Part shown: in pieces, positions 1 to 64,000 of the stretch
Numbering within the stretch: the first letter of the stretch is position 1
How the letters are laid out: the number at the start of each line of letters is the position of its first letter
Origin: Escherichia phage HildyBeyeler
Sequence record: MZ501074
Direction: 5' to 3' (one strand)
Length of the DNA stretch: 64,000 nucleotides
The notes under the pieces: model-generated
Seen by the model: the letters and a program-made list of their open reading frames with translations, nothing else
What the model was told of the DNA's origin: nothing
Databases searched by the model: none
Position numbers and translations under genes: made by a program

Positions 1-420
1 AGAAATATCAATATCAAACGGAGTTGCCAGGTTCAACTGCTTCATGATAGACTGGATGCCTTTCAGAATAGTAGCCTTGACTTCCATTACTTTCAGTTTG
101 TTATCAGAACGGTCAATAACAAAGGCGATATAGTTTTTCTTCGGTTTCAGCGGAACACGATTACCATCTTTATCCAGCTCTTTCTCGAAGAAGCCCATCT
201 CATGAACCGGATCAGCTTTACCACGAACAAAGCTCTCTTTGTCACGGTTAAAACGGAGACATTCGAAAGGAGCTACGTTACCCTCTTTATTAGTCAGCCA
301 ATAGACATAACGTGGAAGAACACCAGAAACGATACGAACACGAGTGATGCCGTTGTTGAACTTCAGGAATTCGATTTTATCGTTAGAACCGCCAGTAGTT
401 TCGCCCCAAGACTTAGCCAT
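1..420 (-). CDS. hypothetical protein, N-terminal ~140 aa (gene runs past the window start)
   Basis: ATG at 418-420 on the minus strand, preceded by an AGAGGA RBS; frame is open to position 1; N-terminus MAKSWGETTGGSNDKIEF. Confidence 0.6.
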   Translation of the reverse strand, partial: MAKSWGETTGGSNDKIEFLKFNNGITRVRIVSGVLPRYVYWLTNKEGNVAPFECLRFNRDKESFVRGKADPVHEMGFFEKELDKDGNRVPLKPKKNYIAFVIDRSDNKLKVMEVKATILKGIQSIMKQLNLATPFDIDIS

Positions 421-697
421 ATTTTATTTCCTCTTTAAAGATTAATTTCGATTTGTTAATTGCGATTAGTGGGTTAGTGTCGATTACTAAACGTGGTATC
501 CATACTGGAACATATTGTATGTCCAAACTAGGATCGTTTGTAAACTTGTATTCGGCATAATTTCGTAGACTTAAAATTCCTAGATATTCTGCCAGTTGTC
601 TATTAGACAATTTATTTGGATTATCAACTATTGTTGATTCGTTCAAAATGAATGAGGAACCGACCAATAATTGGTGAGCATCAGGCTCTGTAAGCAT
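413..697 (-). CDS. hypothetical protein (94 aa)
   Basis: ORF track; sits downstream of two minus-strand promoters; weak RBS. Confidence 0.35.
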   Translation of the reverse strand: MLTEPDAHQLLVGSSFILNESTIVDNPNKLSNRQLAEYLGILSLRNYAEYKFTNDPSLDIQYVPVWIPRLVIDTNPLIAINKSKLIFKEEIKYG

Positions 698-804
698 TCT
701 TTTGAATAGCTTAATAATTAGGTCGGAATTTCCTCTAGCTAGTAAGTATAGCTTTTCATAATCGAAGAATTTAATTTTTGTTTTCTCCTCGAATTTATGT
801 ATAT

Positions 805-834
805 ATTATACTAGATTTCGAGAGAATTTAGCAA
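805..834 (-). promoter_or_regulatory. sigma70 promoter (TTGCTA, 18 bp, TATAAT)
   Basis: Consensus hexamers with downstream ATAAATTCGAG box. Confidence 0.55.
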
Positions 835-905
835 CTAAAATTTTTATTTTTCTGCTTCGGACTTTCTTATCAATCCGAAACTTTCTCTCTCAAATTTATG
901 TGTAT

Positions 906-934
906 ATTATACATCATTTATAAGCTGTTGCCAA
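906..934 (-). promoter_or_regulatory. sigma70 promoter (TTGGCA, 17 bp, TATAAT) inside the 3' end of the helicase gene
   Basis: Consensus hexamers with the conserved downstream box. Confidence 0.5.
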
Positions 935-2270
935 ATGCAATTTTAGCTAATTGAACTGCTTTCTCCGGAGTCATAGTAATAGTTTTCCACCCGTTGTTAC
1001 GATATACTGCCATACGTCCAGAAGCCTGTCTTAGTCCAGTGCCACCTTTCATAATTAGATCTACAACAATAGGGTCGAGTTTACCATCGACAATACGTTG
1101 AACACGACCTGCAAGCTGTTCAATGAGAGATTCATTATTAATAAGACTCCCAGTTATTAAACAAGACAGCTCGTTAAGTGAAATACCTTCAGAGAAGATG
1201 CTTTGAGCTGCTGCAAGCACACACGGCCCGCCTTTTGCTATATCTTCCTGAATTTTTAATCGGTCATCTAAGTGGGTTGCTCCTATAATTTCATATGTTG
1301 TAACACCACGCTGTGTAAGAGCTTCTAGTACTATTTGGATTAACTCTGTTCTATCACTTACAATGAGTACTTTATGCCCCATATTCACATATAAATGCGC
1401 TAGGTTTATAATAGTCTCTCGATATTCGGGGTGATTATACACATCGTTAGCACGTAATGCCCACGGTACGTTTTGATTTCCTGATAGCTCAACAGGCACG
1501 GAGTACCTATGAATTGTAGGTGCAACAGTATTATTAACAGGCGGGCTAAAGATCTTATATCCAAAGAAATCTTTGAACATAACTTGTAGACCATCTTTAC
1601 GTTTTAATGTTCCAGATAGTCCAATTTTATAGCGCGCACAGGATATTTCTAGGAAATTAGTGAAAGTTGTAGCCACACAATGGTGAACTTCATCAACTAT
1701 AACAGTGCCGAATACTTTAGAAAGATTATTCGCATGTTTATTCACTGTTTGAATATTACTAACTACAATTGGTGGATCAATATTGTATTTCCCAGAACCT
1801 ATGATGCCCGGTTCAAACCCAAACCATTTACGAACTTCTGCCGCCCACATCTCACGAATAGATGTGTTAGTACAAATTACCAGGGTTTTCTGGCCAAATT
1901 TATACGCAAGTGCGAGGGCTAGGATAGTTTTGCCAAATCCAGGCTTACCATTAATAATACAGGTATCATCACACTCTTCATATATTGGGAGCTGGTCTTC
2001 TTCACGCAGCTTGAACTTAGGTTTTGGTATATCTACCGGAGCTAATGTGCGTTTATCGACTAATTCGTATTTTATTCCTTTAGCATCTAATAAGTCCAGA
2101 CGCGTAATAGGAATCCACTTAATCTCTTTGGCAACAACACCACTATTCTTATACATAATAGGGTATTTACTGGTCATTGTCTCTATGTGATAAGTGGTTT
2201 GCTTACTACAATAATCCCAAAGTTCATCATCGGGCTTGAAATAGGCTTTATTAGATATAACAACCTTCAT
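918..2270 (-). CDS. SF2 ATP-dependent DNA helicase (450 aa)
   Basis: Walker A GKPGFGKT, Walker B-like VIVDEVHH, helicase C-terminal motifs. Confidence 0.75.
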   Translation of the reverse strand: MKVVISNKAYFKPDDELWDYCSKQTTYHIETMTSKYPIMYKNSGVVAKEIKWIPITRLDLLDAKGIKYELVDKRTLAPVDIPKPKFKLREEDQLPIYEECDDTCIINGKPGFGKTILALALAYKFGQKTLVICTNTSIREMWAAEVRKWFGFEPGIIGSGKYNIDPPIVVSNIQTVNKHANNLSKVFGTVIVDEVHHCVATTFTNFLEISCARYKIGLSGTLKRKDGLQVMFKDFFGYKIFSPPVNNTVAPTIHRYSVPVELSGNQNVPWALRANDVYNHPEYRETIINLAHLYVNMGHKVLIVSDRTELIQIVLEALTQRGVTTYEIIGATHLDDRLKIQEDIAKGGPCVLAAAQSIFSEGISLNELSCLITGSLINNESLIEQLAGRVQRIVDGKLDPIVVDLIMKGGTGLRQASGRMAVYRNNGWKTITMTPEKAVQLAKIAFGNSL

Positions 2271-2764
2271 AATTTTATTCTAAGTCTAGGAATTTCAGGC
2301 TCCTCTTGATGGACTTGATAAATAACAGGGCTATTATTTACCAGAATATAGCTTATATAAGCTGGAACATAGGATAATACAAATGGATAAGGGACTTTAG
2401 CCACATAGCATTGGTATTTTCCATTATAAATTCTAGCTGAATGCAAAACTTTAGAGGTGACAACATCATAAAACGTAGTTTTCTTCCAATTAATAAGATT
2501 TCCATCAGAATCTATAAACTGGTTACGCTTTGACCCAACTAATTGAGACAACATTGATATTCTACCCCTAATAGGATAGAGCTTGTATGGTAATTCTTTC
2601 CGTTTCTCAAATAGAATAAGCCTACGTTGAGAAAACGTGCCAGGCAACTTCCTGTTATCTAGCACATATTTATTATATCTTGTTGTAATTACGGAATAAT
2701 CACCTTCTTGCTCAATTGATACAAACGCCCGTAACGCATAGACGGGCAATTTGAAATTAAGCAC
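2267..2764 (-). CDS. hypothetical protein (165 aa)
   Basis: ORF coupled by start/stop overlap to the polymerase and helicase genes. Confidence 0.5.
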   Translation of the reverse strand: MLNFKLPVYALRAFVSIEQEGDYSVITTRYNKYVLDNRKLPGTFSQRRLILFEKRKELPYKLYPIRGRISMLSQLVGSKRNQFIDSDGNLINWKKTTFYDVVTSKVLHSARIYNGKYQCYVAKVPYPFVLSYVPAYISYILVNNSPVIYQVHQEEPEIPRLRIKL

Positions 2765-5324
2765 CGAGAATCCTTTTCACGTTATCCAGATCTTTACATA
2801 TAGCAATAAACTTATCGTCCTTGTACTTGCTATGATCTGGATGCTCTTTATCCATTGCAGCTAATTTCTTATACTCGAACTCTGCATCAAGTAATACACC
2901 CTTGACATAGCGAGTATATTCATCATCATCAATACAAGCGATTGATGGGTGCTGTTTCTTCATCTTACCACAAGAATAGTCACGAGAACCTCCAGCTTCA
3001 GAATCTGAATCAATACCAATCGGACAGCCAGGAATACTGATACCACGGTCTTTCTGAATATTACGAATCAGGATTTCATTGTATTGGTCGATTAAGTCTT
3101 CACGAACAATAGCAACTACGGAGTCATGAACCAGCATAACAATCTTCATCTCTTGCTCTAGGCCAAGAGAAATGATCTCATTATCTGCATCTACAGCACC
3201 TAAAAGGAGACTATCAGAAGAAGCAGACTGAATGATTGCGTTAAATCCAGAACGAATTTCTTCCCCCTGAACGCCACGATCTTCAGAATGGATATTATGC
3301 AGACGACGTTTACGACCAAAGTGACTATAGATAAATCCATGATTCTTGATCTGATCGTGGCACTTATCGATCCAACGCTTAAGCTGTGGGAATTGACCAA
3401 AGTAAGTCTCAATGTACTCTTTAGCATCTGCAACAGTACACTCTACAAACGGTTCCCCAGTTTTAGCTGCTTGTTCGAGCAATGCTTCGTTAACAGAATG
3501 TGCTACTTTAGCTGGGCCAGAACCATACAGAATACCAAAGGTGATTGCTTTAGCTGCTTGACGCAGAGCTGGGAATAACTTTTTAACATCACGAGGTTCG
3601 CATTGGAGCTTAAATACCATGTGTGCGATGTTAGAGTGGAAGTCAGGGTATTTATCAGGTTCATTTCTCATGTTGATAAATACTTGTTGCATATTTCTAT
3701 CACCAGATAGAGCAGCAGCATAATAAACTTCCGCAGTTGTTAAGTCCCACGCGATTACACGATACCCAGGAGGAGCTACTACACAACCCTTGATAATAGA
3801 TTCATCACGAGGTAACTGTTGCAGGTTCAGTTTACCAGAAGAACTCAGACGACCAGAAGTGGTCATATGTTCATGGAAACCAGTACGAATGCACCCATCT
3901 GCATCAATACTCAGAAGAATCTTCTCAACATAAGTAGAGATTAGCTTAGTCAGCTTACGAATCTCTAGCAGAGTTTTAGCAATTGGATGCTGCGTAGCCA
4001 GTTCATTCAGAGCTTCTGCATCCGTAGAATCTGCACCAGTATCTGTTAACTTACCAGTTGGAGTCAAACCAACATAATCGAACAGAAGAACACGAAGTTG
4101 TTTAACAGAGTTCGGGTTAAATGCTTCATTCTGATCTTGTTCTAGCTGTTTAACTTCTGGATAAGTGTACAGTTTCTCACGGGCTTTATTCAGGTTATGG
4201 GTTAACTGATACTGAGCTTCTTTCAAACGATCAATAGAGATAGGTACGCCACGATCTTCGACACGTTGTAAGAATACGCAACCAGGCATCAAAACATCGT
4301 AATACAGACTACAAAGTTTTTCATTCTTCTCAATCTTTGGTAAGAAGAAGTTGTGTAAACGTAGGGTAGCATCTGTATCTTTCGCAGCATATGGCCACAT
4401 AATATCAAATGGAATTAAATCATAGGTGAAATCTTCTTTCTTGATTTTATGTGCTTTGCAGTAATCATCTTTGAACTTATCTAGTTCGAAGTCATAGTCA
4501 CCCATATCGGTATACTTCATTGCTAGGGATTTCAAGCCATGAGTACCCCGACGTTCGTCTAGAACATAGTGCTGCAACATGGTATCATGGAGCCTGCGTT
4601 CTTTATGTGCTTTATCAAAAGTAAGCCCCAGATGGTACTTATAAAAGTGCATATCAAACTTTAAGTTGTGAAAAACAATAGTGTGGTTTTCACTATCTAG
4701 AATTTTCTGGAGATAATATACTGCAACCTCTGTGAGACAATCAGAATCGATATATACACCCTGATATTCTTGGTGAGATATAGAAACACCAAGCAGATAA
4801 CCATCTCGACAGTATAGTGCTGAGGTTTCGGAGTCGAATGCGACGGGTCCGATAACCATATTATACACCATCTTGATATATTCTTCCGCCTCGTCAGGGT
4901 CAGTAATAGGACGGTAATCACCAGCTTTTGCAATCTTCTCACGACCATTGATAATATCGTGGATATTCTCTACTGTTGCATCAAAAACTGGTTTCATTTC
5001 AGGCTTAAAGTGTAACTGGGCTGGGCTGATACTCGCAATCCAGTTAGCATATCCATTATATTCTACACGTTTACCAGTATAGTCACCAATGCCTTTCTTA
5101 CCTGCGAAATACAGGAAAGGTTCAGCACCTACTAGTATAACAAAATCATAATCATTCGGATCAAACGGGTTTTCTGGTGTTCCAATAGTAATGTGCTTTT
5201 TAAGCAAACGACCAGATAACTTCTCGTTACACATATGGAATACATCAACTTCCTCGCCGTATAGCTGGAAATGTTTATCGTAACGAGTGTTACTTAGAGC
5301 TTTATCAACTACTGCGATTTTCAA
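2757..5324 (-). CDS. DNA polymerase, family A (855 aa), probable TTG start
   Basis: 3'-5' exonuclease and polymerase motifs (KAITFGILYGSG, LVHDS); 855 aa as in T5 DNA polymerase; GAGGAG RBS. Confidence 0.9.
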   Translation of the reverse strand: MKIAVVDKALSNTRYDKHFQLYGEEVDVFHMCNEKLSGRLLKKHITIGTPENPFDPNDYDFVILVGAEPFLYFAGKKGIGDYTGKRVEYNGYANWIASISPAQLHFKPEMKPVFDATVENIHDIINGREKIAKAGDYRPITDPDEAEEYIKMVYNMVIGPVAFDSETSALYCRDGYLLGVSISHQEYQGVYIDSDCLTEVAVYYLQKILDSENHTIVFHNLKFDMHFYKYHLGLTFDKAHKERRLHDTMLQHYVLDERRGTHGLKSLAMKYTDMGDYDFELDKFKDDYCKAHKIKKEDFTYDLIPFDIMWPYAAKDTDATLRLHNFFLPKIEKNEKLCSLYYDVLMPGCVFLQRVEDRGVPISIDRLKEAQYQLTHNLNKAREKLYTYPEVKQLEQDQNEAFNPNSVKQLRVLLFDYVGLTPTGKLTDTGADSTDAEALNELATQHPIAKTLLEIRKLTKLISTYVEKILLSIDADGCIRTGFHEHMTTSGRLSSSGKLNLQQLPRDESIIKGCVVAPPGYRVIAWDLTTAEVYYAAALSGDRNMQQVFINMRNEPDKYPDFHSNIAHMVFKLQCEPRDVKKLFPALRQAAKAITFGILYGSGPAKVAHSVNEALLEQAAKTGEPFVECTVADAKEYIETYFGQFPQLKRWIDKCHDQIKNHGFIYSHFGRKRRLHNIHSEDRGVQGEEIRSGFNAIIQSASSDSLLLGAVDADNEIISLGLEQEMKIVMLVHDSVVAIVREDLIDQYNEILIRNIQKDRGISIPGCPIGIDSDSEAGGSRDYSCGKMKKQHPSIACIDDDEYTRYVKGVLLDAEFEYKKLAAMDKEHPDHSKYKDDKFIAICKDLDNVKRILGA

Positions 5325-5385
5325 ATTTAATCTCCTCTTGGTAAGTAAGTATAACTTCAGTGTTTCTTCTCTAACTTACCAATAT

Positions 5386-5415
5386 ATTATACCAAATCTT
5401 TAAGCGATTCAGCAA
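5386..5415 (-). promoter_or_regulatory. sigma70 promoter upstream of the DNA polymerase gene (TTGCTG, 18 bp, TATAAT)
   Basis: Hexamers overlap the 3' end of the primase gene. Confidence 0.5.
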
Positions 5416-6277
5416 CTAAAATTTCAATACGTTTTGCTAACATATCAATTTCATCTTTGTTTAAATCACCTGGATCCTTGCCTTCTGGCAGAAGAAAGTT
5501 AGCCACTACAGGTGTTAAACGCGTTTTTGTACGAATTAGCTTGGCCAATGCTTGTGCAGCTTTATTACCAGAAGCATCATTATCTAGTAAGATAACAACA
5601 ACTTTTACACCGGCAATAATATAAGGACTGAACTTATCTGCAATGTTATCCGAAGTAAACTGATGGGTACCAAAGCAGCAAGAAGCATAGTCTATACCAT
5701 TATCCTCTAGGTTCAGCATATCAAAGATGCCTTCAACTAGAATAAGAACTGGAGTATTATATCGTACAGGAAAAATTGGCGGTGAAACTTGTTTTGGTTT
5801 TACTAAGTATTTAGGAGGGGCAGAACTGTTTATAGAACGACCCAAAAATAGGATATTGCGTCCAACAGCATCTGTGATTGGGAATACAATTCTGCCTTCC
5901 CAGCTCTCTTGGTGTTGGAAAGCAAAATATTTCTTCAAGGTCTTAGAACTGATACCTCGGAAATCACCTTCGAAAAGGCAGGCAGACTCAGGTATTGCAA
6001 GATTCATAGATCCATTTCTAATTTCTGAAATCTTTTTTCGTACCTGTGATAGTCTTGGGGACTGTCGGTACTGAGCCTCATTAAAATAATGGTAAATGCT
6101 CGGTATACCTTTACCGAAGCCACAACTCAAGCAGTGCATGACCCCTGACTCGGGGTCAATACGTAGACTTGGATGTTTATCATCATGTTCAGGATTCAGG
6201 CAGCATATAAGAATATCCCCGCCTGTATCCTTGTACTCAATTCCTTTTAGATCAAGTAGTTCTGTTATTCTACTCAT
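5387..6277 (-). CDS. DNA primase, DnaG-like (296 aa)
   Basis: Zinc-binding Cys/His cluster (CLNPEHDDKHP...CLSCGFGKG) and TOPRIM-like EGIFDMLNLED. Confidence 0.75.
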   Translation of the reverse strand: MSRITELLDLKGIEYKDTGGDILICCLNPEHDDKHPSLRIDPESGVMHCLSCGFGKGIPSIYHYFNEAQYRQSPRLSQVRKKISEIRNGSMNLAIPESACLFEGDFRGISSKTLKKYFAFQHQESWEGRIVFPITDAVGRNILFLGRSINSSAPPKYLVKPKQVSPPIFPVRYNTPVLILVEGIFDMLNLEDNGIDYASCCFGTHQFTSDNIADKFSPYIIAGVKVVVILLDNDASGNKAAQALAKLIRTKTRLTPVVANFLLPEGKDPGDLNKDEIDMLAKRIEILVAESLKDLV

Positions 6278-7740
6278 ATATCGCTGGCCTGTTCACCTGT
6301 TGAATTTTCAGTTTTATCTTTCTTAGCACGTTTAGATTGAGCTGGCTTATCCTTTTCAATAGGGATAATGAACTCAGCTTCCATTTGAGATATATCTTCC
6401 ATTGCTAGGTTGGTAGTGTTATCCATCCGCAGAGTTTCCCAGTTCATCTTAGGCATAAACTTCACGCTACCAGAAGAACGGGTCTTAACGAAGTCAAACA
6501 TAATAGCACCTTGACCATTATCAGCTTTTGCAGCATTAAGATTAGCAGCCATGTCTGCGGAATCAAGAATCCCCTTTGACATACGTGTTCTACCATCTTG
6601 ATCGATCTGGTAAGGAGCTACGCCAGCCACGTTATGTTTCTGGCAGATAGATTTGAAAGACGAGCTAACAACCATCTGTTCTTTCCAGTCATACATATCA
6701 ATGGTTTTAGAATCTGGAAGTCGGGTTTGGTTAATATAGTCAAGTAAAGCTACTGTAACCTTATCCCCATATCTAGCAACTAATTTATTTAACTCTACGT
6801 CAACTGTTGTAATAGACAGCTCAGGGTCATAAACAATAATCATAGGAGTATGTAGCTCATATCCTTCTATTAGCTTACTTTCCATATCGTAGAAATCACT
6901 CATCTTAGCCATTGTGTACTGTTTAACGAAGTTATCGAAAAGCTCTTCACCACCATTAAACATTCTAGCTCTAGTTCTGGCTAATCTCAACAGAGCTGCA
7001 CCTTCTAGAGTATTATTACGCATTGCTAATGCTGATACACCAGCTAACATGGCTAGATTACGTCTAAATACTTCATGTTCTTTCATCTCAATTGAGAAGT
7101 ATGGAGCAATATCCCCATTCAAATATTGCTGAACCTGTATGTTTGAACAGATAATGGATTTACCAGTACCACGCCAACCACCAAGCAGTAACGTTTCTGT
7201 GCGAGCTAAACCAATTTGAGCGTCGAACTCATTACAAATACCAAGAGCGATTAAATTCAGTTTGGTATCTTCTTCTCTCTGGAAAATACGCATGTTATCT
7301 GCGTTGAATACTTTCCCAGTATTCGTTACTTTCTCTTCTAATTTTAAGTGAAGGGAGGCAACTCGGTTAAGAATTTCTCCCTGATCCAGCATTGTTAAAT
7401 CTTGAAGCACGTCTGTTTCTAGAAGCTTCAGGAATAAATCCTGTGTATACTCGGCCTCTAGGACTTCAAGTGCCTGTTCCATGCTAACTTCTGGAATTTG
7501 AGTGTTAGCTAAAACGACTAGAGCTTGAGAAAGGCGGGCGTTCCTATTAGCCTCAAGCATCAGTGCGTCAATGGACGGCATTGTGTTATATTTTTTATAA
7601 TAATTCTGGACGGCTTGGTAAATTGAGGAGAAAGCGTCATTAAAATGATCTTTATGCAGTTTTGAGAATGTTTCCAATGCTATTTGCTTCTGTTCGGAAG
7701 CTAGAAGCATCTTCAACACTACAGCTTGCACGTTAAACAT
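6274..7740 (-). CDS. replicative DNA helicase, DnaB-like (488 aa)
   Basis: RecA-like core with P-loop GGWRGTGKS; adjacent and translationally coupled to the primase gene. Confidence 0.65.
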   Translation of the reverse strand: MFNVQAVVLKMLLASEQKQIALETFSKLHKDHFNDAFSSIYQAVQNYYKKYNTMPSIDALMLEANRNARLSQALVVLANTQIPEVSMEQALEVLEAEYTQDLFLKLLETDVLQDLTMLDQGEILNRVASLHLKLEEKVTNTGKVFNADNMRIFQREEDTKLNLIALGICNEFDAQIGLARTETLLLGGWRGTGKSIICSNIQVQQYLNGDIAPYFSIEMKEHEVFRRNLAMLAGVSALAMRNNTLEGAALLRLARTRARMFNGGEELFDNFVKQYTMAKMSDFYDMESKLIEGYELHTPMIIVYDPELSITTVDVELNKLVARYGDKVTVALLDYINQTRLPDSKTIDMYDWKEQMVVSSSFKSICQKHNVAGVAPYQIDQDGRTRMSKGILDSADMAANLNAAKADNGQGAIMFDFVKTRSSGSVKFMPKMNWETLRMDNTTNLAMEDISQMEAEFIIPIEKDKPAQSKRAKKDKTENSTGEQASDI

Positions 7741-8314
7741 TATTTAGCAACTCCTCTGTAAAGTTATCCGCTATATTCTGCGGTTTAACCCTCTCTATAT
7801 CTAGAGCATCTAGGGCTGCGAAATCTCCGTACAAGGCTAAAAGCAGCTTATCTCTATACCACAGAGCTTCTCCTAGAGTTTTTAGGGTTTTTCTAAATAC
7901 TTTGGAGTTTTTAGATATGGTTACTTTAAATGTGTTATTTTTTGTTACTTCTATGTTACGAATGCCTAGCTTGTTACCTATAAAGCTATTAGCGGAATTT
8001 TGAGAGGAAGTAACTTCACGTAAGTTATTCCAAGTATTATCAGTTTTAATTCTATTTTTATGATCAACCTTGTCAGGGATTTCTCCTTCCATATATAGAA
8101 AGGCCCACCTATGCGCTCCCATAGATTTTTGTATACCTGACTCTAAGGTTATCTTTATGTAAATATAGCCTGATGAATGCATATAGCCTGCAGGTTTGTT
8201 AGCGTGCTTAGCATTGAACGCAGGATTATTTTCTCTAGGTAGCCAGTAGAAATTTCCAGTATCAGGCTCATATCTTAATAATGTTTTAAGATACTGCTGG
8301 GTAATCTCCCCCAT
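7733..8314 (-). CDS. HNH homing endonuclease (193 aa)
   Basis: HNH motif VDHKNRIKTDNTWNNLR plus an AP2-like C-terminal segment. Confidence 0.8.
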   Translation of the reverse strand: MGEITQQYLKTLLRYEPDTGNFYWLPRENNPAFNAKHANKPAGYMHSSGYIYIKITLESGIQKSMGAHRWAFLYMEGEIPDKVDHKNRIKTDNTWNNLREVTSSQNSANSFIGNKLGIRNIEVTKNNTFKVTISKNSKVFRKTLKTLGEALWYRDKLLLALYGDFAALDALDIERVKPQNIADNFTEELLNNV

Positions 8315-8373
8315 TATGTAGCCTTCTAATATACAAGAAAGGAGAACCGAAGTTCTCCTTATCTGCCTTCTAA

Positions 8374-9141
8374 TTATTCAGCAGCCGCAGCTTTTGCATC
8401 CAGTTTAGCACGCTTAGCGGCACCATCATAGTCCTTAGCAACCAGACCACGACGAGACAGCATAGATTTAACACCGCGCTCAGACTTACCAGTTTTCTCA
8501 GCGATCTCAGCAACAGTCATGTTAACCAGATCCAGACCTTCTAACAGATCTTCACGAGTTTTAGCACTTGAGGTTTCCTGTACCGGCATAGCAGCGATAC
8601 GACCTTCACGAAGCAGACTCAGAGCTTTACCACGGATCTGTTTGATATTACGACCGAAGTGAGCAGCGATAGCTTCAATAGTAGCCCCAGCAACAACCTG
8701 ATTAACAAAGTCAGTTTCTTCATCCGGAGTGAAGGAACGAACAGCAGCAGTTTTTTCGGTTGGTTTAACAGAAGCGGTCATTTCCAGACTCAGGATCTTA
8801 CCCTGTACCTGTTTAGCACCGAACTGACCACCAGCCACAGCAGCAGCGATTTCAGCATAAGTATACTGACCAGCATGAGCGTTCAGGAAATCAACCAGTT
8901 CAGCTTCCTGCTCAGGAGTCCACGGGGATTTCTGTACTTCGTTAGCTTTCTGTACTTCAAAACCTTCTTTACGCAGTTTAGAGCCAACAGAGCGAGCAGT
9001 AACATCTTTGCCAGTTTCAGCAGCCAGTTCAGCGGCGATAGCAGCTACTTGTTCTTGAGAGATTACATCAACACCCAGAGCAGTGGCTTTTGCTTTCAGA
9101 GACTCGGTTACACCTTCTACGTTCCAGTTCAGTTTAGACAT
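8374..9141 (-). CDS. DNA-binding protein with three tandem HTH-like repeats (255 aa)
   Basis: Three internal repeats of the form TxAEIAxxxGxxxxxxxGKxLSL; Ala-rich. Confidence 0.5.
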   Translation of the reverse strand: MSKLNWNVEGVTESLKAKATALGVDVISQEQVAAIAAELAAETGKDVTARSVGSKLRKEGFEVQKANEVQKSPWTPEQEAELVDFLNAHAGQYTYAEIAAAVAGGQFGAKQVQGKILSLEMTASVKPTEKTAAVRSFTPDEETDFVNQVVAGATIEAIAAHFGRNIKQIRGKALSLLREGRIAAMPVQETSSAKTREDLLEGLDLVNMTVAEIAEKTGKSERGVKSMLSRRGLVAKDYDGAAKRAKLDAKAAAAE

Positions 9142-9916
9142 TATTATTTTTCTCCAATAGTTCTTTAATCGACAGGATTTCTATCCCATTCGTTTCGGCT
9201 TTCTTATAAGATGAGGAAGAACGCTTCGATTCATCCTCACAGATTAGGTATTTGACGTCTTTGGTAACGGATTTCTTAACCGTATATCCTAGACCTTCTA
9301 AATAGTTTGTTGCATCCGTTCTATTTGCAAAATCTTGCAAAGATCCGGTAATACATACCGCGATTCCATTTGGCTGGGCAGCTAATTCATCCGTAGTGAT
9401 AATATTAGCTTTAGTGCCCTTAATACCAGTTGAGAATTTCCACGGTAGTTCGATAACATCCTTGCCTTGTGGGGAATTTAGCCAGGCTTTGTAATTTTCT
9501 CCAGCCTTGCCGTCAGCCTTCACATCATGGAAGCTAGTGCAATTTTGGGATAATTTCTTTGCTGCAACCTCTCCAATTAGAGGGATTCCTAAAGAACCGA
9601 GAACTGAACCAAAGTCAATGTCTCCGCGAACTTTAGTATTTAATTCGCTAGTTAACTTAGCGGCAACCTTGCTACCCACGGCTCTAACCAAATCTTCTTC
9701 GGTTAGGTAAAATAGTTCTGAAATCTTCGTCAGCTCCAGCTTCTCAATAGTTTTTGGGCCAAAGCCCTTTAACTTCATTTTTGAACAGAAGTTCTCAATT
9801 AACTTGCTTGATTGCGCTGGACAGTTGGACTTATTACGACAGAATAATTGTCCGTTGACAAGATCTAGCTTAGAACCACAAGAGGGACATTGTGTTGGAA
9901 TTTCGATTTTCATCAA
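9134..9916 (-). CDS. ligB: NAD-dependent DNA ligase, C-terminal subunit (zinc finger, HhH, BRCT)
   Basis: N-terminal Cys4 zinc finger CPSCGS...CRNKSNC, helix-hairpin-helix region and BRCT-like C-terminus. Confidence 0.8.
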   Translation of the reverse strand: MMKIEIPTQCPSCGSKLDLVNGQLFCRNKSNCPAQSSKLIENFCSKMKLKGFGPKTIEKLELTKISELFYLTEEDLVRAVGSKVAAKLTSELNTKVRGDIDFGSVLGSLGIPLIGEVAAKKLSQNCTSFHDVKADGKAGENYKAWLNSPQGKDVIELPWKFSTGIKGTKANIITTDELAAQPNGIAVCITGSLQDFANRTDATNYLEGLGYTVKKSVTKDVKYLICEDESKRSSSSYKKAETNGIEILSIKELLEKNNNV

Positions 9917-9943
9917 ATTTCTTCCTTATCAATTTATATAAAT

Positions 9944-9972
9944 ATTATAGCAAGTATTTAAGCATTTAGCAA
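9944..9972 (-). promoter_or_regulatory. sigma70 promoter between the two ligase genes (TTGCTA, 17 bp, TATAAT)
   Basis: Consensus hexamers followed by AAGGAAG RBS and the ligB start. Confidence 0.65.
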
Positions 9973-10115
9973 CTACAATTTTAATTAACTTTGCTTACCC
10001 TCGCCATAACTTTCTATCCCTCAACTGAATGATAATAGTATATACCTAAGCGGCGAAAATGTCAATAACCACTTTATAATTCCGATATGGTAGATGGGTA
10101 GCAAAGGGTTATGTA

Positions 10116-11087
10116 TTAATCGTATACTCGCTCTACTATGCACGGGATTACACCACCAGCACGAATCACTCGAATCTGGCAACCGATCTCTAGATCGAGA
10201 GAGTTAATATAATCAACGTTATTAAGAGTTGCTTTAACAATTGTAGCATCATCAATAATTACCGGTTCAAAATAACCAACTGGAGTTACTTTACCCGAAG
10301 CCCCCACCTGCCATTCAACTTTAGTAAGAGTTGTAATCTCGCCTTCTTCATCCTCTTTAATAGCGAATGCTCCACGAGGGAATTTATTAGTCCAGCCTTC
10401 ACGGAAGAATTTGTTGTTATCATTAATACGAACAACTTTACCGTCCGTCGGAATCCATTTAAAGAAGGAACGCACATTAACAACTGTTAAGAAGTTCTCA
10501 TTCTCCAGCCAAAGCATATCTTTTAAGTATGATTCTGTAATACCTACAGATTCAGCAGAACACTGGATACCATATGCAACGAAGATTAAACCACCTTCCC
10601 CAATGCGTTGTACGAAATCATCACTATCTTTGAGGTTAATAGCACCAGAGGCAAAGTTACGTTTATTTTCTACTTCTTTTGTAATTAGAACTTCACCAGT
10701 TATTTGAGTAGGTACTTTTTGGGAAATCTTTTTAGGAATATTCAGCAATCTTACGTTGCTTGTGACATCATTCCCTAGAATACCGTTACCACGAGTTAGT
10801 GCTTGAACAAATTCGCCGTTAATATACAGCAGAGAAATTGCACAACCATCTAACTTATCGGTTTCCACCTGACCTAAAGGATTGAATGGTGGTTTATCAC
10901 CACGGTTATAGTAAACTTTCTGTAAAGAATACATACGATATAGATGTGGAATATCACCCTTAGGCCCGATCTCTTCCTCTAATGGGAAGCGTTTTACCAG
11001 ACGATCATATTCTTCATCAGAGATTAAAGACATTCCCTGGTAATATGCTTCTTGGCAACGTTTAATAAAGTCTTTTACATTAGTCAT
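10116..11087 (-). CDS. ligA: NAD-dependent DNA ligase, N-terminal adenylation/OB subunit
   Basis: Adenylation motif KLDG (TDKLDGCAISLLY), Ia domain and OB fold; lacks the zinc-finger and BRCT parts. Confidence 0.85.
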   Translation of the reverse strand: MTNVKDFIKRCQEAYYQGMSLISDEEYDRLVKRFPLEEEIGPKGDIPHLYRMYSLQKVYYNRGDKPPFNPLGQVETDKLDGCAISLLYINGEFVQALTRGNGILGNDVTSNVRLLNIPKKISQKVPTQITGEVLITKEVENKRNFASGAINLKDSDDFVQRIGEGGLIFVAYGIQCSAESVGITESYLKDMLWLENENFLTVVNVRSFFKWIPTDGKVVRINDNNKFFREGWTNKFPRGAFAIKEDEEGEITTLTKVEWQVGASGKVTPVGYFEPVIIDDATIVKATLNNVDYINSLDLEIGCQIRVIRAGGVIPCIVERVYD

Positions 11088-11360
11088 TTATTCTGCCTCA
11101 TAGTACGTGGGTTGTCTGGTAGATCCGTGCCACGTATAATTTTTGCAAAGATGCAAATATGTAGTTTTTACTAGCCTATCCGATAATGGAGAGTATATTT
11201 CAGCTATTAATACTTCTTTTTCGTAATAAAGTGAAATCAGTTTATACCCAGCTCTAGTTTTAGTATACTTTTCCCCATTAATCTTTTCCTCCCACATGAG
11301 TATGAGAGGCTGTCCGATATATGGAAAAGGTTTAAGTGTACTTATATGTATCTTTTTCAC
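11088..11360 (-). CDS. hypothetical protein (90 aa)
   Basis: ORF directly downstream of minus-strand promoter 11391-11419. Confidence 0.5.
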   Translation of the reverse strand: MKKIHISTLKPFPYIGQPLILMWEEKINGEKYTKTRAGYKLISLYYEKEVLIAEIYSPLSDRLVKTTYLHLCKNYTWHGSTRQPTYYEAE

Positions 11361-11390
11361 TTTGCAACCCTCTCATTAATTTATATAAAT

Positions 11391-11419
11391 ATTATATAAC
11401 AAAACTGAGTTGAAAGCAA
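11391..11419 (-). promoter_or_regulatory. sigma70 promoter (TTGCTT, 17 bp, TATAAT)
   Basis: Consensus hexamers with downstream TAAATTAATGAGAG box. Confidence 0.65.
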
Positions 11420-11446
11420 ATACATTTATAAAGAAAAAGCCAAGAA

Positions 11447-11755
11447 CTAGGCATTCTTGGCTTTGAGTTCTTCAGCTCGTTTCTGTACTTCATGTAAAAC
11501 CTCAGATTCGCTAAGAATCTGTGTAAACGCATAGAAAAGCTGTGATGTTGTTTCTAGGGTGTAAGGAAAAGAGAAGCCAGATTTCGTTGGAAACCATTCA
11601 TCATTAATATCAAGAAGCCAGTAACGAATACCCATGTATAGATTCCCACGAAATTCAGATACTGTTAATCTTACTTGTTCCCCCTCCCTCTCCCAAAGTA
11701 TGATGGACTGGTCATCAACGTGTCCTTCATAGTTTTGATTTACCTGTTCGCTCAT
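11447..11755 (-). CDS. hypothetical protein (102 aa)
   Basis: ORF track; co-oriented early gene. Confidence 0.5.
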   Translation of the reverse strand: MSEQVNQNYEGHVDDQSIILWEREGEQVRLTVSEFRGNLYMGIRYWLLDINDEWFPTKSGFSFPYTLETTSQLFYAFTQILSESEVLHEVQKRAEELKAKNA

Positions 11756-11805
11756 TTACATATCCCAAATACACAAAAAGCCCCATATAGGGGCTAATTG
11801 TTTTC

Positions 11806-12102
11806 TTATCGGCCTACTGGAGAAGCACGATCTAACTCTGATTGGAGGCTAGTCACACGACGAACTTTCTCAACAGGAATAAAACGGAAGCTATCATTAG
11901 TACGAGAGAAGACAAGGATTTCGTCATCTTTTGGTTGACGGATACGTTCGCGTTTAATACGCTCCGCCAGATATTTATCTTGGGCCGGATCAAATTCCAT
12001 TGTACCCTGAAGATATGTGGTTCCTTTCTGACGAAGTTTCTCGTAATGAAGATAAAACTCACCAAATTTTTCACACTGTGCAATAATTTCAGCTTTAGTC
12101 AT
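11806..12102 (-). CDS. hypothetical protein (98 aa)
   Basis: ORF track; co-oriented early gene. Confidence 0.5.
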   Translation of the reverse strand: MTKAEIIAQCEKFGEFYLHYEKLRQKGTTYLQGTMEFDPAQDKYLAERIKRERIRQPKDDEILVFSRTNDSFRFIPVEKVRRVTSLQSELDRASPVGR

Positions 12103-12138
12103 AGCTATAGTTCCTTTTGTTGGTGGATTTATCTAAAA

Positions 12139-12549
12139 TTATTTAGTGATGGCTCGAATTGCTTCTGCCAGATGAGCAGCCGCTTTACCGGTCAGTTTGT
12201 CGATAATTGCATCATCCAGAAAATCTGGTGCTAAGCCAGCGTCAGAGAATGCTGAGCGAAGGTCAGCATGAGCTTGGGCTTTGGAGGTACGAGAACCACC
12301 AGAGGCTTTTTCTGCAGTAGATGCGCTAGATTTAGAAGCAGAGCCAGCAGCTTTCTTGATATACACACCTGCTTTAGTCAGCTTCATACGAAAACCGTTC
12401 GGAGTTACACCATTTTCCTGGGCAATTTCGCTAACAATTTCCATGCTAACATTCGGACGTTCATCCTCTGGGAATTGCTCCATACGAGCAACGTATTCGG
12501 AAGACATTTTTTCGAACAGTTCATCAGTCCACTGAGTTGGAGTAGTCAT
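12139..12549 (-). CDS. hypothetical protein with one HTH-like repeat (136 aa)
   Basis: Segment EIAQENGVTPNGFRMKLTKAG resembles the repeats of the 8374-9141 protein; downstream of promoter 12608-12636. Confidence 0.5.
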   Translation of the reverse strand: MTTPTQWTDELFEKMSSEYVARMEQFPEDERPNVSMEIVSEIAQENGVTPNGFRMKLTKAGVYIKKAAGSASKSSASTAEKASGGSRTSKAQAHADLRSAFSDAGLAPDFLDDAIIDKLTGKAAAHLAEAIRAITK

Positions 12550-12607
12550 ATTTTATATTTCCTTAATTAAGAATTAAACAGAATAGTTCTTTCAAACTAT
12601 GAGAATA

Positions 12608-12636
12608 TTATATCAAGAATTATAGGATTAAGCAAC
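12608..12636 (-). promoter_or_regulatory. sigma70 promoter (TTGCTT, 17 bp, TATAAT)
   Basis: Consensus hexamers upstream of CDS 12139-12549. Confidence 0.65.
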
Positions 12637-12652
12637 TGAAATTTTTAAGTAG

Positions 12653-12928
12653 TTACTCCACCAGGCCAACAGCGAGCATATCATCAATGCTGGCAACCTC
12701 CCAATCGTCCGCAATAGCTTCGCATACTGTTAATGAAACAACCTCGCTATATGGATAGTTACCGGCTACCCAGGTATGCTGAGTAGCTACATCTGAGTCA
12801 GCATCTAAAGTTAATAACACTAAGCCGTTATTATCGTTATCCCAGCTTCTACGATATAGCGTTTTTACTTCCCCATCTTTAAGTAAATCAGTTAGTCTAC
12901 TCACTACGTTTTCCTTTTTCTTTATCAA
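12653..12928 (-). CDS. hypothetical protein (91 aa)
   Basis: ORF track. Confidence 0.45.
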   Translation of the reverse strand: MIKKKENVVSRLTDLLKDGEVKTLYRRSWDNDNNGLVLLTLDADSDVATQHTWVAGNYPYSEVVSLTVCEAIADDWEVASIDDMLAVGLVE

Positions 12929-13601
12929 GTTTCAAGGCAGCCTTAACAGCTTCGTTAATCAGTGTGATAACTTCTTCCCGGGACCATTTATACCCCAGAG
13001 ATTTTACGTCTACCCCCAGCTTTTCCAGATGCTTTACAGAAGCCAATTCATAATTCATATAATGAACGTTCTGTTGTTTGCCTTCTGATAGAAGCCATAC
13101 ACGGTAGCAACCAACAGGATTATCCATTGCTTTTTTGATTTCACCGATACACTGGTATCCAGGAACCCAAACAAGCTCACCTACCTCAAATTCTTCTGCT
13201 ACAGCATCATCAGGAATAATTGGTGGATTCAATGGATCTACAATATCATTCAAACGAAGCAGAGCACCATATCGTTCCAGAACAGATTTAACCATTGCTA
13301 CAGAGCGGTAATTACGATCGGCAATCTCTTCAAAAGAATCGCCAGATAGATACTGTTCAATAACGTTGGCTAACTCAATACCTTCAATGAGTGTACCACG
13401 TTTCTTTTTCTTCATTTCGGCAACTTGAATCTGGCGGTCTTGCCACTCTTCAATCATCCTTTCCATAGTTGGATTGGATGATACACCGAGCATTTCACAT
13501 GCTGCTTTCTTAGTACCACCGTTCTCCAGATGCTCTATAACTTTTTTAAAGACTTCATCCGGGATTTCATGGATGTGTTTCTTTCTGCGAGAACCAGCCA
13601 T
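12897..13601 (-). CDS. hypothetical HTH-containing protein (234 aa), first gene downstream of the PN25-like promoter
   Basis: GAGAGG RBS then ATG at 13601; HTH-like GTKKAACEMLGVSSNPTMERMIEEW. Confidence 0.6.
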   Translation of the reverse strand: MAGSRRKKHIHEIPDEVFKKVIEHLENGGTKKAACEMLGVSSNPTMERMIEEWQDRQIQVAEMKKKKRGTLIEGIELANVIEQYLSGDSFEEIADRNYRSVAMVKSVLERYGALLRLNDIVDPLNPPIIPDDAVAEEFEVGELVWVPGYQCIGEIKKAMDNPVGCYRVWLLSEGKQQNVHYMNYELASVKHLEKLGVDVKSLGYKWSREEVITLINEAVKAALKLDKEKGKRSE

Positions 13602-13632
13602 ATTTAAACTCCTCTCTCAAATTTATGAATCT

Positions 13633-13661
13633 ATTATACAGAAAAATTTTCCTGAAAGCAA
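13633..13661 (-). promoter_or_regulatory. strong sigma70 promoter matching T5 PN25
   Basis: Minus strand reads TTGCTT, 17 bp, TATAAT, then AGATTCATAAATTTGAGAGAGG; the reverse complement of 13611-13680 matches the PN25 sequence from memory. Confidence 0.85.
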
Positions 13662-13670
13662 ATAAATTTT

Positions 13671-13913
13671 TTATGATTCTTTGAGCAAAGAAGAAAGTTC
13701 AGCATATACTTTATCTAACTCAAACCCTATGCGAAGAGATACGTTAGTCCTCCGTTGTTTAAGTAACCACTCGGATATGTTAGGGATGCCAGCTAGTCTA
13801 GCAGGAACCACCCTACATAGCTTCTCCGAAGTATCATAAACAGGGACTTTACGTTCTTTTACTGGAAACTTCCTTGTTTCCCATTTTTTATTCTTCACTG
13901 TCATTTCTAGCAC
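13671..13913 (-). CDS. hypothetical protein (80 aa)
   Basis: ORF track; overlaps the end of the upstream gene. Confidence 0.45.
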   Translation of the reverse strand: MLEMTVKNKKWETRKFPVKERKVPVYDTSEKLCRVVPARLAGIPNISEWLLKQRRTNVSLRIGFELDKVYAELSSLLKES

Positions 13914-16677
13914 CTAGCTCTGACATTGCTTCTTCTGCCATAGCCTTCTCTTCCTCTGTCATGAATTTGAAAGGAATTGGCATACACTCGATTTTACAAT
14001 AGGTTCTGTACCAGTCTACGATATTCTCCGTGTTCATATCTTTACCAATACCCATCATACCAAGATACATTCTAGCATATTTTGGGTTAGCACTCTGGCC
14101 TGTTTTAAGGAAGAAATCCTTTTTCTTACCTTTTAGAGCTTCTATGAATGGTTTAATGGTTACATTTGAACACTTCTTAATGTCTTCCCAGAACATCTCG
14201 TGCATCTTATGAAAGAATGCAGCTCGATCATTTGGTTTATCTTTGATATATTGTTCAACATGCTCAACTGTTACATCTTTAATAGACTCAAGATGATAAT
14301 AGCGAACAATAAGTAGTTTAGCTTCATACGCATCAGCATGACGTGGAGCACAATAATCCGGAGTTGAATGTAGAATAGCTTTGATTCGCTCTTCTGTGTA
14401 CTCTTTACCAGCACCTTCAATAGTTCCCCAGCTTTCACTGAAAATATCAATAGTTGCACCCTGATCAAGCAAGTAATAACGTAAAGTACTAGTATAGTTC
14501 CTAGATTCCAGCTCCCTGCGACGTGCGTATAATTGCTGTGCTAACTCCAGCCAACCCTCATCAATGTTATACTGTTCAGAACCTGCGGAGAATCCACTCG
14601 TAGATTTATCAATAAAATAATAAATGTTCTGAGCGCCACGGTCGCGCCTGATTGCTTGGAAACGCATGTTTGGCGCTTGATTACTGGTTCTAGTAATAAC
14701 AAATACGTTATCAAAATAGTTGAAGTCAACTCCACTCGTTACGGATGGACTACATAATAAGCAATCAATTTGTTGATCAATTAGCTCATTAGTTGTGTAA
14801 TCCAGAATACGTCTAATATCCACATCTGATGTGGAGTTTGAGTGGATTTCCTTAACTAACGCACCAGTATTACGACGTAGTGCCATGCCCTTCTCATTCA
14901 GCTCATCAGGGCCACAATCAGATACTAGAATAGATTTCTCACCCATCTCTAGAGAAGTCTGAAGTGCAACCCAAATACTGGATTCATCGGGGAACTCATA
15001 AGCGTGAGCTTTTGACAGCATTTTACGGTGATGATTATAAAATGCTACTGGTTTATCGAACTCAATCAAAGAACCATATGCTTCAATTGTTTCAGCACTA
15101 ATATCACCATCGGATAGTATAATGATTTTTGCAGTTGCAAGAATATCACGAAGAACCTGAATACACTCGCGACGTTGCTTAACAACTGGGGCGAATAATA
15201 GGTCATTCATTACTGCATCACATTCATCGATAAAGATTGCATCAATTTGACCAATAAAACTCTTAAACTTATGTAAAGAGTGGATAGTTGTGGACATACG
15301 GTCAATAGCACCACGCTTAAAATTAAGCATATCTACAGACTTATCATATTGTCCTGCACTAAATTTCTTGGCATTTGAAGACACCAGTGCCCTAGTATTG
15401 GTAATTGCTAAGAAATTACCTTTAATAACTCCTGAATCTAACCAACGCACAACTGCCGTGGTTTTACCTGTACCTAGACTTGCTTTTACAAAAGTCATAT
15501 AACCTTCTGGTGGTACAGTGTTTAATTTCAAGAAGTTATCAGTTTCTAGAGAATTAGTTTCTAATTTTTTAAGTGGAACACCTTTTAATACTTCTGGGAT
15601 CTCACGCTTAGAGTTATTAACAAAGGCTTTTAATGCCTGTTTTCGACCGTTATTAAAATAATCTTGAATATTACGACTATTATCTTTAGTTGCAATATAC
15701 TCAGATAAAGCTGGGCGGATCTCCTTCTCTAGCCAACCAAAATCTACACCATCCTCTAACGCTCGGTGATATAGCTTTGGAATAATACGTAGATATACAC
15801 CATCCTCAGCCTCTTCTAACTCGCTAATGGTTTCTTCTACTTTATCAGAAGCAATCTTTTTGCCTTTAATTTGATCGAGTAAAGAGTAGAATTCCTCTTT
15901 AAACTCCCCTCTAGTTGTTTCATAGTCAACCAGATTATTAGGTAAATTTACTTTAGAACCCTTAACAAATACCAGACGTGAAGCACCCTCCGCTTTAAAC
16001 GGATCAACTATACCATCAGTAAATAAAGGATCTGCAAAGTAATGGAGCTGTACGGAAGAGTAATAAGCTAAGTCGGCAATATCAAAGCCATACTTTTGTC
16101 TACTACTTTCATTGATAGATGTAAATAAGAACTTGATCTGACCCTGTGTAACTTTAACATTAGATTCTAGTATTAAGTGCATTCGGATACCTGGTTTTAG
16201 TCCAGCCGAAGACGATGCATGAGCAATAAACCCTGCATCAAGAGGAAACATATCCTCACTAATACTATTCAACATTCTAATAATATGACGCGCCATGCCA
16301 ACAAGATCAAACTTGTTACAACCTCCTGTATCTACAATACCATCCACGTCCATTGCAATTATATGACTTGGGTTAGATACATTAAAGTTGTCCTTCTTAC
16401 GCCGCACATTATTTTTAGGTGCAAGACATCGACCTCGTACCGCAACGATATGGGGGTCAGACGTTAAACGTCTCATAAGAGGGAGCATTTCTACTAGGGT
16501 TTGAGGATCAACTTCATCAATTACATCAAACTTGAAGGGCATTGAAGCTGGTTTACCTTCAGGATGCTTTGAGGAAAATCTTTTAGCAAAAAGATAATCT
16601 TCTGCTTTAACTTCTCGCCAATTGCCCGTGGCTAAATCGCGATGAAATCCTGCATGACCTTGTAGGATTGAGAACAC
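13888..16677 (-). CDS. putative replication origin-binding protein / SF2 helicase (~929 aa), GTG start
   Basis: P-loop FVKASLGTGKTTAV and DEAD-like IFIDECDAV; the track ORF extends to 16875, but an AGGAG RBS supports the GTG at 16677. Confidence 0.65.
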   Translation of the reverse strand: MFSILQGHAGFHRDLATGNWREVKAEDYLFAKRFSSKHPEGKPASMPFKFDVIDEVDPQTLVEMLPLMRRLTSDPHIVAVRGRCLAPKNNVRRKKDNFNVSNPSHIIAMDVDGIVDTGGCNKFDLVGMARHIIRMLNSISEDMFPLDAGFIAHASSSAGLKPGIRMHLILESNVKVTQGQIKFLFTSINESSRQKYGFDIADLAYYSSVQLHYFADPLFTDGIVDPFKAEGASRLVFVKGSKVNLPNNLVDYETTRGEFKEEFYSLLDQIKGKKIASDKVEETISELEEAEDGVYLRIIPKLYHRALEDGVDFGWLEKEIRPALSEYIATKDNSRNIQDYFNNGRKQALKAFVNNSKREIPEVLKGVPLKKLETNSLETDNFLKLNTVPPEGYMTFVKASLGTGKTTAVVRWLDSGVIKGNFLAITNTRALVSSNAKKFSAGQYDKSVDMLNFKRGAIDRMSTTIHSLHKFKSFIGQIDAIFIDECDAVMNDLLFAPVVKQRRECIQVLRDILATAKIIILSDGDISAETIEAYGSLIEFDKPVAFYNHHRKMLSKAHAYEFPDESSIWVALQTSLEMGEKSILVSDCGPDELNEKGMALRRNTGALVKEIHSNSTSDVDIRRILDYTTNELIDQQIDCLLCSPSVTSGVDFNYFDNVFVITRTSNQAPNMRFQAIRRDRGAQNIYYFIDKSTSGFSAGSEQYNIDEGWLELAQQLYARRRELESRNYTSTLRYYLLDQGATIDIFSESWGTIEGAGKEYTEERIKAILHSTPDYCAPRHADAYEAKLLIVRYYHLESIKDVTVEHVEQYIKDKPNDRAAFFHKMHEMFWEDIKKCSNVTIKPFIEALKGKKKDFFLKTGQSANPKYARMYLGMMGIGKDMNTENIVDWYRTYCKIECMPIPFKFMTEEEKAMAEEAMSELGARNDSEE

Positions 16678-17273
16678 AACAATACTCCTGTGTTGGAAAT
16701 GAAATAAGTTTTCTTTAGGACTATTCAGAAAGAATAGAACAACTGTTACTGTCAATTTCTCAACAATTAATCGCAAATACTGAAGTGGGGTGGCAACTTC
16801 CACTTTCACGCTGCGCTGCTGCCTCATTATACCGCACAAATCCTTGAGGATGGCCGCTAAGCCGGATTTGCTCACCTAATGCTTCATATACTAGCTCATA
16901 CTAGATGCAATATAACTTACAGAATCACGTCTCGGTAGTTTTTCACTCCTCCCATCTCACTTCACAACCACCTCATACTAGGTTGCTTCGAGGCCTTACC
17001 AGGGTTCCTATGGGACGCAGATCGCTAAGTATTCTATTAACTATTTGTTTAAAAACTAACACGTAACAGTTAAAACAACCCTTAATGGGGCAGCCTAACT
17101 GTTCCGTATCGCGGATTGTAAACAAGAAAAAACTTTTTCGTAAAGCTCTAGCAACGTACCTTATGCAGCTATTTACGGGTCATCGATTCCTCTCGCCGTA
17201 AATCCATTGTCAGCTTCACTAAGAAAAATTAGCAAAATCAATTTTTACTAATGTCTCTCAATTCAATATAAAT

Positions 17274-17302
17274 ATTATAGCAAGATTTTGAGCATCATGC
17301 AA
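17274..17302 (-). promoter_or_regulatory. sigma70 promoter (TTGCAT, 17 bp, TATAAT)
   Basis: Consensus hexamers with the conserved downstream box TTGAATTGAGAGAC. Confidence 0.6.
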
Positions 17303-17378
17303 GTAAATTTTTAAGGAGAATGCTATCAGTGTCTTTGAGCACAGTGAAAACCGAGCCAAAATGACTCGGTTATGTGGA

Positions 17379-17573
17379 TTAGACACTTAAAATACTTCTA
17401 ATCTCTTCTATATACTTATCTACTTTTTTAGCATCTATTTTACTTAGTTTTCCTATATCAAAATCAGGATCAGTCAAATATCTTGCCATAAATTTTACTT
17501 GTTTAGCTGAAAGTTGACCCTTATTCCACTTTTTAATTTTACCATAACATACCCAATATTCTTTATTCATCAT
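17379..17573 (-). CDS. hypothetical protein (64 aa)
   Basis: ORF track. Confidence 0.4.
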   Translation of the reverse strand: MMNKEYWVCYGKIKKWNKGQLSAKQVKFMARYLTDPDFDIGKLSKIDAKKVDKYIEEIRSILSV

Positions 17574-17955
17574 TTAGTCCCGAAACATAAATCCCAACAC
17601 GGTTTAATTGTTCTTTGGCTTCTTTGAGAATATCTGGAGTGTACTCCCAAATATCATCTTCCACCTGTAAAAGATGGGGCGAACAACCGTCATCGGGCAC
17701 ACGACATATGGCCAAACCACGTGGATGGAACAAAGAGAAATTTAGTGCAACAATTAAACCCATAGCAGACAACTCATTCCAATCCAATTCCCATTCCCTA
17801 GCGTAGCCTGATAGGAAAACACCAATACAGGGATCGTCTATTTGCTGCTCCGGAAAAGTAAAGGAGGCTTGTCTTACCCCCAACCAACGTTGTAGCAGCT
17901 TCTCCGCACGCTTCACCAAACTAGGATCAATCTGACGCCAATATACTTGTTCCAT
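17563..17955 (-). CDS. hypothetical protein (130 aa), paralog of 17965-18393
   Basis: Shares CIG...W.EL...MGL..ALN..LF.P with the neighbouring gene. Confidence 0.55.
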   Translation of the reverse strand: MEQVYWRQIDPSLVKRAEKLLQRWLGVRQASFTFPEQQIDDPCIGVFLSGYAREWELDWNELSAMGLIVALNFSLFHPRGLAICRVPDDGCSPHLLQVEDDIWEYTPDILKEAKEQLNRVGIYVSGLNDE

Positions 17956-17964
17956 TGTGCCACC

Positions 17965-18393
17965 TTAGGCAGTTAAACCAGGAATTTGATAACCAAAACG
18001 ACGAAGTTTCTGGATACCATCATTTACTTCTTCCGGTGAGTAAGACCAACCGTAATGTTCATCAACTTGAAAGCCAGGAGATTCACTGGTTTTATAGTTA
18101 ACAACAATACGGTGTTTATTGGGCATAAATAGCTTATAGTTTAATGCAAAAACCAACCCCATTTCATCCAGCTCTTTCCAGCCGACAATCTCTTCCAGAC
18201 CATCCTCTACCTGCACAACTAGACCAATACACGGGGCCTCATCAATATCATCTTTAAAAGCAAAGGAGATTTCATTATTTTCACACCATATTTTCAAGGA
18301 GTTAATAGTCTCATTATACAGGCTAGCTGGGAGAGTACGCCAGAAGTTAACCAAAATTGGATTAGCTTCTTTAGAGAATACATTATTGAACAT
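17965..18393 (-). CDS. hypothetical protein (142 aa), paralog of 17563-17955
   Basis: Shares a conserved central block with the adjacent gene. Confidence 0.55.
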   Translation of the reverse strand: MFNNVFSKEANPILVNFWRTLPASLYNETINSLKIWCENNEISFAFKDDIDEAPCIGLVVQVEDGLEEIVGWKELDEMGLVFALNYKLFMPNKHRIVVNYKTSESPGFQVDEHYGWSYSPEEVNDGIQKLRRFGYQIPGLTA

Positions 18394-18395
18394 AT

Positions 18396-18902
18396 TTACA
18401 CCTTAAGTTGTTGTAGGGCTTTACACATTTCAAGATCTGGACTAAATTCTAGCATATAGCTAACAGCCATTAAATCTTGAAGGTTTATTCCAGTTCTACC
18501 GTTGACTATAACCGTTGGATACTGGTACATCATAGCACCAGCGTCATCCAGCACACACCAATGTTTGAGCTTATGCTTTTCAACGAAGCGAAGAACAGAA
18601 TTACCCCTAGATAGCCCACCACCAGTAAAATCCGTTGTACCAAGAAAACGATCAATAAGATCTAATCTGGTCATAATCTGAACGTTCTCCATCTCATTCC
18701 TGACAGAGAACCATGAAGATACCCCAACAATCATTATTGGAGAAGGACGAATAAAGTCCTGAAAAGCCTTGAGAAGCGGCTTAAAAACCCAGTCACTTCC
18801 AAAGAAAATCTTTTCATCATCAGGTGCATGATGGTGGGAGATGCTCGAATTAAGCACCCCATCGATGTCTAGAAAAATAATTGGAGTATTACTTATTTCC
18901 AT
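18396..18902 (-). CDS. HAD-superfamily phosphatase-like protein (168 aa)
   Basis: N-terminal HAD motif I IIFLDIDGVL and a downstream VLDD motif. Confidence 0.6.
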   Translation of the reverse strand: MEISNTPIIFLDIDGVLNSSISHHHAPDDEKIFFGSDWVFKPLLKAFQDFIRPSPIMIVGVSSWFSVRNEMENVQIMTRLDLIDRFLGTTDFTGGGLSRGNSVLRFVEKHKLKHWCVLDDAGAMMYQYPTVIVNGRTGINLQDLMAVSYMLEFSPDLEMCKALQQLKV

Positions 18903-19071
18903 TTCTGTTCCTTTCTAAGAACGTATCATACTCAACCGTATCAACATATATGACACCATAGTCATCGGATTTATAGTCCATTTCCCATAGCTCACATCGA
19001 TAGCACCAACTACCATCCGCCCATACAAATATATCATCGGGATGTGTATACACAGATTTAACTATGGACAT
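18889..19071 (-). CDS. hypothetical protein (60 aa)
   Basis: ORF track. Confidence 0.35.
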   Translation of the reverse strand: MSIVKSVYTHPDDIFVWADGSWCYRCELWEMDYKSDDYGVIYVDTVEYDTFLERNRNGNK

Positions 19072-19886
19072 ATTTGTTTTCCCGGCATATAAGGTCTACC
19101 CTCTAGATGAGCTTCTACACGAGCAATAAAACCAGGATCACTGAAAGCATCTACTGCACCTTTACTCCAGTAAGGAATACCACGATCTTCCAGTTGGTAC
19201 ATATCACTACGAGTCATACCTTGATAGCCTGGTTTCGACGCTAGGGCACTATCATAGTAGTTAACTACCATAAGTTTCGCAGCAGTCCGATTAAGAACAG
19301 GGAATAGTTCCCAGTAGAAGTTAATTACTTGGTTAGAGCAACCAACTACAACGATCATATCTTGACTGGTAATACCATCAAAAATATTGTACATTTCTGC
19401 GTACGCTGGAGCATGCTCACCAAAAAAGATTACATTAGGTTTAACCCATTTATAATCATCTGGGTCAATAGAGTTATACCCAACATCAATAACCCGTTTA
19501 TTACTACTATTGTAGCTATCAGCTACAACAACCTCTTTTAAATATCCGTGAATGTGCAGAATATCACTATGTGGAACGCCAGCACGCTCAATAAGGTCAT
19601 CAACGTTGGTAGTCAAGTTTACTACTTGACCCGGATATTTCTTATACCATTCACCAATACGCAAGTGTGCAAGATTAGGTTCAACAGTTTCTAACTCTTC
19701 ACGCCGCTTGTTGTAAAACATATGGGTTTTATGATAAAAGTTACCACGAAAGGCGTGAATATTACATACTTCTTCTAGATCATAATCATCCCACAGTGCT
19801 TTACCACTAGCAGTATCGGTACGAAAAGCTCGTACACCACTTTCAACGCTCAAACCTGCACCGCTAATAATAATTAATCTACGCAC
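19062..19886 (-). CDS. Sir2-family (sirtuin-like) NAD-binding protein (274 aa)
   Basis: GAGLSVESGVRAFR (compare Sir2 GAGIS..SGIP.FR), NVDDLIERAG and catalytic-His context ILHIHGY. Confidence 0.65.
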   Translation of the reverse strand: MRRLIIISGAGLSVESGVRAFRTDTASGKALWDDYDLEEVCNIHAFRGNFYHKTHMFYNKRREELETVEPNLAHLRIGEWYKKYPGQVVNLTTNVDDLIERAGVPHSDILHIHGYLKEVVVADSYNSSNKRVIDVGYNSIDPDDYKWVKPNVIFFGEHAPAYAEMYNIFDGITSQDMIVVVGCSNQVINFYWELFPVLNRTAAKLMVVNYYDSALASKPGYQGMTRSDMYQLEDRGIPYWSKGAVDAFSDPGFIARVEAHLEGRPYMPGKQICP

Positions 19887-20080
19887 TATACGATTCCTCG
19901 CTTAAATCCTTCGATAATATTTCGGAGTAAAATTGCTTCCTCCGGGCGTACCTTCTCTTGCTTAATAAGCATATCCAATCCAGCAATACAACTAGTTACA
20001 CCAGCATTATAACCAGAGTTCCATTGCTCAATGAGCATGTTTTCTAGATTACTTTTTAGATTCTGATTCAAGAAGTCCAT
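19886..20080 (-). CDS. hypothetical protein (64 aa)
   Basis: ORF track. Confidence 0.4.
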   Translation of the reverse strand: MDFLNQNLKSNLENMLIEQWNSGYNAGVTSCIAGLDMLIKQEKVRPEEAILLRNIIEGFKRGIV

Positions 20081-20255
20081 AAAGTTTCTCCTCTAGTCCC
20101 ATAATACGATTTTCATAAGAAGCACGCAACTTTTCAATTGCCAGCGCACGCACTGTAACCTCATTAGAATTAATAGCTAACTGGGCCAGATCTTCTGTTT
20201 CCATACGTCCGTTGTAAATTAAGCGATATTTAAGGTGTTTCACATTCTTGGTCAT
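20049..20255 (-). CDS. hypothetical protein (~68 aa)
   Basis: ORF track, start moved to the internal ATG at 20255, which has a GGAG RBS. Confidence 0.4.
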   Translation of the reverse strand: MTKNVKHLKYRLIYNGRMETEDLAQLAINSNEVTVRALAIEKLRASYENRIMGLEEKLYGLLESESKK

Positions 20256-20628
20256 TATTAAACTCCACTGCAACTGTTTCTAGGTCTTCGTCAAAAAAAC
20301 TAGAGTATGTATCTTTAAGATACTGTTTAATACTCCAAGTAATATCTTCGTATCCATCTGGACTACGTTGGTATACTTTTAACACTCTATTATACACAAA
20401 TTCAAGATTACATTTTACTTCATCTCTGTCTTCATCAAACAAGCAATATGGGTTATATGGCGATACATCTAGATTTGTTTCCACCCAATCACCAATAACG
20501 GTGGGGTATCCAGCACCATCTATATGAGAGTAATCACCTGTGGCAGCAAAGACAGCCTCAGCAATATCATCCACGCCCAGATGGAAATCACCACATGTAG
20601 ATTCAACTATATAGGGCTTTAATTCCAT
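20230..20628 (-). CDS. hypothetical acidic protein (132 aa)
   Basis: ORF downstream of promoter 20657-20685; no radical-SAM CxxxCxxC motif, so not NrdG. Confidence 0.5.
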   Translation of the reverse strand: MELKPYIVESTCGDFHLGVDDIAEAVFAATGDYSHIDGAGYPTVIGDWVETNLDVSPYNPYCLFDEDRDEVKCNLEFVYNRVLKVYQRSPDGYEDITWSIKQYLKDTYSSFFDEDLETVAVEFNNDQECETP

Positions 20629-20656
20629 ATCTTTCTCCTCTCAAATTTATAAATCT

Positions 20657-20685
20657 ATTATACATAAATTTTTAGCTGAAAGCAA
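20657..20685 (-). promoter_or_regulatory. strong sigma70 promoter, PN25-family
   Basis: TTGCTT, 17 bp, TATAAT on the minus strand with ATAAATTTGAGAGGAG downstream box. Confidence 0.75.
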
Positions 20686-20727
20686 ATAAAATAAAAGCCA
20701 GGTCGACTAGCAACCCGGCTGATTAGC

Positions 20728-22554
20728 TTACTTAAGATTTAAGTGTTTTACTCTACCAAGAACTTCTTTTTGTTTCCCAGAATTGAAAGGCCTACTGCTA
20801 GGGGATCCCAAGTACCCGCAAACCCTACGTGTAACCTCTATTTCTTCAGACCCACAACTCGGACATACAAACCCACGTTCAGAGGCAACAGATTCACCCA
20901 TATACCCACAGTTGAAGCACTCATCAATTGGTATATTAACACCAATATAATGGCTACATTCTAGCCCCTTATCCACCACATACTCAAGAGCTTTGTGGAA
21001 CTTTTTCATTTGAGGTAGTTCCACAAATGATATATTACCACCATTAGCTATTTTGGTAAAATGAGCCTCGTACTCAAATTTAGTATCTGGGGCTACCTTC
21101 TCTCTTACGTCCAAATGGTGACTATTAGTGAGATAGCCTTTATCTGTTAGCCAAGAATACTCTGGGAATCTACGTTCTAGTAATTTATTAAAACGATTAC
21201 ATAGAGACTCACTAGGAGTAGCGTATAAGCTAAATCCAAGATTAGTCTCATTAGCTTTAACTTCGCAACGATTTTTTAGGTGAGTAAGAACTTCTTCTGT
21301 AAATTCAATACAATCCCTATGGGTTTGTGGTAGACCAAACATTATTTGGCACATCTCATAGACCCCAATGTATCCAAGAGATACAGAAGATCTACCCTCA
21401 AAAATAGGCCATACATACTCTTCCCCATCTAAACGCACACCAAAACCACCGTGCATATAAAGAATAGGGGCTTGTTTAGCCTTAACTTTCTTCAGTCTGT
21501 TTAAGAAGAAGTCATGCGCTTCAAAAGCCTCATCCACATATTTGTCTAGAATATCCCAGAAATCTTCAAAAACCCCATCTGCCTCAGCAGCAACCATAGG
21601 TAGATTAATAGACACTACACCTAAATTATTGCGCCCTGCAATTTCTCCGGAGGGGATAGCAGATAAAAAGCTACGACAACCCATAGGTGCTTTAAAATCA
21701 CCAGTAACAGCTACAACTTTCTCATAGCTTAAATAGTCCGGGTACATACGGGTAGCAGAACACTCAAGTGCTAGCTGTTTTATATCGTAGTTAGGATCGC
21801 CTGGATTTTTATTTAACCCTTCTTTAACTGAGAATACTAGTTTAGGGAAGATAGGGGTTGACTCAGCAGCACCTAAACCTTTAATACGGTTTTGGAGGAT
21901 GGCTTTCTGAATCATCCTTTCCTCCCACTCCTGTCCTAGCCCAAAGCCAAGCGTAACAAAAGGAGTCTGTCCATTAGAGTTAAATAATGAATTAGTTTCA
22001 TACTCTAGGGCTTGGAATGCGTCATAACACTCTTTTTCAGTGAGTTCAGTAGCATATACAGCAGCTTTCCTTTCATCCTTGAGCCAACGTAGACCACGAC
22101 CCAGGTGCTTATCATAAGACTTTCTGACATAAGGGGCTAAAACCTCATCGATACGATCAATAGAAGTGCCACCATACTGAGCACCAGATACTTGGGCAAT
22201 AATCTGAGCAGTGATTGCACATGCAGTAGTTATGGATTTAGGAGTTTCAATATTTGCATTACCAATTTTAGTACCATTCTTCAGCATGCCACCAAGGTCT
22301 ACTAAACAACAGTTAGTGTATCCCTGTGCCCTGTAATCCATATCATGGATGTGTATTTTACCTAGATTATGGGAGTCTAATAGATGTTTAGGTAATTCTT
22401 GTGCTACTAAATACTTGTTGATTTCTCCAGCTAATAAGTCTCTTTGGGTATGGAACATCTCACTAGGCTTATTAGCATTATTATGTTGTAAGTCCTTATC
22501 AGCAGTTAGAGTGAGCAGGCCTTTGCAATTCTCAATTAATTCATTCTCTGTCAT
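20728..22554 (-). CDS. nrdD: anaerobic ribonucleoside-triphosphate reductase (class III RNR), 608 aa
   Basis: C-terminal zinc ribbon CFNCG...CPSCG and glycyl-radical motif RVCGYLG. Confidence 0.9.
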   Translation of the reverse strand: MTENELIENCKGLLTLTADKDLQHNNANKPSEMFHTQRDLLAGEINKYLVAQELPKHLLDSHNLGKIHIHDMDYRAQGYTNCCLVDLGGMLKNGTKIGNANIETPKSITTACAITAQIIAQVSGAQYGGTSIDRIDEVLAPYVRKSYDKHLGRGLRWLKDERKAAVYATELTEKECYDAFQALEYETNSLFNSNGQTPFVTLGFGLGQEWEERMIQKAILQNRIKGLGAAESTPIFPKLVFSVKEGLNKNPGDPNYDIKQLALECSATRMYPDYLSYEKVVAVTGDFKAPMGCRSFLSAIPSGEIAGRNNLGVVSINLPMVAAEADGVFEDFWDILDKYVDEAFEAHDFFLNRLKKVKAKQAPILYMHGGFGVRLDGEEYVWPIFEGRSSVSLGYIGVYEMCQIMFGLPQTHRDCIEFTEEVLTHLKNRCEVKANETNLGFSLYATPSESLCNRFNKLLERRFPEYSWLTDKGYLTNSHHLDVREKVAPDTKFEYEAHFTKIANGGNISFVELPQMKKFHKALEYVVDKGLECSHYIGVNIPIDECFNCGYMGESVASERGFVCPSCGSEEIEVTRRVCGYLGSPSSRPFNSGKQKEVLGRVKHLNLK

Positions 22555-22744
22555 TGATTATTTCCTCAATAAACTTTATAGCTACTTTTGGTTCAATATT
22601 GAAGAATTCCGTAGCGCCGTCAAAATCTTTGTACTGGCAATTCTGCTCTTTAAAGTAGTTATGGGCTAATTTTTCTATTCGAACTGCACTACTATATTCT
22701 CCAATTTCAAATACTTTAATTTTTTCGGCATTACTCTTCTCCAC
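22541..22744 (-). CDS. hypothetical protein (67 aa)
   Basis: ORF directly downstream of minus-strand promoter 22760-22788. Confidence 0.4.
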   Translation of the reverse strand: MEKSNAEKIKVFEIGEYSSAVRIEKLAHNYFKEQNCQYKDFDGATEFFNIEPKVAIKFIEEIINDRE

Positions 22745-22759
22745 AGAATTTTCACACCT

Positions 22760-22788
22760 ATTATACTAAACATTATCCACTATGTCAA
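22760..22788 (-). promoter_or_regulatory. sigma70 promoter (TTGACA, 17 bp, TATAAT), divergent from the phoH promoter
   Basis: Consensus hexamers on the minus strand upstream of 22541-22744 and nrdD. Confidence 0.6.
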
Positions 22789-22925
22789 TTAAAATTTTCT
22801 TTCGCCACCTAATACTGTAATATTCCGCGTATAAATAAATGATTATCTAATACCATACATTTCCCGTTAAAAGCAAGCAAATTTTTTATTTAAATGCAAT
22901 ATCATAGGCTTATTTAAAATTGTAG

Positions 22926-22954
22926 TTGCTTTTTACTGCATATACTGGTATAAT
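22926..22954 (+). promoter_or_regulatory. sigma70 promoter (TTGCTT, 17 bp, TATAAT) for phoH and nrd genes
   Basis: Consensus hexamers with A/T-rich upstream region. Confidence 0.65.
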
Positions 22955-23030
22955 ATATTTGTAAGTTGATAAACAAGATCTCTTTGTTGATCCTCTGTTA
23001 GAAGCGAAGTACACTATAGGAGTGTTATGT

Positions 23031-23783
23031 ATGGGAAAAGCACGTCAAAAAAGAGAGAACCGCAATGGTTCAAGAAAGCGTGGCAACAAATATGAGAATA
23101 ACGTAATTCAGGCTGATTTTTCTAATGATTACGCTAACCCAGTTGCTAAATCCCTAGTAGGTAAAAACCGAGAGCAAAAATCATATATCAATATGATCAA
23201 GAACAACACAGTGACTGTGGGTATCGGTGAGCCAGGTACAGGTAAAACCTTTATCCCGTCTGTTCTTGCAGCTCAGGAACTCGTAGACATTCACTCAGAT
23301 ATTGAGCAAGTGATCCTCGTACGTCCTAATGAACCTCTAGGTAAGTCTCTTGGTATGCTTCCTGGTGATCTAGCAGAAAAGCTAGAGCCTTGGTTGGAGC
23401 CAATAGCTGATGGTATGAAATGGGCCATCGGTGATCATGCCTATAGGGGATACGTCGAACGTCAGAAAATTAAATTTTTGGCTATCGAACATGCTCGTGG
23501 CAGAACTTTCAACAACTCCTATGTAATTGTCGATGAAGCTCAGAATATTTCCGTTGAGGCAATGATTTGTCTCCTAACTCGTGTAGGACAAGACTGCCGT
23601 TTAATTATCTGCGGAGATATAGCTCAGAAAGACATTAAAGGTGACTCAGGTCTAGCACTCCTTATGGAAGTCTATGAGAAATACGAAAATGCCCCCTTCT
23701 CAATGATCGAATTGATTGATAACGTTCGTTCTGCTGAGTCTAAAGCATTCTACGATATTTTTAAAGACATGGGGAAGGTGTAA
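23031..23783 (+). CDS. phoH: PhoH-like ATPase (250 aa)
   Basis: Walker A GIGEPGTGKTF, Walker B VIVDEAQN; AGGAG RBS before the ATG at 23031. Confidence 0.8.
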   Translation: MGKARQKRENRNGSRKRGNKYENNVIQADFSNDYANPVAKSLVGKNREQKSYINMIKNNTVTVGIGEPGTGKTFIPSVLAAQELVDIHSDIEQVILVRPNEPLGKSLGMLPGDLAEKLEPWLEPIADGMKWAIGDHAYRGYVERQKIKFLAIEHARGRTFNNSYVIVDEAQNISVEAMICLLTRVGQDCRLIICGDIAQKDIKGDSGLALLMEVYEKYENAPFSMIELIDNVRSAESKAFYDIFKDMGKV

Positions 23784-23784
23784 T

Positions 23785-23982
23785 ATGGGAGACGTTGTAC
23801 ATCTACACCGAAAAACTAAAATACATCGTACTTCACTGAGTGCTGCTAATATGATTACACGTAAGGAAGGGGAAGAAAGTCCTAAGACTACCCTAGCGTG
23901 GAAAATTGTAACCTCAAATCCAAATCGGCCCTTCAATTATAACGAACTAAGTACCTCAATAGATATTCTGCTGAGAACTTAA
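23785..23982 (+). CDS. hypothetical protein (65 aa)
   Basis: ATG overlaps the phoH stop (TAATATGG); GAAGG RBS. Confidence 0.45.
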   Translation: MGDVVHLHRKTKIHRTSLSAANMITRKEGEESPKTTLAWKIVTSNPNRPFNYNELSTSIDILLRT

Positions 23983-24126
23983 GTGGCCAAAAACTAGACT
24001 GACAACACAGAAGGCCTGGGTATGAAAGTACTCGGGCCTTTTCTATCAGAAAATTTTATTTGCCAAATGACTGAGAATAAAGTAAACTATTTCCTAAATC
24101 CTGATAACTATAAAAAGGAAAGCCAA

Positions 24127-26460
24127 ATGAGCCATCGCATTGAAAAGGTAATTAAACGTGACGGTACTGTAGAAGACTTTGCTCCTGAAAAACTCAATGG
24201 TTGGGCAGAGTATGGTTGCAAAACAGTTGATGTAAGTTGGTCTGCCATTACTATGGCTGCTCAAAAAACTCTGCCTAAAGGGGTTGTAGATTCCGACACT
24301 CTGATGGATGCGTTAATTAAAGCTGCTGAAAGTCTTATCAAAGATAATCCAGCATACGACGTGCCAGCAAAGGAATTACGTCTTGCGCAGATGCGTAAAC
24401 GCCTTTATGATTCCTTTGAACCACCTTCTCTACGCTTCTTCCACGATCATATGGTTAGTGTAGGTGCATGGGAAGACATGAGTGCATGGATTACCGATGA
24501 GCAATTTGAAGCTCTGAATCAGGTTATCGACCATGATCGTGACCGTCTTTTCACTAGTGGAGGACTGAAACAATTCTTTGATAAGTATTCCCGTCGTAAC
24601 ATAGCCACCGGTGAAATTTATGAAACCCCGCAGTTTGCCTACATGGGTATGGCAATGGCGATGCTATCTCAACCTAACTGGACAATTCTCGATGCAATCG
24701 ACCTATACAACGCAATGTCACTCCACAAAATCAACGTTCCTACGCCGCCACTGGTTGGTCTGCGCTCTAGTGATCGTGGATTTGCTAGTTGTTGCCTCGT
24801 TGATTCCACTGACACATTGGATTCAATCGACACAGCCGAGCACATCGTTTTTAAAATGGTCGCAGCCAGAGCGGGAATCGGGTATCATCTTGAAAGCAGA
24901 TCAATTGCTGATCCGGTGCGAAATGGGGCATTCCCGCATTCCGGAAAACTGCCATATTATCGACACATTGACCGCTCAGTAAAGGCCAACACTCAGCAAA
25001 CTCGTGGTGGTTCTGCTACAGTGTCTTATCCATACTTTGATCCTGAAATCATTCAGTTGATGCAGGTTAAGCAACAACGTGCTACAGACGAGAATAAAAT
25101 CGATAAGATGGATTATTCTCTGAGCTTCAACAATCTTTTGTTAAAACGTTATCTTAAAAATGAAGATATTACGCTAATGTCATACTTCTATGCTCCGGAA
25201 GTTCATGAAGCGTTTTATAGTGATGACGAGGCTAAATTTGAAGAAATCTATGTGGCAGCGGAGAAACGTGTGGCATCTCTTACAAAGATCGACCACGAAG
25301 GAAAAACAGTTCCAGCAGCTCCTAAAGTCTCTGCAAAAGAAATCCTAGATACTTGGCTGCGTATCCGAATGGAAACAGGACGTATGTATGCCCACCACAT
25401 TGGGGAATCTAATCGTCACGGTAACTTCCTTGATCCGATCCGTATGACAAACCTTTGTGTTGAAATTACTCAGCCTACACGCCCGTTCCATCATATCACG
25501 GAACTGTATAAAACGAAAGAGCAGCTTGACCAAATGAAGCCGGAGGATATTGGGGAAGTATCTCTATGTAACTTAGGTGGTGTTGTACTAGGACGCATGG
25601 AATCTCTAGCTGAGTGGGAAAAAACTTGCTACATCCTCCTGAAATTCGTTGATACAATTATTGAAATTCAGGATTATCCGTTCCCAACTATGGAATATAC
25701 GGCTAAGAAACGTCGTAATGTTGGTATTGGCCTGATGAACGCAGCAGGTGCAATGGCAGCAGAAGGTCTGGCTTATGAAGGTATTGAAGCCCGTAACTGG
25801 ATTCACCGTGAGGCTGAAAAACTGTCTTACTTCCTGCATAAAGCCTCTGTACGCCTAGCTAAAGAACAGGGTGCATGTGAGTGGTTTGATCGTACTAAAC
25901 CATCTAAAGGAATTCTGGTAATCGACACATACAAGAAAACTGTTGATGAGCTGGTATCCGTAGGTCTAGAAATGGATTGGGAATCTCTGCGTGCAGATAT
26001 TCTGAAATACGGTATGCGTAACTCTGTTCTGACTGCGCAGATGCCTGGAGAAAGTTCCTCTGTACTATTGGGTGTTACCAACTCAATTGAGCCACCTCGT
26101 AGGATTGTATCTATCAAGGGTAGTGCAGTGAATAAAGTAATTGCAATTGCTCCGGGTGCAACTGATTGGGATACTCTCATGAGCTATAAACTGGCCTATG
26201 ATATTGATCGCACTGAGTGGATCAAATGGAACGCCGTTTACCAAAAATTCTTGAGCCAGTCATCAAGTTTCCAGATGTATTATGATTACTCTAAATTCGA
26301 GAATGAAATCATTCCTGGCCCAGTAGTAGTTCGTGACTTTATGACTGCGGTTAAGTATGGTATAAAGACCTGGTATTATGCTAACTTTAACACTGCGAAT
26401 GGTGGAGGAGCTGGTGAAGAGGCGGCAACAGGTTGTGCATCAGGCGGTTGTCAGTTATAA
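24127..26460 (+). CDS. nrdA: ribonucleotide reductase large subunit (class Ia), ~777 aa
   Basis: ATP-cone N-terminus (MSHRIEKVIKRDGTVEDF), catalytic core, C-terminal Cys pair; AAGGAAAG RBS before 24127. Confidence 0.9.
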   Translation: MSHRIEKVIKRDGTVEDFAPEKLNGWAEYGCKTVDVSWSAITMAAQKTLPKGVVDSDTLMDALIKAAESLIKDNPAYDVPAKELRLAQMRKRLYDSFEPPSLRFFHDHMVSVGAWEDMSAWITDEQFEALNQVIDHDRDRLFTSGGLKQFFDKYSRRNIATGEIYETPQFAYMGMAMAMLSQPNWTILDAIDLYNAMSLHKINVPTPPLVGLRSSDRGFASCCLVDSTDTLDSIDTAEHIVFKMVAARAGIGYHLESRSIADPVRNGAFPHSGKLPYYRHIDRSVKANTQQTRGGSATVSYPYFDPEIIQLMQVKQQRATDENKIDKMDYSLSFNNLLLKRYLKNEDITLMSYFYAPEVHEAFYSDDEAKFEEIYVAAEKRVASLTKIDHEGKTVPAAPKVSAKEILDTWLRIRMETGRMYAHHIGESNRHGNFLDPIRMTNLCVEITQPTRPFHHITELYKTKEQLDQMKPEDIGEVSLCNLGGVVLGRMESLAEWEKTCYILLKFVDTIIEIQDYPFPTMEYTAKKRRNVGIGLMNAAGAMAAEGLAYEGIEARNWIHREAEKLSYFLHKASVRLAKEQGACEWFDRTKPSKGILVIDTYKKTVDELVSVGLEMDWESLRADILKYGMRNSVLTAQMPGESSSVLLGVTNSIEPPRRIVSIKGSAVNKVIAIAPGATDWDTLMSYKLAYDIDRTEWIKWNAVYQKFLSQSSSFQMYYDYSKFENEIIPGPVVVRDFMTAVKYGIKTWYYANFNTANGGGAGEEAATGCASGGCQL

Positions 26461-26469
26461 TAAAAACAA

Positions 26470-26496
26470 GGAGATCTTCGGGTCTCCTTTTTCTTT
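26470..26496 (+). terminator. intrinsic terminator after nrdA
   Basis: GGAGATC-TTCG-GGTCTCC hairpin followed by TTTTTCTTT. Confidence 0.7.
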
Positions 26497-26506
26497 GAAA
26501 TTTTAC

Positions 26507-26535
26507 TTGCTAATCGCTACCAGATTTGCTATAAT
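26507..26535 (+). promoter_or_regulatory. sigma70 promoter (TTGCTA, 17 bp, TATAAT)
   Basis: Directly follows terminator 26470-26496; precedes the HNH gene. Confidence 0.6.
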
Positions 26536-26561
26536 ATCTCCATTAGTTAAGGAGATTAGTT

Positions 26562-27077
26562 TTGATAACACAAGATGAATTAAAAAGGATTCTGGAGTAT
26601 AATCCAGATGAAGGAACATTTACTTGGTTAAATAACCAGGAAGTACACAATAAAGTAAGGGGACTACCTGCTGGCTGTTTAAAACCCCACTCAGTAGATC
26701 CTAACCGAAAAGACTTAGTAATACAAATCAAGGGTAAGAAGTATCCCGCACAAAATATTGCTTTCCTGTACATGACAGGAAACTTACCTAAAGTTATGGT
26801 TGACCATATAGATGGAGATTCACTAAACTATAAGTGGGCTAATCTAAGAGAAGCAGACTGGCAGTTAAATAGTCAAAATAGAAAAACTAGTAAAAACAAT
26901 ATATTGGGTACTAAGAATATTCGGAAGAAAGGGTCTGGATTTCAAGTTAGAAAATCCATTAACGGAAAAGAATATGTGAAAACTCTCCCAACTCTAGAAG
27001 AGGCGATAGAGTATCGAGATTCTTTAATCCTCTCTATAACCAAAGATCCAACACTACTTAGAAACACAGATAAATAG
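26562..27077 (+). CDS. HNH homing endonuclease (171 aa), TTG start
   Basis: HNH motif VDHIDGDSLNYKWANLR with AP2-like C-terminus; inserted between nrdA and nrdB with its own promoter. Confidence 0.75.
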   Translation: MITQDELKRILEYNPDEGTFTWLNNQEVHNKVRGLPAGCLKPHSVDPNRKDLVIQIKGKKYPAQNIAFLYMTGNLPKVMVDHIDGDSLNYKWANLREADWQLNSQNRKTSKNNILGTKNIRKKGSGFQVRKSINGKEYVKTLPTLEEAIEYRDSLILSITKDPTLLRNTDK

Positions 27078-27085
27078 GAGAACTA

Positions 27086-28231
27086 ATGACAACTTTACTT
27101 AACTTAAACTGGGATCATACCAATAAAGATCTATTTCTCGGTGATTCTCTTGGTATTGCAGATTATGTACGAGTAGCCCATCCAGAGCTGGAAAGGCTGG
27201 CGTTATTAGCTCGCTCTCAATTCTGGACTGAAACTGAAATCAGTCTGGAAGCAGATAAGAAACAATGGCCTAATCTCCCACGAGAAATTCAGGAAATTAC
27301 CCTCCTGAATTTAGCATGGCAGACTCAAACTGATTCCTTTATCAGTCGAGCGCCTGAAGCAGCTATTATGCCACTTGTAAGTCGTCCAGAATTGGAAGGT
27401 ATGCTAAAGCAGTGGAGCTACTTCGAAGACCTGCATAGTCGCGCCTATAGCAATATTATTCGTAATGTGCTGACTGATCCAGCAGAATTTATTGATTCTG
27501 TAACCAAAAACCAGGAAGCATTCGCACGCATCGCTGATTCTGTTGAACTGTTCGATGAACTGTATCAGTTAGGTCAGTATTTCCTCGCAGTACGCGATCA
27601 TCGTGGTGACAATACATATCCAGAAACTGAGTTCCCTGAAGTTAAACGTGAAACTCAGGCTAAACTATTAGACGCTTACTTTGCGATCTATGGTCTGGAA
27701 GCAATGCAGTTTTACGCATCCTTTGCATGTACTTTTGCTCTAGCAGAGAACGATATTCTGCAAGGTATTGCTAAGAACCTGCAATTAATCGCTAAAGATG
27801 AGGCTCTGCACACCCAGATGTCTAAAGCAATCATCCAGATTATGTTCCAGCAGTTTGACAAAGATCTGGTAGATGAAGCAGTGGCTAAAGCACCAGCACA
27901 GCTCCTGAAAACTCTGAAAACTGAAATTGAATGGGGTCATTTCATTTTCAAAGGTCGTAGTCTGATTGGCTTGAATGCAGAACTTCTAGAAGAATATCTG
28001 TACTTTGTGGGGCGTAATGCATTTATGCACATCGGTGTAGAATGGCCTAGTCATTTACCAGTAATCACTAAGAACCCCATTCCGTGGATCATGAACTGGC
28101 TGGATACCACTTCTTTACAGCCTGCTCCACAAGAAATCCAGATTGGTGCAGCCTACCGTGTAGGTCAGGTAACTGAGACCTCTACTGATACTCTGAAAGA
28201 TCTGGGTAATGAATTTGGAGATTTCTTATGA
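27086..28231 (+). CDS. nrdB: ribonucleotide reductase small subunit (381 aa)
   Basis: Di-iron ligand and ferritin-like motifs; follows nrdA. Confidence 0.85.
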   Translation: MTTLLNLNWDHTNKDLFLGDSLGIADYVRVAHPELERLALLARSQFWTETEISLEADKKQWPNLPREIQEITLLNLAWQTQTDSFISRAPEAAIMPLVSRPELEGMLKQWSYFEDLHSRAYSNIIRNVLTDPAEFIDSVTKNQEAFARIADSVELFDELYQLGQYFLAVRDHRGDNTYPETEFPEVKRETQAKLLDAYFAIYGLEAMQFYASFACTFALAENDILQGIAKNLQLIAKDEALHTQMSKAIIQIMFQQFDKDLVDEAVAKAPAQLLKTLKTEIEWGHFIFKGRSLIGLNAELLEEYLYFVGRNAFMHIGVEWPSHLPVITKNPIPWIMNWLDTTSLQPAPQEIQIGAAYRVGQVTETSTDTLKDLGNEFGDFL

Positions 28232-28758
28232 TTACAGCAATGTATGCAGTTGGGCCGAATGGAGAGTTCGGCCTCCGAGGTAAACTTCCCTGGGGTTCCT
28301 TCAAAGAAGAGTTAGATGCTTTCTATTCTCAACTGGACGTGTTGAATCCAGATAACATCATCATTGGTGCGGGTACTTATTTAGCACTTCCAGAAGTTGT
28401 TAGGCAACGTATGATTGGAGAATCCGACCTCTTTATTCGTGCTGACCGACCTCTGGCTGATAGCATCAAAGAAACTTACACTGCCATATCAAGGATAGGT
28501 GATACACTACCTACTTTCCTAAAAGATCAGCAAACAGTAGTTCTAGGCGGAGCTAATCTTCTCCTAGAAATGTATCAGCATGGGCATATAGAAAGTGCTT
28601 TTGTATCTACAATCTTTAGTGAGCAGAAGCTAGAGGCAGATACATACCTAGATAGTATGATACTGGATTATAACTATGAATCCACTCGATTAGTCTATGC
28701 AGTTGGCGCAAACAGTGATAACAGCCTGCGATTTGTACAGGAATTGGTTACTTATTAA
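28228..28758 (+). CDS. frd: dihydrofolate reductase (176 aa)
   Basis: DHFR-like N-terminus with GKLPW; translationally coupled between nrdB and thyA. Confidence 0.65.
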   Translation: MITAMYAVGPNGEFGLRGKLPWGSFKEELDAFYSQLDVLNPDNIIIGAGTYLALPEVVRQRMIGESDLFIRADRPLADSIKETYTAISRIGDTLPTFLKDQQTVVLGGANLLLEMYQHGHIESAFVSTIFSEQKLEADTYLDSMILDYNYESTRLVYAVGANSDNSLRFVQELVTY

Positions 28759-29597
28759 TGCAACAATACTTAAAAATTTTGACAGATGTAATTTTACTAG
28801 GTGAACCCCGTAATGACCGTACAGGAACAGGCACAGTTTCAATTTTTGATTCCTATGCTAAGTTCGATCTACGTGAGGGATTCCCTGCCGTAACCACTAA
28901 ACGTCTAGCCTGGAAATCAGTAGTAGGAGAACTTTTATGGTTCTTGTCTGGTTCCACAAATCTTCATGATCTACGTGTATTCACATTTGGGCGTGACGAA
29001 GGACAGTGGACCATCTGGACTCCAAATTATGAAGACCAAGCTATAAGTATGGGGTATGATAAGGGTAATCTAGGACCGGTATATGGTAAACAGTGGCGTA
29101 ACTTTGGTGGGCGAGATCAGATTCTAGAACTTATTGAAGGACTCAAGAATAATCCTCATGGCCGCAGACATCTAGTTTCTGCATGGAACGTAGCTGAACT
29201 TGATAAAATGGCATTACCGCCCTGCCACTACGGCTTCCAGTGCTATGTAAGTAACGATGGATACCTAGATCTTAAATGGACACAACGTTCTGTAGATTGT
29301 TTCCTCGGTTTACCCTTCAATATTGCTAGTTATGCTTTATTAACGCATATATTAGCAAAACTGACAGGATTAAAACCTCGTTATCTCATCTTTAGTGGTG
29401 GAGATACTCATATCTATAATGACCACATGGAACAGGTAGAAGAACAGGTAAAACGCAAGCCACGCCCTCTACCAACTCTAGTAATGCCAGAGTTTGTAGA
29501 TCTTTACGATTTATTAGAAAATAATACGGCAGCTTGGTCCTTCCAGCTTGAAGGATATGATCCGCATCCGGCTCTTAAAGCTAAAATGTCTTCCTAA
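28758..29597 (+). CDS. thyA: thymidylate synthase (279 aa)
   Basis: Active-site motif ALPPCHYGFQCYV and TS fold signatures. Confidence 0.9.
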   Translation: MQQYLKILTDVILLGEPRNDRTGTGTVSIFDSYAKFDLREGFPAVTTKRLAWKSVVGELLWFLSGSTNLHDLRVFTFGRDEGQWTIWTPNYEDQAISMGYDKGNLGPVYGKQWRNFGGRDQILELIEGLKNNPHGRRHLVSAWNVAELDKMALPPCHYGFQCYVSNDGYLDLKWTQRSVDCFLGLPFNIASYALLTHILAKLTGLKPRYLIFSGGDTHIYNDHMEQVEEQVKRKPRPLPTLVMPEFVDLYDLLENNTAAWSFQLEGYDPHPALKAKMSS

Positions 29598-29603
29598 CTC
29601 AAA

Positions 29604-29630
29604 TAGCCCTTCGGGGCTATTATATTTAAA
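29604..29630 (+). terminator. intrinsic terminator after thyA
   Basis: TAGCCC-TTCG-GGGCTA hairpin followed by a T-rich tract. Confidence 0.65.
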
Positions 29631-29636
29631 TTTCAT

Positions 29637-29665
29637 TTGCTTATTTAGTGAAATTTAAATATAAT
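29637..29665 (+). promoter_or_regulatory. sigma70 promoter (TTGCTT, 17 bp, TATAAT)
   Basis: Follows the thyA terminator. Confidence 0.65.
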
Positions 29666-29690
29666 ATATTTTATAAATTGGAGGTATATA

Positions 29691-29972
29691 ATGATTTCAG
29701 CCAAAGAAGCTCAAGAACTTGCAGGATTAACAGAAGTACCCGCATTCCTAAAGTTTATAGAAGAAAAGATTGTAGAAGCTGCTAAGTCTGGAAATACAGA
29801 AGTAATTATTCGAGATAATCCTTACGCTAGGTGGCTATATAATCCTAGAGAAATGCCAGGAGCAGCTAAATCGGTACTAAAAACCTTATCGGATAAGGGG
29901 TATCACCTCTCACAATACTACCGAGAAGCCGCCTTTGTAGACATGGGTCTTAAAATTAGTTGGGAGGTATAA
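29691..29972 (+). CDS. hypothetical protein (93 aa)
   Basis: GGAGG RBS; follows terminator and promoter. Confidence 0.55.
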   Translation: MISAKEAQELAGLTEVPAFLKFIEEKIVEAAKSGNTEVIIRDNPYARWLYNPREMPGAAKSVLKTLSDKGYHLSQYYREAAFVDMGLKISWEV

Positions 29973-30448
29973 TGTCGGTTTTCCACATTTACACAGATGG
30001 TGCTTGTAAGTCTAACCCAGGTCCAGGTGCTTGGGGTTTTATTGTCTATAATGATAACGACGATCGTTTAGGTTCTAAATCTGGTTATAATCCTAAAACT
30101 ACAAATAATGAGATGGAACTCACAGCTATTGTAGAAGCTCTACGTTGGTCTGTTAAAAAAGATAATAGACCAATTGCTATCTATACTGATTCTGCTTATT
30201 GCAAAAATGGCATGGAAAGTTGGATGTTTTCTTGGCAAAGGAAAGGCTGGAAGAAAGCAGATGGTGAAGTTCCCCTTAATCTAGAACTTTGGCAGGAAGC
30301 ATTTAAATTAACACAGCAGTATATCAACTTTCATAATATTAACCCTACTTTTATTAAGGTTAAAGGACATTCTGGTATTAGTGGTAATGAAGCTGTAGAC
30401 GCCTTATGTAACACAGTTATTACTGAGCAAGAACTTGCCGAGATGTGA
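29972..30448 (+). CDS. rnh: ribonuclease H (~158 aa)
   Basis: RNase H1 signature HIYTDGACKSNPGPGAWG and downstream DSAY/GHSG motifs; GGGAGG RBS. Confidence 0.8.
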   Translation: MSVFHIYTDGACKSNPGPGAWGFIVYNDNDDRLGSKSGYNPKTTNNEMELTAIVEALRWSVKKDNRPIAIYTDSAYCKNGMESWMFSWQRKGWKKADGEVPLNLELWQEAFKLTQQYINFHNINPTFIKVKGHSGISGNEAVDALCNTVITEQELAEM

Positions 30449-30469
30449 TAAGTAAATTAAAAATTCAAT

Positions 30470-30498
30470 TGCTTAAAGCCCTCTAATTTAGTATAATA
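30470..30498 (+). promoter_or_regulatory. sigma70 promoter (TTGCTT, 17 bp, TATAAT)
   Basis: Consensus hexamers with A-tract upstream. Confidence 0.65.
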
Positions 30499-30524
30499 TT
30501 CGTATTGAAAGTGAGGAGGGCTTT

Positions 30525-30809
30525 ATGAGAATTTATAACTCAAATTCATTAGGATTTAAACCATTGAGAAAACGTGCACAATCACCTCGTCAAATAAGAA
30601 AGGCTAATATTGGTGAACCAGAAACACGTCTTCCACCTCCTCCAGAACAACGTTTAGTTTATCTGGACGAAGAATTAGCGGAACGCGAAAGAAAAGCTCA
30701 AGAAGAGATTAAGCATAAGAAAATGTGTACTGCTCCAGCCTACTCCAAAGGGGCTTATCAATATATCTATACAGCCGAGGAGGCTAAAGATGCGGGGCGT
30801 AAAAAATGA
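30525..30809 (+). CDS. hypothetical protein (94 aa)
   Basis: GAGGAGG RBS; own promoter. Confidence 0.5.
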   Translation: MRIYNSNSLGFKPLRKRAQSPRQIRKANIGEPETRLPPPPEQRLVYLDEELAERERKAQEEIKHKKMCTAPAYSKGAYQYIYTAEEAKDAGRKK

Positions 30810-31255
30810 AGATTACTGAATTTAAAGGTACTTATAGTTTTTTATCTAACTTTTATTTATCACCAATTACTTTCGAATATCTAAATGAGATATGGCATGC
30901 TGATACTGTAGAACATGCTTTTCAGGCTATGAAATCCGACCAAAAAGATGATGTAGCTCATGTGCTGCGCTCCCTAAATGCAGGAGTTGCCAAACGTAGA
31001 GGACGTAAATTAACTCTGCGCTCTGACTGGGATAAGGTAAAAGATGATGTAATGTTAGAGCTTTTACGGTTAAAGTTTGCAATCCCTGATTTGAGGGACA
31101 AACTGTTAGCAACAAAAAATGCAACTTTGATCGAAGGAAATACCTGGGGAGATACATACTGGGGTGTTTGCCGAGGCATCGGGGATAATACTTTAGGAGT
31201 TCTTTTGATGCAGGTAAGGTCTGAAATTAAAAGAAGTTTACAGTTAATAAATTAA
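30806..31255 (+). CDS. NADAR-domain (YbiA-like) protein (149 aa)
   Basis: FLSNFY...EHAFQAMK signature of the NADAR/DUF1768 family. Confidence 0.65.
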   Translation: MKITEFKGTYSFLSNFYLSPITFEYLNEIWHADTVEHAFQAMKSDQKDDVAHVLRSLNAGVAKRRGRKLTLRSDWDKVKDDVMLELLRLKFAIPDLRDKLLATKNATLIEGNTWGDTYWGVCRGIGDNTLGVLLMQVRSEIKRSLQLIN

Positions 31256-31263
31256 AAATTCAT

Positions 31264-31292
31264 TTGCTAAACGCTTCAAATTCTAGTATAAT
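31264..31292 (+). promoter_or_regulatory. sigma70 promoter (TTGCTA, 17 bp, TATAAT)
   Basis: Consensus hexamers plus ACTTCATAAATTGA downstream box. Confidence 0.7.
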
Positions 31293-31330
31293 ATACTTCA
31301 TAAATTGATAAACAAAAAGGAAAATAAATA

Positions 31331-31846
31331 ATGGCTAAGCAGAAAAACGCAAAAACTCAAGCAGCAACTACAGTTAAAACTTTCCCTCAGACTGAGGCTA
31401 ACCGCAAAGCTCGTCTGGAACGCCACCTGCGCAAGCATCCTACTGATGCTCAAGCTGCACAGGCACTGAATCGTCCGGCTCCGATTCGTCAAAAGCCGAA
31501 GGCTAAGAATGCTACTCGTTCTGTAACCCGCCTTGTGACCTATGTACAGGGTTATGGCCACAAATCTGTTCCAGTAACACTGAGTTTCAATGCTGGAGCT
31601 GAATTGTTCCCTCGTAATGGCATGGCCATGAAAGATTACGAGAAAGCAGTTAACCAGAAACGCAAGCCAACGGCAGATGTGCTTCGTGACACTCATGGAC
31701 AGTTTGGCTCTGTTAAGCCAAATATCTTTGGCGTAGAGTATAGTAAAGATAGTGTTCGTGCTCTGTGTTACGGTGTAGGCATTAAGTTCACTGGTGATTC
31801 TGCTCGTAAATCTGCTAAACCAGCTCGTAAACGTAAAGCGAAGTAA
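31331..31846 (+). CDS. hypothetical basic protein (171 aa)
   Basis: Lys/Arg-rich; own promoter; terminator follows. Confidence 0.5.
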   Translation: MAKQKNAKTQAATTVKTFPQTEANRKARLERHLRKHPTDAQAAQALNRPAPIRQKPKAKNATRSVTRLVTYVQGYGHKSVPVTLSFNAGAELFPRNGMAMKDYEKAVNQKRKPTADVLRDTHGQFGSVKPNIFGVEYSKDSVRALCYGVGIKFTGDSARKSAKPARKRKAK

Positions 31847-31857
31847 TAGATAGGAGG

Positions 31858-31884
31858 GGCGAAAGCCCCTCATATTTTGGAGAA
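31858..31884 (+). terminator. probable intrinsic terminator
   Basis: AGGGGC-GAAA-GCCCCT hairpin followed by CATATTTT. Confidence 0.5.
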
Positions 31885-31887
31885 ACT

Positions 31888-32124
31888 ATGCGTAATTTTG
31901 TAGTAAAGAATGATTTTAACCGTGCTAGCACCCATAAGTCCGCTAGAGATTATACACGACTTTCTAGTCATGAGGTAATGGATACCTGTTATGAAGAGCT
32001 GGAAGATAACTGGAATGAATGGCCAGACTTTTCTATGGAAGAAAACTGGGATGTTAGTGAAGATATGCTTCCTGGTTTTAAAGACCCCAAGAAGTGGGAG
32101 TCTATTAAAGAGACAGCTCTTTAA
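31888..32124 (+). CDS. hypothetical acidic protein (78 aa)
   Basis: ORF with RBS. Confidence 0.45.
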   Translation: MRNFVVKNDFNRASTHKSARDYTRLSSHEVMDTCYEELEDNWNEWPDFSMEENWDVSEDMLPGFKDPKKWESIKETAL

Positions 32125-32152
32125 TAGTTTTCTACACAATAAAGGATAAGTT

Positions 32153-32854
32153 ATGAAAGTAAAACCATTTGGTATGCTAGATATTGAATCTCTAGGAACT
32201 CCGGGGGATTGTGGTACTACTCATATCGCAATGCCTTCTTTCGCTTTTGTGGCTATGCATGGGATTGATAAAGACCCTGACTTAGTATTTGCTACTTTGG
32301 ATGTGCAGGATCAGCTTAATTCTGGTGCCAAAGTTACAGCATCTACTCTAGCATTCTGGATGGATCAAGCTAAAAATAGCCCGTCTGCTATTCACATTAT
32401 GGAAGCTATGAAGGAACGTAATCCAAAACTGATTGCCTTCCAAAATGGTAAACATCATTGCACTACTAAATTAGGCTCAAACTATGCTGCCTTCTCTATG
32501 GCTCAAAATATTATGGAGTTGGCTCTAGGCGAAAATGCTTTGTATTATGGCAATGGCCCAGAGTTTGATATGACTATCTACTCTGCAAACACGTTCCATG
32601 CTGGAACCAATGAAGAGGTAGTTCCGTGGAAATTCTGGAATTTAGGCAATGTTCGATCTCTTCGTAATCTCTGGATGCAAGCGGGTTATAGTTACAAAGA
32701 TCTAGAGGCTGAAGGTATTAGCTGGGCAAAAGCTAAAATGGAGAAGATGGACACCATTCGTTATGGGATCTATCCGGTTAAGCACGACCCAGCATTCGAT
32801 GCCCTAGTTGAGGGCTATTGTGTTGCAGCTATGATCGAAAAAATGAAAATTTGA
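32153..32854 (+). CDS. hypothetical protein (233 aa)
   Basis: AAAGGA RBS. Confidence 0.55.
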   Translation: MKVKPFGMLDIESLGTPGDCGTTHIAMPSFAFVAMHGIDKDPDLVFATLDVQDQLNSGAKVTASTLAFWMDQAKNSPSAIHIMEAMKERNPKLIAFQNGKHHCTTKLGSNYAAFSMAQNIMELALGENALYYGNGPEFDMTIYSANTFHAGTNEEVVPWKFWNLGNVRSLRNLWMQAGYSYKDLEAEGISWAKAKMEKMDTIRYGIYPVKHDPAFDALVEGYCVAAMIEKMKI

Positions 32855-32855
32855 T

Positions 32856-32884
32856 TTGCTTCCGGCTCCAAAATTCTGTATAAT
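32856..32884 (+). promoter_or_regulatory. sigma70 promoter (TTGCTT, 17 bp, TATAAT)
   Basis: Consensus hexamers plus ATTTATAAATTTGAGA box. Confidence 0.7.
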
Positions 32885-32925
32885 ATATTTATAAATTTGA
32901 GAAAACAATAAAAGGAAAAACAAAT

Positions 32926-33108
32926 ATGCCAGTATCTAAAAATGTTCGTAAAAATGGTAAGAAAGCTACTCGTAATCTGGGTATCCGTCGTATGGCCGAA
33001 CGTCAATCAGGTGTCCAGAAAATCTTTGATCTGTTAAATCGTGCTAATCCTAAAATTGATAACAGTAATGATACTGTTCTGCGCACTCTGCTGGCAATTG
33101 GTCTGTAA
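32926..33108 (+). CDS. hypothetical basic protein (60 aa)
   Basis: Own promoter and RBS. Confidence 0.45.
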   Translation: MPVSKNVRKNGKKATRNLGIRRMAERQSGVQKIFDLLNRANPKIDNSNDTVLRTLLAIGL

Positions 33109-33161
33109 TAGATCAAATTTAAACAAATTCAAATCTCAAACTTCATATAAGGAAGCAAATA

Positions 33162-33800
33162 ATGACTACTCGTATTTCTAAAACTCGCGCTCTGGCAACT
33201 ATCAAATCTCTGGAAGCTAAAATCCGTAAAGCTGCTGAACAGCAGGTTCTGATCGCTGTTGGTGAAGGTAAGGATAAAAATAAGGTTGTAGTTGGCGCTG
33301 CAATCGAAGTAGACGATCTGTCCGCCCGTATTAAGGCAGATTTCCAATCTCTCCTGGATATGATGTCCCAGCGTGATCGTATCAAAGCTGCTCTGATTAA
33401 GAGCAATGCGGAAACAATCGTTGAGATTGGCTCTCGTAAGATGACTGTTGCGGAAGCAATTGAAGCTAAGCGTTCTATGGAACTTAAAGCCCAACTGCTG
33501 GCTAACATGCGTAAGCAGTTCCAAGCCGCTACGGCTAAGTTTAATACGCAGAAAGCACAGTTTGATGCTAAATATGAGCGTTTGCAGGATAGCATGGCTA
33601 CCCGCGATAAGAAAACTTCCGAAGATGAAGTTAAAATGCAGCTCAACCTGCTGGAACTCAAGAATACTCCATTCTTGATTGATCCGCTGGAACTGGAGAA
33701 GCTGATTAAGCAGCATGACGAGGAATACCAGGACTTTGCAACAAATGTTGACTTTGTTCTGTCCGAGTCTAACGCCTCTACCTTCATTGAAGTAGAGTAA
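33162..33800 (+). CDS. hypothetical coiled-coil protein (212 aa)
   Basis: AAGGAAG RBS; preferred over the antisense ORFs covering the same span. Confidence 0.55.
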   Translation: MTTRISKTRALATIKSLEAKIRKAAEQQVLIAVGEGKDKNKVVVGAAIEVDDLSARIKADFQSLLDMMSQRDRIKAALIKSNAETIVEIGSRKMTVAEAIEAKRSMELKAQLLANMRKQFQAATAKFNTQKAQFDAKYERLQDSMATRDKKTSEDEVKMQLNLLELKNTPFLIDPLELEKLIKQHDEEYQDFATNVDFVLSESNASTFIEVE

Positions 33801-34183
33801 TAATTTAAAAGCTAGTAAATCGGTAGACGAAAGCCCAAGCATCTTACCTCGCAGCAGCGGTTGAAATACGAGGTTAAATAAGACCGCTGACCATACTATA
33901 AAGTATAATCTATTGGAGATTATGTTTATTACATCAGACATTTAATCTGACACGTAAAAACAAAGCGTCGTTGATATTACCGACACAACTTCAAAGATCA
34001 ACATTTAAGTATGAAAGCTGAAAAGTTTAAAGAACTCAAACTTCTAAACTTCTAAAGCTAAAAGATGCAAAGTATTCGTTGATGATTCAAACCCTAGATC
34101 AAAGGTACATGGCTCATAAGATATGGCCTGTGGCGCCTCTAGGCTGTTTATCGGTTTACTAGTTTCACAATTTAAAAATGTAT

Positions 34184-34212
34184 TTGCTAATTTATTAAGT
34201 TATCTGTATAAT
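34184..34212 (+). promoter_or_regulatory. sigma70 promoter (TTGCTA, 17 bp, TATAAT)
   Basis: Precedes HNH gene 34243-35064. Confidence 0.65.
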
Positions 34213-34242
34213 ATATTTTTAAATTGATGAAACGAGGCTATT

Positions 34243-35064
34243 ATGGGTAAATTACAAAAACAAATACTACCATATATAGATTATATCCGAGAAATTATAG
34301 AGTATAATCCCTATACTGGTAAATTATTCTATAAGCCTAATAAATATAAGAATAAAACTTGGCATACTTTATATGCTGGGAGAGAAATATGTAGTAAGAA
34401 CTCTGATGGGTACATCAGAGTTAGTTTGCTCTTAGATAATAAACCCACAATTATTTATGGACACCGAATAGCGTGGCTCCTTCACTATGGGGAGGAACCA
34501 CCTGCTATGATTGATCATATAAATACTATACCGTGGGATAATAGAATTATTAACCTAAGAGAGACAAATTTTAAGTTAAACAGACTTAATACTAACAAAA
34601 CGGTAGGTGTAGAGCTGCTGCCAGAAGGATTTGTGTACAGCATTACATTAGGTGAAAAGTTTTTTGTATCCCCCGGCTTCCCCACTTTCGAACAAGCTAA
34701 AGTGGAAAGAGAAAAACTAGTAAATGGTTTATGTAATGCAGAAATTGGGAAGCAGACCAATATTCTAATAGACGATGTTAGAGATTTACCTGAAATGTCC
34801 ATTATTTGTCGTACAGTTATAGGTGCGCTGGAACTATCAGATGTGTTTAGTTTCACAGGATCCTATTTATTTATGGACTCAGATTTAGGAGATTCAGAGG
34901 TACAAGGAAAAGATTTATTAGATCATATACTATTATTAGGTCAAAGACCCCTAAAAGTGATTCTAGTAACATCTAATCCTGTTGACGCAGAGTACATGAG
35001 AGGTACTCTTACGTCTTATGGATACCGAGAAAATCCCAATAGATTAGAATATGATCTATTTTAA
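34243..35064 (+). CDS. HNH homing endonuclease (273 aa)
   Basis: HNH motif IDHINTIPWDNRIINLRETN; own promoter. Confidence 0.8.
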   Translation: MGKLQKQILPYIDYIREIIEYNPYTGKLFYKPNKYKNKTWHTLYAGREICSKNSDGYIRVSLLLDNKPTIIYGHRIAWLLHYGEEPPAMIDHINTIPWDNRIINLRETNFKLNRLNTNKTVGVELLPEGFVYSITLGEKFFVSPGFPTFEQAKVEREKLVNGLCNAEIGKQTNILIDDVRDLPEMSIICRTVIGALELSDVFSFTGSYLFMDSDLGDSEVQGKDLLDHILLLGQRPLKVILVTSNPVDAEYMRGTLTSYGYRENPNRLEYDLF

Positions 35065-35076
35065 GGAGTAAAAAGA

Positions 35077-35526
35077 ATGAAGGCAGCTTTGCTTTTAGTA
35101 GCTGCCCTTACCTTCAGCTTCAATAGTCATGCGACCTACGACTCAAAGCAGATTGATTGCATTGCAAAAAATATCTACTTCGAAGCACGAGGTGAGGGCA
35201 TAAAGGGAATGACGGCGATTGCACACGTTACTAAAAACCGTGTTAACTCTGGTACTTTTCCTGATTCTTACTGTAAAGTAGTATATCAGTCTAACCAGTT
35301 CTCTTGGGTATCTAAGAGACCAAAAGTTGATAAAACTGATGAGGCTTGGAAAACCGCCAAGAATTTAGCTAGAGTGATATACTACGTTGATTCACCACAA
35401 GATCCTACACATGGAGCGTTATACTTCCATAGTGGTAAAGATAAACCGCGCTGGACAAAGAAGTTTAAGAAAACAACTAAGATTGAGGGACATACATTTT
35501 ATAAGCCTGTTGTCACTAAAACTTAA
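35077..35526 (+). CDS. secreted cell-wall hydrolase, SleB/CwlJ-like (149 aa)
   Basis: Signal peptide MKAALLLVAALTFSFNSHA; NIYFEARGE...KNR block. Confidence 0.55.
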   Translation: MKAALLLVAALTFSFNSHATYDSKQIDCIAKNIYFEARGEGIKGMTAIAHVTKNRVNSGTFPDSYCKVVYQSNQFSWVSKRPKVDKTDEAWKTAKNLARVIYYVDSPQDPTHGALYFHSGKDKPRWTKKFKKTTKIEGHTFYKPVVTKT

Positions 35527-35534
35527 AAATTTAT

Positions 35535-35563
35535 TTGCTTAAATACTTAAACTTCTGTATAAT
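35535..35563 (+). promoter_or_regulatory. sigma70 promoter (TTGCTT, 17 bp, TATAAT)
   Basis: Consensus hexamers plus CTTTCATAAATTAATGAGAGG box. Confidence 0.7.
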
Positions 35564-35594
35564 ACTTTCATAAATTAATGAGAGGAAGCGAAAT

Positions 35595-35765
35595 ATGAAA
35601 AACTTGATCGTCATTGGTGTTAACACTCGCGGTATTCGTACTACGAAAACTGTTAAAACTTCTAACGTTGCTGAGATCACTACGAACCCTAAAAAGTTTG
35701 ATTTCGCCAAAGTCTCAGCAGTTATGACAGAACAATCTTTTAACCAAGCGTTAGGAATGAAATAA
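35595..35765 (+). CDS. hypothetical small protein (56 aa)
   Basis: Promoter and GAGAGGAAG RBS; ATG overlaps next gene (TAATG); below the ORF-track cutoff. Confidence 0.5.
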   Translation: MKNLIVIGVNTRGIRTTKTVKTSNVAEITTNPKKFDFAKVSAVMTEQSFNQALGMK

Positions 35766-36208
35766 TGGGAGAGAATATTTTAGATGTTTTGCGTAGAGCT
35801 TTGCAGGATTCTAAGTTTAATGGTTCTGATAAAGAAGTCGCTAAAAGCTATCAGACCATAATCGGGGATCTTCAGCGTATTGATAAAGATTTCATCACTT
35901 CTGAACAATTTGTGTCTTATCTCAAAGCTCAACTAAAAAGCATTAACCAGATGAAAGCTAAACTTCATGGTCAAGATCTTGATAGTTATAGCTTGCAGTC
36001 CGCTCAGTATGAATACATTCTAAATAAGTGGTTGCAGGAGTATCTGCCTCCTCAGTTATCTGATACTGAGATTCGTAAATACTTTGCAGAATTAGTTAAG
36101 CTAAACCCTGGAATTACAAAAGGTATGCTGATGAAAGCGATTAAGGAAGAATTTCCTGGGCGTTATGATGGTGGTACTGCTGCTCAGATTGCTGGCGAAT
36201 TTAATTAA
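35765..36208 (+). CDS. GatB/YqeY-domain-like protein (147 aa)
   Basis: C-terminal KGMLMKAIKEEFPGRYDGGTAAQIAGEF resembles the YqeY domain. Confidence 0.45.
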   Translation: MGENILDVLRRALQDSKFNGSDKEVAKSYQTIIGDLQRIDKDFITSEQFVSYLKAQLKSINQMKAKLHGQDLDSYSLQSAQYEYILNKWLQEYLPPQLSDTEIRKYFAELVKLNPGITKGMLMKAIKEEFPGRYDGGTAAQIAGEFN

Positions 36209-36216
36209 AAATTTAT

Positions 36217-36245
36217 TTGCTAAATGCCTATAAATTCTGTATAAT
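36217..36245 (+). promoter_or_regulatory. sigma70 promoter (TTGCTA, 17 bp, TATAAT) at the head of the tRNA cluster
   Basis: Consensus hexamers plus ATTAATAAATTAGAGAA box; no ORF follows for about 900 nt. Confidence 0.7.
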
Positions 36246-36468
36246 ATATTAATAAATTAGAGAACAGCGGGCCGATTACGCTGAGTGCAGAATCCAAACC
36301 GGAGTGCATTGAATAGAGTCGGTGGGTTAGTTGTAAAACTAGTACACAGTGGGCGGCAATCCCGGTTAGTGGCTAGAACGTGTAAAATGGGGCGTCTGAA
36401 ACCTCTCCCCTAAACTCTTCTCTAGTTTATAAATAGTGGGGTGTGGAAATCACTTATGTAGTAACACT

Positions 36469-36540
36469 GCCGATCTAGTATAAACGGTATTATCAAGCCG
36501 TAACTGGTGGAAGATGTAGGTTCGAATCCTACGATCGGTA
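36469..36540 (+). other. tRNA-like minihelix element (7-bp acceptor-like stem plus T-arm; no anticodon arm found)
   Basis: GCCGATC at 36469-75 pairs with GATCGGT at 36533-39; GTAGG-TTCGAAT-CCTAC T-arm at 36516-32; interior does not fold into D and anticodon arms. Confidence 0.3.
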
Positions 36541-37041
36541 AGAACTGGATAACTGGTGCTTTTAACGTAAAAGCTTCCGAGGTTAGTTGCGCACTGCCTA
36601 AACCACGCGGTAGTTGGTTCCAGACTAACCAACCAGTCTGCTGAATAGTTTTATTACGATTTAACTATGTCCAGGCTAAAGAAGAACTTTAGAAGGTATT
36701 CTAGGTGGTGAAGTTTTTCCTCCATATCGGAGTAGTTTTTCAAGCTACCAACAAAGTGGGAAATGCTGACATGAGAGATGTCACTAATGGTGCACAATAG
36801 CACAGGTAATTCGCGATAACTCCTGTTGAGTAGCAGCAAAAGGCGGGAAGTCATGACCCCAAGCCTAACCGAGTCCTCAATATACCGCAGGACATAACCA
36901 CTAAGTCACCCTGACTTAAACTGGAAAATAATAGACGTTACTGTATTTTGTCTTGAAATACTTAATGAGTGAGACTTATGACTCTCCCGGTATCGTCTGT
37001 ATTTTTAAGAGTTTTTACGAGAGTTCTTAAAAATACTTAAA

Positions 37042-37116
37042 CGGGGTGTAGTCTAAGGGAGAGGCAGGAGTCTTCTAAATTCCTTTATGCAGGTTCGAAT
37101 CCTGTCACCTCGGCCA
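37042..37116 (+). tRNA. tRNA-Arg (anticodon UCU), CCA encoded
   Basis: Hand fold: acceptor CGGGGTG/CACCTCG, D-arm, anticodon loop CU-UCU-AA, T-arm GCAGG-TTCGAAT-CCTGT, G73, CCA. Confidence 0.75.
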
Positions 37117-37150
37117 ATTTTATTAACTGTAACTAAAACAAAGGAAATAT

Positions 37151-38098
37151 ATGTTTAATACTAAAAATATGAAAGAACTGACTTCTGAGCAAAAAGTAAT
37201 TCGCACTATTAAACGTTGGGGTATTGGTTCTGTAGTTGGTTTAGCAGGTTTAATCCTAGCTTTTAATTCATATACTATTGTTTCTGATGGTACAGTTAAA
37301 ACCCAAACATTTCTGGGTAAAGTAGATCCTAACCCAGTATTACCTGGTTTCCATCTTGTAAACCCATTTGCATCTTTCGATACTTTTAGTACAAAAGATA
37401 TTGCTGTAAAATTAGATAAACTTCAGGTTCCTAGCCAGGATAAGTTTAAATCCACTGTTGACCTGACTGTTATGTTGCAGTTTGATGGTTCTAAGGCACC
37501 GATCAACCGTATTAATGCAGGTACTCAGGATCAGGCGTTAGACAAATATGTTACTGAAAAATTACTGTCTACCATCCGTGAGTTTGGTAAGTCTGTACCT
37601 AAAGCACAAGATTTGTTTGATGCTAAAATTCAAGCACAATTACAAACTGCAATTCAACAGGAAGTTGAAGAGTATGCACGCCCTTATGGTTACACAGTTA
37701 AGCAAGTGTTCCTTCAGGATATTACATTGCCACCGGTAATTATGGAACAGGTACAGAATACCAAAGTTCGTGAAGAACAAGTTAATGCTGCGAAAGCTGA
37801 ATTGGCTCGTGTTGAACAAGAAGCACAGCAGAAGGTTAAACAAGCAGAAGCAGATCGTGAAGCTCGTAACAACCAAGCTATTGCAAACGAACGTGATGCA
37901 GATGCTAAACTGTATGCAGCTAAGAAAGAAGCCGAAGCTAACGCCGCTCTGCAACGTACTATTACTCCTGAGATGATTCGCTGGAAACAACTAGAAGTTG
38001 AAATGACTCGTGCTCAGAAGTATCAAGGTGGTGTGCCTCAGACTGTAGTAGGTACTGGTTACGATGGTCAAATGATCATGGATATGCGTAACAAGTAA
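37151..38098 (+). CDS. SPFH/band-7 (stomatin/prohibitin-like) membrane protein (315 aa)
   Basis: N-terminal TM helix, SPFH core, long Ala/Glu-rich coiled coil; terminator follows. Confidence 0.65.
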   Translation: MFNTKNMKELTSEQKVIRTIKRWGIGSVVGLAGLILAFNSYTIVSDGTVKTQTFLGKVDPNPVLPGFHLVNPFASFDTFSTKDIAVKLDKLQVPSQDKFKSTVDLTVMLQFDGSKAPINRINAGTQDQALDKYVTEKLLSTIREFGKSVPKAQDLFDAKIQAQLQTAIQQEVEEYARPYGYTVKQVFLQDITLPPVIMEQVQNTKVREEQVNAAKAELARVEQEAQQKVKQAEADREARNNQAIANERDADAKLYAAKKEAEANAALQRTITPEMIRWKQLEVEMTRAQKYQGGVPQTVVGTGYDGQMIMDMRNK

Positions 38099-38121
38099 TA
38101 GTTACACGTAATCTTCGAAGT

Positions 38122-38161
38122 AAGCCCTGTGTTCCCTGGAGAGCGCAGGGCTTTTCTGTTT
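38122..38161 (+). terminator. intrinsic terminator after the SPFH gene
   Basis: AGCCCTG...CAGGGCT stem followed by TTTCTGTTTT. Confidence 0.6.
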
Positions 38162-38324
38162 TAAGGTAGAGGATAAGTGTGTCTCTTTGGTCACTCAGCT
38201 ATGACAAATACTTTACACTATATCACATTGAAAATCAAGTGGGGATAACAATTTTGGGGTCTATCCACTTACCTGCTACCCTTAAGCATCCTGTTATTTT
38301 CCTCTAAAAAGTTAAAAAATTCAA

Positions 38325-38353
38325 TTGCTTGAATGCTAAATTCTCTGTATAAT
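38325..38353 (+). promoter_or_regulatory. sigma70 promoter (TTGCTT, 17 bp, TATAAT)
   Basis: Consensus hexamers plus ACTTATAAATTTGAGAGAGAGG box. Confidence 0.7.
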
Positions 38354-38385
38354 ATACTTATAAATTTGAGAGAGAGGAATCTAGT

Positions 38386-38904
38386 ATGACTGTTGATGAA
38401 CTAACAGAACATCTCTTATCTAGAGGGTTTGATACAGATAAGTATCATTGCTGGTTAAGTCCGGAAGGATGGCTAACAGTCCCGTTGTATGACTTCTCTG
38501 GGATGTTGAGAGGCTATCAGACTTATAATCCTTCTGCTCCAAAAGGTCATGGTAAGTGCCCCTTTGAAGCTAAATATTTTACTTATTCAACTACACAGTG
38601 TGTATGGGGATTAGAAACTCTCAATGGAGATGAAAAAGTAGTATTGATTGCTGAATCTGTATTTAAGGCAGTTGCGTTACATAACGCTGGTTATCCAGCC
38701 CTGGCAATGTTGGGTTCTTCCCCCGGAAAAGCATTGTTAAAGCAATTGAAATTATTACCTTTTAAATTGGTAGCTGTCGGAGATAATGATCCTGCGGGTG
38801 AAAAATTTGCTAGAAAATTAAACGGCTTTGTTTCTCCTGTAGATGTAGATGAGATGTCTACCGAAAACTTGAAAAATTTTCTTGCTATGAAGCTAAATTT
38901 CTAA
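38386..38904 (+). CDS. hypothetical protein, possible Toprim-like domain (172 aa)
   Basis: VVLIAESVFKAVAL...LVAVGDNDPAGEKFARKL; 3' end overlaps promoter 38882-38910. Confidence 0.4.
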   Translation: MTVDELTEHLLSRGFDTDKYHCWLSPEGWLTVPLYDFSGMLRGYQTYNPSAPKGHGKCPFEAKYFTYSTTQCVWGLETLNGDEKVVLIAESVFKAVALHNAGYPALAMLGSSPGKALLKQLKLLPFKLVAVGDNDPAGEKFARKLNGFVSPVDVDEMSTENLKNFLAMKLNF

Positions 38905-38910
38905 TATAAT
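38882..38910 (+). promoter_or_regulatory. sigma70 promoter (TTGCTA, 17 bp, TATAAT) overlapping the 3' end of CDS 38386-38904
   Basis: Consensus hexamers directly upstream of tRNA-Ser. Confidence 0.6.
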
Positions 38911-38924
38911 ATATTTATAAATTC

Positions 38925-39013
38925 GGAAGAATAGCATAACGGTATTGCAGCAGATTGCTAATCTGTCGGTTTGAAATATAGCCTTGTGGGTTCGATTCCC
39001 ACTTCTTCCGCCA
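38925..39013 (+). tRNA. tRNA-Ser (anticodon GCU), long variable arm, CCA encoded
   Basis: Acceptor GGAAGAA/TTCTTCC, anticodon loop UU-GCU-AA, long extra arm, T-arm GTGGG-TTCGATT-CCCAC. Confidence 0.75.
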
Positions 39014-39019
39014 AATTCT

Positions 39020-39097
39020 GGTTCTCAAGCTCATATGGTATGAGCACCCAGCTCATAACTGGAAGGTACGTAGGTTCGAATCCTCGGGGAGCCACCA
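39020..39097 (+). tRNA. tRNA-Met or Ile2 (anticodon CAU), CCA encoded
   Basis: Acceptor GGTTCTC/GGGAGCC with G-U pairs, D-stem GCTC/GAGC, anticodon loop CU-CAU-AA, TTCGAAT T-loop; T-stem imperfect. Confidence 0.6.
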
Positions 39098-39116
39098 AAT
39101 TAAATAAGGACAACTA

Positions 39117-39305
39117 ATGGAATTATTCATAGTTTCTGTTAAATTTGCACAAGATAGAGAACGTTCGGATGAGTTTAAACAAGGGTACAGACTAGTAAAG
39201 GCTACATCTGAACTCCATGCTATGGACAAAGTAGTAGACTATATGTATAATGTAGAAGATGTTTACTACGTCAATGCTTTAGAAGCCTCAAAAGTAATTG
39301 ACTAA
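39117..39305 (+). CDS. hypothetical protein (62 aa)
   Basis: AAGGA RBS. Confidence 0.45.
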   Translation: MELFIVSVKFAQDRERSDEFKQGYRLVKATSELHAMDKVVDYMYNVEDVYYVNALEASKVID

Positions 39306-39314
39306 GGAGACTAT

Positions 39315-39500
39315 ATGTCTAAGTTTCAAGAACTCAAGCAAGAGCTAGAAGAATGTGCCTGCCCTGAGTGTAGAGGAATTGGTGAAAGTTCTGATGCAGA
39401 AGCAGTGGATACTTTTTGCAATATCTGGGTTTGCCCAAATTGCAAGGGTACAGGTATTAATCCTAACTGTGGTATTTCTCTAGATATTGAAAGAGGATAA
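39315..39500 (+). CDS. small zinc-ribbon protein (61 aa)
   Basis: Two CxxC pairs (CACPEC, CPNCKG); AAGGAG RBS. Confidence 0.5.
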   Translation: MSKFQELKQELEECACPECRGIGESSDAEAVDTFCNIWVCPNCKGTGINPNCGISLDIERG

Positions 39501-39505
39501 TACCT

Positions 39506-39595
39506 GTGAAACTAAAAGATTATTATATTGGTTGGTTTGTGGGACTAGTAGTAGGATTTTCACTAGGCTATAATATGTATCAACTAATAAACTGA
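39506..39595 (+). CDS. small hydrophobic peptide (29 aa), GTG start
   Basis: AGAGGA RBS 7 nt before the GTG; predicted single TM helix; ends 7 nt before a tRNA. Confidence 0.35.
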   Translation: MKLKDYYIGWFVGLVVGFSLGYNMYQLIN

Positions 39596-39601
39596 TTACA
39601 T

Positions 39602-39678
39602 GGGGGTGTAATCGAATTGGCATAGGTACTGTACTTAAAATTCAGGTTTTGTGGGTTCGAATCCCACCACCCCTACCA
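39602..39678 (+). tRNA. tRNA with anticodon UAA (Leu-type) but short variable arm, CCA encoded
   Basis: Acceptor GGGGGTG/CACCCCT, anticodon arm CTGTA-CUUAAAA-TTCAG, T-arm GTGGG-TTCGAAT-CCCAC, A73. Confidence 0.55.
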
Positions 39679-39693
39679 AATTAAGGAAATAAG

Positions 39694-39861
39694 ATGTATA
39701 GACATCCACCTCCGCCAACACGTCGTTCTAGAGAAGTTATTCTCATGGAATTGACGAAAAACTTCAAGGCAACCCTTGAGGATAGAGACTTAGGTACAGA
39801 TGAAGACGTTGATTTTATCTGTAAACTATTAAAAATGAAACTGGAGAAGCAACATGGCTAA
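39694..39861 (+). CDS. hypothetical small protein (55 aa)
   Basis: AAGGAAATAAG RBS; stop overlaps the next start; below the ORF-track cutoff. Confidence 0.45.
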   Translation: MYRHPPPPTRRSREVILMELTKNFKATLEDRDLGTDEDVDFICKLLKMKLEKQHG

Positions 39862-40060
39862 TCCTGAAATTACCATGCAACGACTCATGACTAAAGGTAT
39901 GATATCCGAGGCAGGCATTGAACAAGAAGTAAAAAGTTATTACGAACAGATTAAGGGTATTATAGACTCTGCTAAAAACACAGGAGAAAAAGAACACGGT
40001 GCAGCAATTATGGCTATAACTCTTATTAGTCTAGACTTGGCAGAAGAATCTGGAGTTTAG
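39854..40060 (+). CDS. hypothetical protein (68 aa)
   Basis: ORF track. Confidence 0.45.
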   Translation: MANPEITMQRLMTKGMISEAGIEQEVKSYYEQIKGIIDSAKNTGEKEHGAAIMAITLISLDLAEESGV

Positions 40061-40090
40061 CTCCTCCAAACAGAATTTTTAAAAATGTAC

Positions 40091-40120
40091 TTGCCTTTTG
40101 CTTTAAATTTCTGGTATAAT
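40091..40120 (+). promoter_or_regulatory. sigma70 promoter (TTGCCT, 18 bp, TATAAT)
   Basis: Hexamers plus AGTTATATAAATTGATGAAGGAG box. Confidence 0.6.
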
Positions 40121-40150
40121 AGTTATATAAATTGATGAAGGAGTTAACGA

Positions 40151-40426
40151 ATGCAAAATCGTGTTATAGCAACTGGTATTGAAAGTGCAATCTGTAAATC
40201 CTGGGAAGGCTGGGAAGGTGAGATTGAATGGCTTTATTTCTACGATGTAGAACTTCTGCCGGAAATTAAAGCTAAATGTGTTGAAGCTGGCATGGCTCCA
40301 GATGCAAAAGCTGATATTGATATTTCAATGTCTGAACTTAAAGGTCGTGTAGTTACCGTTAGTAATGAGGGCGAAGAAGTTTTTGAACTTCCGTTCTCCT
40401 TAGCTGTCACTCCTAAGTTCGACTAA
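40151..40426 (+). CDS. hypothetical protein (91 aa)
   Basis: Promoter 40091-40120 and GAAGGAG RBS. Confidence 0.5.
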   Translation: MQNRVIATGIESAICKSWEGWEGEIEWLYFYDVELLPEIKAKCVEAGMAPDAKADIDISMSELKGRVVTVSNEGEEVFELPFSLAVTPKFD

Positions 40427-40434
40427 CTAATACA

Positions 40435-40473
40435 GCACTGAGCAAGTCCTTTAAAATTTGACTTGCTCAGTGC
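40435..40473 (+). repeat. perfect 14-bp inverted repeat (GCACTGAGCAAGTC / GACTTGCTCAGTGC) with an 11-nt spacer
   Basis: Arms at 40435-48 and 40460-73 are exact reverse complements; the 3' arm contains the -35 of promoter 40463-91. Confidence 0.8.
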
Positions 40474-40491
40474 CTTAAAACTTGGTATAAT
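40463..40491 (+). promoter_or_regulatory. sigma70 promoter (TTGCTC, 17 bp, TATAAT); -35 lies in the 3' arm of a 14-bp palindrome
   Basis: Hexamers at 40463-68 and 40486-91. Confidence 0.6.
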
Positions 40492-40625
40492 AGTTATCTA
40501 ATTTGGAAAGTTCTTTTTAAGGTAGTTCTTACTTTAGCAGAGTAAACTTTCGGCAGATGGTGGCAGCCACTTTACCGATATTCCATAGTCAGTGCCGCAA
40601 ACACTGGCTACCTTAAAGAGAATTT

Positions 40626-40713
40626 GGGCGTTTATTCCGTAAGTGGTAGCGGAGGGGATTGTAAATCCCTGGTCATTGCGACTCGAGTGGTTCGACTCCA
40701 TTAACGCCCACCA
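40626..40713 (+). tRNA. tRNA-Tyr (anticodon GUA), long variable arm, CCA encoded
   Basis: Acceptor GGGCGTT/AACGCCC, anticodon arm GGGGA-UUGUAAA-TCCCT, extra arm, TTCGACT T-loop. Confidence 0.65.
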
Positions 40714-40721
40714 AATTTAAT

Positions 40722-40796
40722 GCACCTATCGTCTAATGGCTAGGACATCAGGATTTCAATCTGAGAATCGGAGTTCAATTCTCCGTGGGTGTACCA
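40722..40796 (+). tRNA. tRNA-Glu (anticodon UUC), CCA encoded
   Basis: Acceptor GCACCTA/TGGGTGT, anticodon arm TCAGG-AUUUCAA-TCTGA, T-arm CGGAG-TTCAATT-CTCCG. Confidence 0.7.
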
Positions 40797-40804
40797 ATTT
40801 CTGC

Positions 40805-40881
40805 ATTCCTAGAGTGTTACTGGACAGCATGTCGGTCTCCAAAACCGTACGGTCTAGGTTCGAGTCCTAGTAGGTTTGCCA
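40805..40881 (+). tRNA. probable tRNA-Trp (anticodon CCA), CCA encoded; 5' boundary uncertain
   Basis: Anticodon arm TCGGT-CUCCAAA-ACCGT, T-arm CTAGG-TTCGAGT-CCTAG, 3' G-CCA; acceptor has U-U mismatches. Confidence 0.5.
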
Positions 40882-40887
40882 AAATTT

Positions 40888-40962
40888 GCACCTTTAGCTG
40901 AGATGGATTAGCGCTTGCCTGAAGAGCTTGAGAGGTTGGATCGTTACCAACGGGGTGCACCA
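40888..40962 (+). tRNA. possible tRNA-Phe (anticodon GAA), CCA encoded; non-canonical T-loop
   Basis: Acceptor GCACCTT/GGGGTGC and D-stem GCTG/TAGC are clean; anticodon stem has two U-U mismatches; T-loop AUCGUUA. Confidence 0.4.
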
Positions 40963-40978
40963 AATTGAAGGAGCTGCT

Positions 40979-41252
40979 GATGCATCCTGAAAACTTCTTT
41001 ATTTACTGCGCGGATAAGTCGCTGAAACGTAGAATTAACAAAGTCTATCATTATCGTGCTAGTCAACAGCCTTATGTATACGCTTTTGACGGTGATCACA
41101 TTCCACTAGAACAATTATCTTGTGATTACATGATATTGAAGAACTTTGACGAGACGAAGATCTCAAGCGTTTATAATCGACAGAATCCATTAACGTGGAA
41201 ATATAAGAAGAAAAAGAAAGGCATCAAATTCTTAAAAAATATAGTTGCTTAG
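40979..41252 (+). CDS. hypothetical protein (~90 aa)
   Basis: GAAGGAG RBS 5 nt before the ATG at 40979; the track ORF starts at an upstream TTG. Confidence 0.45.
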
Positions 41253-41273
41253 TTTCCAAAAGTTCTGTATAAT
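41245..41273 (+). promoter_or_regulatory. sigma70 promoter (TTGCTT, 17 bp, TATAAT)
   Basis: Hexamers plus AATTACATAAATTGAACTGGAG box; precedes tRNA-Cys. Confidence 0.65.
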
Positions 41274-41321
41274 AATTACATAAATTGAACTGGAGAAGCA
41301 ACATGATAGAACAAGATAAAT

Positions 41322-41397
41322 CGACCGTTGGCTGAATGGCTTAGGCGAAGGATTGCAAATCCTTTTTATGTGAGTTCAAATCTCATGCGGTCGTCCA
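41322..41397 (+). tRNA. tRNA-Cys (anticodon GCA), CCA encoded
   Basis: Acceptor CGACCGT/GCGGTCG, anticodon arm AAGGA-UUGCAAA-TCCTT, T-loop TTCAAAT. Confidence 0.75.
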
Positions 41398-41399
41398 AT

Positions 41400-41540
41400 T
41401 TGCTGAAAGAATTGTTAAATCAATTCAGGCACGCGTAGGAACACTGTCTCCGTAATTGAAAGATGAGGCACGGTTTGGAGAGGTATGCCGCTACACGCTA
41501 CGGTGCTAACTCCGTCTAGGTGAAAATCCTAGTCAGCAAT
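41400..41540 (+). ncRNA. candidate structured RNA (141 nt) with tRNA-like termini
   Basis: TTGCTGA at 41400-06 pairs perfectly with TCAGCAA at 41533-39; CTAGG-TGAAAAT-CCTAG hairpin sits just before the 3' strand; D-arm-like GAAT/ATTC near the 5' end; no ORF. Confidence 0.35.
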
Positions 41541-41549
41541 GTAAATTTA

Positions 41550-41635
41550 GGGTCGTTGGCTGAACGGTTTAAGCGCCGGACTGTTAATCCGTATCCGCAA
41601 GGATAAAGTAGGTTCAACTCCTACACGGCCCGCCA
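41550..41635 (+). tRNA. tRNA with anticodon GUU (Asn-type) but a long variable arm, CCA encoded
   Basis: Acceptor GGGTCGT/ACGGCCC, 3-bp D-stem, anticodon loop CU-GUU-AA, 15-nt extra arm with GCAA loop, T-arm GTAGG-TTCAACT-CCTAC, G73. Confidence 0.55.
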
Positions 41636-41737
41636 AATTCTGTGTAGAGTTAAGTAAACCGGTAGCCAACCAGCTATCATTGCTGACATCGAATTCAGCC
41701 ACAGATACCATTTTCATTAATAACTAAGGAAACAAGC

Positions 41738-41923
41738 ATGTCCAAGAATGTGATTGCGCAGCTAGAAGTTCATCGTGATAGCACTATCAACAATATTAAG
41801 TGCCGACAAAAAGATATTGAAGCTCAAAAGGCTGATCTTTTAATGAGTATTCGAGAGCTTAATGTACGAAAAGAGTTTCTTAAAGAACTTAATGCAGCTA
41901 TTGAAAAACTCAAAGCTGAGTAA
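41738..41923 (+). CDS. hypothetical coiled-coil protein (61 aa)
   Basis: AAGGAAACAAG RBS. Confidence 0.45.
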   Translation: MSKNVIAQLEVHRDSTINNIKCRQKDIEAQKADLLMSIRELNVRKEFLKELNAAIEKLKAE

Positions 41924-41932
41924 ATGAATTAT

Positions 41933-42009
41933 GCGACCGGGGCTGGCTTGGTAATGGTACTCCCCTGTCACGGGAGGGAATGTGGGTTCAAATCCCATCG
42001 GTCGCGCCA
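41933..42009 (+). tRNA. tRNA-Asp (anticodon GUC), CCA encoded
   Basis: Acceptor GCGACCG/CGGTCGC, anticodon arm CTCCC-CUGUCAC-GGGAG, T-loop TTCAAAT. Confidence 0.7.
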
Positions 42010-42026
42010 GATAAGGTAGGTTAGCT

Positions 42027-42185
42027 ATGGAACGTAGGGAGTTTACTCCAGAAGAGATAGAGCAGATAAAAGAATCTGCTATGAAAAATGCTAGAATATC
42101 TCTGTCACTGGAAGGTATCATTATTAGTGATGTAAACTTTGAAAAAATCAAAGCCATAGCTGATGAACTGGAAAAAGTAATTTAA
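42027..42185 (+). CDS. hypothetical small protein (52 aa) between tRNA-Asp and tRNA-Lys
   Basis: AAGGTAGG RBS; sequence MERREFTPEEIEQIKESAMKNARISLSLEG...; below the ORF-track cutoff. Confidence 0.4.
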   Translation: MERREFTPEEIEQIKESAMKNARISLSLEGIIISDVNFEKIKAIADELEKVI

Positions 42186-42186
42186 T

Positions 42187-42262
42187 ACATCCATAGCTCA
42201 ATGGTTAGAGCTACCGCCTCTTAAGCGGAGGGTTCTAGGTTCAAGTCCTAGTGGGTGTACCA
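42187..42262 (+). tRNA. tRNA-Lys (anticodon CUU), CCA encoded
   Basis: Acceptor ACATCCA/TGGGTGT, D-stem GCTC/GAGC, anticodon loop CU-CUU-AA, T-arm CTAGG-TTCAAGT-CCTAG. Confidence 0.7.
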
Positions 42263-42292
42263 AACAAACTAAACTAGCACGAGAAATATGCT

Positions 42293-42640
42293 ATGATTAA
42301 TGCTAAAGAAGAATTGTTACTTGCCCTAAAGAATACTAATTCTGAAGTTAAGTGTATTAAGATAGAATTCGGTTATTATGGGGACAAAGAAGTTTTGGTA
42401 TTACCCATAGGTTACACAGAAAAAGATATTGAAGATTTTCTAAATAATCTAGACTTTAAATATGATTCTGGTTTCGGTGGACAATTGCTTTATGGTAACG
42501 TATGGTTTACTGATGGAACTTGGTTAGAACGTGGTGAATATGATGGTTCTGAATGGTGGGAATATAAGACTACACCAGCAATTCCAGAGGAATGCCGAAC
42601 AATTAATGGTGAAGTAGATCGTACTTTACTATTAAATTAA
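42293..42640 (+). CDS. hypothetical protein (115 aa)
   Basis: ORF track. Confidence 0.5.
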   Translation: MINAKEELLLALKNTNSEVKCIKIEFGYYGDKEVLVLPIGYTEKDIEDFLNNLDFKYDSGFGGQLLYGNVWFTDGTWLERGEYDGSEWWEYKTTPAIPEECRTINGEVDRTLLLN

Positions 42641-42762
42641 CAAAATCTCAGTGCAGAACACGGAGCTAGCAATTCGGAAATGCTGACTCATGATAAGCTG
42701 CCTATGTACTTGCGAAGCGGTCGTGTCCAAGACTCGGACTCTTGCACTGAAAACAATCAAAC

Positions 42763-42883
42763 ATTCTAGCGTGGTTGATGGGGAAACCAGCTTGGCTAGG
42801 GCAGAAGCTCGTTCGATTCGAGTGAAAGAATGGTTCTCGTAAGTCCGCACAAGTGATAACAGGTTCGAGTCCTGTCTAGAATG
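42763..42883 (+). ncRNA. candidate structured RNA (121 nt) with tRNA-like termini
   Basis: ATTCTAG at 42763-69 pairs perfectly with CTAGAAT at 42876-82; T-arm-like ACAGG-TTCGAGT-CCTGT before the 3' strand; internal GCTCG-TTCGATT-CGAGT hairpin. Confidence 0.35.
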
Positions 42884-42897
42884 ACACTATAAAGTTT

Positions 42898-43012
42898 ACT
42901 TATTATGTAGGTTCCGATAGACCGGCGGGTCTATTCTGGCATTTAAGAGAGGTCTCGCAAACTTCTTTGTCAGCCGTGGGGTTGATAGCCCCCAGGTGGC
43001 CTACACAATAAG
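42898..43012 (+). repeat. 14-bp inverted repeat (13 of 14 pairs) enclosing about 87 nt of hairpin-rich sequence
   Basis: ACTTATTATGTAGG at 42898-911 pairs with CCTACACAATAAGT at 42999-43012; internal hairpins ATAGACC/GGTCTAT and GGGG/CCCC. Confidence 0.65.
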
Positions 43013-43032
43013 TAAATTTATGAAAAATGTAG

Positions 43033-43061
43033 TTGCTATTTAGCTTAATTCTCTGTATAAT
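43033..43061 (+). promoter_or_regulatory. sigma70 promoter (TTGCTA, 17 bp, TATAAT)
   Basis: Precedes HNH gene 43094-43669. Confidence 0.65.
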
Positions 43062-43093
43062 ATATTCTATAAAGTGAAGAGAAGGAAAGCAAA

Positions 43094-43669
43094 ATGGAAG
43101 GATTTAAACCAATACCCGAGTATCCAGAATACTTAGTATCTGAGAAGGGAGAAATATACTCCACTATCAGTAATAAATATTTAAAACCTACCATAAACGG
43201 GAGCGGCTATTACCACTTTGCAGTACGTGAAGATACTAATGAGTATAGATGGCTTCTGCTGCACAGAGTTATATGCAGGGTTTATGGTAATCTCCCCTCT
43301 TTAGATAGTGAAATGGAAGTAGATCATAATGATTGTAATAGGCTTAATATACTCCCTAGTAATTTAGTTGCCAGAGAGAAGAAAGATCATTACGATAAAA
43401 CTACACTGGAGAGAGGAAAAACTATAGGGGGCACTAGATGTATAGTCTGTAATAAGAGGATACACTCTGGTCGAGAATACTGCATAAATTGCAGTCCAGT
43501 TAAACAGACTAAATCCCCAGAGATTACCGCAGAACAGATAGAATATTGGGTATCAAAGTATTCCTGGACTAGAGCTGCAAAAGAGTTAAATTTATCTGAT
43601 AATGGTCTACGAAAACGGTATACTAAATTAACAGGTAAATCCCCAAAAGAAATTAAAAAATCAGGGTAA
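43094..43669 (+). CDS. HNH homing endonuclease (191 aa)
   Basis: HNH motif EVDHNDCNRLNILPSNL and zinc-ribbon CIVCNKRIHSGREYCINC; last 8 nt overlap the 5' end of tRNA-Pro. Confidence 0.75.
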   Translation: MEGFKPIPEYPEYLVSEKGEIYSTISNKYLKPTINGSGYYHFAVREDTNEYRWLLLHRVICRVYGNLPSLDSEMEVDHNDCNRLNILPSNLVAREKKDHYDKTTLERGKTIGGTRCIVCNKRIHSGREYCINCSPVKQTKSPEITAEQIEYWVSKYSWTRAAKELNLSDNGLRKRYTKLTGKSPKEIKKSG

Positions 43670-43739
43670 GGGCGATAAGGTACGCCACCTCGTTTGGGGC
43701 GAGGAAATCTTTAGAGTTCGAATCTCTATACCCTGACCA
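43662..43739 (+). tRNA. tRNA-Pro (anticodon UGG), CCA encoded
   Basis: Acceptor CAGGGTA/TACCCTG, D-stem GGCG/CGCC, anticodon arm CCTCG-UUUGGGG-CGAGG, T-loop TTCGAAT. Confidence 0.75.
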
Positions 43740-43745
43740 AACAAT

Positions 43746-43821
43746 TGCGGGTGGGAGGCATAGAGTTCTTCTTAGTCTCATAAGCTAAGTAAGTCCAGGG
43801 CAGTACTGGAACCCGCTACCA
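43746..43821 (+). tRNA. tRNA with anticodon CAU (Met/fMet/Ile2-type), non-canonical T-loop, CCA encoded
   Basis: Anticodon arm TTAGT-CUCAUAA-GCTAA, T-arm TCCAG-GGCAGTA-CTGGA, acceptor 6 bp with a U1-U72 mismatch. Confidence 0.45.
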
Positions 43822-43839
43822 ATTTCAAGAAAAACGCAG

Positions 43840-43868
43840 TTGCTTAATGCTTAATTTCTTGTTATAAT
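43840..43868 (+). promoter_or_regulatory. sigma70 promoter (TTGCTT, 17 bp, TATAAT)
   Basis: Hexamers plus ATTTATATAAATTGATG box; followed by about 330 nt with no ORF. Confidence 0.65.
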
Positions 43869-44204
43869 ATTTATATAAATTGATGCGAAAATAGCTGCCT
43901 AGATACCAGGTGTATGACGTCTACACTAGCAGAGCTACCGAAAAAGAGATCCCCAGGATAAACGTCGTAGCAAAATTAGTCTGGTATCCATCAATTTAGT
44001 TCACTAAGGTATTAGCTCGACCTAGGACTGGCTGCCAAAAAGCACGATCCCTACGATTCGGGAGAAGTTCTAGATTAGTCCACTAGATTCAGCGGCAACT
44101 GAATAGTGTATTGGGTTTGCGAGATGACGCAGTTCCTTCCGCTCGAAGCGAAGGTGCTGTAGTTACGCCGAGCTAATAGCCTTAGTAAACTAGAAGGAAT
44201 ATCT

Positions 44205-44468
44205 ATGTTTGATCTGAAAGATATGGCTAAAAAGTTAATGTCGCAACGCTATCAACAAAGAACACTCCATAAACGAGTTTCCGATATGAAAAAACGTTGC
44301 AATAATGCTAAATATTATAATAGTCTTAATAAACTATCTGATGCAGATCTTGTTAAAACTGAAGCAATATATAATCACTTAGCAGTAGAGTATGATATAG
44401 TGAATAAAGATATTGCTAGGCTAGAAGCTCAGATTGTAGCAACTGTACTTGACATGTACAGGGAATAA
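44205..44468 (+). CDS. hypothetical protein (87 aa)
   Basis: GAAGGA RBS. Confidence 0.5.
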   Translation: MFDLKDMAKKLMSQRYQQRTLHKRVSDMKKRCNNAKYYNSLNKLSDADLVKTEAIYNHLAVEYDIVNKDIARLEAQIVATVLDMYRE

Positions 44469-44479
44469 ATAAAGAATTT

Positions 44480-44558
44480 GGGGGATGGGTCTGCTGGGAG
44501 TGGACACCTCGCTTGCACCGAGGACATCAGAACGATTCGAATTCGTTATCCTCCACCA
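44480..44558 (+). tRNA. tRNA-Ala (anticodon UGC), CCA encoded
   Basis: Acceptor GGGGGAT/ATCCTCC with G3-U70, anticodon arm CCTCG-CUUGCAC-CGAGG, T-loop TTCGAAT. Confidence 0.7.
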
Positions 44559-44563
44559 AATAC

Positions 44564-44640
44564 GCGTGATTGATGGAATTGGCATACATACCGTCCTTAG
44601 AAGTCGGGTTTTGAGGGTTCGAATCCCTTGTCACGCACCA
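44564..44640 (+). tRNA. tRNA with anticodon UAG (Leu-type) but short variable arm, CCA encoded
   Basis: Acceptor GCGTGAT/GTCACGC, anticodon loop CU-UAG-AA, T-arm GAGGG-TTCGAAT-CCCTT, A73. Confidence 0.55.
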
Positions 44641-44764
44641 AATTTGATGGTCAGAGTAAATTAAACCTACTATCTCGGTTGAGCTGTTTTAATGGGTTCG
44701 AATCCCAGCGAGGCGTAACTGCCTGGTGTGATAGAGGCATCATTCCACTAATATTGGAAAACTA

Positions 44765-44995
44765 ATGAAACGAAAATTAAAAAAATCTTATATAATTAAG
44801 ATAAATAAGCTAAGAAGTAGGGCAAAAGGATGGCCACTTCGGATATTAATTGCGGATAACCATATTAGATACCATGCGGAACAACGTCATTATAAACAGT
44901 GGGAGTCATACTGCCGCTCAAAAGCAGGTCGTTTAGATGGATCTTATGAGTTTCTATTTGGTAAGAAGCCTACTAGAGTAGCTTTAGGTAATTAA
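44765..44995 (+). CDS. hypothetical basic protein (76 aa)
   Basis: ORF track. Confidence 0.4.
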   Translation: MKRKLKKSYIIKINKLRSRAKGWPLRILIADNHIRYHAEQRHYKQWESYCRSKAGRLDGSYEFLFGKKPTRVALGN

Positions 44996-45000
44996 TACTT

Positions 45001-45091
45001 GGAAGAGCAAATCGAATTGGCGACGAAAACCGCTTGGAAAGTGGCTGACCGGTAAAACGGCTTGAGAGTTCAAATCTCTCCTCTTCCGCCA
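45001..45091 (+). tRNA. tRNA-Ser (anticodon GGA), long variable arm, CCA encoded
   Basis: Acceptor GGAAGAG/CTCTTCC, anticodon loop UU-GGA-AA, 18-nt extra arm, T-arm GAGAG-TTCAAAT-CTCTC, G73. Confidence 0.65.
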
Positions 45092-45103
45092 AACAATTTA
45101 TAT

Positions 45104-45198
45104 GGTAGGTCAATCCAACGGCTGGCGCTGGACTCCGACTTGAAATCGGTTGATCGTAGTGATACGGTGTAAGGGTTCGATCCCCTTACCTACCTCCA
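45104..45198 (+). tRNA. tRNA-Ser (anticodon UGA), long variable arm, CCA encoded
   Basis: Acceptor GGTAGGT/ACCTACC, anticodon arm CCGA-CUUGAAA-TCGG, long extra arm, T-arm AAGGG-TTCGATC-CCCTT. Confidence 0.6.
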
Positions 45199-45450
45199 AA
45201 TCTTGAAGTATGCCGGAATCGGTAGACGGGGCTGCCTAAAAGGTTTATAGGGAACATCCACTCCCTGCAACATACCTCATAAAGCGGCTGAGATAAATGG
45301 TCTATCTCGTGAAGGTTCAAGTCCTTCTGCTTCTTGATACATCTATGGCTCAAAGTGTAACGGTGCTATTTGATGCTCTTGGTAAGACTTCCCCGACATG
45401 CGTTCGGGAGTAAGCTGCTAAGACTAGAGTAGAAGAGTTTCTGAGAGCCG

Positions 45451-45568
45451 CCACAATTGAAAATTCGTACTCGTCTTGAGCTGCGTGCAATAGGAGATAA
45501 CTTGATTAGTATTCTAGAACATGCTAATTGAGGATGGTTTCGCTAACCCTGCGAGTTTTCAATTGTGG
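45451..45568 (+). repeat. 13-bp perfect inverted repeat (CCACAATTGAAAA / TTTTCAATTGTGG) enclosing about 92 nt
   Basis: Arms at 45451-63 and 45556-68; the 3' arm runs into the acceptor stem of tRNA-His. Confidence 0.75.
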
Positions 45569-45641
45569 CTATATCATAATTGGTTAATGATCCTGATTGT
45601 GAATCAGGCCTATGTGGATTCGAATTCCACTAGCCACCCCA
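45565..45641 (+). tRNA. tRNA-His (anticodon GUG), CCA encoded
   Basis: Acceptor GTGGCTA/TAGCCAC, D-stem TCAT/ATGA, anticodon arm CCTGA-UUGUGAA-TCAGG, T-loop TTCGAAT. Confidence 0.75.
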
Positions 45642-45666
45642 AATTAACTTAAATAGGAAATAAAAT

Positions 45667-45864
45667 ATGGCTGATTTCTGCAAACAATGCTCCATTGATA
45701 TGTGGGGCAGAGATACTGGTGATCTTTCTGGTTTGATTACAGAAGCCGAAGTCAAAGAAGGTTATGGTGCAGTTGTGGTTTGCGAAGGATGCGGAGTTAT
45801 TCGAGTAGATCATGAAGGCAAACGTTTAGAAGAACCGGAAAATTTAGGAGAAACAAATGAGTAA
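45667..45864 (+). CDS. hypothetical Cys-containing protein (65 aa)
   Basis: ATAGGAAATAAA RBS. Confidence 0.45.
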   Translation: MADFCKQCSIDMWGRDTGDLSGLITEAEVKEGYGAVVVCEGCGVIRVDHEGKRLEEPENLGETNE

Positions 45865-46093
45865 TGCTTTAATTAGTGAAATTATGTTAACACGTCTTGC
45901 AGAACTGCAAACTCTTCGAGATGAATCTCAGAATAACTTATCCTACCATAAACAGATGGTAGATACTCTTACTACTCGTATTGAAACTTACGAGCGTGAT
46001 ATTGCAGCATTACAAGCTCTTTTCTCCGTATCAGCACCAGATACGTTAGAACAGCCTGCTGTATCTCAGCCAGTAGAGACAGCATCTAGTTAA
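45857..46093 (+). CDS. hypothetical protein (78 aa)
   Basis: GGAG RBS; coupled to the upstream ORF. Confidence 0.45.
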   Translation: MSNALISEIMLTRLAELQTLRDESQNNLSYHKQMVDTLTTRIETYERDIAALQALFSVSAPDTLEQPAVSQPVETASS

Positions 46094-46102
46094 TAGCATT
46101 TT

Positions 46103-46178
46103 TGGAGTGTAGATCAATTGGCAGATCGTCGGCCTCTGACTCCGAAGGTTCCTGGTTCGATCCCAGGCACTCCAGCCA
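46103..46178 (+). tRNA. tRNA-Gln (anticodon CUG), CCA encoded
   Basis: Acceptor TGGAGTG/CACTCCA, D-stem GATC/GATC, anticodon loop CU-CUG-AC, T-arm CCTGG-TTCGATC-CCAGG. Confidence 0.7.
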
Positions 46179-46184
46179 AATAAT

Positions 46185-46260
46185 TGGAGAGTAGTGTAAC
46201 GGTTAGCACAACGGCCTTTGACTCCGTTAATGGTAGGTTCGATTCCTCCTTCTCCAGCCA
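46185..46260 (+). tRNA. tRNA-Gln (anticodon UUG), CCA encoded
   Basis: Acceptor TGGAGAG/TTCTCCA, D-stem GTGT/GCAC, anticodon loop CU-UUG-AC, T-loop TTCGATT. Confidence 0.7.
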
Positions 46261-46267
46261 AAATAAT

Positions 46268-46342
46268 GCGTGATTAGTTCAGTGGCTAGAACAACTGGCT
46301 TCCAACCAGTAGACACGAGTTCGACTCTCGTATCCCGCACCA
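46268..46342 (+). tRNA. tRNA-Gly (anticodon UCC), CCA encoded
   Basis: Acceptor GCGTGAT/ATCCCGC (one mismatch), D-stem GTTC/GAAC, anticodon arm ACTGG-CUUCCAA-CCAGT, T-arm ACGAG-TTCGACT-CTCGT. Confidence 0.7.
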
Positions 46343-46356
46343 AATAAGGAATCTCT

Positions 46357-46608
46357 ATGCACGTTTTTGAGTTTCGTAATAAAAGTACCAATAAACGAGT
46401 TATTGTTATTGGGGAAACATATCGAGCATATGAACAAACTGACGGCTCTGTTATCTTGAATGATGAGAAAGGGGGTTTTAGCTTTTATCCAGAAGAACCT
46501 TATGAAGAGTTTCGAAAACAATTTAACCTAGACTGGAGAAAGCATTTAAACACTGTTGCTTCATCTGTAGTACTGCCAACTACCAGTACTGTACTATCTA
46601 ATGGCTGA
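46357..46608 (+). CDS. hypothetical protein (83 aa)
   Basis: AAGGAAT RBS. Confidence 0.5.
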   Translation: MHVFEFRNKSTNKRVIVIGETYRAYEQTDGSVILNDEKGGFSFYPEEPYEEFRKQFNLDWRKHLNTVASSVVLPTTSTVLSNG

Positions 46609-46765
46609 TAACCTAAAAGTCAAGATCGACAAACAAAAGAAACGTGTAGAAGTAGAGATTGGTGAAGAACGTGTAGCCTTCACCTTTGAATTTCTACAAC
46701 AAATGGCAATGACAGTTATGACTGATAAGTCTCCTGTTATTGAAAAAGAAATCCCGTTGAAATAA
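46601..46765 (+). CDS. hypothetical small protein (54 aa)
   Basis: ATG overlaps the upstream stop (ATGGCTGA); hairpin follows; below the ORF-track cutoff. Confidence 0.4.
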   Translation: MADNLKVKIDKQKKRVEVEIGEERVAFTFEFLQQMAMTVMTDKSPVIEKEIPLK

Positions 46766-46773
46766 CGGGTTCT

Positions 46774-46860
46774 GCTGGGTTGGCAGAATGGTTGAATGCA
46801 CCTGATTTGTAATCAGGAGGAGTAATCCCGTTGCAGGTTCGAATCCTGTGCCCAGCACCA
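46774..46860 (+). tRNA. tRNA with anticodon UGU (Thr-type) but a long variable arm, CCA encoded
   Basis: Acceptor GCTGGGT/GCCCAGC, 3-bp D-stem, anticodon arm CCTGA-UUUGUAA-TCAGG, 15-nt extra arm with GTAA loop, T-arm GCAGG-TTCGAAT-CCTGT, A73. Confidence 0.55.
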
Positions 46861-46874
46861 ATTTAAGGACTATT

Positions 46875-47042
46875 ATGTTTAAACTGTTAGTAGTTATCTG
46901 GTATAGTCAATCAAATAGAGCGAATACCTCCCACGTTATAGACTTTACTACTAAAAATGAAGCTGAAAAAGCATATGCTAATTTAATAGAACGCAATAAA
47001 GAATCTCGTAGTATAGTTTATGAAGTGACTAAACTTTATTAA
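46875..47042 (+). CDS. hypothetical small membrane protein (~55 aa)
   Basis: AAGGA RBS before the ATG at 46875; the track ORF began inside the preceding tRNA. Confidence 0.45.
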   Translation: MFKLLVVIWYSQSNRANTSHVIDFTTKNEAEKAYANLIERNKESRSIVYEVTKLY

Positions 47043-47050
47043 AAATTCAT

Positions 47051-47079
47051 TTGCTTTCCCTCTTATTTATTGTTATAAT
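47051..47079 (+). promoter_or_regulatory. sigma70 promoter (TTGCTT, 17 bp, TATAAT)
   Basis: Hexamers plus ATTTATATAAATTAATGAGAGGG box. Confidence 0.7.
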
Positions 47080-47109
47080 ATTTATATAAATTAATGAGAG
47101 GGAAACCAA

Positions 47110-47400
47110 ATGAAACGTTATCTTTCTGTTATGTTCCAAACCGGCGGCCAAAGATACACCTATGAATTTCCACCTTCCTGGAAAATCAGGGAAGGTGATC
47201 AAATAGTTGTGTTGACACCGCGTGAAGAATATAAAGTAGTGACGGTTAAACAAGTATTTCCAAAAGATCATGAACCAGCTATAGGCATCCGATATAAGAT
47301 GATTCATGGCGTGGTTCGTCAAGTACCACGAACTGAGGTAGAAGTAGATAATACTGGAGAAACTAAATTCCATTATACTTCTTACTTAGACAGTGTGTGA
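47110..47400 (+). CDS. hypothetical protein (96 aa)
   Basis: Promoter 47051-47079 and GAGAGGG RBS. Confidence 0.55.
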   Translation: MKRYLSVMFQTGGQRYTYEFPPSWKIREGDQIVVLTPREEYKVVTVKQVFPKDHEPAIGIRYKMIHGVVRQVPRTEVEVDNTGETKFHYTSYLDSV

Positions 47401-47415
47401 TGTAAATATTTTAAT

Positions 47416-47491
47416 GCTTCGGTAGCTTAGCGATCTAAAGCACTCGGCTGATAACCGAGAGATCAGGGGTTTAAATCCCTCCCGGAGTACC
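47416..47491 (+). tRNA. tRNA-Ile (anticodon GAU), CCA encoded
   Basis: Acceptor GCTTCGG/CCGGAGT, D-stem GCTT/AAGC, anticodon arm CTCGG-CUGAUAA-CCGAG, T-loop TTTAAAT. Confidence 0.7.
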
Positions 47492-47510
47492 AAATCTAGG
47501 AATTAAGACT

Positions 47511-47594
47511 ATGCGTCCAGGAAAGTTTAAAAAAGCTAGTTGGTCTAAAGAGTACAAAGAATACTTACTTAGCCTAGTAAAACGTAATAGTTAG
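47511..47594 (+). CDS. hypothetical small peptide (27 aa) between tRNA-Ile and tRNA-Met
   Basis: AGGA RBS; 3' end overlaps the tRNA-Met 5' end by 2 nt. Confidence 0.25.
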
Positions 47595-47664
47595 TTGGCA
47601 GAGTGGTTATGCGCCTCCTTCATACGGAGCGACTACAGTGGTTCAAATCCACTACTAACTACCA
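47593..47664 (+). tRNA. tRNA-Met or Ile2 (anticodon CAU), CCA encoded
   Basis: Acceptor AGTTGGC/ACTAACT (one mismatch), anticodon loop UU-CAU-AC, T-arm AGTGG-TTCAAAT-CCACT; short D-arm. Confidence 0.55.
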
Positions 47665-47677
47665 AACAGGAGATCTA

Positions 47678-48046
47678 ATGAAAGCGTATCAAAATCTTAA
47701 ATCTGGCGTAATTAATATTGTTCATAATAATCAGATTATTCAACTGTACTCTAAAGATGGTGAACTTAAACAAAAGGTTCTAGTTGAAGATCTAGATGGT
47801 ATCACACCTCATTTTGACCCAGAATCCTTTCGTGAAGTCAAAGTGGAAGTCGCCCCTCAAATTGAAGGTGGTCAACACCTAAATGTCAATGTGTTAAGTC
47901 GTGATCAGCTTTTGGATGCGCAGAAACATCCTGAAAAATACCCTCAATTAACTATCCGTGTTTCAGGGTACGCTGTGCGTTTTAACGCACTGACGCGTGA
48001 ACAGCAGAACGACGTTATTAGTCGTACATTTACTCAGGCGATGTAA
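47678..48046 (+). CDS. grcA: autonomous glycyl-radical cofactor (GrcA/YfiD-like), ~122 aa
   Basis: C-terminal glycyl-radical motif [31 protein letters not shown]; AGGAG RBS before 47678. Confidence 0.75.
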
Positions 48047-48127
48047 TGGGGCTTGGATACGGTTTCTACGAACTACGTAAGGTAGTCGAGCAAACTCCAT
48101 TTATCTCCCAAGTTTTAGGAGAAATGT

Positions 48128-48442
48128 GTGGATCGAGCATTAAGACGTCATCACCGGCAACGTGTAAAGAACAACCGCAAGAAGTATTGGACAGTCTTCC
48201 CACATGAAGAAAGCCCTAAACGGTTAGGTATTATCACTACTACTCCTTGTATCTGTTCTTGTTGGATGTGCGGGAACCCTCGCAAACACTTTAAGAATAG
48301 TAAAGCAGGGATGAAAACCTCGGAGATTAGGAAAATGGAAGCAATGATTACGGATATTTCAAATGATGAATTTGATGGCTTCGTAGGATTCGGGGAAGAT
48401 ATTAGCTCGGACTGTTTCGAAGATGAGCTCCCAGGTCTATGA
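48128..48442 (+). CDS. hypothetical Cys-rich protein (104 aa), GTG start
   Basis: AGGAG RBS 7 nt before the GTG; terminator follows. Confidence 0.45.
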   Translation: MDRALRRHHRQRVKNNRKKYWTVFPHEESPKRLGIITTTPCICSCWMCGNPRKHFKNSKAGMKTSEIRKMEAMITDISNDEFDGFVGFGEDISSDCFEDELPGL

Positions 48443-48450
48443 TTAATAAC

Positions 48451-48488
48451 AAACCCCAGCTATTGAATAAGTAGTCTGGGGTTTTTCT
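48451..48488 (+). terminator. intrinsic terminator
   Basis: AACCCCAG...CTGGGGTT stem followed by TTTCTG. Confidence 0.6.
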
Positions 48489-48563
48489 GTATACAGGTAG
48501 ATAATTTATGTATAATAAAATTCATCCACATTAGGTTAATTCAAAAGACTTAATGGAGGTAAT

Positions 48564-48911
48564 ATGAGCCGTACTTATCGTAGACAAACTGGTGATCAGT
48601 GGTGGAAGTCTAAAGCTAATTACACCCAGGGATATACTTTCCTCAAAGCAAGTGACTACTACATTCGTGTTACTTATGCTAAATCCTGGGATGAGGTAGA
48701 ACAGGAAATGGAAGAAGCAACCATTCGTAATGAGAAAAAGGATGGTTATAGCTGGAATTCTGTTAGTAAGAATGTTAAGTGGCATTCTAATAAAATGGTT
48801 CGTCAAGGAAATCGTCAAGAACTCCACCGCGTGATGAAAGACCCAGAAAATTACGACTATAATCGCGATCATGACATGCGTAAGCGTGGGTTACGGTGGT
48901 GCTATGACTAA
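48564..48911 (+). CDS. hypothetical protein (115 aa)
   Basis: GGAGG RBS. Confidence 0.5.
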   Translation: MSRTYRRQTGDQWWKSKANYTQGYTFLKASDYYIRVTYAKSWDEVEQEMEEATIRNEKKDGYSWNSVSKNVKWHSNKMVRQGNRQELHRVMKDPENYDYNRDHDMRKRGLRWCYD

Positions 48912-48928
48912 ATTCTGAAATAATTCAT

Positions 48929-48957
48929 TTGCTAAACCTCTCTTTTCTTGCTATAAT
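48929..48957 (+). promoter_or_regulatory. sigma70 promoter (TTGCTA, 17 bp, TATAAT)
   Basis: Hexamers plus ATTTATAAATTGATGAGAGAGG box. Confidence 0.7.
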
Positions 48958-48987
48958 ATATTTATAAATTGATGAGAGAGGTTTGAA

Positions 48988-49269
48988 ATGAAAACTCGTC
49001 TAGACTGTGCTGTTCATGTTCTTGAACATGATGTTGTGGGAACCTGTATGTCTTATCACGAAGCAGGTCGTTTAATTAAAGAACGTGTGGCAGATGTATG
49101 TGGGTTGAAGATTACTGCTGAGGAAGCTGATGATCTTCTAGACCAGGCACTGGGGAAAACAGAAATATTCCTCTGCGATTCCTGCTCCTGGTGGTGTGAA
49201 GCTCACGAACATTCCTTCAACGATTATGATGTATGCCGTGACTGTAATGAGGGGGACCATGATGAATAA
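48988..49269 (+). CDS. hypothetical Cys-rich protein (93 aa)
   Basis: Promoter 48929-48957 and GAGAGAGG RBS. Confidence 0.5.
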   Translation: MKTRLDCAVHVLEHDVVGTCMSYHEAGRLIKERVADVCGLKITAEEADDLLDQALGKTEIFLCDSCSWWCEAHEHSFNDYDVCRDCNEGDHDE

Positions 49270-49561
49270 GTTTATTGTTGCACTGATGGTTTCAGCAGTT
49301 AGTTTCGGTTCTCTAGCATCTACCAAAGTTTTTATGAAAAACGGTAATGTTAGGGTACAACAGAATGGTATTATTACCGAGTATGGTAAAGTGCGTGATA
49401 TTAAAGAACGTAATGGCAAAGTAGAAATATATACTAATAAAAACTTCTCTACTCCAGCCGTTACTGTTAGCAAACGCGGTGAAATAACCACTCAACGTAC
49501 TAATAGCTCTAGTTCTTTTACTTGTCGTTATGATTGCGACTTTGAAGGTGAAGATGAATAA
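49258..49561 (+). CDS. hypothetical secreted protein (~100 aa)
   Basis: Signal-peptide-like MMNKFIVALMVSAVSFGSLAS; start overlaps the upstream stop. Confidence 0.45.
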
Positions 49562-49904
49562 TTTAGATCCTAGAATTAAATTTGCAATTACAGAAATCCA
49601 AGATCAAATTGATGAAGACTTCACTGTTTGGTCAAGGTCCGGTAACGGGGAATACTGCCAGCTTTATAGCATGAAAATGGGTATCTCAATTGAGCTTAAT
49701 ATCAACTCTGAAGGTAGAGTAGAAGCCCAACCCATGTTCAGTGTTCCAGGCTTCTCTGGATTTGTTGCAGGTATGAAATTGTGTCTACCAAATAACCATC
49801 TTCATCGAGTTATTTGTCAACTAGAGACTATTAAACACTTCTTGCCAGAAGGTAATATTAATGACTACTACCATGAAGTTGTAGCAGCTCATATGATGAA
49901 ATAA
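49554..49904 (+). CDS. hypothetical protein (~116 aa)
   Basis: GAAGG RBS; ATG overlaps the upstream stop (ATGAATAA). Confidence 0.45.
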   Translation: MNNLDPRIKFAITEIQDQIDEDFTVWSRSGNGEYCQLYSMKMGISIELNINSEGRVEAQPMFSVPGFSGFVAGMKLCLPNNHLHRVICQLETIKHFLPEGNINDYYHEVVAAHMMK

Positions 49905-49926
49905 TGCAAACGTCGGAGAGAAGAAC

Positions 49927-50223
49927 GTGAAAAGACTAAACATCAACAGCACAGTGCAGATTCCAGCAACTAAGGATATTTTAACCTTCCTACGGAGTGA
50001 AAACGCTCAGTTTTGGCATGATCATGTTGTAAAGAACGGTAGTACTCCAGATGTAGTTGCCTTTGCTAAAAAACGTATCGAGGAGTACAAAGATCCAGAG
50101 ATTAAAGATGGTATGATTACTATGCAGTTGTGGGTAGCTATGCAAACCTTTGGCCCCACCATGTGTTTAGGAAATACTCCATTATTTACAAATATTTTAA
50201 TTAATGAAAAGGATTTGAAATGA
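49927..50223 (+). CDS. hypothetical protein (98 aa)
   Basis: ORF track. Confidence 0.45.
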   Translation: MKRLNINSTVQIPATKDILTFLRSENAQFWHDHVVKNGSTPDVVAFAKKRIEEYKDPEIKDGMITMQLWVAMQTFGPTMCLGNTPLFTNILINEKDLK

Positions 50224-50504
50224 TTGTTTCTCCATTTGCTCTTTGGTTCGTCATTGGGTCTATAGTTGCTATTTATAGTCTAATAGATGATTTATTCATC
50301 TCCAAGAATAAAGATGTGTTCTTATATGTTGCACACAAAACACGCCCATCAGACCTAGCACCTCTTGATGATAAAACGCTACTAAGATGTGCTAGAGCTG
50401 CAATATTTATTATGGATATTCTGCTAGGACCAGCATCTGTATTTTTCTATTACCGAAAAACTCGTAATATGAAAAAATTTAAAGCAGAAATGCAGAATAA
50501 CTAA
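50220..50504 (+). CDS. hypothetical membrane protein (94 aa)
   Basis: Hydrophobic N-terminus; ATGA start/stop overlap. Confidence 0.45.
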   Translation: MIVSPFALWFVIGSIVAIYSLIDDLFISKNKDVFLYVAHKTRPSDLAPLDDKTLLRCARAAIFIMDILLGPASVFFYYRKTRNMKKFKAEMQNN

Positions 50505-50614
50505 AGAACTCGCGTAGGACCGAGTTGCGTCACCTGCAACTGTTACGGATAAGGGAGTCGTGCCCCTTAGTGCGGTAAGTGGTGAGTTGGTCGCTGACCC
50601 TAACTGGAGATGAT

Positions 50615-50959
50615 ATGACTATATTACTAATTCTTGTTACTACCTGGTTTTTAATCGGTGCTGGATATGCAATAGCTATTATTAGACATTTGGATGAACA
50701 TTCTGCTGAATGGTTTGTTAAATATCTACGTATAGACAACAAGGATCACGAGTTTAAAGATGAAAAGCAGAAAAAAGCAGTTGAAGAAATGACAGGCGAA
50801 GAATGTTTATTCTATATGCGTGCAATAGGATTCTTAGGATTATTTAGTGCTGGCCCACTAGGTTTTACCATAGCTCCTTATAAAGAAACAGTAGACGATA
50901 TTAAGTTATGGAGAAATGCAGGGGTACTACGCAAAGCTAGAGAAACTAATATTACATAA
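50615..50959 (+). CDS. hypothetical membrane protein (~114 aa)
   Basis: GGAGA RBS before the ATG at 50615; two predicted TM helices. Confidence 0.45.
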   Translation: MTILLILVTTWFLIGAGYAIAIIRHLDEHSAEWFVKYLRIDNKDHEFKDEKQKKAVEEMTGEECLFYMRAIGFLGLFSAGPLGFTIAPYKETVDDIKLWRNAGVLRKARETNIT

Positions 50960-51003
50960 GATTGACACTAAGTCAGCTTACTAGCAAAAGCAAATAATGA
51001 CAA

Positions 51004-51038
51004 AGCCCAGCCTGCACTTTTGCAACTGGGCTATTTTT
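51004..51038 (+). terminator. intrinsic terminator
   Basis: AGCCCAG...CTGGGCT stem followed by ATTTTTAT. Confidence 0.6.
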
Positions 51039-51053
51039 ATAATAAAATTTTAG

Positions 51054-51082
51054 TTGCTTAGATGCCCAAACTTTTGTATAAT
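51054..51082 (+). promoter_or_regulatory. sigma70 promoter (TTGCTT, 17 bp, TATAAT)
   Basis: Follows terminator 51004-51038; downstream GTTTATAGATTGAGG box. Confidence 0.7.
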
Positions 51083-51113
51083 ATGTTTATAGATTGAGGC
51101 AAGAGGATTAAAT

Positions 51114-51794
51114 ATGAGGATTATTTCTAAGTTCGCCGATGTGTATGATCTGCAGAACAGTTTGTTTGACCCAGATCGTGTGTGGGAACGTAAAACTGAA
51201 GAGCTAACAATAAAAGCCCCAGATGATGACAACTATACGATCATGCAAGAACGTAGGATTGCTCGTATTGAGGGAAAGATTGGTTACTTTAAAATTTTGC
51301 CTTTCTTCCTAGCTGGGGAGATTTACTGGTTATACCACATTGATGTACTGGATACCCAAGTAAAAACCTTCAGTTTGGACGAGGCGTTAGAAATTTTGGA
51401 GGAGAAGGGATGGTCAACAGGGTTTTCTTTGCTAGACATAAATAGGGGGAAGCCAAAAGAGTCTATCTTAGCATGGCAAGAAGAAGTTACCCCCAAAGCT
51501 AAAGAAGCCTTAACTGAGTTAAGAGTACCCTTAGCAATTCTAGACTCAGTAGTTCCAAATGATAAAGATAACAATAAATACTTCAAGGTTATAACTAATC
51601 CACGCCTACACCTATCAGGAATACCGTGGCAGAGTGTGGAACCTAACTTATATCGACTGCACCAAAGAATCGAGCAGTATATTTGGGGTGTACTAGGAAC
51701 TGGTGAGCCTGATATGATTACTGTGTCAGATAAAGACCGCCTAGCAGCACATGGATTTGATACGGTTACGTCATTCAGGAATATGAAAAGATGA
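51114..51794 (+). CDS. hypothetical protein (226 aa)
   Basis: Promoter 51054-51082 and GAGGA RBS. Confidence 0.55.
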   Translation: MRIISKFADVYDLQNSLFDPDRVWERKTEELTIKAPDDDNYTIMQERRIARIEGKIGYFKILPFFLAGEIYWLYHIDVLDTQVKTFSLDEALEILEEKGWSTGFSLLDINRGKPKESILAWQEEVTPKAKEALTELRVPLAILDSVVPNDKDNNKYFKVITNPRLHLSGIPWQSVEPNLYRLHQRIEQYIWGVLGTGEPDMITVSDKDRLAAHGFDTVTSFRNMKR

Positions 51795-52234
51795 TAAAAA
51801 ACTTTATTAGTTCTCTATGGCAAGGTAAATGGTATATCCTGGGAGCAGGTCTAGCGATAGGCATCGGATTCGGTGCTTATCACTTAGTAGATAAAGTGGA
51901 GACTTTAGCAGGAGATCTTGCGGTAGCTACTAAAAAGATTTCTTCCCTAGAAACTTCCCTCAATAAGGTGAAAGCTGAAAGCGAACTTCGTGAGACTAGA
52001 ATGAATCAGTATTTCACAATGAATAATATTTCGCAAGCAGATCTAGACAAAAAGATTAAGCAGTTAGATAAAGCTCTTAGTCGCCAAGATATTATAGCTG
52101 CAAAGCCTGGATTGGTAACATTAATTGCTAAAAAGCAGAGTAAAGAATTTGAGGAGAGATTAGCATGTCTTTCTGGAAGTGTGGAATACTGCTCGCAGCC
52201 GCAATCACAATCACAGGCTGTGCACAAGAAATAA
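51791..52234 (+). CDS. membrane-anchored coiled-coil protein, candidate i-spanin (147 aa)
   Basis: N-terminal TM helix followed by a coiled coil; 3' end overlapped out of frame by a lipoprotein gene. Confidence 0.4.
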   Translation: MIKNFISSLWQGKWYILGAGLAIGIGFGAYHLVDKVETLAGDLAVATKKISSLETSLNKVKAESELRETRMNQYFTMNNISQADLDKKIKQLDKALSRQDIIAAKPGLVTLIAKKQSKEFEERLACLSGSVEYCSQPQSQSQAVHKK

Positions 52235-52518
52235 AGCCAGAGCCCTCTCATGAGCTACCAACAGCTCACGTAGATTGGCCTAAAGGACTTCAACCTTGTA
52301 GCTTTGACTTTAAGTTTGAAAAGAAAGTAGCTACAAATGGAGAAGAGGGCGTAGTAGTTGTTGTACCATATAAAGATTGGAATATGTTGGCAAAATGCCG
52401 TGAGGCAGAATATTCCTTTATTTCACGACTGACTAGTATGGTTTGCTTCTATCGCCAAGATTTACAAGAAAAACGTTGCTTAATTTACTATCCACCCATT
52501 AACAGTAGGAAAGATTAA
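52165..52518 (+). CDS. lipoprotein, candidate o-spanin (117 aa)
   Basis: Signal peptide with lipobox (AAAITITGC); GAGGAGAG RBS; starts inside the upstream gene in another frame. Confidence 0.4.
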   Translation: MSFWKCGILLAAAITITGCAQEIKPEPSHELPTAHVDWPKGLQPCSFDFKFEKKVATNGEEGVVVVVPYKDWNMLAKCREAEYSFISRLTSMVCFYRQDLQEKRCLIYYPPINSRKD

Positions 52519-53270
52519 TGTCAGTATTAGTAGGTTTACATGGCGAGGCAGGTGCAGGAAAAGATACCGTTGCAAAATTAATTATCGATTGGTGTAATGA
52601 CACGTATCCAACGTGTTTACCACGTCGTTACAGTTTTGCTAAACCAGTTTATGAGCTTGCATCCGTAATCCTCGGGGTAACTCCAGAGTTTCTAGGAGAG
52701 CGCAGGGGAAAAGAAATTGACCAATGGTTTACGGTCACACAATCTCAATTGGAGCGAGCTAGAGACGTATGGTTTAAATATGGTATCGATAAGTTTGAAG
52801 ACTTCTCGTACGTTTGGCCGATTTTTGAGGAAAAATATCTTAATCCTCAACAACTTATCTCAGAGAATAAAGAAGACGGACTTTATAGTTTATTTATTTC
52901 TCCGAGAAAAATGTTACAGCTCGTAGGAACAGAGCTAGGAAGGCAGCTGGTACATGAACGCATTTGGCTCATAATTCTGGAGCAATCCATCGCTAAAGAC
53001 GACCCAGATGTCGCCGTAATAACAGATGTGAGATTCCCCAATGAAGGAGAGTTACTCAGAGAAACGAACCATTTAGATATGGATTCTTTACTAATAAATG
53101 TAGTGCCCGCTGAGCAGAAGTTCACTATTAAATCAGATCATCCATCTGAAAGTGGTATTCCTACAAAATATATCACTCACGAATTAGTTAATAAATTCGA
53201 TGGTATCAATAACCTTAAACTAGAAGTGTATAACTTCTGTGACTTAGAGCTAGAACCACTAGTTGGATAA
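52518..53270 (+). CDS. dnk: deoxynucleoside monophosphate kinase (250 aa)
   Basis: P-loop GLHGEAGAGKDT; size matches my recollection of T5 dNMP kinase. Confidence 0.65.
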   Translation: MSVLVGLHGEAGAGKDTVAKLIIDWCNDTYPTCLPRRYSFAKPVYELASVILGVTPEFLGERRGKEIDQWFTVTQSQLERARDVWFKYGIDKFEDFSYVWPIFEEKYLNPQQLISENKEDGLYSLFISPRKMLQLVGTELGRQLVHERIWLIILEQSIAKDDPDVAVITDVRFPNEGELLRETNHLDMDSLLINVVPAEQKFTIKSDHPSESGIPTKYITHELVNKFDGINNLKLEVYNFCDLELEPLVG

Positions 53271-53282
53271 TCAAGGATTGCT

Positions 53283-53876
53283 ATGGCTAATAAAAAAGAA
53301 GAAAAGACTAACCTGTTTCACTCCATTCGCCAATCTAACGAGTATACCTTTTTCTTTGATGAAGAACTTGGTCCGCCTGATGAATACCGTGATTTATCAA
53401 TGGTACTTATGCAGGCAAATGAGGACGACGAAATTAATCTGATGATTAATGGCCCTGGTGGCTATGTTGATACCGCTGCACAGTTATCTAACTTAATTGC
53501 CAATTGCCGTGGAACAGTTATAGGACATCTGATTGGTCCTAGTGCTTCTGCTTATTGCACAATTTTCCTATCCTGTCATAGATGGGTAGTACATCCACAT
53601 GCTACGCTAATGGGACACACGTTCTCTGGCGGATTCTGTGAGAAAGGTCAAGAAATCAAGAAAGCCTATGAATCTTACAACAAGTTTGTAGAAGATATGA
53701 TGCTAGATGTCTACTATCCGTTCTTCTCAATAGATGAAATCGACGAGATGGTAAAAGACAACAAAAATATCTATCTAGATAGCAAGGAAATTCATAAGCG
53801 TATTGAAATCTTGGCAAAATATCGATCTGAGCAATATAATAAAGCCCAGTTACCTCAATCCTGGGGGCACAACTAA
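53283..53876 (+). CDS. ClpP-like serine peptidase (197 aa)
   Basis: INGPGGYV...GHLIGPSASAYCTIF resembles the ClpP/S14 core; terminator follows. Confidence 0.5.
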   Translation: MANKKEEKTNLFHSIRQSNEYTFFFDEELGPPDEYRDLSMVLMQANEDDEINLMINGPGGYVDTAAQLSNLIANCRGTVIGHLIGPSASAYCTIFLSCHRWVVHPHATLMGHTFSGGFCEKGQEIKKAYESYNKFVEDMMLDVYYPFFSIDEIDEMVKDNKNIYLDSKEIHKRIEILAKYRSEQYNKAQLPQSWGHN

Positions 53877-53892
53877 GAGTAAGTAGTTTTAA

Positions 53893-53925
53893 GCCAGGGT
53901 TTAACGACCCTGGCCTTTCTTTTAT
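53893..53925 (+). terminator. intrinsic terminator after the ClpP-like gene
   Basis: GCCAGGGT-TTAACG-ACCCTGGC hairpin followed by CTTTCTTTT. Confidence 0.7.
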
Positions 53926-53986
53926 CTAAAATTCTTCTTGACAACGACATAATTTTGTGCTCCAAGTGTAACGTTTAAAAACCAAT

Positions 53987-54015
53987 TGAAATTTTCCTCC
54001 AAAATTAGTATAATG
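53987..54015 (+). promoter_or_regulatory. sigma70 promoter (TTGAAA, 17 bp, TATAAT) for the lysis genes
   Basis: Follows terminator 53893-53925; precedes the holin start. Confidence 0.55.
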
Positions 54016-54039
54016 GTACTGGTTAGAGGAGGTTACAAA

Positions 54040-54696
54040 TTGGAAAAGTTCTTACAATTATTAACAGTACTGCTCCAAGAAGCGAAAGACCCAGCATCGC
54101 TTCTTAAACGTCTGCTAACTATCTTAGTTGCTGTCATTATTTTCTTATTTGTTAGTAATACTAGTGAGGTGATGTCATTCTTAAAGACTTTCTCCACGTC
54201 TGCGGTTCTACAGGATGTTCAAACTCAAAGGATAAGTAATTTTCCTAACGTAGCTAGAGAAAAGAGCATGGTGCTTTTTTCCCAAACGGGTGCGGATGCT
54301 GTTTTTGTAGTCAAGTATAAACCCGATGCCATTAATGATTATTCTAACATTATTGCATGGGAAAGCAATGCGCAATTAGATAGGGCTGACTTGGCTGATA
54401 AAGCGGTAAATAAGACGTCTGAGCTATATAGACGTCACTTAGACGGCTTTAACTACGCATCGGATTTAAGTGTAAAAGTAAATAAATACATGGGGTTAAA
54501 TATACCTGCGTTTAAGAACGTTACTTTTAATTACATATACACTTGTCCGTATTTCAATCTAAACAATATCTATGCTGGATATATTGGTATTGCTTGGAAA
54601 GATAATCCTGTAGATACAGCTGATTCTGAACAGTTCAAGGAATATTTAGCAAAGCTCTGTTCCCCACAACAGAGATCTTTAGGTAGGTCAATATGA
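54040..54696 (+). CDS. hol: putative holin (~218 aa), TTG start
   Basis: AGGAGG RBS 7 nt before the TTG; N-terminal TM segment; immediately upstream of and coupled to the endolysin gene. Confidence 0.5.
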   Translation: MEKFLQLLTVLLQEAKDPASLLKRLLTILVAVIIFLFVSNTSEVMSFLKTFSTSAVLQDVQTQRISNFPNVAREKSMVLFSQTGADAVFVVKYKPDAINDYSNIIAWESNAQLDRADLADKAVNKTSELYRRHLDGFNYASDLSVKVNKYMGLNIPAFKNVTFNYIYTCPYFNLNNIYAGYIGIAWKDNPVDTADSEQFKEYLAKLCSPQQRSLGRSI

Positions 54697-55106
54697 GTTT
54701 TAAATTTAGTAAAAGAAGTTTAGATAGATTAAAGGGTGTTCATCCAGATTTAGTAAAAGTAACTCATAGAGCTTTAGAATTAAGCCCATATGATTTTACT
54801 ATTACAGAAGGATTACGTTCCTTAGAACAAAGCGCCCAAAATATTAAGAATGGAACCTCGTTTTTAAAAGACCCGAGCAAGTCAAAACACGTACAAGGGC
54901 TGGCTGTTGACTTTGCTCCTCTTAAAAATGGGGAGATTGATTGGAATGATTTAGAATCATTCAAATTAGTGGCAGATGCCTTCTTTAAGGCAGCAGAAGA
55001 GCTAGGAGTAAAGATTAGATGGGGTGGTGATTGGAACCAGAACGGAAGTTATAAGGATGAAATCCAACGTGGTACTTTTGATGGCCCACATATAGAATTG
55101 ATTTAA
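54693..55106 (+). CDS. lys: endolysin, L-alanyl-D-glutamate peptidase (137 aa)
   Basis: M15-family zinc-peptidase signature (HVQGLAVDF, WGGDW); 137 aa as in T5 endolysin. Confidence 0.75.
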   Translation: MSFKFSKRSLDRLKGVHPDLVKVTHRALELSPYDFTITEGLRSLEQSAQNIKNGTSFLKDPSKSKHVQGLAVDFAPLKNGEIDWNDLESFKLVADAFFKAAEELGVKIRWGGDWNQNGSYKDEIQRGTFDGPHIELI

Positions 55107-55181
55107 GTAAAATACGGCGGGAATACTCCCGCCTTTTTAGGCAAAGGGGGCTTTAATAACTTTTGAAGATAGGAGAAAGCC

Positions 55182-55598
55182 ATGTTTGCAGAACTATTCA
55201 CTACGATGCTGCTAGGTATCTGGAAAATAAGTCTAGTAGTATTCGTTTTAATAATAGTCTTTACTATCCTTGCACTAACTACCAGAAATATCTTATTAAT
55301 AAAGATTACTCATGGACTAGAGTATATAATTATGGGTTCATTCGGCGTTTGTAAATGCAATTGCCATAGAGATACGAAATATTGTTGGTTATGGATGGAA
55401 CTAGAGAATCCTATATCCATAGCTTTGGCTGTTTCATTCGGTATGATTCTTATGGCCCTTACTCTAGCATTAATACCTTTGATGTTAGCTGGGGGAGTTA
55501 CAGCGTATTTCACCCTTTTATCCCCGATACTTATGTACTCAATTTACCCAATAACTATGTATCTAGTTAGGAAAAGATTTATACATGCAGTAGATTAA
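55182..55598 (+). CDS. hypothetical multi-pass membrane protein (138 aa)
   Basis: AGGAGAAAG RBS; several hydrophobic helices. Confidence 0.5.
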   Translation: MFAELFTTMLLGIWKISLVVFVLIIVFTILALTTRNILLIKITHGLEYIIMGSFGVCKCNCHRDTKYCWLWMELENPISIALAVSFGMILMALTLALIPLMLAGGVTAYFTLLSPILMYSIYPITMYLVRKRFIHAVD

Positions 55599-55611
55599 GA
55601 TAAAAAAGTAG

Positions 55612-55640
55612 TTGACTTTTAGCCCTAGTTATTATATAAT
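55612..55640 (+). promoter_or_regulatory. sigma70 promoter (TTGACT, 17 bp, TATAAT)
   Basis: Hexamers plus ATATACATAAATTAGTTAAGAGAGG box. Confidence 0.65.
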
Positions 55641-55673
55641 ATATACATAAATTAGTTAAGAGAGGTATATATT

Positions 55674-56081
55674 ATGTCTGATCGTTTCTATACTCAAATG
55701 GCGGAACATTATAACATGGCTCCATATGAGTTGAACATCGCATTACGTGACCTCGATTCACCAGAGCGTAAAAAACTTGAGAAGAAGGCAGGAACTACTA
55801 TGTCTAAAGGCAAAAAGTTAACTCGTCTTGATCTTAATAAAATTTTAACTGAACTTTTGGGTACTGATATTGAAGGTGCTAAATTACCGCTTCTTGTACT
55901 AGAGACTATGATTAAAAAGGTCAAAAATAAAGAATATAAGAAGGTAGAAGTCCCAGAAGGCAGATTAAAGGCTCCTTATCAGGAAGCATTAACCGAGTGT
56001 TTGGGTGTAAATCTTGATCTGAGCACCGCAACCGTAAAAACTATGAAAAACTTCTTAGAGGCCATTAATAACTATGAGTAA
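55674..56081 (+). CDS. hypothetical protein (135 aa)
   Basis: Promoter 55612-55640 and GAGAGG RBS. Confidence 0.55.
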   Translation: MSDRFYTQMAEHYNMAPYELNIALRDLDSPERKKLEKKAGTTMSKGKKLTRLDLNKILTELLGTDIEGAKLPLLVLETMIKKVKNKEYKKVEVPEGRLKAPYQEALTECLGVNLDLSTATVKTMKNFLEAINNYE

Positions 56082-56364
56082 ATTAGTATATCTATTAAAA
56101 GGTTCCACGTGTCGTCCTTGTGCTCTTTTCGAGCCAGTATTTGATAAAGTAGTCAATGAGTATAATTTGGAAGTCCATAAAGAGACTGATAATACAGAAT
56201 TAATGCAGAAATTTGGCGTACGCCAAGTTCCTGTAGTAGTTCTGGCGGATCGCTTACCTAATGGTCGAGTAGAAGCTAATCATATTTTGATTGGACGTCA
56301 GCTTCGTAAAGAAACTATGCACGAAGCTATTAAAAATTTCCTGGATGATAATCCAGAAGGTTAA
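56074..56364 (+). CDS. thioredoxin-fold protein (96 aa)
   Basis: CxxC redox motif STCRPCALF; terminator follows. Confidence 0.5.
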   Translation: MSKLVYLLKGSTCRPCALFEPVFDKVVNEYNLEVHKETDNTELMQKFGVRQVPVVVLADRLPNGRVEANHILIGRQLRKETMHEAIKNFLDDNPEG

Positions 56365-56370
56365 TAAACC

Positions 56371-56403
56371 AAGCCTGATCTTAGCGGATCAGGCTTTTAT
56401 TTT
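56371..56403 (+). terminator. intrinsic terminator after the thioredoxin-fold gene
   Basis: AGCCTGATC-TTAGCG-GATCAGGCT hairpin followed by TTTATTTT. Confidence 0.7.
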
Positions 56404-56405
56404 AC

Positions 56406-56434
56406 TTGCTTTTTGCTAAAAATTTTGGTATAAT
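56406..56434 (+). promoter_or_regulatory. sigma70 promoter (TTGCTT, 17 bp, TATAAT)
   Basis: Follows terminator 56371-56403; downstream ACTTATATAAATTGATAAGAAGG box. Confidence 0.65.
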
Positions 56435-56491
56435 ACTTATATAAATTGATAAGAAGGCTATCTACGCACTACAAAAAATAGGAGTATTCCA

Positions 56492-56869
56492 ATGAACTAT
56501 GCATATCTAATTATTAATAATAACGTAGTTTGTGGTACTCGCGCTGTTGAGATGGGTATTACAGAAGAAGAGTATAAGTCACTTCCAGAAAAGGAACAAC
56601 AATATTATGTTGAAGAAGCTGCTTGGGAGTATGCTGAGGTTTATCCCGAACAACGTGAAGATCGCGTTACTATTGTTGTTTCTTTGGGGCTGGTTGGCTG
56701 TGATACCGAAGTTGATACAGACCTAGAGACTTTAGAGGAGTGGGAAGAGTTAGATATTTCAGCTAAAAACTCCTTAATCCGTGAAGCCTTTTGGGAAGCT
56801 GTAGATTGCCACGTAGTATTTGAGCCTAATGATGAAGAGGCTGAAAAACATACTAACCATTGGAGATAA
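56492..56869 (+). CDS. hypothetical acidic protein (125 aa)
   Basis: Promoter and AGGAG RBS. Confidence 0.5.
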   Translation: MNYAYLIINNNVVCGTRAVEMGITEEEYKSLPEKEQQYYVEEAAWEYAEVYPEQREDRVTIVVSLGLVGCDTEVDTDLETLEEWEELDISAKNSLIREAFWEAVDCHVVFEPNDEEAEKHTNHWR

Positions 56870-56873
56870 TTAA

Positions 56874-57119
56874 ATGTTAGCAGAGCGAGCAAAACGTTTA
56901 GCTAGGGTTAATAGAGCTGCTCTTCTCAAGAGCAGGAAGAAATCATATAAGTATGTTAAAAGACGGATTATAGCTTCTGTAGAGGCTGGAGGTTCTTATG
57001 TGCAGTTTAACCGTGACGAAATTAGTTATGAAGCTATAAAAGCCCTCAATAAAGATGGTTATACTCTCAAACTATCTAATGAGTATGGCACAACTATTTT
57101 AACTGTTATTTGGGAATAA
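56874..57119 (+). CDS. hypothetical protein (81 aa)
   Basis: ORF track. Confidence 0.45.
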   Translation: MLAERAKRLARVNRAALLKSRKKSYKYVKRRIIASVEAGGSYVQFNRDEISYEAIKALNKDGYTLKLSNEYGTTILTVIWE

Positions 57120-57121
57120 TT

Positions 57122-57973
57122 ATGAAAAAAGAATTTAATGTACATAAAACTCTAGTAGTGCCAGATGATGCCAACTTGTTTTTCGTTGGTGATATTCATG
57201 GGTGCAACGATTTGCTAGAAGATGCACTACAATTAGCTGGCTATAACGGCAAGAAAGATTGCGTTGTATGCGTAGGGGATTTAATTGACCGAGGCACGCA
57301 GAACCTACAAGTTTTAGCCAAATTCCTGTATAATCCACGCTTTATCAGTGTCCGTGGTAATCATGACCAATTTATGATTGTGGGAGATTGGGCTAACTGG
57401 ATGTATAACGGTGGTATGTGGGCTATGAATGAACTAGATGCAGATACCATTAAAAATATTGCCGAAGACATGGCTGAAAAAATGCCAGTATTCCTAACTG
57501 TTAAACATCGTGGCAAGAAGTATGGTGTTGTTCACGGTGCGGTTCCCTACAGGCATAAAGGGGATAATAACATATCTAAAATCCCAAATTGGGACACTCT
57601 TATTCTGGAGGCAGAGCAGGCCAAAGGGCTTGATTTAGCAGATATTATAGACGATGCTCTATGGGATAGGGATGTGATCCAAGATGTATTTTCCCATATG
57701 TCTGAGGATGCTGACCACCCGTATTTTCAAAGATATGCTGGACTTCCAGAAAACTTAATTAATCACATTCCTAAGGTAGAAGGAGTAGAATTCGTATTTC
57801 ACGGGCATACTGGAGTTCCTTACCCAATATTATATAAGAACCGTGTCTATCTTGATACTGGCGGTGTTTTCAACGGGCAGTTGACGGTTGCGCAGGTTAA
57901 TGATGAAACTGGCAAAATCACCACATTTACCACAGACAAAAATGATAGCTGCGGTGTACAGAGGGTTCTTTAA
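57122..57973 (+). CDS. Ser/Thr protein phosphatase, calcineurin-like (~283 aa)
   Basis: Metallophosphoesterase motifs GDIHG, GDLIDRG, GNHD. Confidence 0.75.
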   Translation: MKKEFNVHKTLVVPDDANLFFVGDIHGCNDLLEDALQLAGYNGKKDCVVCVGDLIDRGTQNLQVLAKFLYNPRFISVRGNHDQFMIVGDWANWMYNGGMWAMNELDADTIKNIAEDMAEKMPVFLTVKHRGKKYGVVHGAVPYRHKGDNNISKIPNWDTLILEAEQAKGLDLADIIDDALWDRDVIQDVFSHMSEDADHPYFQRYAGLPENLINHIPKVEGVEFVFHGHTGVPYPILYKNRVYLDTGGVFNGQLTVAQVNDETGKITTFTTDKNDSCGVQRVL

Positions 57974-58260
57974 TGAATGATAGAATGAAAGAAGTACAAG
58001 AAGAGTTACGAGCAATGCGTATTGATGCCCTTCGTTGGAGGGCATTAGTTAATGCTTTCGTAAAAGGAGATACCGGAGTAATATATTCTGGAATAGCAGT
58101 CAATTTTTGTTTTAATTCTCCTGCTGAAATAGAGATAGAAACAAGGCTTACTACCTTCCTTAATGAGGTAGACCTTAAGGAAGGAGAGACTCCCGAGGAG
58201 TTTAAAACTAGAGTATTAACTACCTGGGTTGATAATTTAATACAAAAAAGGAGTAAGTGA
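57973..58260 (+). CDS. hypothetical protein (95 aa)
   Basis: ORF track; coupled to flanking genes. Confidence 0.45.
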   Translation: MNDRMKEVQEELRAMRIDALRWRALVNAFVKGDTGVIYSGIAVNFCFNSPAEIEIETRLTTFLNEVDLKEGETPEEFKTRVLTTWVDNLIQKRSK

Positions 58261-58850
58261 TGAGGGTTAAATTCTGGTCAGACTTGCACTTAGACCACCC
58301 TGGAGCACTACGTTTCCGTCCGTGGTTTAAGAACATGAAAGAGCACGATGAGTATATTCTAGATACTTTGTCCAAGCATATTGGTAAACGAACAAAACTT
58401 ATTTTGCTAGGAGATATTGCAGTAGGTCGTGAAGGTCTGGCCAAATTAAAGTCGGTTATCCACAATGTCCCTAATCAACTCATTATGGGTAATCATGATG
58501 CGGAGCGTCAAGGACTGAGTATTAGGGACTTAGCGGAAGTTTATGACGATATTCAAGCTCTAGGCAAACAGACTGGAGGTGGCAAAAAGTTTTGGCTATC
58601 TCATTGCCCTTTGCACCCCAATGAGCTTCGGGGCAAATTAAATATTCACGGACACGTACATGCTACTTCTATACGTGACCCTCGTTACATCAATGTCTCA
58701 TTTGAAATGAGCAAAACTCCTATTCCTCTAGAAGATATTGTATCAGGTAAGTTTACTAGCTATGATAGAGTAGTTAATTGTACTACTGGCGAAGTATTAC
58801 AAATAGGGGAAGATGTAGCTGCTGTATTACGTGGCGATATAAATGTCTAA
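58260..58850 (+). CDS. calcineurin-like metallophosphoesterase (~196 aa)
   Basis: DLHLDHPG, LGDIAVG, GNHD motifs; AGGAG RBS before the ATG at 58260. Confidence 0.6.
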   Translation: MRVKFWSDLHLDHPGALRFRPWFKNMKEHDEYILDTLSKHIGKRTKLILLGDIAVGREGLAKLKSVIHNVPNQLIMGNHDAERQGLSIRDLAEVYDDIQALGKQTGGGKKFWLSHCPLHPNELRGKLNIHGHVHATSIRDPRYINVSFEMSKTPIPLEDIVSGKFTSYDRVVNCTTGEVLQIGEDVAAVLRGDINV

Positions 58851-58965
58851 GTATATAGCTGGGGCTATAATTAAACGAGTCATACAAGCAGTAGCAATAC
58901 TTATAATCATTTGTATTGCTATTGGTACAGGACTAGGCATTTTAATTAAAAGTTTTATTTGCTAA
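58843..58965 (+). CDS. small hydrophobic peptide (40 aa)
   Basis: ATG overlaps the upstream stop; predicted single TM helix; 3' end overlaps the -35 of promoter 58959-58987. Confidence 0.3.
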   Translation: MSKYIAGAIIKRVIQAVAILIIICIAIGTGLGILIKSFIC

Positions 58966-58987
58966 AATGCCTAAGTTTCTGTATAAT
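58959..58987 (+). promoter_or_regulatory. sigma70 promoter (TTGCTA, 17 bp, TATAAT)
   Basis: Hexamers plus TACTTTATAAATTGATGAGAGGG box. Confidence 0.7.
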
Positions 58988-59017
58988 TACTTTATAAATT
59001 GATGAGAGGGAAACAAA

Positions 59018-59449
59018 ATGAACAAAGTAGATAAAGCTCTAGTTTTTGCAGCAGCAGATAAGTTTGAACAAGTTAAAGCTACTTTCCGAACCCTGTTCCA
59101 GTCTTACGTTCAGGATAAGTCTAATCCTATTTCTGAACGCTTGATGGTTTGGGAGTGTCATGCTTGCAATGCCTTGCTAATTGCTGATTACCGTAGTGAT
59201 ATAGATAAAGATCTTTGTGAAATCCTTATCCCCGAGGAAGCAGAACGTTATCAGTTAATCTCTTTTCAAGATTTAGCAGAACAGATCATCCCTGATGATC
59301 TTTGGGACAAGTATTATGGTGATCCTGAAGACGAAGGAATGACTCCAGAAGCATGTATTGAACTGATCTGCAAAGATCATCCTGAAATTGCAGAAAAATT
59401 TGAGAAAGTTTTTGTTTCTGAGTTCTCCGGTGTTGTTAACGATTGGTAA
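59018..59449 (+). CDS. hypothetical acidic protein (143 aa)
   Basis: Promoter 58959-58987 and GAGAGGGA RBS. Confidence 0.55.
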   Translation: MNKVDKALVFAAADKFEQVKATFRTLFQSYVQDKSNPISERLMVWECHACNALLIADYRSDIDKDLCEILIPEEAERYQLISFQDLAEQIIPDDLWDKYYGDPEDEGMTPEACIELICKDHPEIAEKFEKVFVSEFSGVVNDW

Positions 59450-59466
59450 GTAATTAAAAAATTCAG

Positions 59467-59495
59467 TTGCTTCAAGCCTTAAAATTCTGTATAAT
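59467..59495 (+). promoter_or_regulatory. sigma70 promoter (TTGCTT, 17 bp, TATAAT)
   Basis: Hexamers plus AGTTCATAAATTAATGAGAGAGG box. Confidence 0.7.
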
Positions 59496-59527
59496 AAGTT
59501 CATAAATTAATGAGAGAGGAAATTCTA

Positions 59528-59806
59528 ATGGAAAACATGACTAAAGACTTCGACGCCTCTAACCTTACCAAGACTGAAATGGCCAATGTATTAGCAATTC
59601 TCCTCGACATGCAAGGATTTGAGGGGCAACTGATGAAAATGTCTATTCCGGCGATGAAGAAGATGTATGATTCTCTTAACAAGAACGCCATGGCCTTTAA
59701 CTTAGCAAAACAAGAGGCACGCTTTGCTAAGGAGCACCAAGCAGTGGCAGAACGCCGAGCAGCTAGCTTTGAGCGTGAAGTTAAGCAATTAAAGAAAAAA
59801 TGCTAA
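59528..59806 (+). CDS. hypothetical protein (~92 aa)
   Basis: GAGAGAGGA RBS before the ATG at 59528; the track start at 59510 lies inside the conserved promoter box. Confidence 0.5.
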   Translation: MENMTKDFDASNLTKTEMANVLAILLDMQGFEGQLMKMSIPAMKKMYDSLNKNAMAFNLAKQEARFAKEHQAVAERRAASFEREVKQLKKKC

Positions 59807-60336
59807 CACAAGAAAGATTAAAAGAGCTATTTGAATACCGCCCGGAAACGGGCGAGTTTATTAGATTAGTAAGTATAGGTAATCAAAAAGCTGGTAGTAC
59901 TGCTGGCTGTCTAAGAAAGACTGGGTATATAGAAATAAGAGTAGATAAAGTAGGCTACAAAGCACATCGACTAGCCTTCCTCTATATGGAAGGTTATATT
60001 CCCGAAGTAATAGACCACGTAAATCGTATACGGAGTGATAATAGGTGGGCTAACCTTAGAGAATCTAATAACCAAGAAAATTCTAGAAATAGAACAGCAA
60101 GGAGCAAATCATGGTATTTGGGAATCTTTTGGCATAAACAAAAGCAAAAATGGGAAGTAAGGGTTGTAGATTCGTACAAAAAGTTAGTGCATGGTGGGTA
60201 TTTTGATTTTCTAGATCTAGAATTAGCGGTTCAAAGAGCTAATGAACTACGTTTAGAACTACATGGGCCTAACGCTGTTATAGAAACTTTTGATCATACA
60301 AAACCCTTACCTACTTTAGAGGAATTAAATAAATGA
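59800..60336 (+). CDS. HNH homing endonuclease (178 aa)
   Basis: HNH motif IDHVNRIRSDNRWANLR and AP2-like GIFWHKQKQKWEVRV. Confidence 0.8.
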   Translation: MLTQERLKELFEYRPETGEFIRLVSIGNQKAGSTAGCLRKTGYIEIRVDKVGYKAHRLAFLYMEGYIPEVIDHVNRIRSDNRWANLRESNNQENSRNRTARSKSWYLGIFWHKQKQKWEVRVVDSYKKLVHGGYFDFLDLELAVQRANELRLELHGPNAVIETFDHTKPLPTLEELNK

Positions 60337-60614
60337 TTACAGAAATTCTTATTGGGTTACTAGTTCTTACTACACTAGTAGCGATTGGCGGAGTTATTGG
60401 GATTGTGAATGCACGAAAAAACATGGAAAATATGCTCATTACTAATGATGGGCTACACCACCGCTTGCTAGAGCAAGAGCAGGATATTGAACTAGCACAG
60501 AGACGCTCAGATATTCTTAAAGAAAAATTAAATAATATAGAAGCAATAGTTGGGAATAATAAATTACCTGCTAAAGTAATGCGTACACAGATAATTACGG
60601 AGATTAAAAAATGA
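60333..60614 (+). CDS. hypothetical membrane protein (93 aa)
   Basis: N-terminal TM helix; ATGA overlap with the upstream gene. Confidence 0.45.
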   Translation: MITEILIGLLVLTTLVAIGGVIGIVNARKNMENMLITNDGLHHRLLEQEQDIELAQRRSDILKEKLNNIEAIVGNNKLPAKVMRTQIITEIKK

Positions 60615-60853
60615 TGTTTATTCTAGCGTTTTATTTGATTGTGGTAGGAGTTCTGGTTACTAAGTACCATACATGGGCACCAAAGAATGTAGCTAAGGTA
60701 GCACTATTTGTTATCCCAGTTCCACTTATTATACTTTCTATGTTACTGGTGATGTTAATCGGTAAAGTGACGAAGACCGATATTAAGCGCATTGCTGACG
60801 AATTGCAACAGTCCTGTGATATGATTGAGGATATTATTAAAGATGAAACTTAA
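60611..60853 (+). CDS. hypothetical membrane protein (80 aa)
   Basis: Two hydrophobic helices; coupled start. Confidence 0.45.
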   Translation: MMFILAFYLIVVGVLVTKYHTWAPKNVAKVALFVIPVPLIILSMLLVMLIGKVTKTDIKRIADELQQSCDMIEDIIKDET

Positions 60854-61169
60854 TTTCAATGAGTTAAATACCTTGCATGAGCTGTTACAGTTTGTAAATA
60901 ATAATATTAGTATTCCAGCTGACACACTAGAAGTTCTCACGGTAATCGAGAAAAAGGTAGGAATTGAAATTGAGGACTCTTGGAAACCACTTTCTGTATT
61001 AACGCCACTCAATATGAAAGTGATTGTTAAAAATATCAATACCGGAGAAGAACGTGAGATGGTTCGTACAGAACTGGCTGATAGTTACTCTCCAACGTCT
61101 GTAGTGATGCAACATGATGGTGTTTCTGAAGTTCTACAGACAGCTAATTACGTATGGCGTCTCCCATGA
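60843..61169 (+). CDS. hypothetical protein (~108 aa)
   Basis: ATG at 60843 overlaps the upstream stop; the track ORF began at 60825. Confidence 0.45.
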   Translation: MKLNFNELNTLHELLQFVNNNISIPADTLEVLTVIEKKVGIEIEDSWKPLSVLTPLNMKVIVKNINTGEEREMVRTELADSYSPTSVVMQHDGVSEVLQTANYVWRLP

Positions 61170-61268
61170 TTGATCTAGTACCAATTACTGCGGGACTAAT
61201 AGCACTATTAGTGCTCGCAGTTTTCATTATTGTGGAGCAGGCCAAAGTAATAAGGAGACTTAAAAACA

Positions 61269-61469
61269 ATGATAAAACGTCTTGTTTATCAGACACCAAA
61301 GATTGTAACTGAGTATTTTGTATTACTGCCTCAAATTGTATTTCTAACAGCATTATTTAATATACTTTTTCGACATCTAGGAATAACAGAAAATATATTC
61401 TATACTTCTGGGTTACTTCCTTTTATGTACGAAGGCATCATTATGGCGATTAACGGGGTTCGTAAATGA
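61269..61469 (+). CDS. hypothetical membrane protein (66 aa)
   Basis: GGAGA RBS. Confidence 0.4.
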   Translation: MIKRLVYQTPKIVTEYFVLLPQIVFLTALFNILFRHLGITENIFYTSGLLPFMYEGIIMAINGVRK

Positions 61470-61933
61470 CAGCGCTACAACAACTACAGAATTACTGGTT
61501 TGATAACCAATTTAACGATCTTTTCATCCAGTTGTTTGTCGAAACGAACGGACGCTTCAACTACCGATTCTTTAATAAGTTTCATGAAACAAAATTCTCA
61601 CATACAGAAATTAATGCAGCGATCCAAGACCTAACTGGTTCTAAAGTAATTCAATATCGCGAAGTAGACTTTACACCAGATTGTTTTGGGTTTGAATTGT
61701 TTAAGAAAGCATATAAGTTTGGTAAGTTTGAAGATGCTCGTCAATGGGTTCACGATTTTTGGTATAACACCGATATTGTTCCTAGTCGCGTGCTGATTCT
61801 TAACTGGATTGCTAAGCAACATCCACCTAAAATGCAATCATCCTTCTTACCGACTGCCACAGGAAACCTCTACCATGACAGAAAAGAAGAATCCATTATT
61901 GGAGCAGATGAAGGAGTGGGAGAGCAATATTGA
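61466..61933 (+). CDS. hypothetical protein (155 aa)
   Basis: ATGA coupling with the upstream gene. Confidence 0.5.
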   Translation: MTALQQLQNYWFDNQFNDLFIQLFVETNGRFNYRFFNKFHETKFSHTEINAAIQDLTGSKVIQYREVDFTPDCFGFELFKKAYKFGKFEDARQWVHDFWYNTDIVPSRVLILNWIAKQHPPKMQSSFLPTATGNLYHDRKEESIIGADEGVGEQY

Positions 61934-62246
61934 ATCTGGTCTAATAGACGGTGAAGATATTGTTAATTCCATGTTAGAAGTAACAGTAGATAATATTAAT
62001 CCTATTTTGGAGGGAGAAACCTCAGATCTTATAGGACTCTCTAGCACATTTGATTCTTTGGCTAAATTAGCTTTAGACGATGAAGAGATAACCAAAGAAG
62101 ATCTCGCTACAGCTATGAATATGGCTATTAATGCTTACATCGGTAAACGTACTGATGAACTTGGTAAACAGATCAAAAAGCGTGATGCTACGCTAGGTCT
62201 TATGGAAACGGCCACTATGTTACGAAGTGGTAAACAACTTCATTAA
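61875..62246 (+). CDS. hypothetical acidic protein (~123 aa; start uncertain, 61875 or 61908)
   Basis: Track ORF trimmed to the first in-frame ATG; terminator at 62256-62290. Confidence 0.4.
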   Translation: MTEKKNPLLEQMKEWESNIESGLIDGEDIVNSMLEVTVDNINPILEGETSDLIGLSSTFDSLAKLALDDEEITKEDLATAMNMAINAYIGKRTDELGKQIKKRDATLGLMETATMLRSGKQLH

Positions 62247-62255
62247 TTTTAGGGG

Positions 62256-62290
62256 GCCAGGGCTTAACTGTTCTGGCCTTTTATGTTTTC
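62256..62290 (+). terminator. intrinsic terminator
   Basis: GGCCAG...CTGGCC stem followed by TTTTATGTTTT. Confidence 0.65.
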
Positions 62291-62302
62291 AAGGAAATTC
62301 AA

Positions 62303-62506
62303 ATGCAAGTATATGTCCTTACTAGAGATATAAATGAGTATAATCAGGATGGTGAGTATTTTGTAAAAGTATTCGCTGAAAAGCCAAGTAAACAACAATT
62401 ATTAGATGTTGGAGTACCGGAAGACCAGGCTAAGTGTTTATTACAGGATAAAGAGTTTACTGGAGATGCTTACGAATGTTTCCACCTTAGCTGTGAGACT
62501 ATTTAG
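62303..62506 (+). CDS. hypothetical protein (67 aa)
   Basis: AAGGAAAT RBS. Confidence 0.45.
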   Translation: MQVYVLTRDINEYNQDGEYFVKVFAEKPSKQQLLDVGVPEDQAKCLLQDKEFTGDAYECFHLSCETI

Positions 62507-62507
62507 T

Positions 62508-62954
62508 ATGAGAGAAAAAGTAAATGAATTATTAATCGAGGAAGCTAACAACTTTCCAATAAATAGGTTCGTCAAATCAGATGGGTCTATTAATAGAACT
62601 AAGATTAAGCAGCTACACCCCGACTTCCAGCAAGAAGCGCTAAACCTTATCTTTATCAAGAAAGCCATTGCAGCTCACGGGGCTTTCTTTGGGTATGAGC
62701 GTGTAAATTATAAAACAATGCAGCAGCAAGTCGAGATCTATTGTCCAGACCATGATGGTTATTACTGGCAAACTGCTAGATCTCATTTAGAAGGGCATGG
62801 ATGTCGACTGTGCGCACACAAGGTTGTGCAGCGTGTCACGGATTATGGAACTTATACCGTACCAGCATGTTACCATAAATTTGTAATTGACGATAATCAC
62901 ATAGTTTGGTATAATAAGTTTTCAAAGTTAAGAATGGAGATAAGTAGTGAGTAG
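62508..62954 (+). CDS. hypothetical Cys/His-containing protein (~148 aa)
   Basis: Track ORF trimmed to the ATG at 62508, just after the upstream stop. Confidence 0.45.
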   Translation: MREKVNELLIEEANNFPINRFVKSDGSINRTKIKQLHPDFQQEALNLIFIKKAIAAHGAFFGYERVNYKTMQQQVEIYCPDHDGYYWQTARSHLEGHGCRLCAHKVVQRVTDYGTYTVPACYHKFVIDDNHIVWYNKFSKLRMEISSE

Positions 62955-63237
62955 CTATATTGTATGGTCAAACCCACTAGCAGCACTTAGTAACAAACTA
63001 TTTAAAACAACGTGGGGGTATAATGAAATAGACTTAGGTAGTCACCCAATACCAAACAAACATCCCTTAGTTCCAGAGCTGTATAGGGTAGTGATAAATG
63101 GCGCGGAGTATTTGGTTGATAAATTTGACAGAAAACGTTTACTAGAGGGTATCTACGATAATTCTACATCAATAAATGAATTAGTAGAACATGCCCAAAT
63201 ATATGATAAAAGCTGGATGTTAATATGGAGATCATAG
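62947..63237 (+). CDS. hypothetical protein (96 aa), GTG start
   Basis: GGAGA RBS before the GTG. Confidence 0.4.
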   Translation: MSSYIVWSNPLAALSNKLFKTTWGYNEIDLGSHPIPNKHPLVPELYRVVINGAEYLVDKFDRKRLLEGIYDNSTSINELVEHAQIYDKSWMLIWRS

Positions 63238-63449
63238 TAATTATTTTAGCAGTTATGTTGTTTATTGTAACATTTGTATCATTTGCTATTATGCGCAGAG
63301 CTAGAGAACTAGCGGAAGATATAACAAAATTACGTGGTGAGTTGGCTGCCCTTAAACTACAGCGCGAGGCTTTAAAGTTATTTGTGGTTCAAGTAGCGTG
63401 GAGCATACAACAGAAGACTTCATCACGTATCTCAAACATTACATGGTAA
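63225..63449 (+). CDS. hypothetical membrane protein (74 aa)
   Basis: N-terminal TM helix; coupled start. Confidence 0.45.
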   Translation: MEIIVIILAVMLFIVTFVSFAIMRRARELAEDITKLRGELAALKLQREALKLFVVQVAWSIQQKTSSRISNITW

Positions 63450-63456
63450 TTAAATA

Positions 63457-63642
63457 ATGGAAACTCTTTTTCTTTTAATGCTTGTAGGTTCCCTGCTAGT
63501 CATATTAGCACTTCTACTAATCTGCAATATTCTTAATAATAAGAATTTAGAGTTAAAGTGTGAGAACCAAATCCTTAATCGTGAACTTAAACAATATAAT
63601 CTAGCAGCTCATAAACTGCTAGACAAACTGGAGAATAAATAA
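63457..63642 (+). CDS. hypothetical membrane protein (61 aa)
   Basis: N-terminal TM helix. Confidence 0.45.
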   Translation: METLFLLMLVGSLLVILALLLICNILNNKNLELKCENQILNRELKQYNLAAHKLLDKLENK

Positions 63643-64000
63643 TGTTTACACAACAACCTATTCAAGTAGTACCAGATCATGAACTGAATACATGGGATTA
63701 TAGCTTTAAAGATTTAACTGCTACTGTACAATTCAAATCTATGAAGCTAACCTTTGCACACACTAATATTAAAGCATGTAAAGATTTTGAAGGTAGGCTC
63801 AACAACGCTCGTAAGATTTTTGGTACGGCTCGGATTCCAGCTGATAACCTTATTAACGCATTAATAGATGCGGGCTATAAACTCGTGAAGGCTGAGGTGA
63901 ACCGCCCTAGTACTCCAGTAACTGTTAGTGATCCGTGGCAGTCAGGGCCAATTATAAGGTGGAACAGTCCTAAAATAACGTCGGATTTGCACAATGTTCC
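63642..64000 (+). CDS. hypothetical protein, N-terminal part (gene runs past the window end)
   Basis: ATG at 63642 overlaps the upstream stop; frame is open to the window edge. Confidence 0.5.
   Translation, partial: MFTQQPIQVVPDHELNTWDYSFKDLTATVQFKSMKLTFAHTNIKACKDFEGRLNNARKIFGTARIPADNLINALIDAGYKLVKAEVNRPSTPVTVSDPWQSGPIIRWNSPKITSDLHNV

What the first reader, a model, noticed from the sequence alone, without database searches (positions are those of the whole stretch)
43746..43821. A third CAU-anticodon tRNA with a non-canonical T-loop and a 1:72 mismatch
The anticodon arm (TTAGT-CUCAUAA-GCTAA) and encoded CCA are clear, but the T-loop reads GGCAGTA rather than TTCRANY and the acceptor has a U1-U72 mismatch. 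An unpaired 1:72 position is the hallmark of bacterial initiator tRNA. Together with the CAU tRNAs at 39020 and 47593 this could complete a Met, fMet and Ile2 trio.
Basis: partly seen in the sequence, partly recalled or inferred. Interest (0 to 1): 0.45.

Follow-up and report, generated by a model that had tools for sequence, protein, structure and literature searches.

The report
Hidden phage initiator tRNA, rewired elbow
This is a real but unannotated tRNA gene of a T5-like phage, most likely its initiator (fMet) tRNA. The normally universal loop contacts that hold a tRNA in its L shape are replaced by a matching alternative set, so standard tRNA finders miss it.

Summary
Window 43746-43821 (+) folds as a 76-nt cloverleaf with anticodon CAU, U1·U72, encoded CCA and T-loop GGCAGTA.

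- **Detection:** ARAGORN and the Rfam tRNA model both miss it.
- **Locus:** the window is a T5-like phage tRNA cluster. The candidate sits 6 nt after tRNA-Pro, where the curated phage 5/T5 record places initiator tRNA-fMet.
- **Divergence:** it is a distinct allele, 68% identical to the T5 form while neighbouring tRNAs are 97-100% identical. About 55 GenBank T5-like genomes carry it without any tRNA annotation.
- **Class:** it belongs to a phage class of at least 58 distinct sequences with T-loop GGCAG. These have 32 different T-stems, all fully paired. None has a G:C pair at 1:72, and 52 of 58 have G30:C40.
- **Independent test:** a covariance model built only from non-T5 members finds the candidate at 83.8 bits, E about 1e-17.
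- **Elbow covariation:** across about 1,000 phage tRNAs, a T-loop with G55 goes with a D-loop lacking GG (AG in this class), p about 1e-38.

Best reading: a functional initiator-type tRNA-Met with a rewired elbow. The three consecutive G-C pairs are absent and only the essential G30:C40 is kept. Function is inferred, not shown. I rate it a new variant of a known kind, of moderate-to-high interest.

The parts
43746..43821 (+). Unannotated tRNA gene, 76 nt, anticodon CAU. It is the variant allele of the T5-type initiator tRNA-fMet.
   Evidence: Sequence read. CM R1 hit at 83.8 bits, E about 1e-17, full length. Same position as tRNAfM of AJ604531.
43746..43752 (+). Acceptor stem 5' strand, U1 G2 C3 G4 G5 G6 U7. 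It pairs with 43811-43817 (A66..U72). U1·U72 is unpaired.
   Evidence: The acceptor stem is identical to that of the T5/phage 5 tRNA-fMet.
43755..43770 (+). D arm. Stem GAGG (43755-43758) pairs with TCTT (43767-43770), giving A11:U24. The D-loop is CATAGAGT (43759-43766), with A18 at 43762 and G19 at 43763 in place of G18 G19. G8 is at 43753, and C at 43759 takes the place of A14.
   Evidence: RNAalifold chose this stem register independently on class members. The natural G10/A10 polymorphism keeps the pair with U25. AG in the D-loop is invariant in the alignment and present in 57 of 58 class members.
43772..43788 (+). Anticodon arm TTAGT-CTCATAA-GCTAA, anticodon CAU at 43779-43781. Stem pairs are A29:U41, G30:C40, U31·G39.
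   Evidence: G30:C40 is present in 10/10 and 52/58 class members.
43794..43810 (+). T arm. Stem TCCAG/CTGGA with G53:C61. Non-canonical T-loop G54 G55 C56 A57 G58 U59 A60 at 43799-43805.
   Evidence: The T-stem is 100% paired with compensatory changes at 5/5 pairs and 99.7% paired over 60 distinct rows. There are 32 distinct T-stems in the class.
43818..43821 (+). Discriminator A73 and genome-encoded CCA.
   Evidence: 25 of 26 tRNA genes in the cluster encode CCA.
43662..43739 (+). tRNA-Pro(UGG), the upstream neighbour in the same transcription unit. It is 78/78 identical to phage 5.
43033..43061 (+). Sigma-70-like promoter TTGCTA-17-TATAAT, equivalent to P13a of phage 5. It probably drives hegB, tRNA-Pro and the candidate.
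   Evidence: Consensus scan, 10 of 12 matches. Annotated promoter P13a at the homologous place in AJ604531.
43094..43669 (+). ORF of 191 aa, homologous to hegB (H-N-H endonuclease F-TflIII of phage 5). Its 3' end overlaps tRNA-Pro by 8 nt.
   Evidence: ORF. (annotation under the match).
43840..43868 (+). Next promoter-like site, TTGCTT-17-TATAAT, the likely start of the following unit. It bounds the candidate's transcription unit on the 3' side.
   Evidence: Read from the sequence. This motif recurs upstream of several units in the cluster. It falls below the threshold of the scan, so it is an inference.
39020..39097 (+). CAU tRNA orthologous to tRNA-Ile2 of phage 5. It has G1:C72 paired and A30:U40.
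   Evidence: Rfam tRNA, 38.2 bits. 76/78 identical to tRNAI2, and the two differences are a compensatory 30:40 change.
47589..47664 (+). CAU tRNA orthologous to the elongator tRNA-Met of phage 5. It has A1:U72 paired and C30:G40.

Best explanation
Window 43746-43821 is a functional tRNA gene: the initiator-type tRNA-Met (tRNA-fMet) of this T5-like phage, in a variant form whose elbow has been rewired.

**Shown**
- It occupies the tRNA-fMet locus of T5/phage 5.
- It keeps the same acceptor stem and anticodon loop, but its D arm and T arm come from a different and widespread phage lineage.
- In that lineage all four helices are maintained by compensatory change.
- In that lineage the loop-loop contacts change together: G18·U55 becomes A18·G55 and U54·A58 becomes G54·G58. 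The outer G19:C56 pair and G53:C61 are kept. In the window's own sub-lineage U8·A14 is G8 with C at position 14.

**Inferred**
1. The RNA is made from the early promoter at 43033-43061 together with hegB and tRNA-Pro.
2. RNase P cuts it 5' of U43746, and it is trimmed to its encoded CCA.
3. It folds into a normal L shape through the alternative tertiary pairs.
4. Host MetRS charges it (anticodon CAU, A73).
5. Host formyltransferase formylates it (1:72 mismatch, G2:C71, C3:G70, A11:U24).
6. It enters the 30S P site through G30:C40 and supplies or replaces host initiator tRNA during infection.

**More speculative**
The rewired elbow removes U8, G18, U54 and U55. These are the sites read by host core-modification enzymes and by any nuclease directed at the T-loop. 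The phage tRNA would then fold without host modification and would escape elbow- or T-loop-directed attack. The G39 and U31·G39 stem end could likewise blunt VapC-type cleavage of initiator tRNA.
For: **Locus**
- The window is a T5-like phage.
- The candidate lies exactly where AJ604531 annotates initiator tRNA-fMet, after hegB and tRNA-Pro.
- Neighbouring tRNAs are 97-100% identical to phage 5, but this gene is only 56/82 identical. It is 83% identical to a tRNA on an unrelated 147-kb environmental phage contig, L126. That pattern is allele replacement, not decay in place.

**Conservation within T5-likes**
- The sequence is identical or nearly so in about 55 T5-like GenBank genomes, while the flanks differ.
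- The only polymorphisms in the tRNA body are G10/A10, which keeps the pair with U25, and U1/A1.

**The class**
- 58 distinct sequences from IMG/VR, metagenomes and GenBank.
- On 10 sequences, 94.8% of cells are paired, 12 pairs show double changes, and no shuffle of 500 reaches the observed values.
- On 60 distinct rows, 93.4% are paired and 21 of 21 pairs show double changes.
- RNAalifold predicts the same cloverleaf on its own.
- A covariance model built without any T5-like sequence scores the candidate at 83.8 bits.

**Initiator marks at class level** (positions 1 and 72, and the anticodon stem, were left free by the search pattern)
- 1:72 is a mismatch in 49/58 and a weak A:U or U:A pair in 9/58. 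It is never G:C.
- G30:C40 in 52/58 and A73 in 46/58.
- PMC5389676 states that the 1:72 mismatch together with 2:71 and 3:70 is the major formylase determinant. It also reports that G30:C40 alone is sufficient and essential, and that natural au/GC/gu initiators exist.
- PMC9976931 names the 1-72 mismatch and R11:Y24 as formyltransferase recognition elements.

**Elbow compensation**
- In 1,000 ARAGORN-detected phage tRNAs, U55 goes with GG in the D-loop (904 with, 43 without) and G55 goes without GG (6 with, 37 without). Fisher p = 1.6e-38.
- 54:58 takes only U:A, A:U, A:A, C:A and G:G apart from three singletons.
- U56 goes with GA and A56 with GT in the D-loop.
- GGCAG T-loops also occur on Asp, Gly, Gln, Glu, Ile and Lys tRNAs of two large phage contigs. 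The elbow is therefore used by ordinary elongator-type tRNAs as well.
Against: - There are no expression, charging or formylation data for this allele.
- Both general detectors fail, and the single-sequence fold is not significant and is not a full cloverleaf.
- The canonical three G-C pairs are missing. The third pair is U31·G39, a pyrimidine:purine pair. That differs from the natural 'gu' variants tested in PMC5389676, which have G31:U39.
- One natural T5-like variant (SP1a) has A1:U72 paired, and 9 of 58 class members have a weak Watson-Crick 1:72 pair.
- How a G54 G55 T-loop behaves on the ribosome, with RNase P or with CCA-end enzymes is untested.
- The defence-evasion part is speculation. 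Nothing here links the allele to a host system.
- Class statistics for the T-loop, anticodon loop and acceptor positions 2-7 and 66-71 were partly forced by the search patterns.
Confidence: 0.68

Rival explanations
1. It is a real, structured tRNA-like RNA that does not act in initiation. It could be a decoy or sponge for a host tRNA-targeting toxin or enzyme, an amino-acid donor outside the ribosome, or a regulator.
For: - The elbow lacks the universal G18, U54 and U55.
- The known bacterial tRNAs that lack G18 G19 U55 C56, the staphylococcal non-proteinogenic tRNA-Gly, work outside the ribosome (PMC4574755).
- T5-like tRNA regions hold several 'tRNA-like RNAs with unknown functions'.
- The three G-C pairs are absent.
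Against: - All elements needed for MetRS and formylase are kept and conserved across 58 sequences.
- CCA is encoded.
- The tertiary changes are compensated rather than lost, and G19:C56 is retained.
- The same T-loop sits on tRNAs of many anticodons in other phages.
- It replaces the canonical fMet allele rather than adding to it: the window has no other initiator-type tRNA.
Confidence: 0.14
2. It is a second elongator tRNA-Met, or a general CAU tRNA, and not an initiator.
For: - The anticodon stem is not 3GC.
- The SP1a variant has A1:U72 paired, and 9 of 58 class members have a weak pair.
Against: - The phage already has an elongator tRNA-Met with A1:U72 and C30:G40 at 47589.
- A 1:72 mismatch in 49 of 58 with never a G:C pair, G30:C40 in 52 of 58, and A11:U24 are initiator marks (PMC5389676, PMC9976931).
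- The orthologous T5 gene is curated as initiator.
Confidence: 0.1
3. It is a decaying pseudogene of the T5 tRNA-fMet that no longer makes a functional RNA.
For: - ARAGORN and Rfam do not see it.
- It lacks the canonical T-loop and D-loop GG.
- It is not annotated as a tRNA in any GenBank record shown.
Against: - The body is invariant in about 55 genomes while the flanks vary.
- Every helix is intact.
- The same loop motifs recur with 32 different, fully paired T-stems in unrelated phages.
- It is closer to an environmental phage tRNA (83%) than to the T5 allele (68%).
Confidence: 0.05
4. It is a chance cloverleaf-like sequence in an intergenic spacer.
For: The single-sequence fold has z = -1.13, and 25 of 200 shuffles fold at least as well.
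Against: - CM E-value of about 1e-17 from a model trained on other phages.
- Synteny with a curated tRNA gene.
- Conservation across genomes.
Confidence: 0.01

Closest known systems
Initiator tRNA-fMet of bacteriophage T5 / phage 5 (gene tRNAfM, AJ604531; canonical allele in about 364 GenBank T5-like records at >=95% identity)
   Same: - Same locus, 6 nt after tRNA-Pro and downstream of hegB.
- Identical acceptor stem with U1·U72.
- Identical anticodon loop, with A29:U41 / G30:C40 / U31·G39.
- A11:U24 and encoded CCA.
   Different: - The D arm, variable region, T stem and T loop are all replaced, giving 56/82 identity.
- The canonical allele has GG in the D-loop and T-loop TTCGATT, and is found by ARAGORN and annotated tRNA-Met.
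- The discriminator is U in phage 5 and A here.
- C27:G43 there is U27:A43 here, a compensatory change.
Escherichia coli initiator tRNA-fMet (metZWV, metY)
   Same: - G2-G6 of the acceptor stem, a 1:72 mismatch, A11:U24, G30:C40, the CUCAUAA loop and A73-CCA.
- The E. coli sequence was recalled from memory. The determinants are taken from PMC5389676 and PMC9976931.
   Different: - C1·A72 there, U1·U72 here.
- Full G29-G31 / C39-C41 stem there.
- Canonical U8, G18 G19 and T54 Psi55 there.
- Only about 61% identity, and no blastn match in 5,426 E. coli genomes.
Natural 'au/GC/gu' initiator tRNAs of some mycoplasmas and alpha-proteobacteria (PMC5389676)
   Same: Only the middle G30:C40 pair of the 3GC motif is kept. 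Such tRNAs can sustain E. coli.
   Different: - Their third pair is G31:U39, purine:pyrimidine. Here it is U31·G39.
- Their elbows are canonical.
Phage initiator-like tRNAs with T-loop UGCAAUA (Klebsiella phage vB_KpM_FBKp34, L141:3003-3079; Aeromonas phage LAh_6, L142:3004-3079)
   Same: - Nearly the same D arm, GG-GAGG-CA[G/C]AGAG-, with A18 G19, G8 and G55.
- 74-77% identity to the candidate, and 72 bits with model R1.
   Different: - They keep U54 and A58 and have a paired U1:A72.
- ARAGORN detects them.
Staphylococcal non-proteinogenic tRNA-Gly used for cell-wall pentaglycine (PMC4574755)
   Same: A bacterial-world tRNA that lacks the conserved G18 G19 / U55 C56 elbow residues.
   Different: - There the elbow pairs are lost (U18 U19 or C18 U19) rather than compensated.
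- That tRNA is kept off the ribosome.
- Here G19:C56 is retained and 18:55 and 54:58 covary.
Eukaryotic initiator tRNA with A54 and A60 in the T-loop (established knowledge; see PMC3950347 for conserved initiator features)
   Same: An initiator tRNA marked by a deviant T-loop.
   Different: - Different residues and a different domain of life.
- In phages the GGCAG loop is not restricted to initiators.

Membership tests
tRNA (general; Rfam RF00005, ARAGORN model) | Cloverleaf with a 7-bp acceptor stem, 3-4-bp D stem, 5-bp anticodon stem with a 7-nt loop (U33, purine 37), and 5-bp T stem with a 7-nt loop | tested here: met
   Read from the sequence. The same structure was predicted by RNAalifold on class members and is supported by covariation.
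tRNA (general; Rfam RF00005, ARAGORN model) | Conserved elbow residues U8, A14, G18 G19, T54 Psi55 C56 and A58 | tested here: not met
   The candidate has G8, C at position 14, A18 G19, and G54 G55 C56 A57 G58. Only G19, C56 and G53:C61 are kept.
tRNA (general; Rfam RF00005, ARAGORN model) | Detected by the family's model at its threshold | tested here: not met
   No ARAGORN call. No RF00005 match at E<=10.
Bacterial initiator tRNA-fMet | Anticodon CAU with discriminator A73 (MetRS identity) | tested here: met
   CAU at 43779-43781 and A at 43818.
Bacterial initiator tRNA-fMet | Unpaired 1:72 plus G2:C71 and C3:G70 (formylase determinants, PMC5389676) | tested here: met
   U1·U72, G2:C71 and C3:G70. 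In the class, 49 of 58 are mismatched and none has G:C.
Bacterial initiator tRNA-fMet | Purine11:pyrimidine24 in the D stem (PMC9976931) | tested here: met
   A11:U24 holds in either possible D-stem register. 28 of 51 alignable class rows have A:U at this pair.
Bacterial initiator tRNA-fMet | Three consecutive G:C pairs at 29:41, 30:40 and 31:39 | tested here: not met
   The pairs are A29:U41, G30:C40 and U31·G39. Only the middle pair is kept, and PMC5389676 reports that pair as the essential one.
Bacterial initiator tRNA-fMet | Methionylated, formylated and used in the P site | not testable with these tools
   This needs biochemistry or genetics. For phage T5 generally, only the title of a 1975 paper could be seen, and the paper itself is not held.
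Orthologue of the T5/phage 5 tRNAfM gene | Same genomic position and flanking genes | tested here: met
   The order hegB, tRNA-Pro, 6-nt spacer, gene is the same. The flanking tRNA-Pro is 78/78 identical.
Orthologue of the T5/phage 5 tRNAfM gene | Sequence continuity with the T5 gene | tested here: inconclusive
   Only the acceptor stem and the anticodon loop with part of its stem are shared, 56/82 overall. It is closer to an environmental phage tRNA (83%). It reads as a xenologous replacement at the same locus.
Phage GGCAG-T-loop tRNA class (defined here) | Match to covariance model R1, built from 10 non-T5 members | tested here: met
   83.8 bits, E about 1e-17, full length. This is in the same range as independent metagenomic members, mostly 51-89 bits.
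Phage GGCAG-T-loop tRNA class (defined here) | T-loop G54 G55 C56 A57 G58 with G53:C61, and a D-loop with AG instead of GG | tested here: met
   GGCAGTA with G53:C61, and D-loop CATAGAGT. Class figures are AG in 57 of 58 and GG in 7 of 58.

The most novel reading that the evidence does not exclude
The GGCAG/AG elbow (A18·G55, G54·G58, often without U8) is a distinct alternative tRNA architecture, apparently specific to phages. It makes phage tRNAs independent of, and invisible to, host factors that read the universal T-loop and D-loop residues. Those factors would include the modification enzymes for s4U8, Gm18, m5U54 and Psi55, and any nuclease or sensor directed at the T-loop or elbow. On this reading, T5-like phage populations keep canonical and rewired alleles side by side because of an arms race with such host factors. 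The polymorphism is seen at three loci: fMet, Phe (54:58 swap) and Ile (19:56 swap). A whole layer of phage tRNAs is also missing from annotation because the detectors assume the canonical elbow.
Probability: 0.25. Interest if true: 0.8.

Novelty: new variant of a known kind. Interest (0 to 1): 0.6.

Why it matters
**For annotation.** A conserved tRNA gene is missing from the records of about 55 sequenced T5-like phages, and from many environmental phages, because ARAGORN and the general tRNA covariance model require the canonical elbow. This affects work built on such counts. One published survey concluded that phages generally avoid encoding tRNA-fMet (PMC10264068), and hidden initiator tRNAs bear directly on that conclusion.

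**For tRNA biology.** These sequences give natural, compensated replacements of residues usually treated as universal (U8, G18, U54, U55, A58), with clear covariation rules:
- G18·U55 becomes A18·G55.
- U54·A58 becomes G54·G58 or A54·U58.
- G19:C56 becomes A19:U56 or U19:A56.

This makes the tolerance of RNase P, the ribosome, formylase and the modification enzymes for alternative elbows directly testable with natural sequences.

**For phage-host conflict.** Closely related phages carry either allele at the same locus. That provides a ready-made allele-swap experiment to ask whether any host defence reads the tRNA elbow.

Tried and rejected
**Approaches that gave nothing or misled**
- ARAGORN and Rfam gave no hit. 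I did not take this as refutation, because the comparative evidence is strong.
- The single-sequence fold was not informative.
- A MAFFT alignment of mixed-anticodon GGCAG tRNAs (A2) was structurally wrong in the 5' half, so I dropped it. I used a CAU-only set (A4) and a model-based alignment (A6) instead.
- One script call was empty by mistake.

**Hypotheses rejected**
- *The GGCAG loop is an initiator-specific mark.* Contigs L079 and L080 carry it on Asp, Gly, Gln, Glu, Ile and Lys tRNAs.
- *The allele travels with the upstream homing endonuclease hegB.* hegB is present at about 96% identity next to the canonical allele in phage 5 as well.
- *The fMet and Phe elbow variants form one haplotype.* They assort independently. 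For example S116 and GSW6 have the canonical fMet but the variant Phe.

**Scans with limited yield**
- The bacterial genome scan gave 114 hits, but only one is tRNA-like, on a 7.6-kb MAG contig. This shows rarity only for tRNAs with the U7:A66-type acceptor stem that the pattern required.

**Literature**
- Five of the searches and look-ups in two papers found no description of a GGCAG T-loop or of A18:G55 covariation. The library lacks most older and subscription papers, so this is absence of evidence only.
- PMC432352, the 1975 T5 fMet paper, is not held.
Full report
**1. The observation**

The stretch 43746-43821 on the + strand reads UGCGGGU-GG-GAGG-CAUAGAGU-UCUU-C-UUAGU-CUCAUAA-GCUAA-GUAAG-UCCAG-GGCAGUA-CUGGA-ACCCGCU-A-CCA. 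This is a 76-nt cloverleaf. It has six Watson-Crick acceptor pairs under an unpaired U1·U72, anticodon CAU, a 5-bp T stem closing the loop GGCAGUA, discriminator A and an encoded CCA.

ARAGORN finds 21 tRNAs in the window but not this one. The Rfam tRNA model gives no match at E<=10, either on the 12.5-kb cluster or on the 91-nt stretch alone. The minimum-energy fold of the single sequence keeps the acceptor and T arms but not the whole cloverleaf, and is no better than shuffles (z = -1.13). On its own, the sequence would not be convincing.

**2. Where it is**

The window is the tRNA region of a T5-like phage (Demerecviridae). A 1.7-kb query around the site matches 723 phage records, mostly Salmonella and Escherichia T5-likes.

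The best-annotated relative is AJ604531 (phage 5), curated by a group that studied these genes experimentally. Its order is promoter P13a, hegB (H-N-H endonuclease F-TflIII), tRNA-Pro, and then, 6 nt later, 'tRNA-Met; initiator tRNA-fMet', stated to be identical with its T5 counterpart.

The window has the same arrangement:
- a promoter-like site at 43033-43061;
- the hegB ORF at 43094-43669;
- tRNA-Pro at 43662-43739;
- a 6-nt spacer;
- the candidate.

The alignment is identical up to base 7 of the candidate and then breaks down. tRNA-Pro is 78/78 identical to phage 5, tRNA-Ile2 is 76/78 and elongator tRNA-Met is 74/76. The candidate is only 56/82 identical. What it shares with the T5 gene is the whole acceptor stem including U1·U72, the anticodon loop and three stem pairs. 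The D arm, variable region, T stem and T loop are different. The C27:G43 pair of T5 is U27:A43 here, a compensatory change.

The candidate is closer to a tRNA on an unrelated 147-kb environmental phage contig (L126, 83%) than to the T5 allele (68%). This looks like replacement of the gene by a xenologue at the same locus, not decay.

**3. It is conserved and unannotated**

The 91-nt stretch is at least 95% identical in about 55 GenBank T5-like records, including NR01, Stp1, Shivani, SHSML-45, DT57C, DT571/2, Gostya9 and Tennessee. In the rows shown, no tRNA is annotated under the match. One record has a 'hypothetical protein' there. The canonical allele is found in about 364 records at >=95% identity and is usually annotated tRNA-Met.

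Among seven carriers with different flanks, the tRNA body varies at only two positions:
- G10/A10, which turns G10·U25 into A10:U25;
- U1/A1 in phage SP1a.

The spacer, the end of tRNA-Pro and the downstream sequence all vary in the same set.

**4. It belongs to a broad phage class**

A pattern scan of IMG/VR for TGCGGGU...CUCAUAA...ACCCGCU showed that this acceptor type is common among phage CAU tRNAs. Several unrelated contigs share the GGCAG T-loop on different T stems. Scans that required the T-loop gave more members from IMG/VR and from metagenomes. Together they make 58 distinct sequences.

In these 58:
- the T stem is always 5/5 paired, with 32 different stem sequences;
- G53:C61 holds in 52;
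- the D-loop contains AG in 57 and GG in only 7.

At positions the patterns left free:
- 1:72 is UU 27, CA 13, UA 6, CU 3, AA 3, AU 3, AC 2, UC 1, and never G:C or C:G;
- 30:40 is G:C in 52;
- position 73 is A in 46;
- CCA is encoded in 39.

Formal pair counts agree. On 10 non-T5 members, 94.8% of cells are paired, 12 pairs have changes on both sides, and none of 500 shuffles reaches the observed values, while slid controls give 32-48% paired. On 60 distinct rows, 93.4% are paired and all 21 pairs have changes on both sides. RNAalifold predicts the same cloverleaf without guidance, with 1:72 left open.

A covariance model built from those 10 sequences hits 43746-43821 full length at 83.8 bits, E about 1e-17. 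The next tRNA in the window reaches 27.7 bits.

The same pattern run on one genome from each of 185,579 bacterial and archaeal species gave 114 hits. Only one is tRNA-like, on a 7.6-kb MAG contig. There is no match in 5,426 complete E. coli genomes. For this acceptor type, the class is essentially a phage one.

**5. The elbow is rewired, not broken**

Of these, 1,000 have a perfect T stem.
- T-loops with U55 go with GG in the D-loop (904 with, 43 without).
- T-loops with G55 go without GG (6 with, 37 without). Fisher p = 1.6e-38.
- In the G55 loops (UGCAA, UGCGA, AGCGU, AGCAU, GGCGG) the D-loop reads AG where GG is expected.
- Loops with U56 have GA, and loops with A56 have GU.
- The 54:58 pair is U:A 943, A:U 30, A:A 14, C:A 6 and G:G 4, with three singletons. 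Most GGCAG members are missed by ARAGORN and so are not in this count.

In the candidate, the usual tertiary pairs therefore appear as follows:
- G18·Psi55 is A18·G55.
- T54·A58 is G54·G58.
- The outer pair G19:C56, the purine at 57 and G53:C61 are kept.
- U8 and A14 are G8 and C, as in about half of the class.

The GGCAG loop is not limited to CAU tRNAs. Two large phage contigs carry it on Asp, Gly, Gln, Glu, Ile and Lys tRNAs, next to other variant loops. It is therefore a general alternative elbow used by phage tRNAs, and presumably compatible with translation.

This window itself has two more compensated variants:
- tRNA-Phe at 40888-40962 has the loop AUCGUUA where phage 5 has UUCGAUA, a 54:58 swap.
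- tRNA-Ile(GAU) at 47416-47492 has UUUAAAU with GA in the D-loop, an A19:U56 pair.

The Phe variant allele is in about 80 GenBank records and assorts independently of the fMet variant.

**6. What it most likely does**

The candidate alone has the initiator marks: 1:72 mismatch, G2:C71, C3:G70, A11:U24, A73 and G30:C40. The elongator has A1:U72 and C30:G40. Ile2 has G1:C72 and A30:U40.

PMC5389676 states that the mismatch together with 2:71 and 3:70 is the major determinant for the formylase. It also reports that, of the three G:C pairs, the middle G30:C40 suffices and is essential in E. coli, and that natural au/GC/gu initiators exist. PMC9976931 names the 1-72 mismatch and R11:Y24 as formyltransferase recognition elements. 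[quoted passage not shown]

I therefore think the RNA is processed out of the hegB/tRNA-Pro transcript, charged by host MetRS, formylated, and used for initiation in the infected cell. These steps are inferred.

Points against:
- The 3GC motif is not met, and the third pair is U31·G39, a different orientation from the tested natural variants.
- One T5-like variant has A1:U72 paired.
- Nothing is known about how a G54 G55 loop behaves with RNase P, the ribosome or the CCA-end enzymes.

**7. Why a rewired elbow**

This part is speculation. The changes remove U8, G18, U54 and U55. From established knowledge, these are the substrates in E. coli of ThiI, TrmH, TrmA and TruB. Such a tRNA could fold without host modification and would not be recognised by anything that reads those residues.

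Phage tRNAs are currently thought to replace host tRNAs that defence nucleases destroy (PMC10264068, and the titles found). Enteric VapC toxins cleave initiator tRNA (reference listed in PMC10264068). From memory, the cut is between A38 and C39, and both T5 alleles have G39. Also from memory, at least one contact-dependent inhibition toxin cuts tRNA between T54 and Psi55. Both recollections are leads, not tests.

Canonical and variant alleles coexist at three tRNA loci in otherwise near-identical phages. That pattern would fit such selection, but it would also fit neutral exchange of functionally equivalent cassettes.

**8. Known or new**

The gene's kind (phage initiator tRNA) and its locus are known. 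This allele, the GGCAG/AG elbow and its covariation rules were not found described in the held literature. That library omits most older and subscription papers. I rate it a new variant of a known kind.

**9. Verdict**

| Question | Assessment |
|---|---|
| Observation | Confirmed |
| Real, conserved tRNA gene | About 0.9 |
| Initiator function | About 0.65-0.7 |
| Counter-defence or modification-independence role of the elbow | About 0.25 |
| Interest | 0.6 |

Noticed in passing
window 40888-40962 (+): tRNA-Phe(GAA) is missed by ARAGORN and scores 33.4 bits with Rfam. Its T-loop is ATCGTTA (A54, U58), where the phage 5 orthologue has TTCGATA, so 54:58 is swapped, and the T stem differs too. 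The variant allele is in about 80 GenBank T5-like records, is often unannotated, and assorts independently of the fMet variant.
   Followed up: partly
window 47416-47492 (+): tRNA-Ile(GAU) has T-loop TTTAAAT (U56) and D-loop AGCGATCTA (GA instead of GG). This is a compensated A19:U56 elbow pair.
   Followed up: no
window 39020-39097 (+): tRNA-Ile2 (CAU) is missed by ARAGORN but found by Rfam at 38.2 bits. It differs from phage 5 only by a compensatory change at 30:40 (A:U here, G:C there).
   Followed up: partly
window 45001-45091 and 45104-45198 (+): Two long-arm tRNAs, at the positions of tRNA-Ser2 and tRNA-Ser1 in phage 5, are missed by ARAGORN. Rfam matches them only through the tRNA-Sec model, at 21 and 38.3 bits, below its threshold.
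   Followed up: no
window 36468-36541 (+): ARAGORN calls a 'tRNA-Ser' with anticodon ACT, and Rfam scores it as tRNA at 39 bits. It has no encoded CCA, unlike the other 25 tRNA genes of the cluster. It may be a tRNA-like RNA rather than a tRNA.
   Followed up: no
window 41550-41635 and 46774-46860 (+): tRNA-Asn (86 nt) and tRNA-Thr (87 nt) carry long variable arms, which is unusual for these isotypes. The phage 5 record notes that the corresponding genes become amber suppressors when the anticodon is changed.
   Followed up: no
window 42640-43020, 43880-44200, 45200-45560 (+): These are long non-coding stretches between tRNA genes, at the positions where phage 5 annotates stable or tRNA-like RNAs of unknown function (RNA2, RNAIV, RNA 2H, RNA1, RNA I, RNA III). 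Some end in T-arm-like hairpins, for example caggttcgagtcctg near 42860.
   Followed up: no
window 43662-43669 (+): The hegB homing-endonuclease ORF (43094-43669) overlaps the first 8 nt of tRNA-Pro. tRNA-Pro (43662-43739) and tRNA-Ala (44480-44558) are found by ARAGORN but not by the Rfam tRNA model at E<=10.
   Followed up: no
L080 (IMGVR_UViG_3300032770_000007), whole locus; also L079: In a 126-kb environmental phage contig, roughly half of the tRNA genes found carry non-canonical T-loops of many kinds: TGCAA, TGCGA, GGCAG, GGCGG, AGCGT, AGCAT, CGCAA, TTAAA, TTAGA and TTTGA. Each has the matching D-loop change.
   Followed up: partly
L141:3003-3079 (Klebsiella phage vB_KpM_FBKp34) and L142:3004-3079 (Aeromonas phage LAh_6): Initiator-like CAU tRNAs with the same D arm as the candidate but T-loop TGCAATA are not annotated as tRNAs in these GenBank records. 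One lies in a gap between annotated tRNAs, and the other is under a 'hypothetical protein' CDS.
   Followed up: partly

What the first reader, a model, noticed from the sequence alone, without database searches (positions are those of the whole stretch)
43877..44204. A 330-nt structured leader between promoter 43840-43868 and the next ORF
The transcript from this promoter runs about 330 nt before the first credible start codon at 44205. The leader contains long-range complementarity (ATACCAG near 43903 with CTGGTAT near 43981) and a near-palindrome CGCTCGAAGCG near 44140. It may be a cis-regulatory leader or an independent small RNA.
Basis: seen in the sequence. Interest (0 to 1): 0.5.

Follow-up and report, generated by a model that had tools for sequence, protein, structure and literature searches.

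The report
Phage T5 stable RNA gene rna2H
The "330-nt leader" is a copy of a structured non-coding RNA gene (rna2H) already annotated in phage T5, here with an extra 5' domain, and in most relatives it sits in front of a tRNA gene, so it is not a control region for the next protein gene.

Summary
The window comes from a T5-like phage, 99.9% identical to Salmonella phage Tennessee. In detail: the promoter, the ATACCAG/CTGGTAT pairing and the CGCTCGAAGCG hairpin are all present, and each pairing has compensatory substitutions in relatives.

The "leader" reading does not hold. The GenBank records of T5 and phage 5 annotate the same DNA as promoter P13b plus misc_RNA rna2H, "stable RNA with unknown functions", 172 nt. 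Of 55 distinct versions collected, 46 are followed within 16 nt by a tRNA gene and only 6 by the 87-aa ORF. No terminator, conserved small ORF or Rfam match was found.

Anatomy:
- An optional 5' domain, 43877-43997. T5 has an 8-bp GNRA hairpin in its place.
- A 194-nt core, 43998-44191, closed by a 22-bp helix P1.
- Two hairpins, P2 and P5, swapped between lineages with many compensatory changes.
- An almost invariant centre whose fold is unresolved.

T5's annotated ends map onto P1 with a 2-bp 3' stagger, which suggests excision by RNase III. This is inferred, not shown. The function is unknown, and the element lies in the dispensable tRNA-rich anti-defence region. Verdict: real, already annotated, never characterised.

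The parts
43840..43868 (+). Early sigma-70 promoter P13b: -35 TTGCTT (43840-43845), 17-nt spacer, extended -10 TGnTATAAT (-10 at 43863-43868). The transcription start is inferred near 43875.
   Evidence: Sequence read. Nearly invariant in all relatives. Annotated as promoter P13b in T5 and phage 5 and as P13b-like in S114.
43877..43997 (+). Optional 5' domain. Outer helix AAAUUGAUG (43877-43885) with CAUCAAUUU (43989-43997). Inner helix GAUACCAG (43902-43909) with CUGGUAUC (43981-43988). Branched interior. T5 and most relatives have instead an 8-bp hairpin, GAUGAGGA-GAAA-UCCUCAUC.
   Evidence: Fold z = -2.74. C43906-G43984 covaries with U-A, with a U.G intermediate in L051. Present in at least 72 of 425 matching phage records. 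The short hairpin in other phages has its own compensatory changes (A-U/G-C, and a loop inversion in L034). Not annotated in any record seen.
43998..44019 (+). P1, 5' strand of the 22-position closing helix.
   Evidence: 21 pairs, 99.7% of cells paired across 50 distinct sequences. One G-C to A-U compensatory pair (cols 18/206) and three pairs with a G.U variant.
44010..44181 (+). Equivalent of the 172-nt mature RNA2H as annotated in T5 and phage 5: 5' UAUUAGCUCG ... CGAGCUAAUA-GCC 3'.
   Evidence: T5 feature L004:2520-2691 and phage 5 feature L003:2642-2813, mapped through the alignment. The two ends lie on opposite strands of P1 with a 2-bp 3' stagger. This mapping is my inference from the sequence.
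44020..44046 (+). Conserved joining strand ACCUAGGACUGGCUGCCAAAAAGCAC. It holds GGACU (44025-44029) and UGCC (44033-44036), which are complementary to the P3 and P4 loops.
   Evidence: Almost invariant in 50 sequences. All proposed pairings are compatible with the few substitutions seen, but none shows a double compensatory change.
44048..44063 (+). P2, a variable hairpin: UCCC/GGGA with an 8-nt loop here. Other lineages carry 38-43-nt hairpins of three different sequence types.
   Evidence: Base pairs at cols 53/94 (C-G vs U-A) and 54/93 (C-G vs G-C) changed on both sides in 14 of 50 sequences. Every variant folds into a hairpin on its own.
44069..44103 (+). P3 hairpin (UCUAG 44069-44073 with CUAGA 44083-44087; loop AUUAGUCCA), followed directly by P4 hairpin (UUCAG 44088-44092 with CUGAA 44099-44103; loop CGGCAA, in which GGCAA is invariant).
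   Evidence: P3: two double compensatory pairs in phage bobsandoy. P4: 99.2% of cells paired; the top pair is lost in several phages while GGCAA never changes. RNAalifold prefers a rival pairing of the same bases, so the fold of this centre is unresolved.
44119..44168 (+). P5, a long irregular hairpin. Two main sequence types, A and B, occupy the same alignment columns.
   Evidence: 8 of its 16 pairs are changed on both sides (19-30 of 50 sequences at each); cols 152/200 show three pair types.
44169..44191 (+). P1, 3' strand, with bulged G44179 and the C44002.A44187 mismatch.
44205..44468 (+). 87-aa ORF with Shine-Dalgarno AAGGA at 44194-44198. It sits between the RNA and tRNA-Ala in a minority of relatives and is not part of the RNA element.
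   Evidence: No Pfam family above threshold.
44480..44640 (+). tRNA-Ala(UGC) and tRNA-Leu(UAG). In T5, phage 5 and most relatives tRNA-Ala follows the RNA directly, so these are probably part of the same P13b transcript.

Best explanation
This is the rna2H gene of T5-like phages, a structured non-coding RNA, and not a leader dedicated to the ORF at 44205.

Shown:
- It is homologous to the annotated T5 RNA2H.
- It keeps a fixed position directly behind early promoter P13b, whatever gene follows.
- It has a covariation-supported architecture: a 5' hairpin or 5' domain, a 22-bp closing helix P1, variable hairpins P2 and P5, and a nearly invariant centre holding P3 and P4.
- It is confined to T5-like phages.

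Inferred:
- Host RNA polymerase starts near 43875 and transcribes the 5' domain, the core, the 87-aa ORF and the tRNA-Ala/tRNA-Leu genes as one precursor.
- The core is cut out within P1, between 44009/44010 and 44181/44182, leaving a 10-bp terminal stem with a short 3' overhang. That geometry fits a staggered RNase III cut.
- The excised ~172-nt RNA accumulates and acts in trans through its invariant unpaired nucleotides. The P2 and P5 hairpins and the 5' domain are replaceable scaffolding.
- The target is unknown. Given the location in the dispensable tRNA-rich anti-defence region, a host factor or a defence factor is my best guess.
For: Identity:
- The window is 99.9% identical to phage Tennessee.
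- The leader matches 425 phage records, nearly all T5-like.
- T5 and phage 5 annotate promoter P13b plus misc_RNA rna2H, 'stable RNA with unknown functions'.

Independence from the ORF:
- 46 of 55 distinct versions are followed by a tRNA within 16 nt, 6 by the 87-aa ORF and 3 by other ORFs (annotations).

Structure:
- Core fold z = -4.91.
- On 50 distinct sequences, 97.6-98.0% of cells form pairs, against 31-45% when partners are slid by 1-3 columns.
- 11-13 pairs are changed on both sides, concentrated in P5 (8, including its base), P2 (2), P1 (1) and P3 (2).
- All combinations of long/short 5' domain, P2 type and P5 type occur, so the modules are exchangeable around a fixed core.

Processing:
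- The ends annotated in T5 (L004:2520 and 2691) fall on opposite strands of P1, offset by two base pairs.
- Stable-RNA excision by two RNase III cuts on opposite sides of a stem has a precedent in B. subtilis scRNA (PMC1935012, abstract seen).

Sequence-specific function:
- The joining strand and the P3/P4 loops are invariant or nearly so, while neighbouring helices have been replaced wholesale.

Context:
- The T5 tRNA-rich region is a deletion-prone region that encodes anti-defence functions (PMC12483538; bioRxiv 10.1101/2023.03.15.532788).
Against: - No expression or end-mapping data were available here. 'Stable RNA' and its ends rest on the depositors' annotation. I found no paper describing RNA2H: the term occurs nowhere in the library searched.
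- The annotated 3' end GCC could equally reflect a tRNA-like model (discriminator plus CC) chosen by the annotators. In that case the RNase III fit would be a coincidence.
- The lower half of P1 shows no compensatory change and has two single mismatches in individual phages.
- The fold of the conserved centre is ambiguous between two models.
- The proposed loop-strand pseudoknots could arise by chance (my estimate about 0.03 jointly), and one phage breaks a pair.
- Phage FFH1 has lost most of the RNA through a deletion, so it is not essential.
- A trans-acting role is pure inference.
Confidence: 0.7

Rival explanations
1. A purely cis-acting 5' stabiliser and processing scaffold. The structured RNA at the very 5' end of the P13b transcript protects the polycistronic tRNA/ORF precursor from 5'-end-dependent decay and provides a defined cleavage stem. 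The excised piece would be a by-product with no function of its own.
For: - The element is always the first thing transcribed from P13b, whatever follows.
- The transcript always begins with a stable hairpin, either the 8-bp GNRA hairpin or the 5' domain.
- P1 is conserved while peripheral hairpins are freely replaced.
- The RNA is dispensable in FFH1.
Against: - A generic stabiliser would not need about 70 nearly invariant nucleotides in the joining strands and loops while its helices are swapped.
- GGCAA in the P4 loop is kept even where the closing pair of P4 is lost.
- The depositors list the RNA as a stable species in its own right.
Confidence: 0.18
2. A tRNA-like RNA handled by the tRNA machinery. 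RNase P would cut at U44010, the 3' end would be trimmed to ...GCC and A added by the CCA-adding enzyme. It could then act as a decoy for tRNA-targeting host enzymes.
For: - The annotated ends give a 10-bp terminal stem followed by G-C-C, resembling discriminator plus CC.
- Other T5 stable RNAs in the same record end in ...GCCA...ACCA or similar after a terminal stem.
- The gene sits among tRNA genes, in a region known to supply tRNAs against tRNA-cleaving defences (PMC11464382, title and abstract).
Against: - ARAGORN makes no tRNA call and Rfam gives no tRNA match at E <= 10.
- There is no T-loop motif, and P5, which abuts the 3' strand, is a ~50-nt irregular hairpin.
- There is no significant similarity to T5 RNA2 or the other tRNA-like RNAs (z between -1.0 and 0.4).
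- The 'CC' is paired with G44008-G44009 in the precursor, and the leader and trailer form 12 further base pairs, which is unusual for an RNase P substrate (from general knowledge).
Confidence: 0.1
3. A riboswitch or attenuator leader controlling the 87-aa ORF at 44205.
For: In this phage the RNA does lie between the promoter and that ORF, and the 3' strand of P1 ends 2 nt before the Shine-Dalgarno region.
Against: - The ORF is absent from most relatives that keep the RNA.
- There is no terminator-like site on the + strand.
- The Shine-Dalgarno sequence is unpaired in the predicted fold.
- No Rfam cis-regulatory family matches.
Confidence: 0.02

Closest known systems
Phage T5 rna2H (misc_RNA 'RNA2H, stable RNA with unknown functions', GenBank AY543070 31808-31979; also AJ604531 4021-4192)
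   Same: Orthologous sequence: 97-98% identity over the core. Same promoter P13b upstream, same tRNA-region context and same strand.
   Different: - The window, like phage 5 and at least 72 other records, carries an extra ~110-nt elaboration of the 5' hairpin that T5 lacks. No record seen annotates it.
- The window also has an 87-aa ORF inserted between the RNA and tRNA-Ala.
Phage T4 stable RNAs 'species 1 and 2' (rnaC, rnaD) in the T4 tRNA gene cluster (recalled from memory, not checked here)
   Same: Small stable RNAs of unknown function, encoded among phage tRNA genes, co-transcribed with them and released by precursor processing.
   Different: No sequence or structural relationship was tested or is apparent. 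The T4 RNAs are described as tRNA-like substrates of the tRNA-processing enzymes, whereas RNA2H failed every tRNA test run here.
RNase III excision of stable RNAs from a stem formed by their flanks (rRNA operons; B. subtilis scRNA, PMC1935012)
   Same: The 5' and 3' flanks pair into a helix of about 22 bp. The annotated mature ends sit on opposite strands with a 2-bp 3' stagger.
   Different: Cleavage by RNase III has not been demonstrated for this RNA. I inferred the fit from annotated ends whose experimental basis I could not verify.
Large phage-associated ncRNAs found next to tRNA genes (ROOL, GOLLD; Rfam families)
   Same: Structured, function-unknown RNAs that tend to lie beside tRNA genes in phage genomes.
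   Different: No Rfam match at E <= 10. RNA2H is much smaller (172-315 nt) and is confined to T5-like phages.

Membership tests
T5 rna2H stable RNA | Sequence homology to the annotated T5/phage 5 RNA2H | tested here: met
   97.1% (T5) and 98.2% (phage 5) identity in blastn. Aligned base by base. A covariance model built from 50 homologs scores the window copy at 233 bits.
T5 rna2H stable RNA | Position directly downstream of promoter P13b in the tRNA gene region | tested here: met
   The promoter sequence is nearly identical to the feature annotated P13b.
T5 rna2H stable RNA | Accumulates as a discrete stable RNA in infected cells | not testable with these tools
   Only the depositors' annotation is available. 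'RNA2H' does not occur in the paper library.
Riboswitch / attenuator leader | An expression platform: an intrinsic terminator, or sequestration of the Shine-Dalgarno sequence | tested here: not met
   No terminator-like site on the + strand. The Shine-Dalgarno sequence (44194-44198) lies outside P1 and is unpaired in the predicted fold.
Riboswitch / attenuator leader | Constant association with the regulated gene | tested here: not met
   46 of 55 distinct versions precede a tRNA gene. Only 6 precede the 87-aa ORF.
Riboswitch / attenuator leader | Match to a curated cis-regulatory RNA family | tested here: not met
   No Rfam match in 43877-44204 at E <= 10.
tRNA / tRNA-like RNA | A cloverleaf recognised by tRNA detectors | tested here: not met
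   ARAGORN and the Rfam tRNA model call the neighbouring tRNAs but nothing in 43877-44204.
tRNA / tRNA-like RNA | A T-arm with the T-loop motif next to the acceptor 3' strand | tested here: not met
   The helix abutting the P1 3' strand is the ~50-nt hairpin P5. No GUUCGAAUC-type loop is present.
tRNA / tRNA-like RNA | Terminal helix followed by a 3' NCCA | tested here: inconclusive
   The annotated 3' end is ...A-GCC, followed by U in the genome. The A would have to be added after transcription.
RNase III processing stem | About two helical turns of duplex formed by the flanks of the mature RNA | tested here: met
   21 base pairs plus one mismatch and one bulge; 99.7% of cells paired in 50 sequences.
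RNase III processing stem | Mature ends staggered to leave a 2-nt 3' overhang | tested here: inconclusive
   The ends annotated in T5 map to 44010 and 44181, a 2-bp stagger if the bulged G44179 is set aside. The experimental basis of those ends is unknown.
RNase III processing stem | Cleavage depends on RNase III | not testable with these tools
   Needs an rnc mutant or an in-vitro assay.
6S RNA, ROOL, GOLLD, tmRNA and other curated structured RNAs | Match to the family covariance model | tested here: not met
   Rfam 15 gives no match at gathering thresholds or at E <= 10. ARAGORN calls no tmRNA.

The most novel reading that the evidence does not exclude
RNA2H is a compact, doubly pseudoknotted trans-acting RNA. 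The loops of P3 (AGUCC) and P4 (GGCA) dock on the invariant joining strand (GGACU...UGCC). T5-like phages would use it as an RNA-based counter-defence or host-takeover factor, for example a decoy or inhibitor for a host nuclease or RNA-binding defence protein. This would match the anti-defence role now emerging for the tRNA-rich region. The swappable P2 and P5 hairpins and the 5' domain would reflect diversification or neutral scaffold turnover.
Probability: 0.12. Interest if true: 0.7.

Novelty: already known. Interest (0 to 1): 0.35.

Why it matters
T5 is a classic model phage, and its tRNA-rich early region is now recognised as a store of counter-defence functions: tRNAs against PARIS and retron Ec78, the Rad protein, and a DRT9 trigger. 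This RNA has sat in the T5 GenBank record for two decades as "stable RNA with unknown functions". It has no Rfam family, and I found no paper on it.

The analysis here adds:
- a covariation-supported helix map
- a clear split between replaceable hairpins and an invariant core
- a previously unannotated 5' domain
- a testable processing model

If the RNA proves to act in trans, it would be a rare phage-encoded functional RNA that is neither a tRNA nor a regulator of its own operon. If it is only a processing scaffold, the finding is ordinary.

Tried and rejected
- Rfam at gathering thresholds and at E <= 10: nothing in the element.
- ARAGORN: no tRNA or tmRNA there.
- RNA2H as a homolog of T5 RNA2, as the name might suggest, or of RNA1, RNA3, RNAI, RNAIII or RNAIV: local alignment scores are no better than shuffles (z from -1.0 to 0.4).
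- The 5' domain as a diverged duplicate of the core: only a marginal local similarity (GCUACCGAAAAAGAGAUCCCCAGGAU vs GCUGCCAAAAAGCACGAUCCCUACGAU; z about 2.3, equalled by 5-11 of 200 shuffles). Left open.
- Paralogs in the window: covariance model R1 finds only the element itself, plus its reverse-strand echo.
- Distant homologs: none in 185,579 bacterial and archaeal species genomes for a degenerate 25-mer. None by R1 in 13 contigs from phages that are not T5-like but share the nearby SPFH gene. Metagenome and IMG/VR pattern scans returned only T5-like contigs.
- A small ORF: none of 30 aa or more. The 29-codon GTG ORF called by Phanotate in the Tennessee record is frame-shifted in phage 5 and absent from T5.
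- Literature: 'RNA2H' and 'RNA 2H' occur in no held paper. Glukhov et al. 2018, on T5 tRNA-region deletions, is not held.
- The fold of the conserved centre could not be settled. The RNAalifold model (CUAGGACU/AGUUCUAG plus CACUA/UAGUG) and the local-hairpin model (P3 plus short helices and pseudoknots) both fit at least 99% of cells. Only phage bobsandoy (two compensatory pairs for P3) and IrmaTschudi (one mismatch against the alifold helix) tell them apart.

Full report
**Origin of the window.** The segment is from a T5-like phage (Demerecviridae, Markadamsvirinae). Window 43740-44480 is 99.9% identical to Salmonella phage Tennessee, and 534 phage records match it. It lies in the tRNA-rich early region: ARAGORN finds 21 tRNA genes between 36.4 and 47.7 kb (Rfam).

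**Checking the observation.** The promoter is as described: TTGCTT (43840-43845), 17 nt, then TGnTATAAT with the -10 at 43863-43868. It is nearly invariant in relatives. T5 and phage 5 annotate it as promoter P13b, and S114 as P13b-like. The simple scan missed it because the -35 hexamer matches only 3 of 6 positions.
- ATACCAG (43903-43909) and CTGGTAT (43981-43987) form the middle of an 8-bp helix. Its pair C43906-G43984 is U-A in five of eight phages, and one more phage shows the U.G intermediate.
- CGCTCGAAGCG (44140-44150) is the tip of a long hairpin. CGC/GCG becomes CAC/GUG in bombadil, with single-step intermediates elsewhere.
- The region folds better than shuffles: z = -2.99 for the whole leader, -2.74 for the 5' domain and -4.91 for the core.
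- The first ORF with a ribosome-binding site does start at 44205.

**What it is.** A blastn search with the leader alone finds 425 phage records. Two carry an informative annotation. In T5 (AY543070) the homologous DNA is "promoter P13b" followed by misc_RNA "rna2H, RNA2H, stable RNA with unknown functions" (172 nt), followed directly by tRNA-Ala. In phage 5 (AJ604531) the layout is the same, with about 115 unannotated bases between promoter and RNA. The finding is therefore the rna2H gene plus an extra 5' domain.

The T5 record lists six other stable or tRNA-like RNAs in this region. Homologs of RNA2 and RNAIV can be seen in the window at about 42762-42886 and 42905-43007.

**Why it is not a leader for the ORF.** I collected 55 distinct versions of the element with their flanks, from GenBank phages, IMG/VR and metagenomes. 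Of these, 46 are followed within 16 nt by a tRNA gene, 6 by the 87-aa ORF and 3 by other ORFs.
- No terminator-like site lies on the + strand.
- The ORF's Shine-Dalgarno sequence lies outside the closing helix and is unpaired.
- Rfam has no match even at E <= 10.
- No ORF of 30 aa or more lies in the element. The 29-codon GTG ORF called in the Tennessee record is frame-shifted in phage 5 and absent from T5.

**Anatomy.** The alignment of 50 distinct cores (A3) and the pair counts give the following picture.
- *5' end.* The transcript begins with a hairpin. In T5 and most relatives this is GAUGAGGA-GAAA-UCCUCAUC, which has its own compensatory changes and a loop inversion in one metagenome contig. 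In the window and at least 72 other records its loop is expanded into a ~110-nt branched domain (43877-43997).
- *P1.* This pairs 43998-44019 with 44169-44191: 21 pairs, one mismatch and one bulge, with 99.7% of cells paired and one G-C to A-U compensatory change.
- *P2 (44048-44063).* Short here, but replaced elsewhere by 38-43-nt hairpins of three types. Two base pairs are changed on both sides in 14 of 50 sequences.
- *P5 (44119-44168).* It exists in two main sequence types that align column for column. Eight of its 16 pairs are changed on both sides.
- *The centre.* The joining strand 44020-44046, P3, P4 and 44104-44118 are almost invariant.
- *Overall.* 97.6-98.0% of cells pair, against 31-45% when partners are slid by 1-3 columns. 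No shuffle of 500 reaches the observed covariation score.
- *Modules.* All combinations of 5' type, P2 type and P5 type occur, so they recombine around the fixed core.

**The unresolved centre.** RNAalifold prefers CUAGGACU/AGUUCUAG plus an extension of P4. An alternative has a local hairpin P3 (UCUAG/CUAGA), short helices ACCU/GGGU and GCAC/GUGU, and two loop-to-strand pairings (GGACU with AGUCC, UGCC with GGCA).
- The alternative fits the data slightly better: 100% paired in four of its five extra helices.
- Two double compensatory pairs in phage bobsandoy support P3.
- One mismatch in IrmaTschudi counts against the alifold helix.
- That is too little variation to decide.
- By my estimate the pseudoknots have a joint chance probability of about 0.03, and one phage (ende) breaks one of their pairs.

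**Processing (inferred).** The ends annotated in T5 (L004:2520 and 2691) map to U44010 and C44181. These lie on opposite strands in the middle of P1, offset by two base pairs if the bulged G44179 is set aside. That is the geometry of a staggered RNase III cut in a two-turn duplex, as in rRNA precursors and B. subtilis scRNA (PMC1935012, abstract). The same ends can be read as a tRNA-like "discriminator plus CC". However, every tRNA test failed, there is no T-loop, and there is no similarity to T5's tRNA-like RNAs. I could not find the experimental basis of the annotated ends, and "RNA2H" appears in no held paper.

**Distribution.**
- The covariance model R1 finds one copy in the window.
- It finds one copy in each of the 24 T5-like contigs where it scored, including the deleted remnant in FFH1. 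It scored nothing in four further T5-like loci (L061, L064, L077, L080), so the 10-kb flank may not reach the RNA there, or they may lack it.
- It finds none in 13 contigs from phages that are not T5-like but share the nearby SPFH gene, nor in three distant contigs.
- A degenerate 25-mer has no hit in 185,579 bacterial and archaeal species genomes.
- Phage FFH1 has lost 126 nt of the RNA between GCTCGA repeats, so the RNA is dispensable.
- This fits reports that the T5 tRNA-rich region is deletion-prone (PMC12483538) and acts as an anti-defence island (bioRxiv 10.1101/2023.03.15.532788).

**Verdict.** The feature is real and structured, and covariation supports it. It is an ortholog of an RNA gene already annotated in T5, not a new kind of element and not a regulatory leader for the ORF at 44205.
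- *Still open:* its function, its true ends and the fold of its invariant centre.
- *Best mechanistic reading:* a stable RNA excised from the P13b tRNA-operon precursor through the P1 duplex, acting through its invariant core.
- *Main rival:* a purely cis-acting stabiliser and processing scaffold.
- *Novelty:* already known at the level of database annotation.
- *Interest:* modest, 0.35. It would rise if a trans-acting or counter-defence role were shown.

Noticed in passing
window 43747-43826: A degenerate tRNA-like sequence between tRNA-Pro and promoter P13b: acceptor-like GCGGGU/ACCCGC, a UCCAG/CUGGA arm with a 7-nt loop, and a 3' UACCA tail. ARAGORN and Rfam do not call it. Fold z is only -1.17. 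It occupies the position where T5 and phage 5 have tRNA-fMet, tRNA-Lys and tRNA-Val.
   Followed up: partly
window 42762-42886, 42905-43007 and 43033-43061: Homologs of T5 RNA2 ('tRNA-like stable RNA') and RNAIV ('stable RNA with unknown functions'), followed by a P13a-like promoter (TTGCTA, 17 nt, TATAAT). Nothing in the closest record, Tennessee, annotates them.
   Followed up: partly
window 43094-43669: An HNH homing-endonuclease ORF (NUMOD4 plus HNH_3), equivalent to phage 5 hegB / F-TflIII. Its 3' end overlaps the start of tRNA-Pro (43662). It is absent at this position in T5 and is not annotated there in the Tennessee record.
   Followed up: partly
window 38386-38904: A 172-aa ORF with a Toprim domain inside the tRNA region. 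It is probably a homolog of Rad, the retron anti-defence protein described for T5-like phage SP15 (189 aa, primase/helicase and TOPRIM/RNase domains).
   Followed up: no
window 34243-35064: A 273-aa ORF combining an HNH_3 endonuclease domain with a cREC_REC (cyclic-phosphate processing receiver) domain. This is an unusual pairing.
   Followed up: no
window 37151-38098: An SPFH/Band 7 protein. Homologs at 75-82% identity occur in phage contigs of about 90 kb and about 140-180 kb that are not T5-like, which suggests exchange between unrelated phage groups.
   Followed up: partly
L033 / L062 (Escherichia phage FFH1), at the window 44015-44140 equivalent: A natural 126-nt deletion between two GCTCGA repeats removes most of RNA2H. 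It shows both that the RNA is dispensable and that repeats drive deletions in this region.
   Followed up: yes
P5 apical loop in type-B relatives (e.g. L005:860-880), compared with window 44172-44177: The type-B P5 loop GGCUAAUG repeats the GCUAAU of the P1 3' strand, so it could compete for the P1 5' strand AUUAGC. Type A, as in the window, lacks this. Unexplained.
   Followed up: no
L014, L015, L018 and L019 (a second promoter copy), compared with window 43858-43900: A second promoter in T5-like genomes has the same -10 and initial transcribed sequence (CTTGTTATAATATTTATATAAATTAATGAGAGGGAAACCAAATG) but leads straight into an ORF. The short 5' hairpin of RNA2H (GAUGAGGAGAAAUCCUCAUC) therefore looks like a duplicated promoter plus Shine-Dalgarno region that was turned into a hairpin.
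   Followed up: partly
window 44641-44760: The stretch after tRNA-Leu contains a canonical T-arm (GGGTTCGAATCCC), but neither ARAGORN nor Rfam calls a tRNA. It may be a tRNA remnant or another tRNA-like RNA.
   Followed up: no
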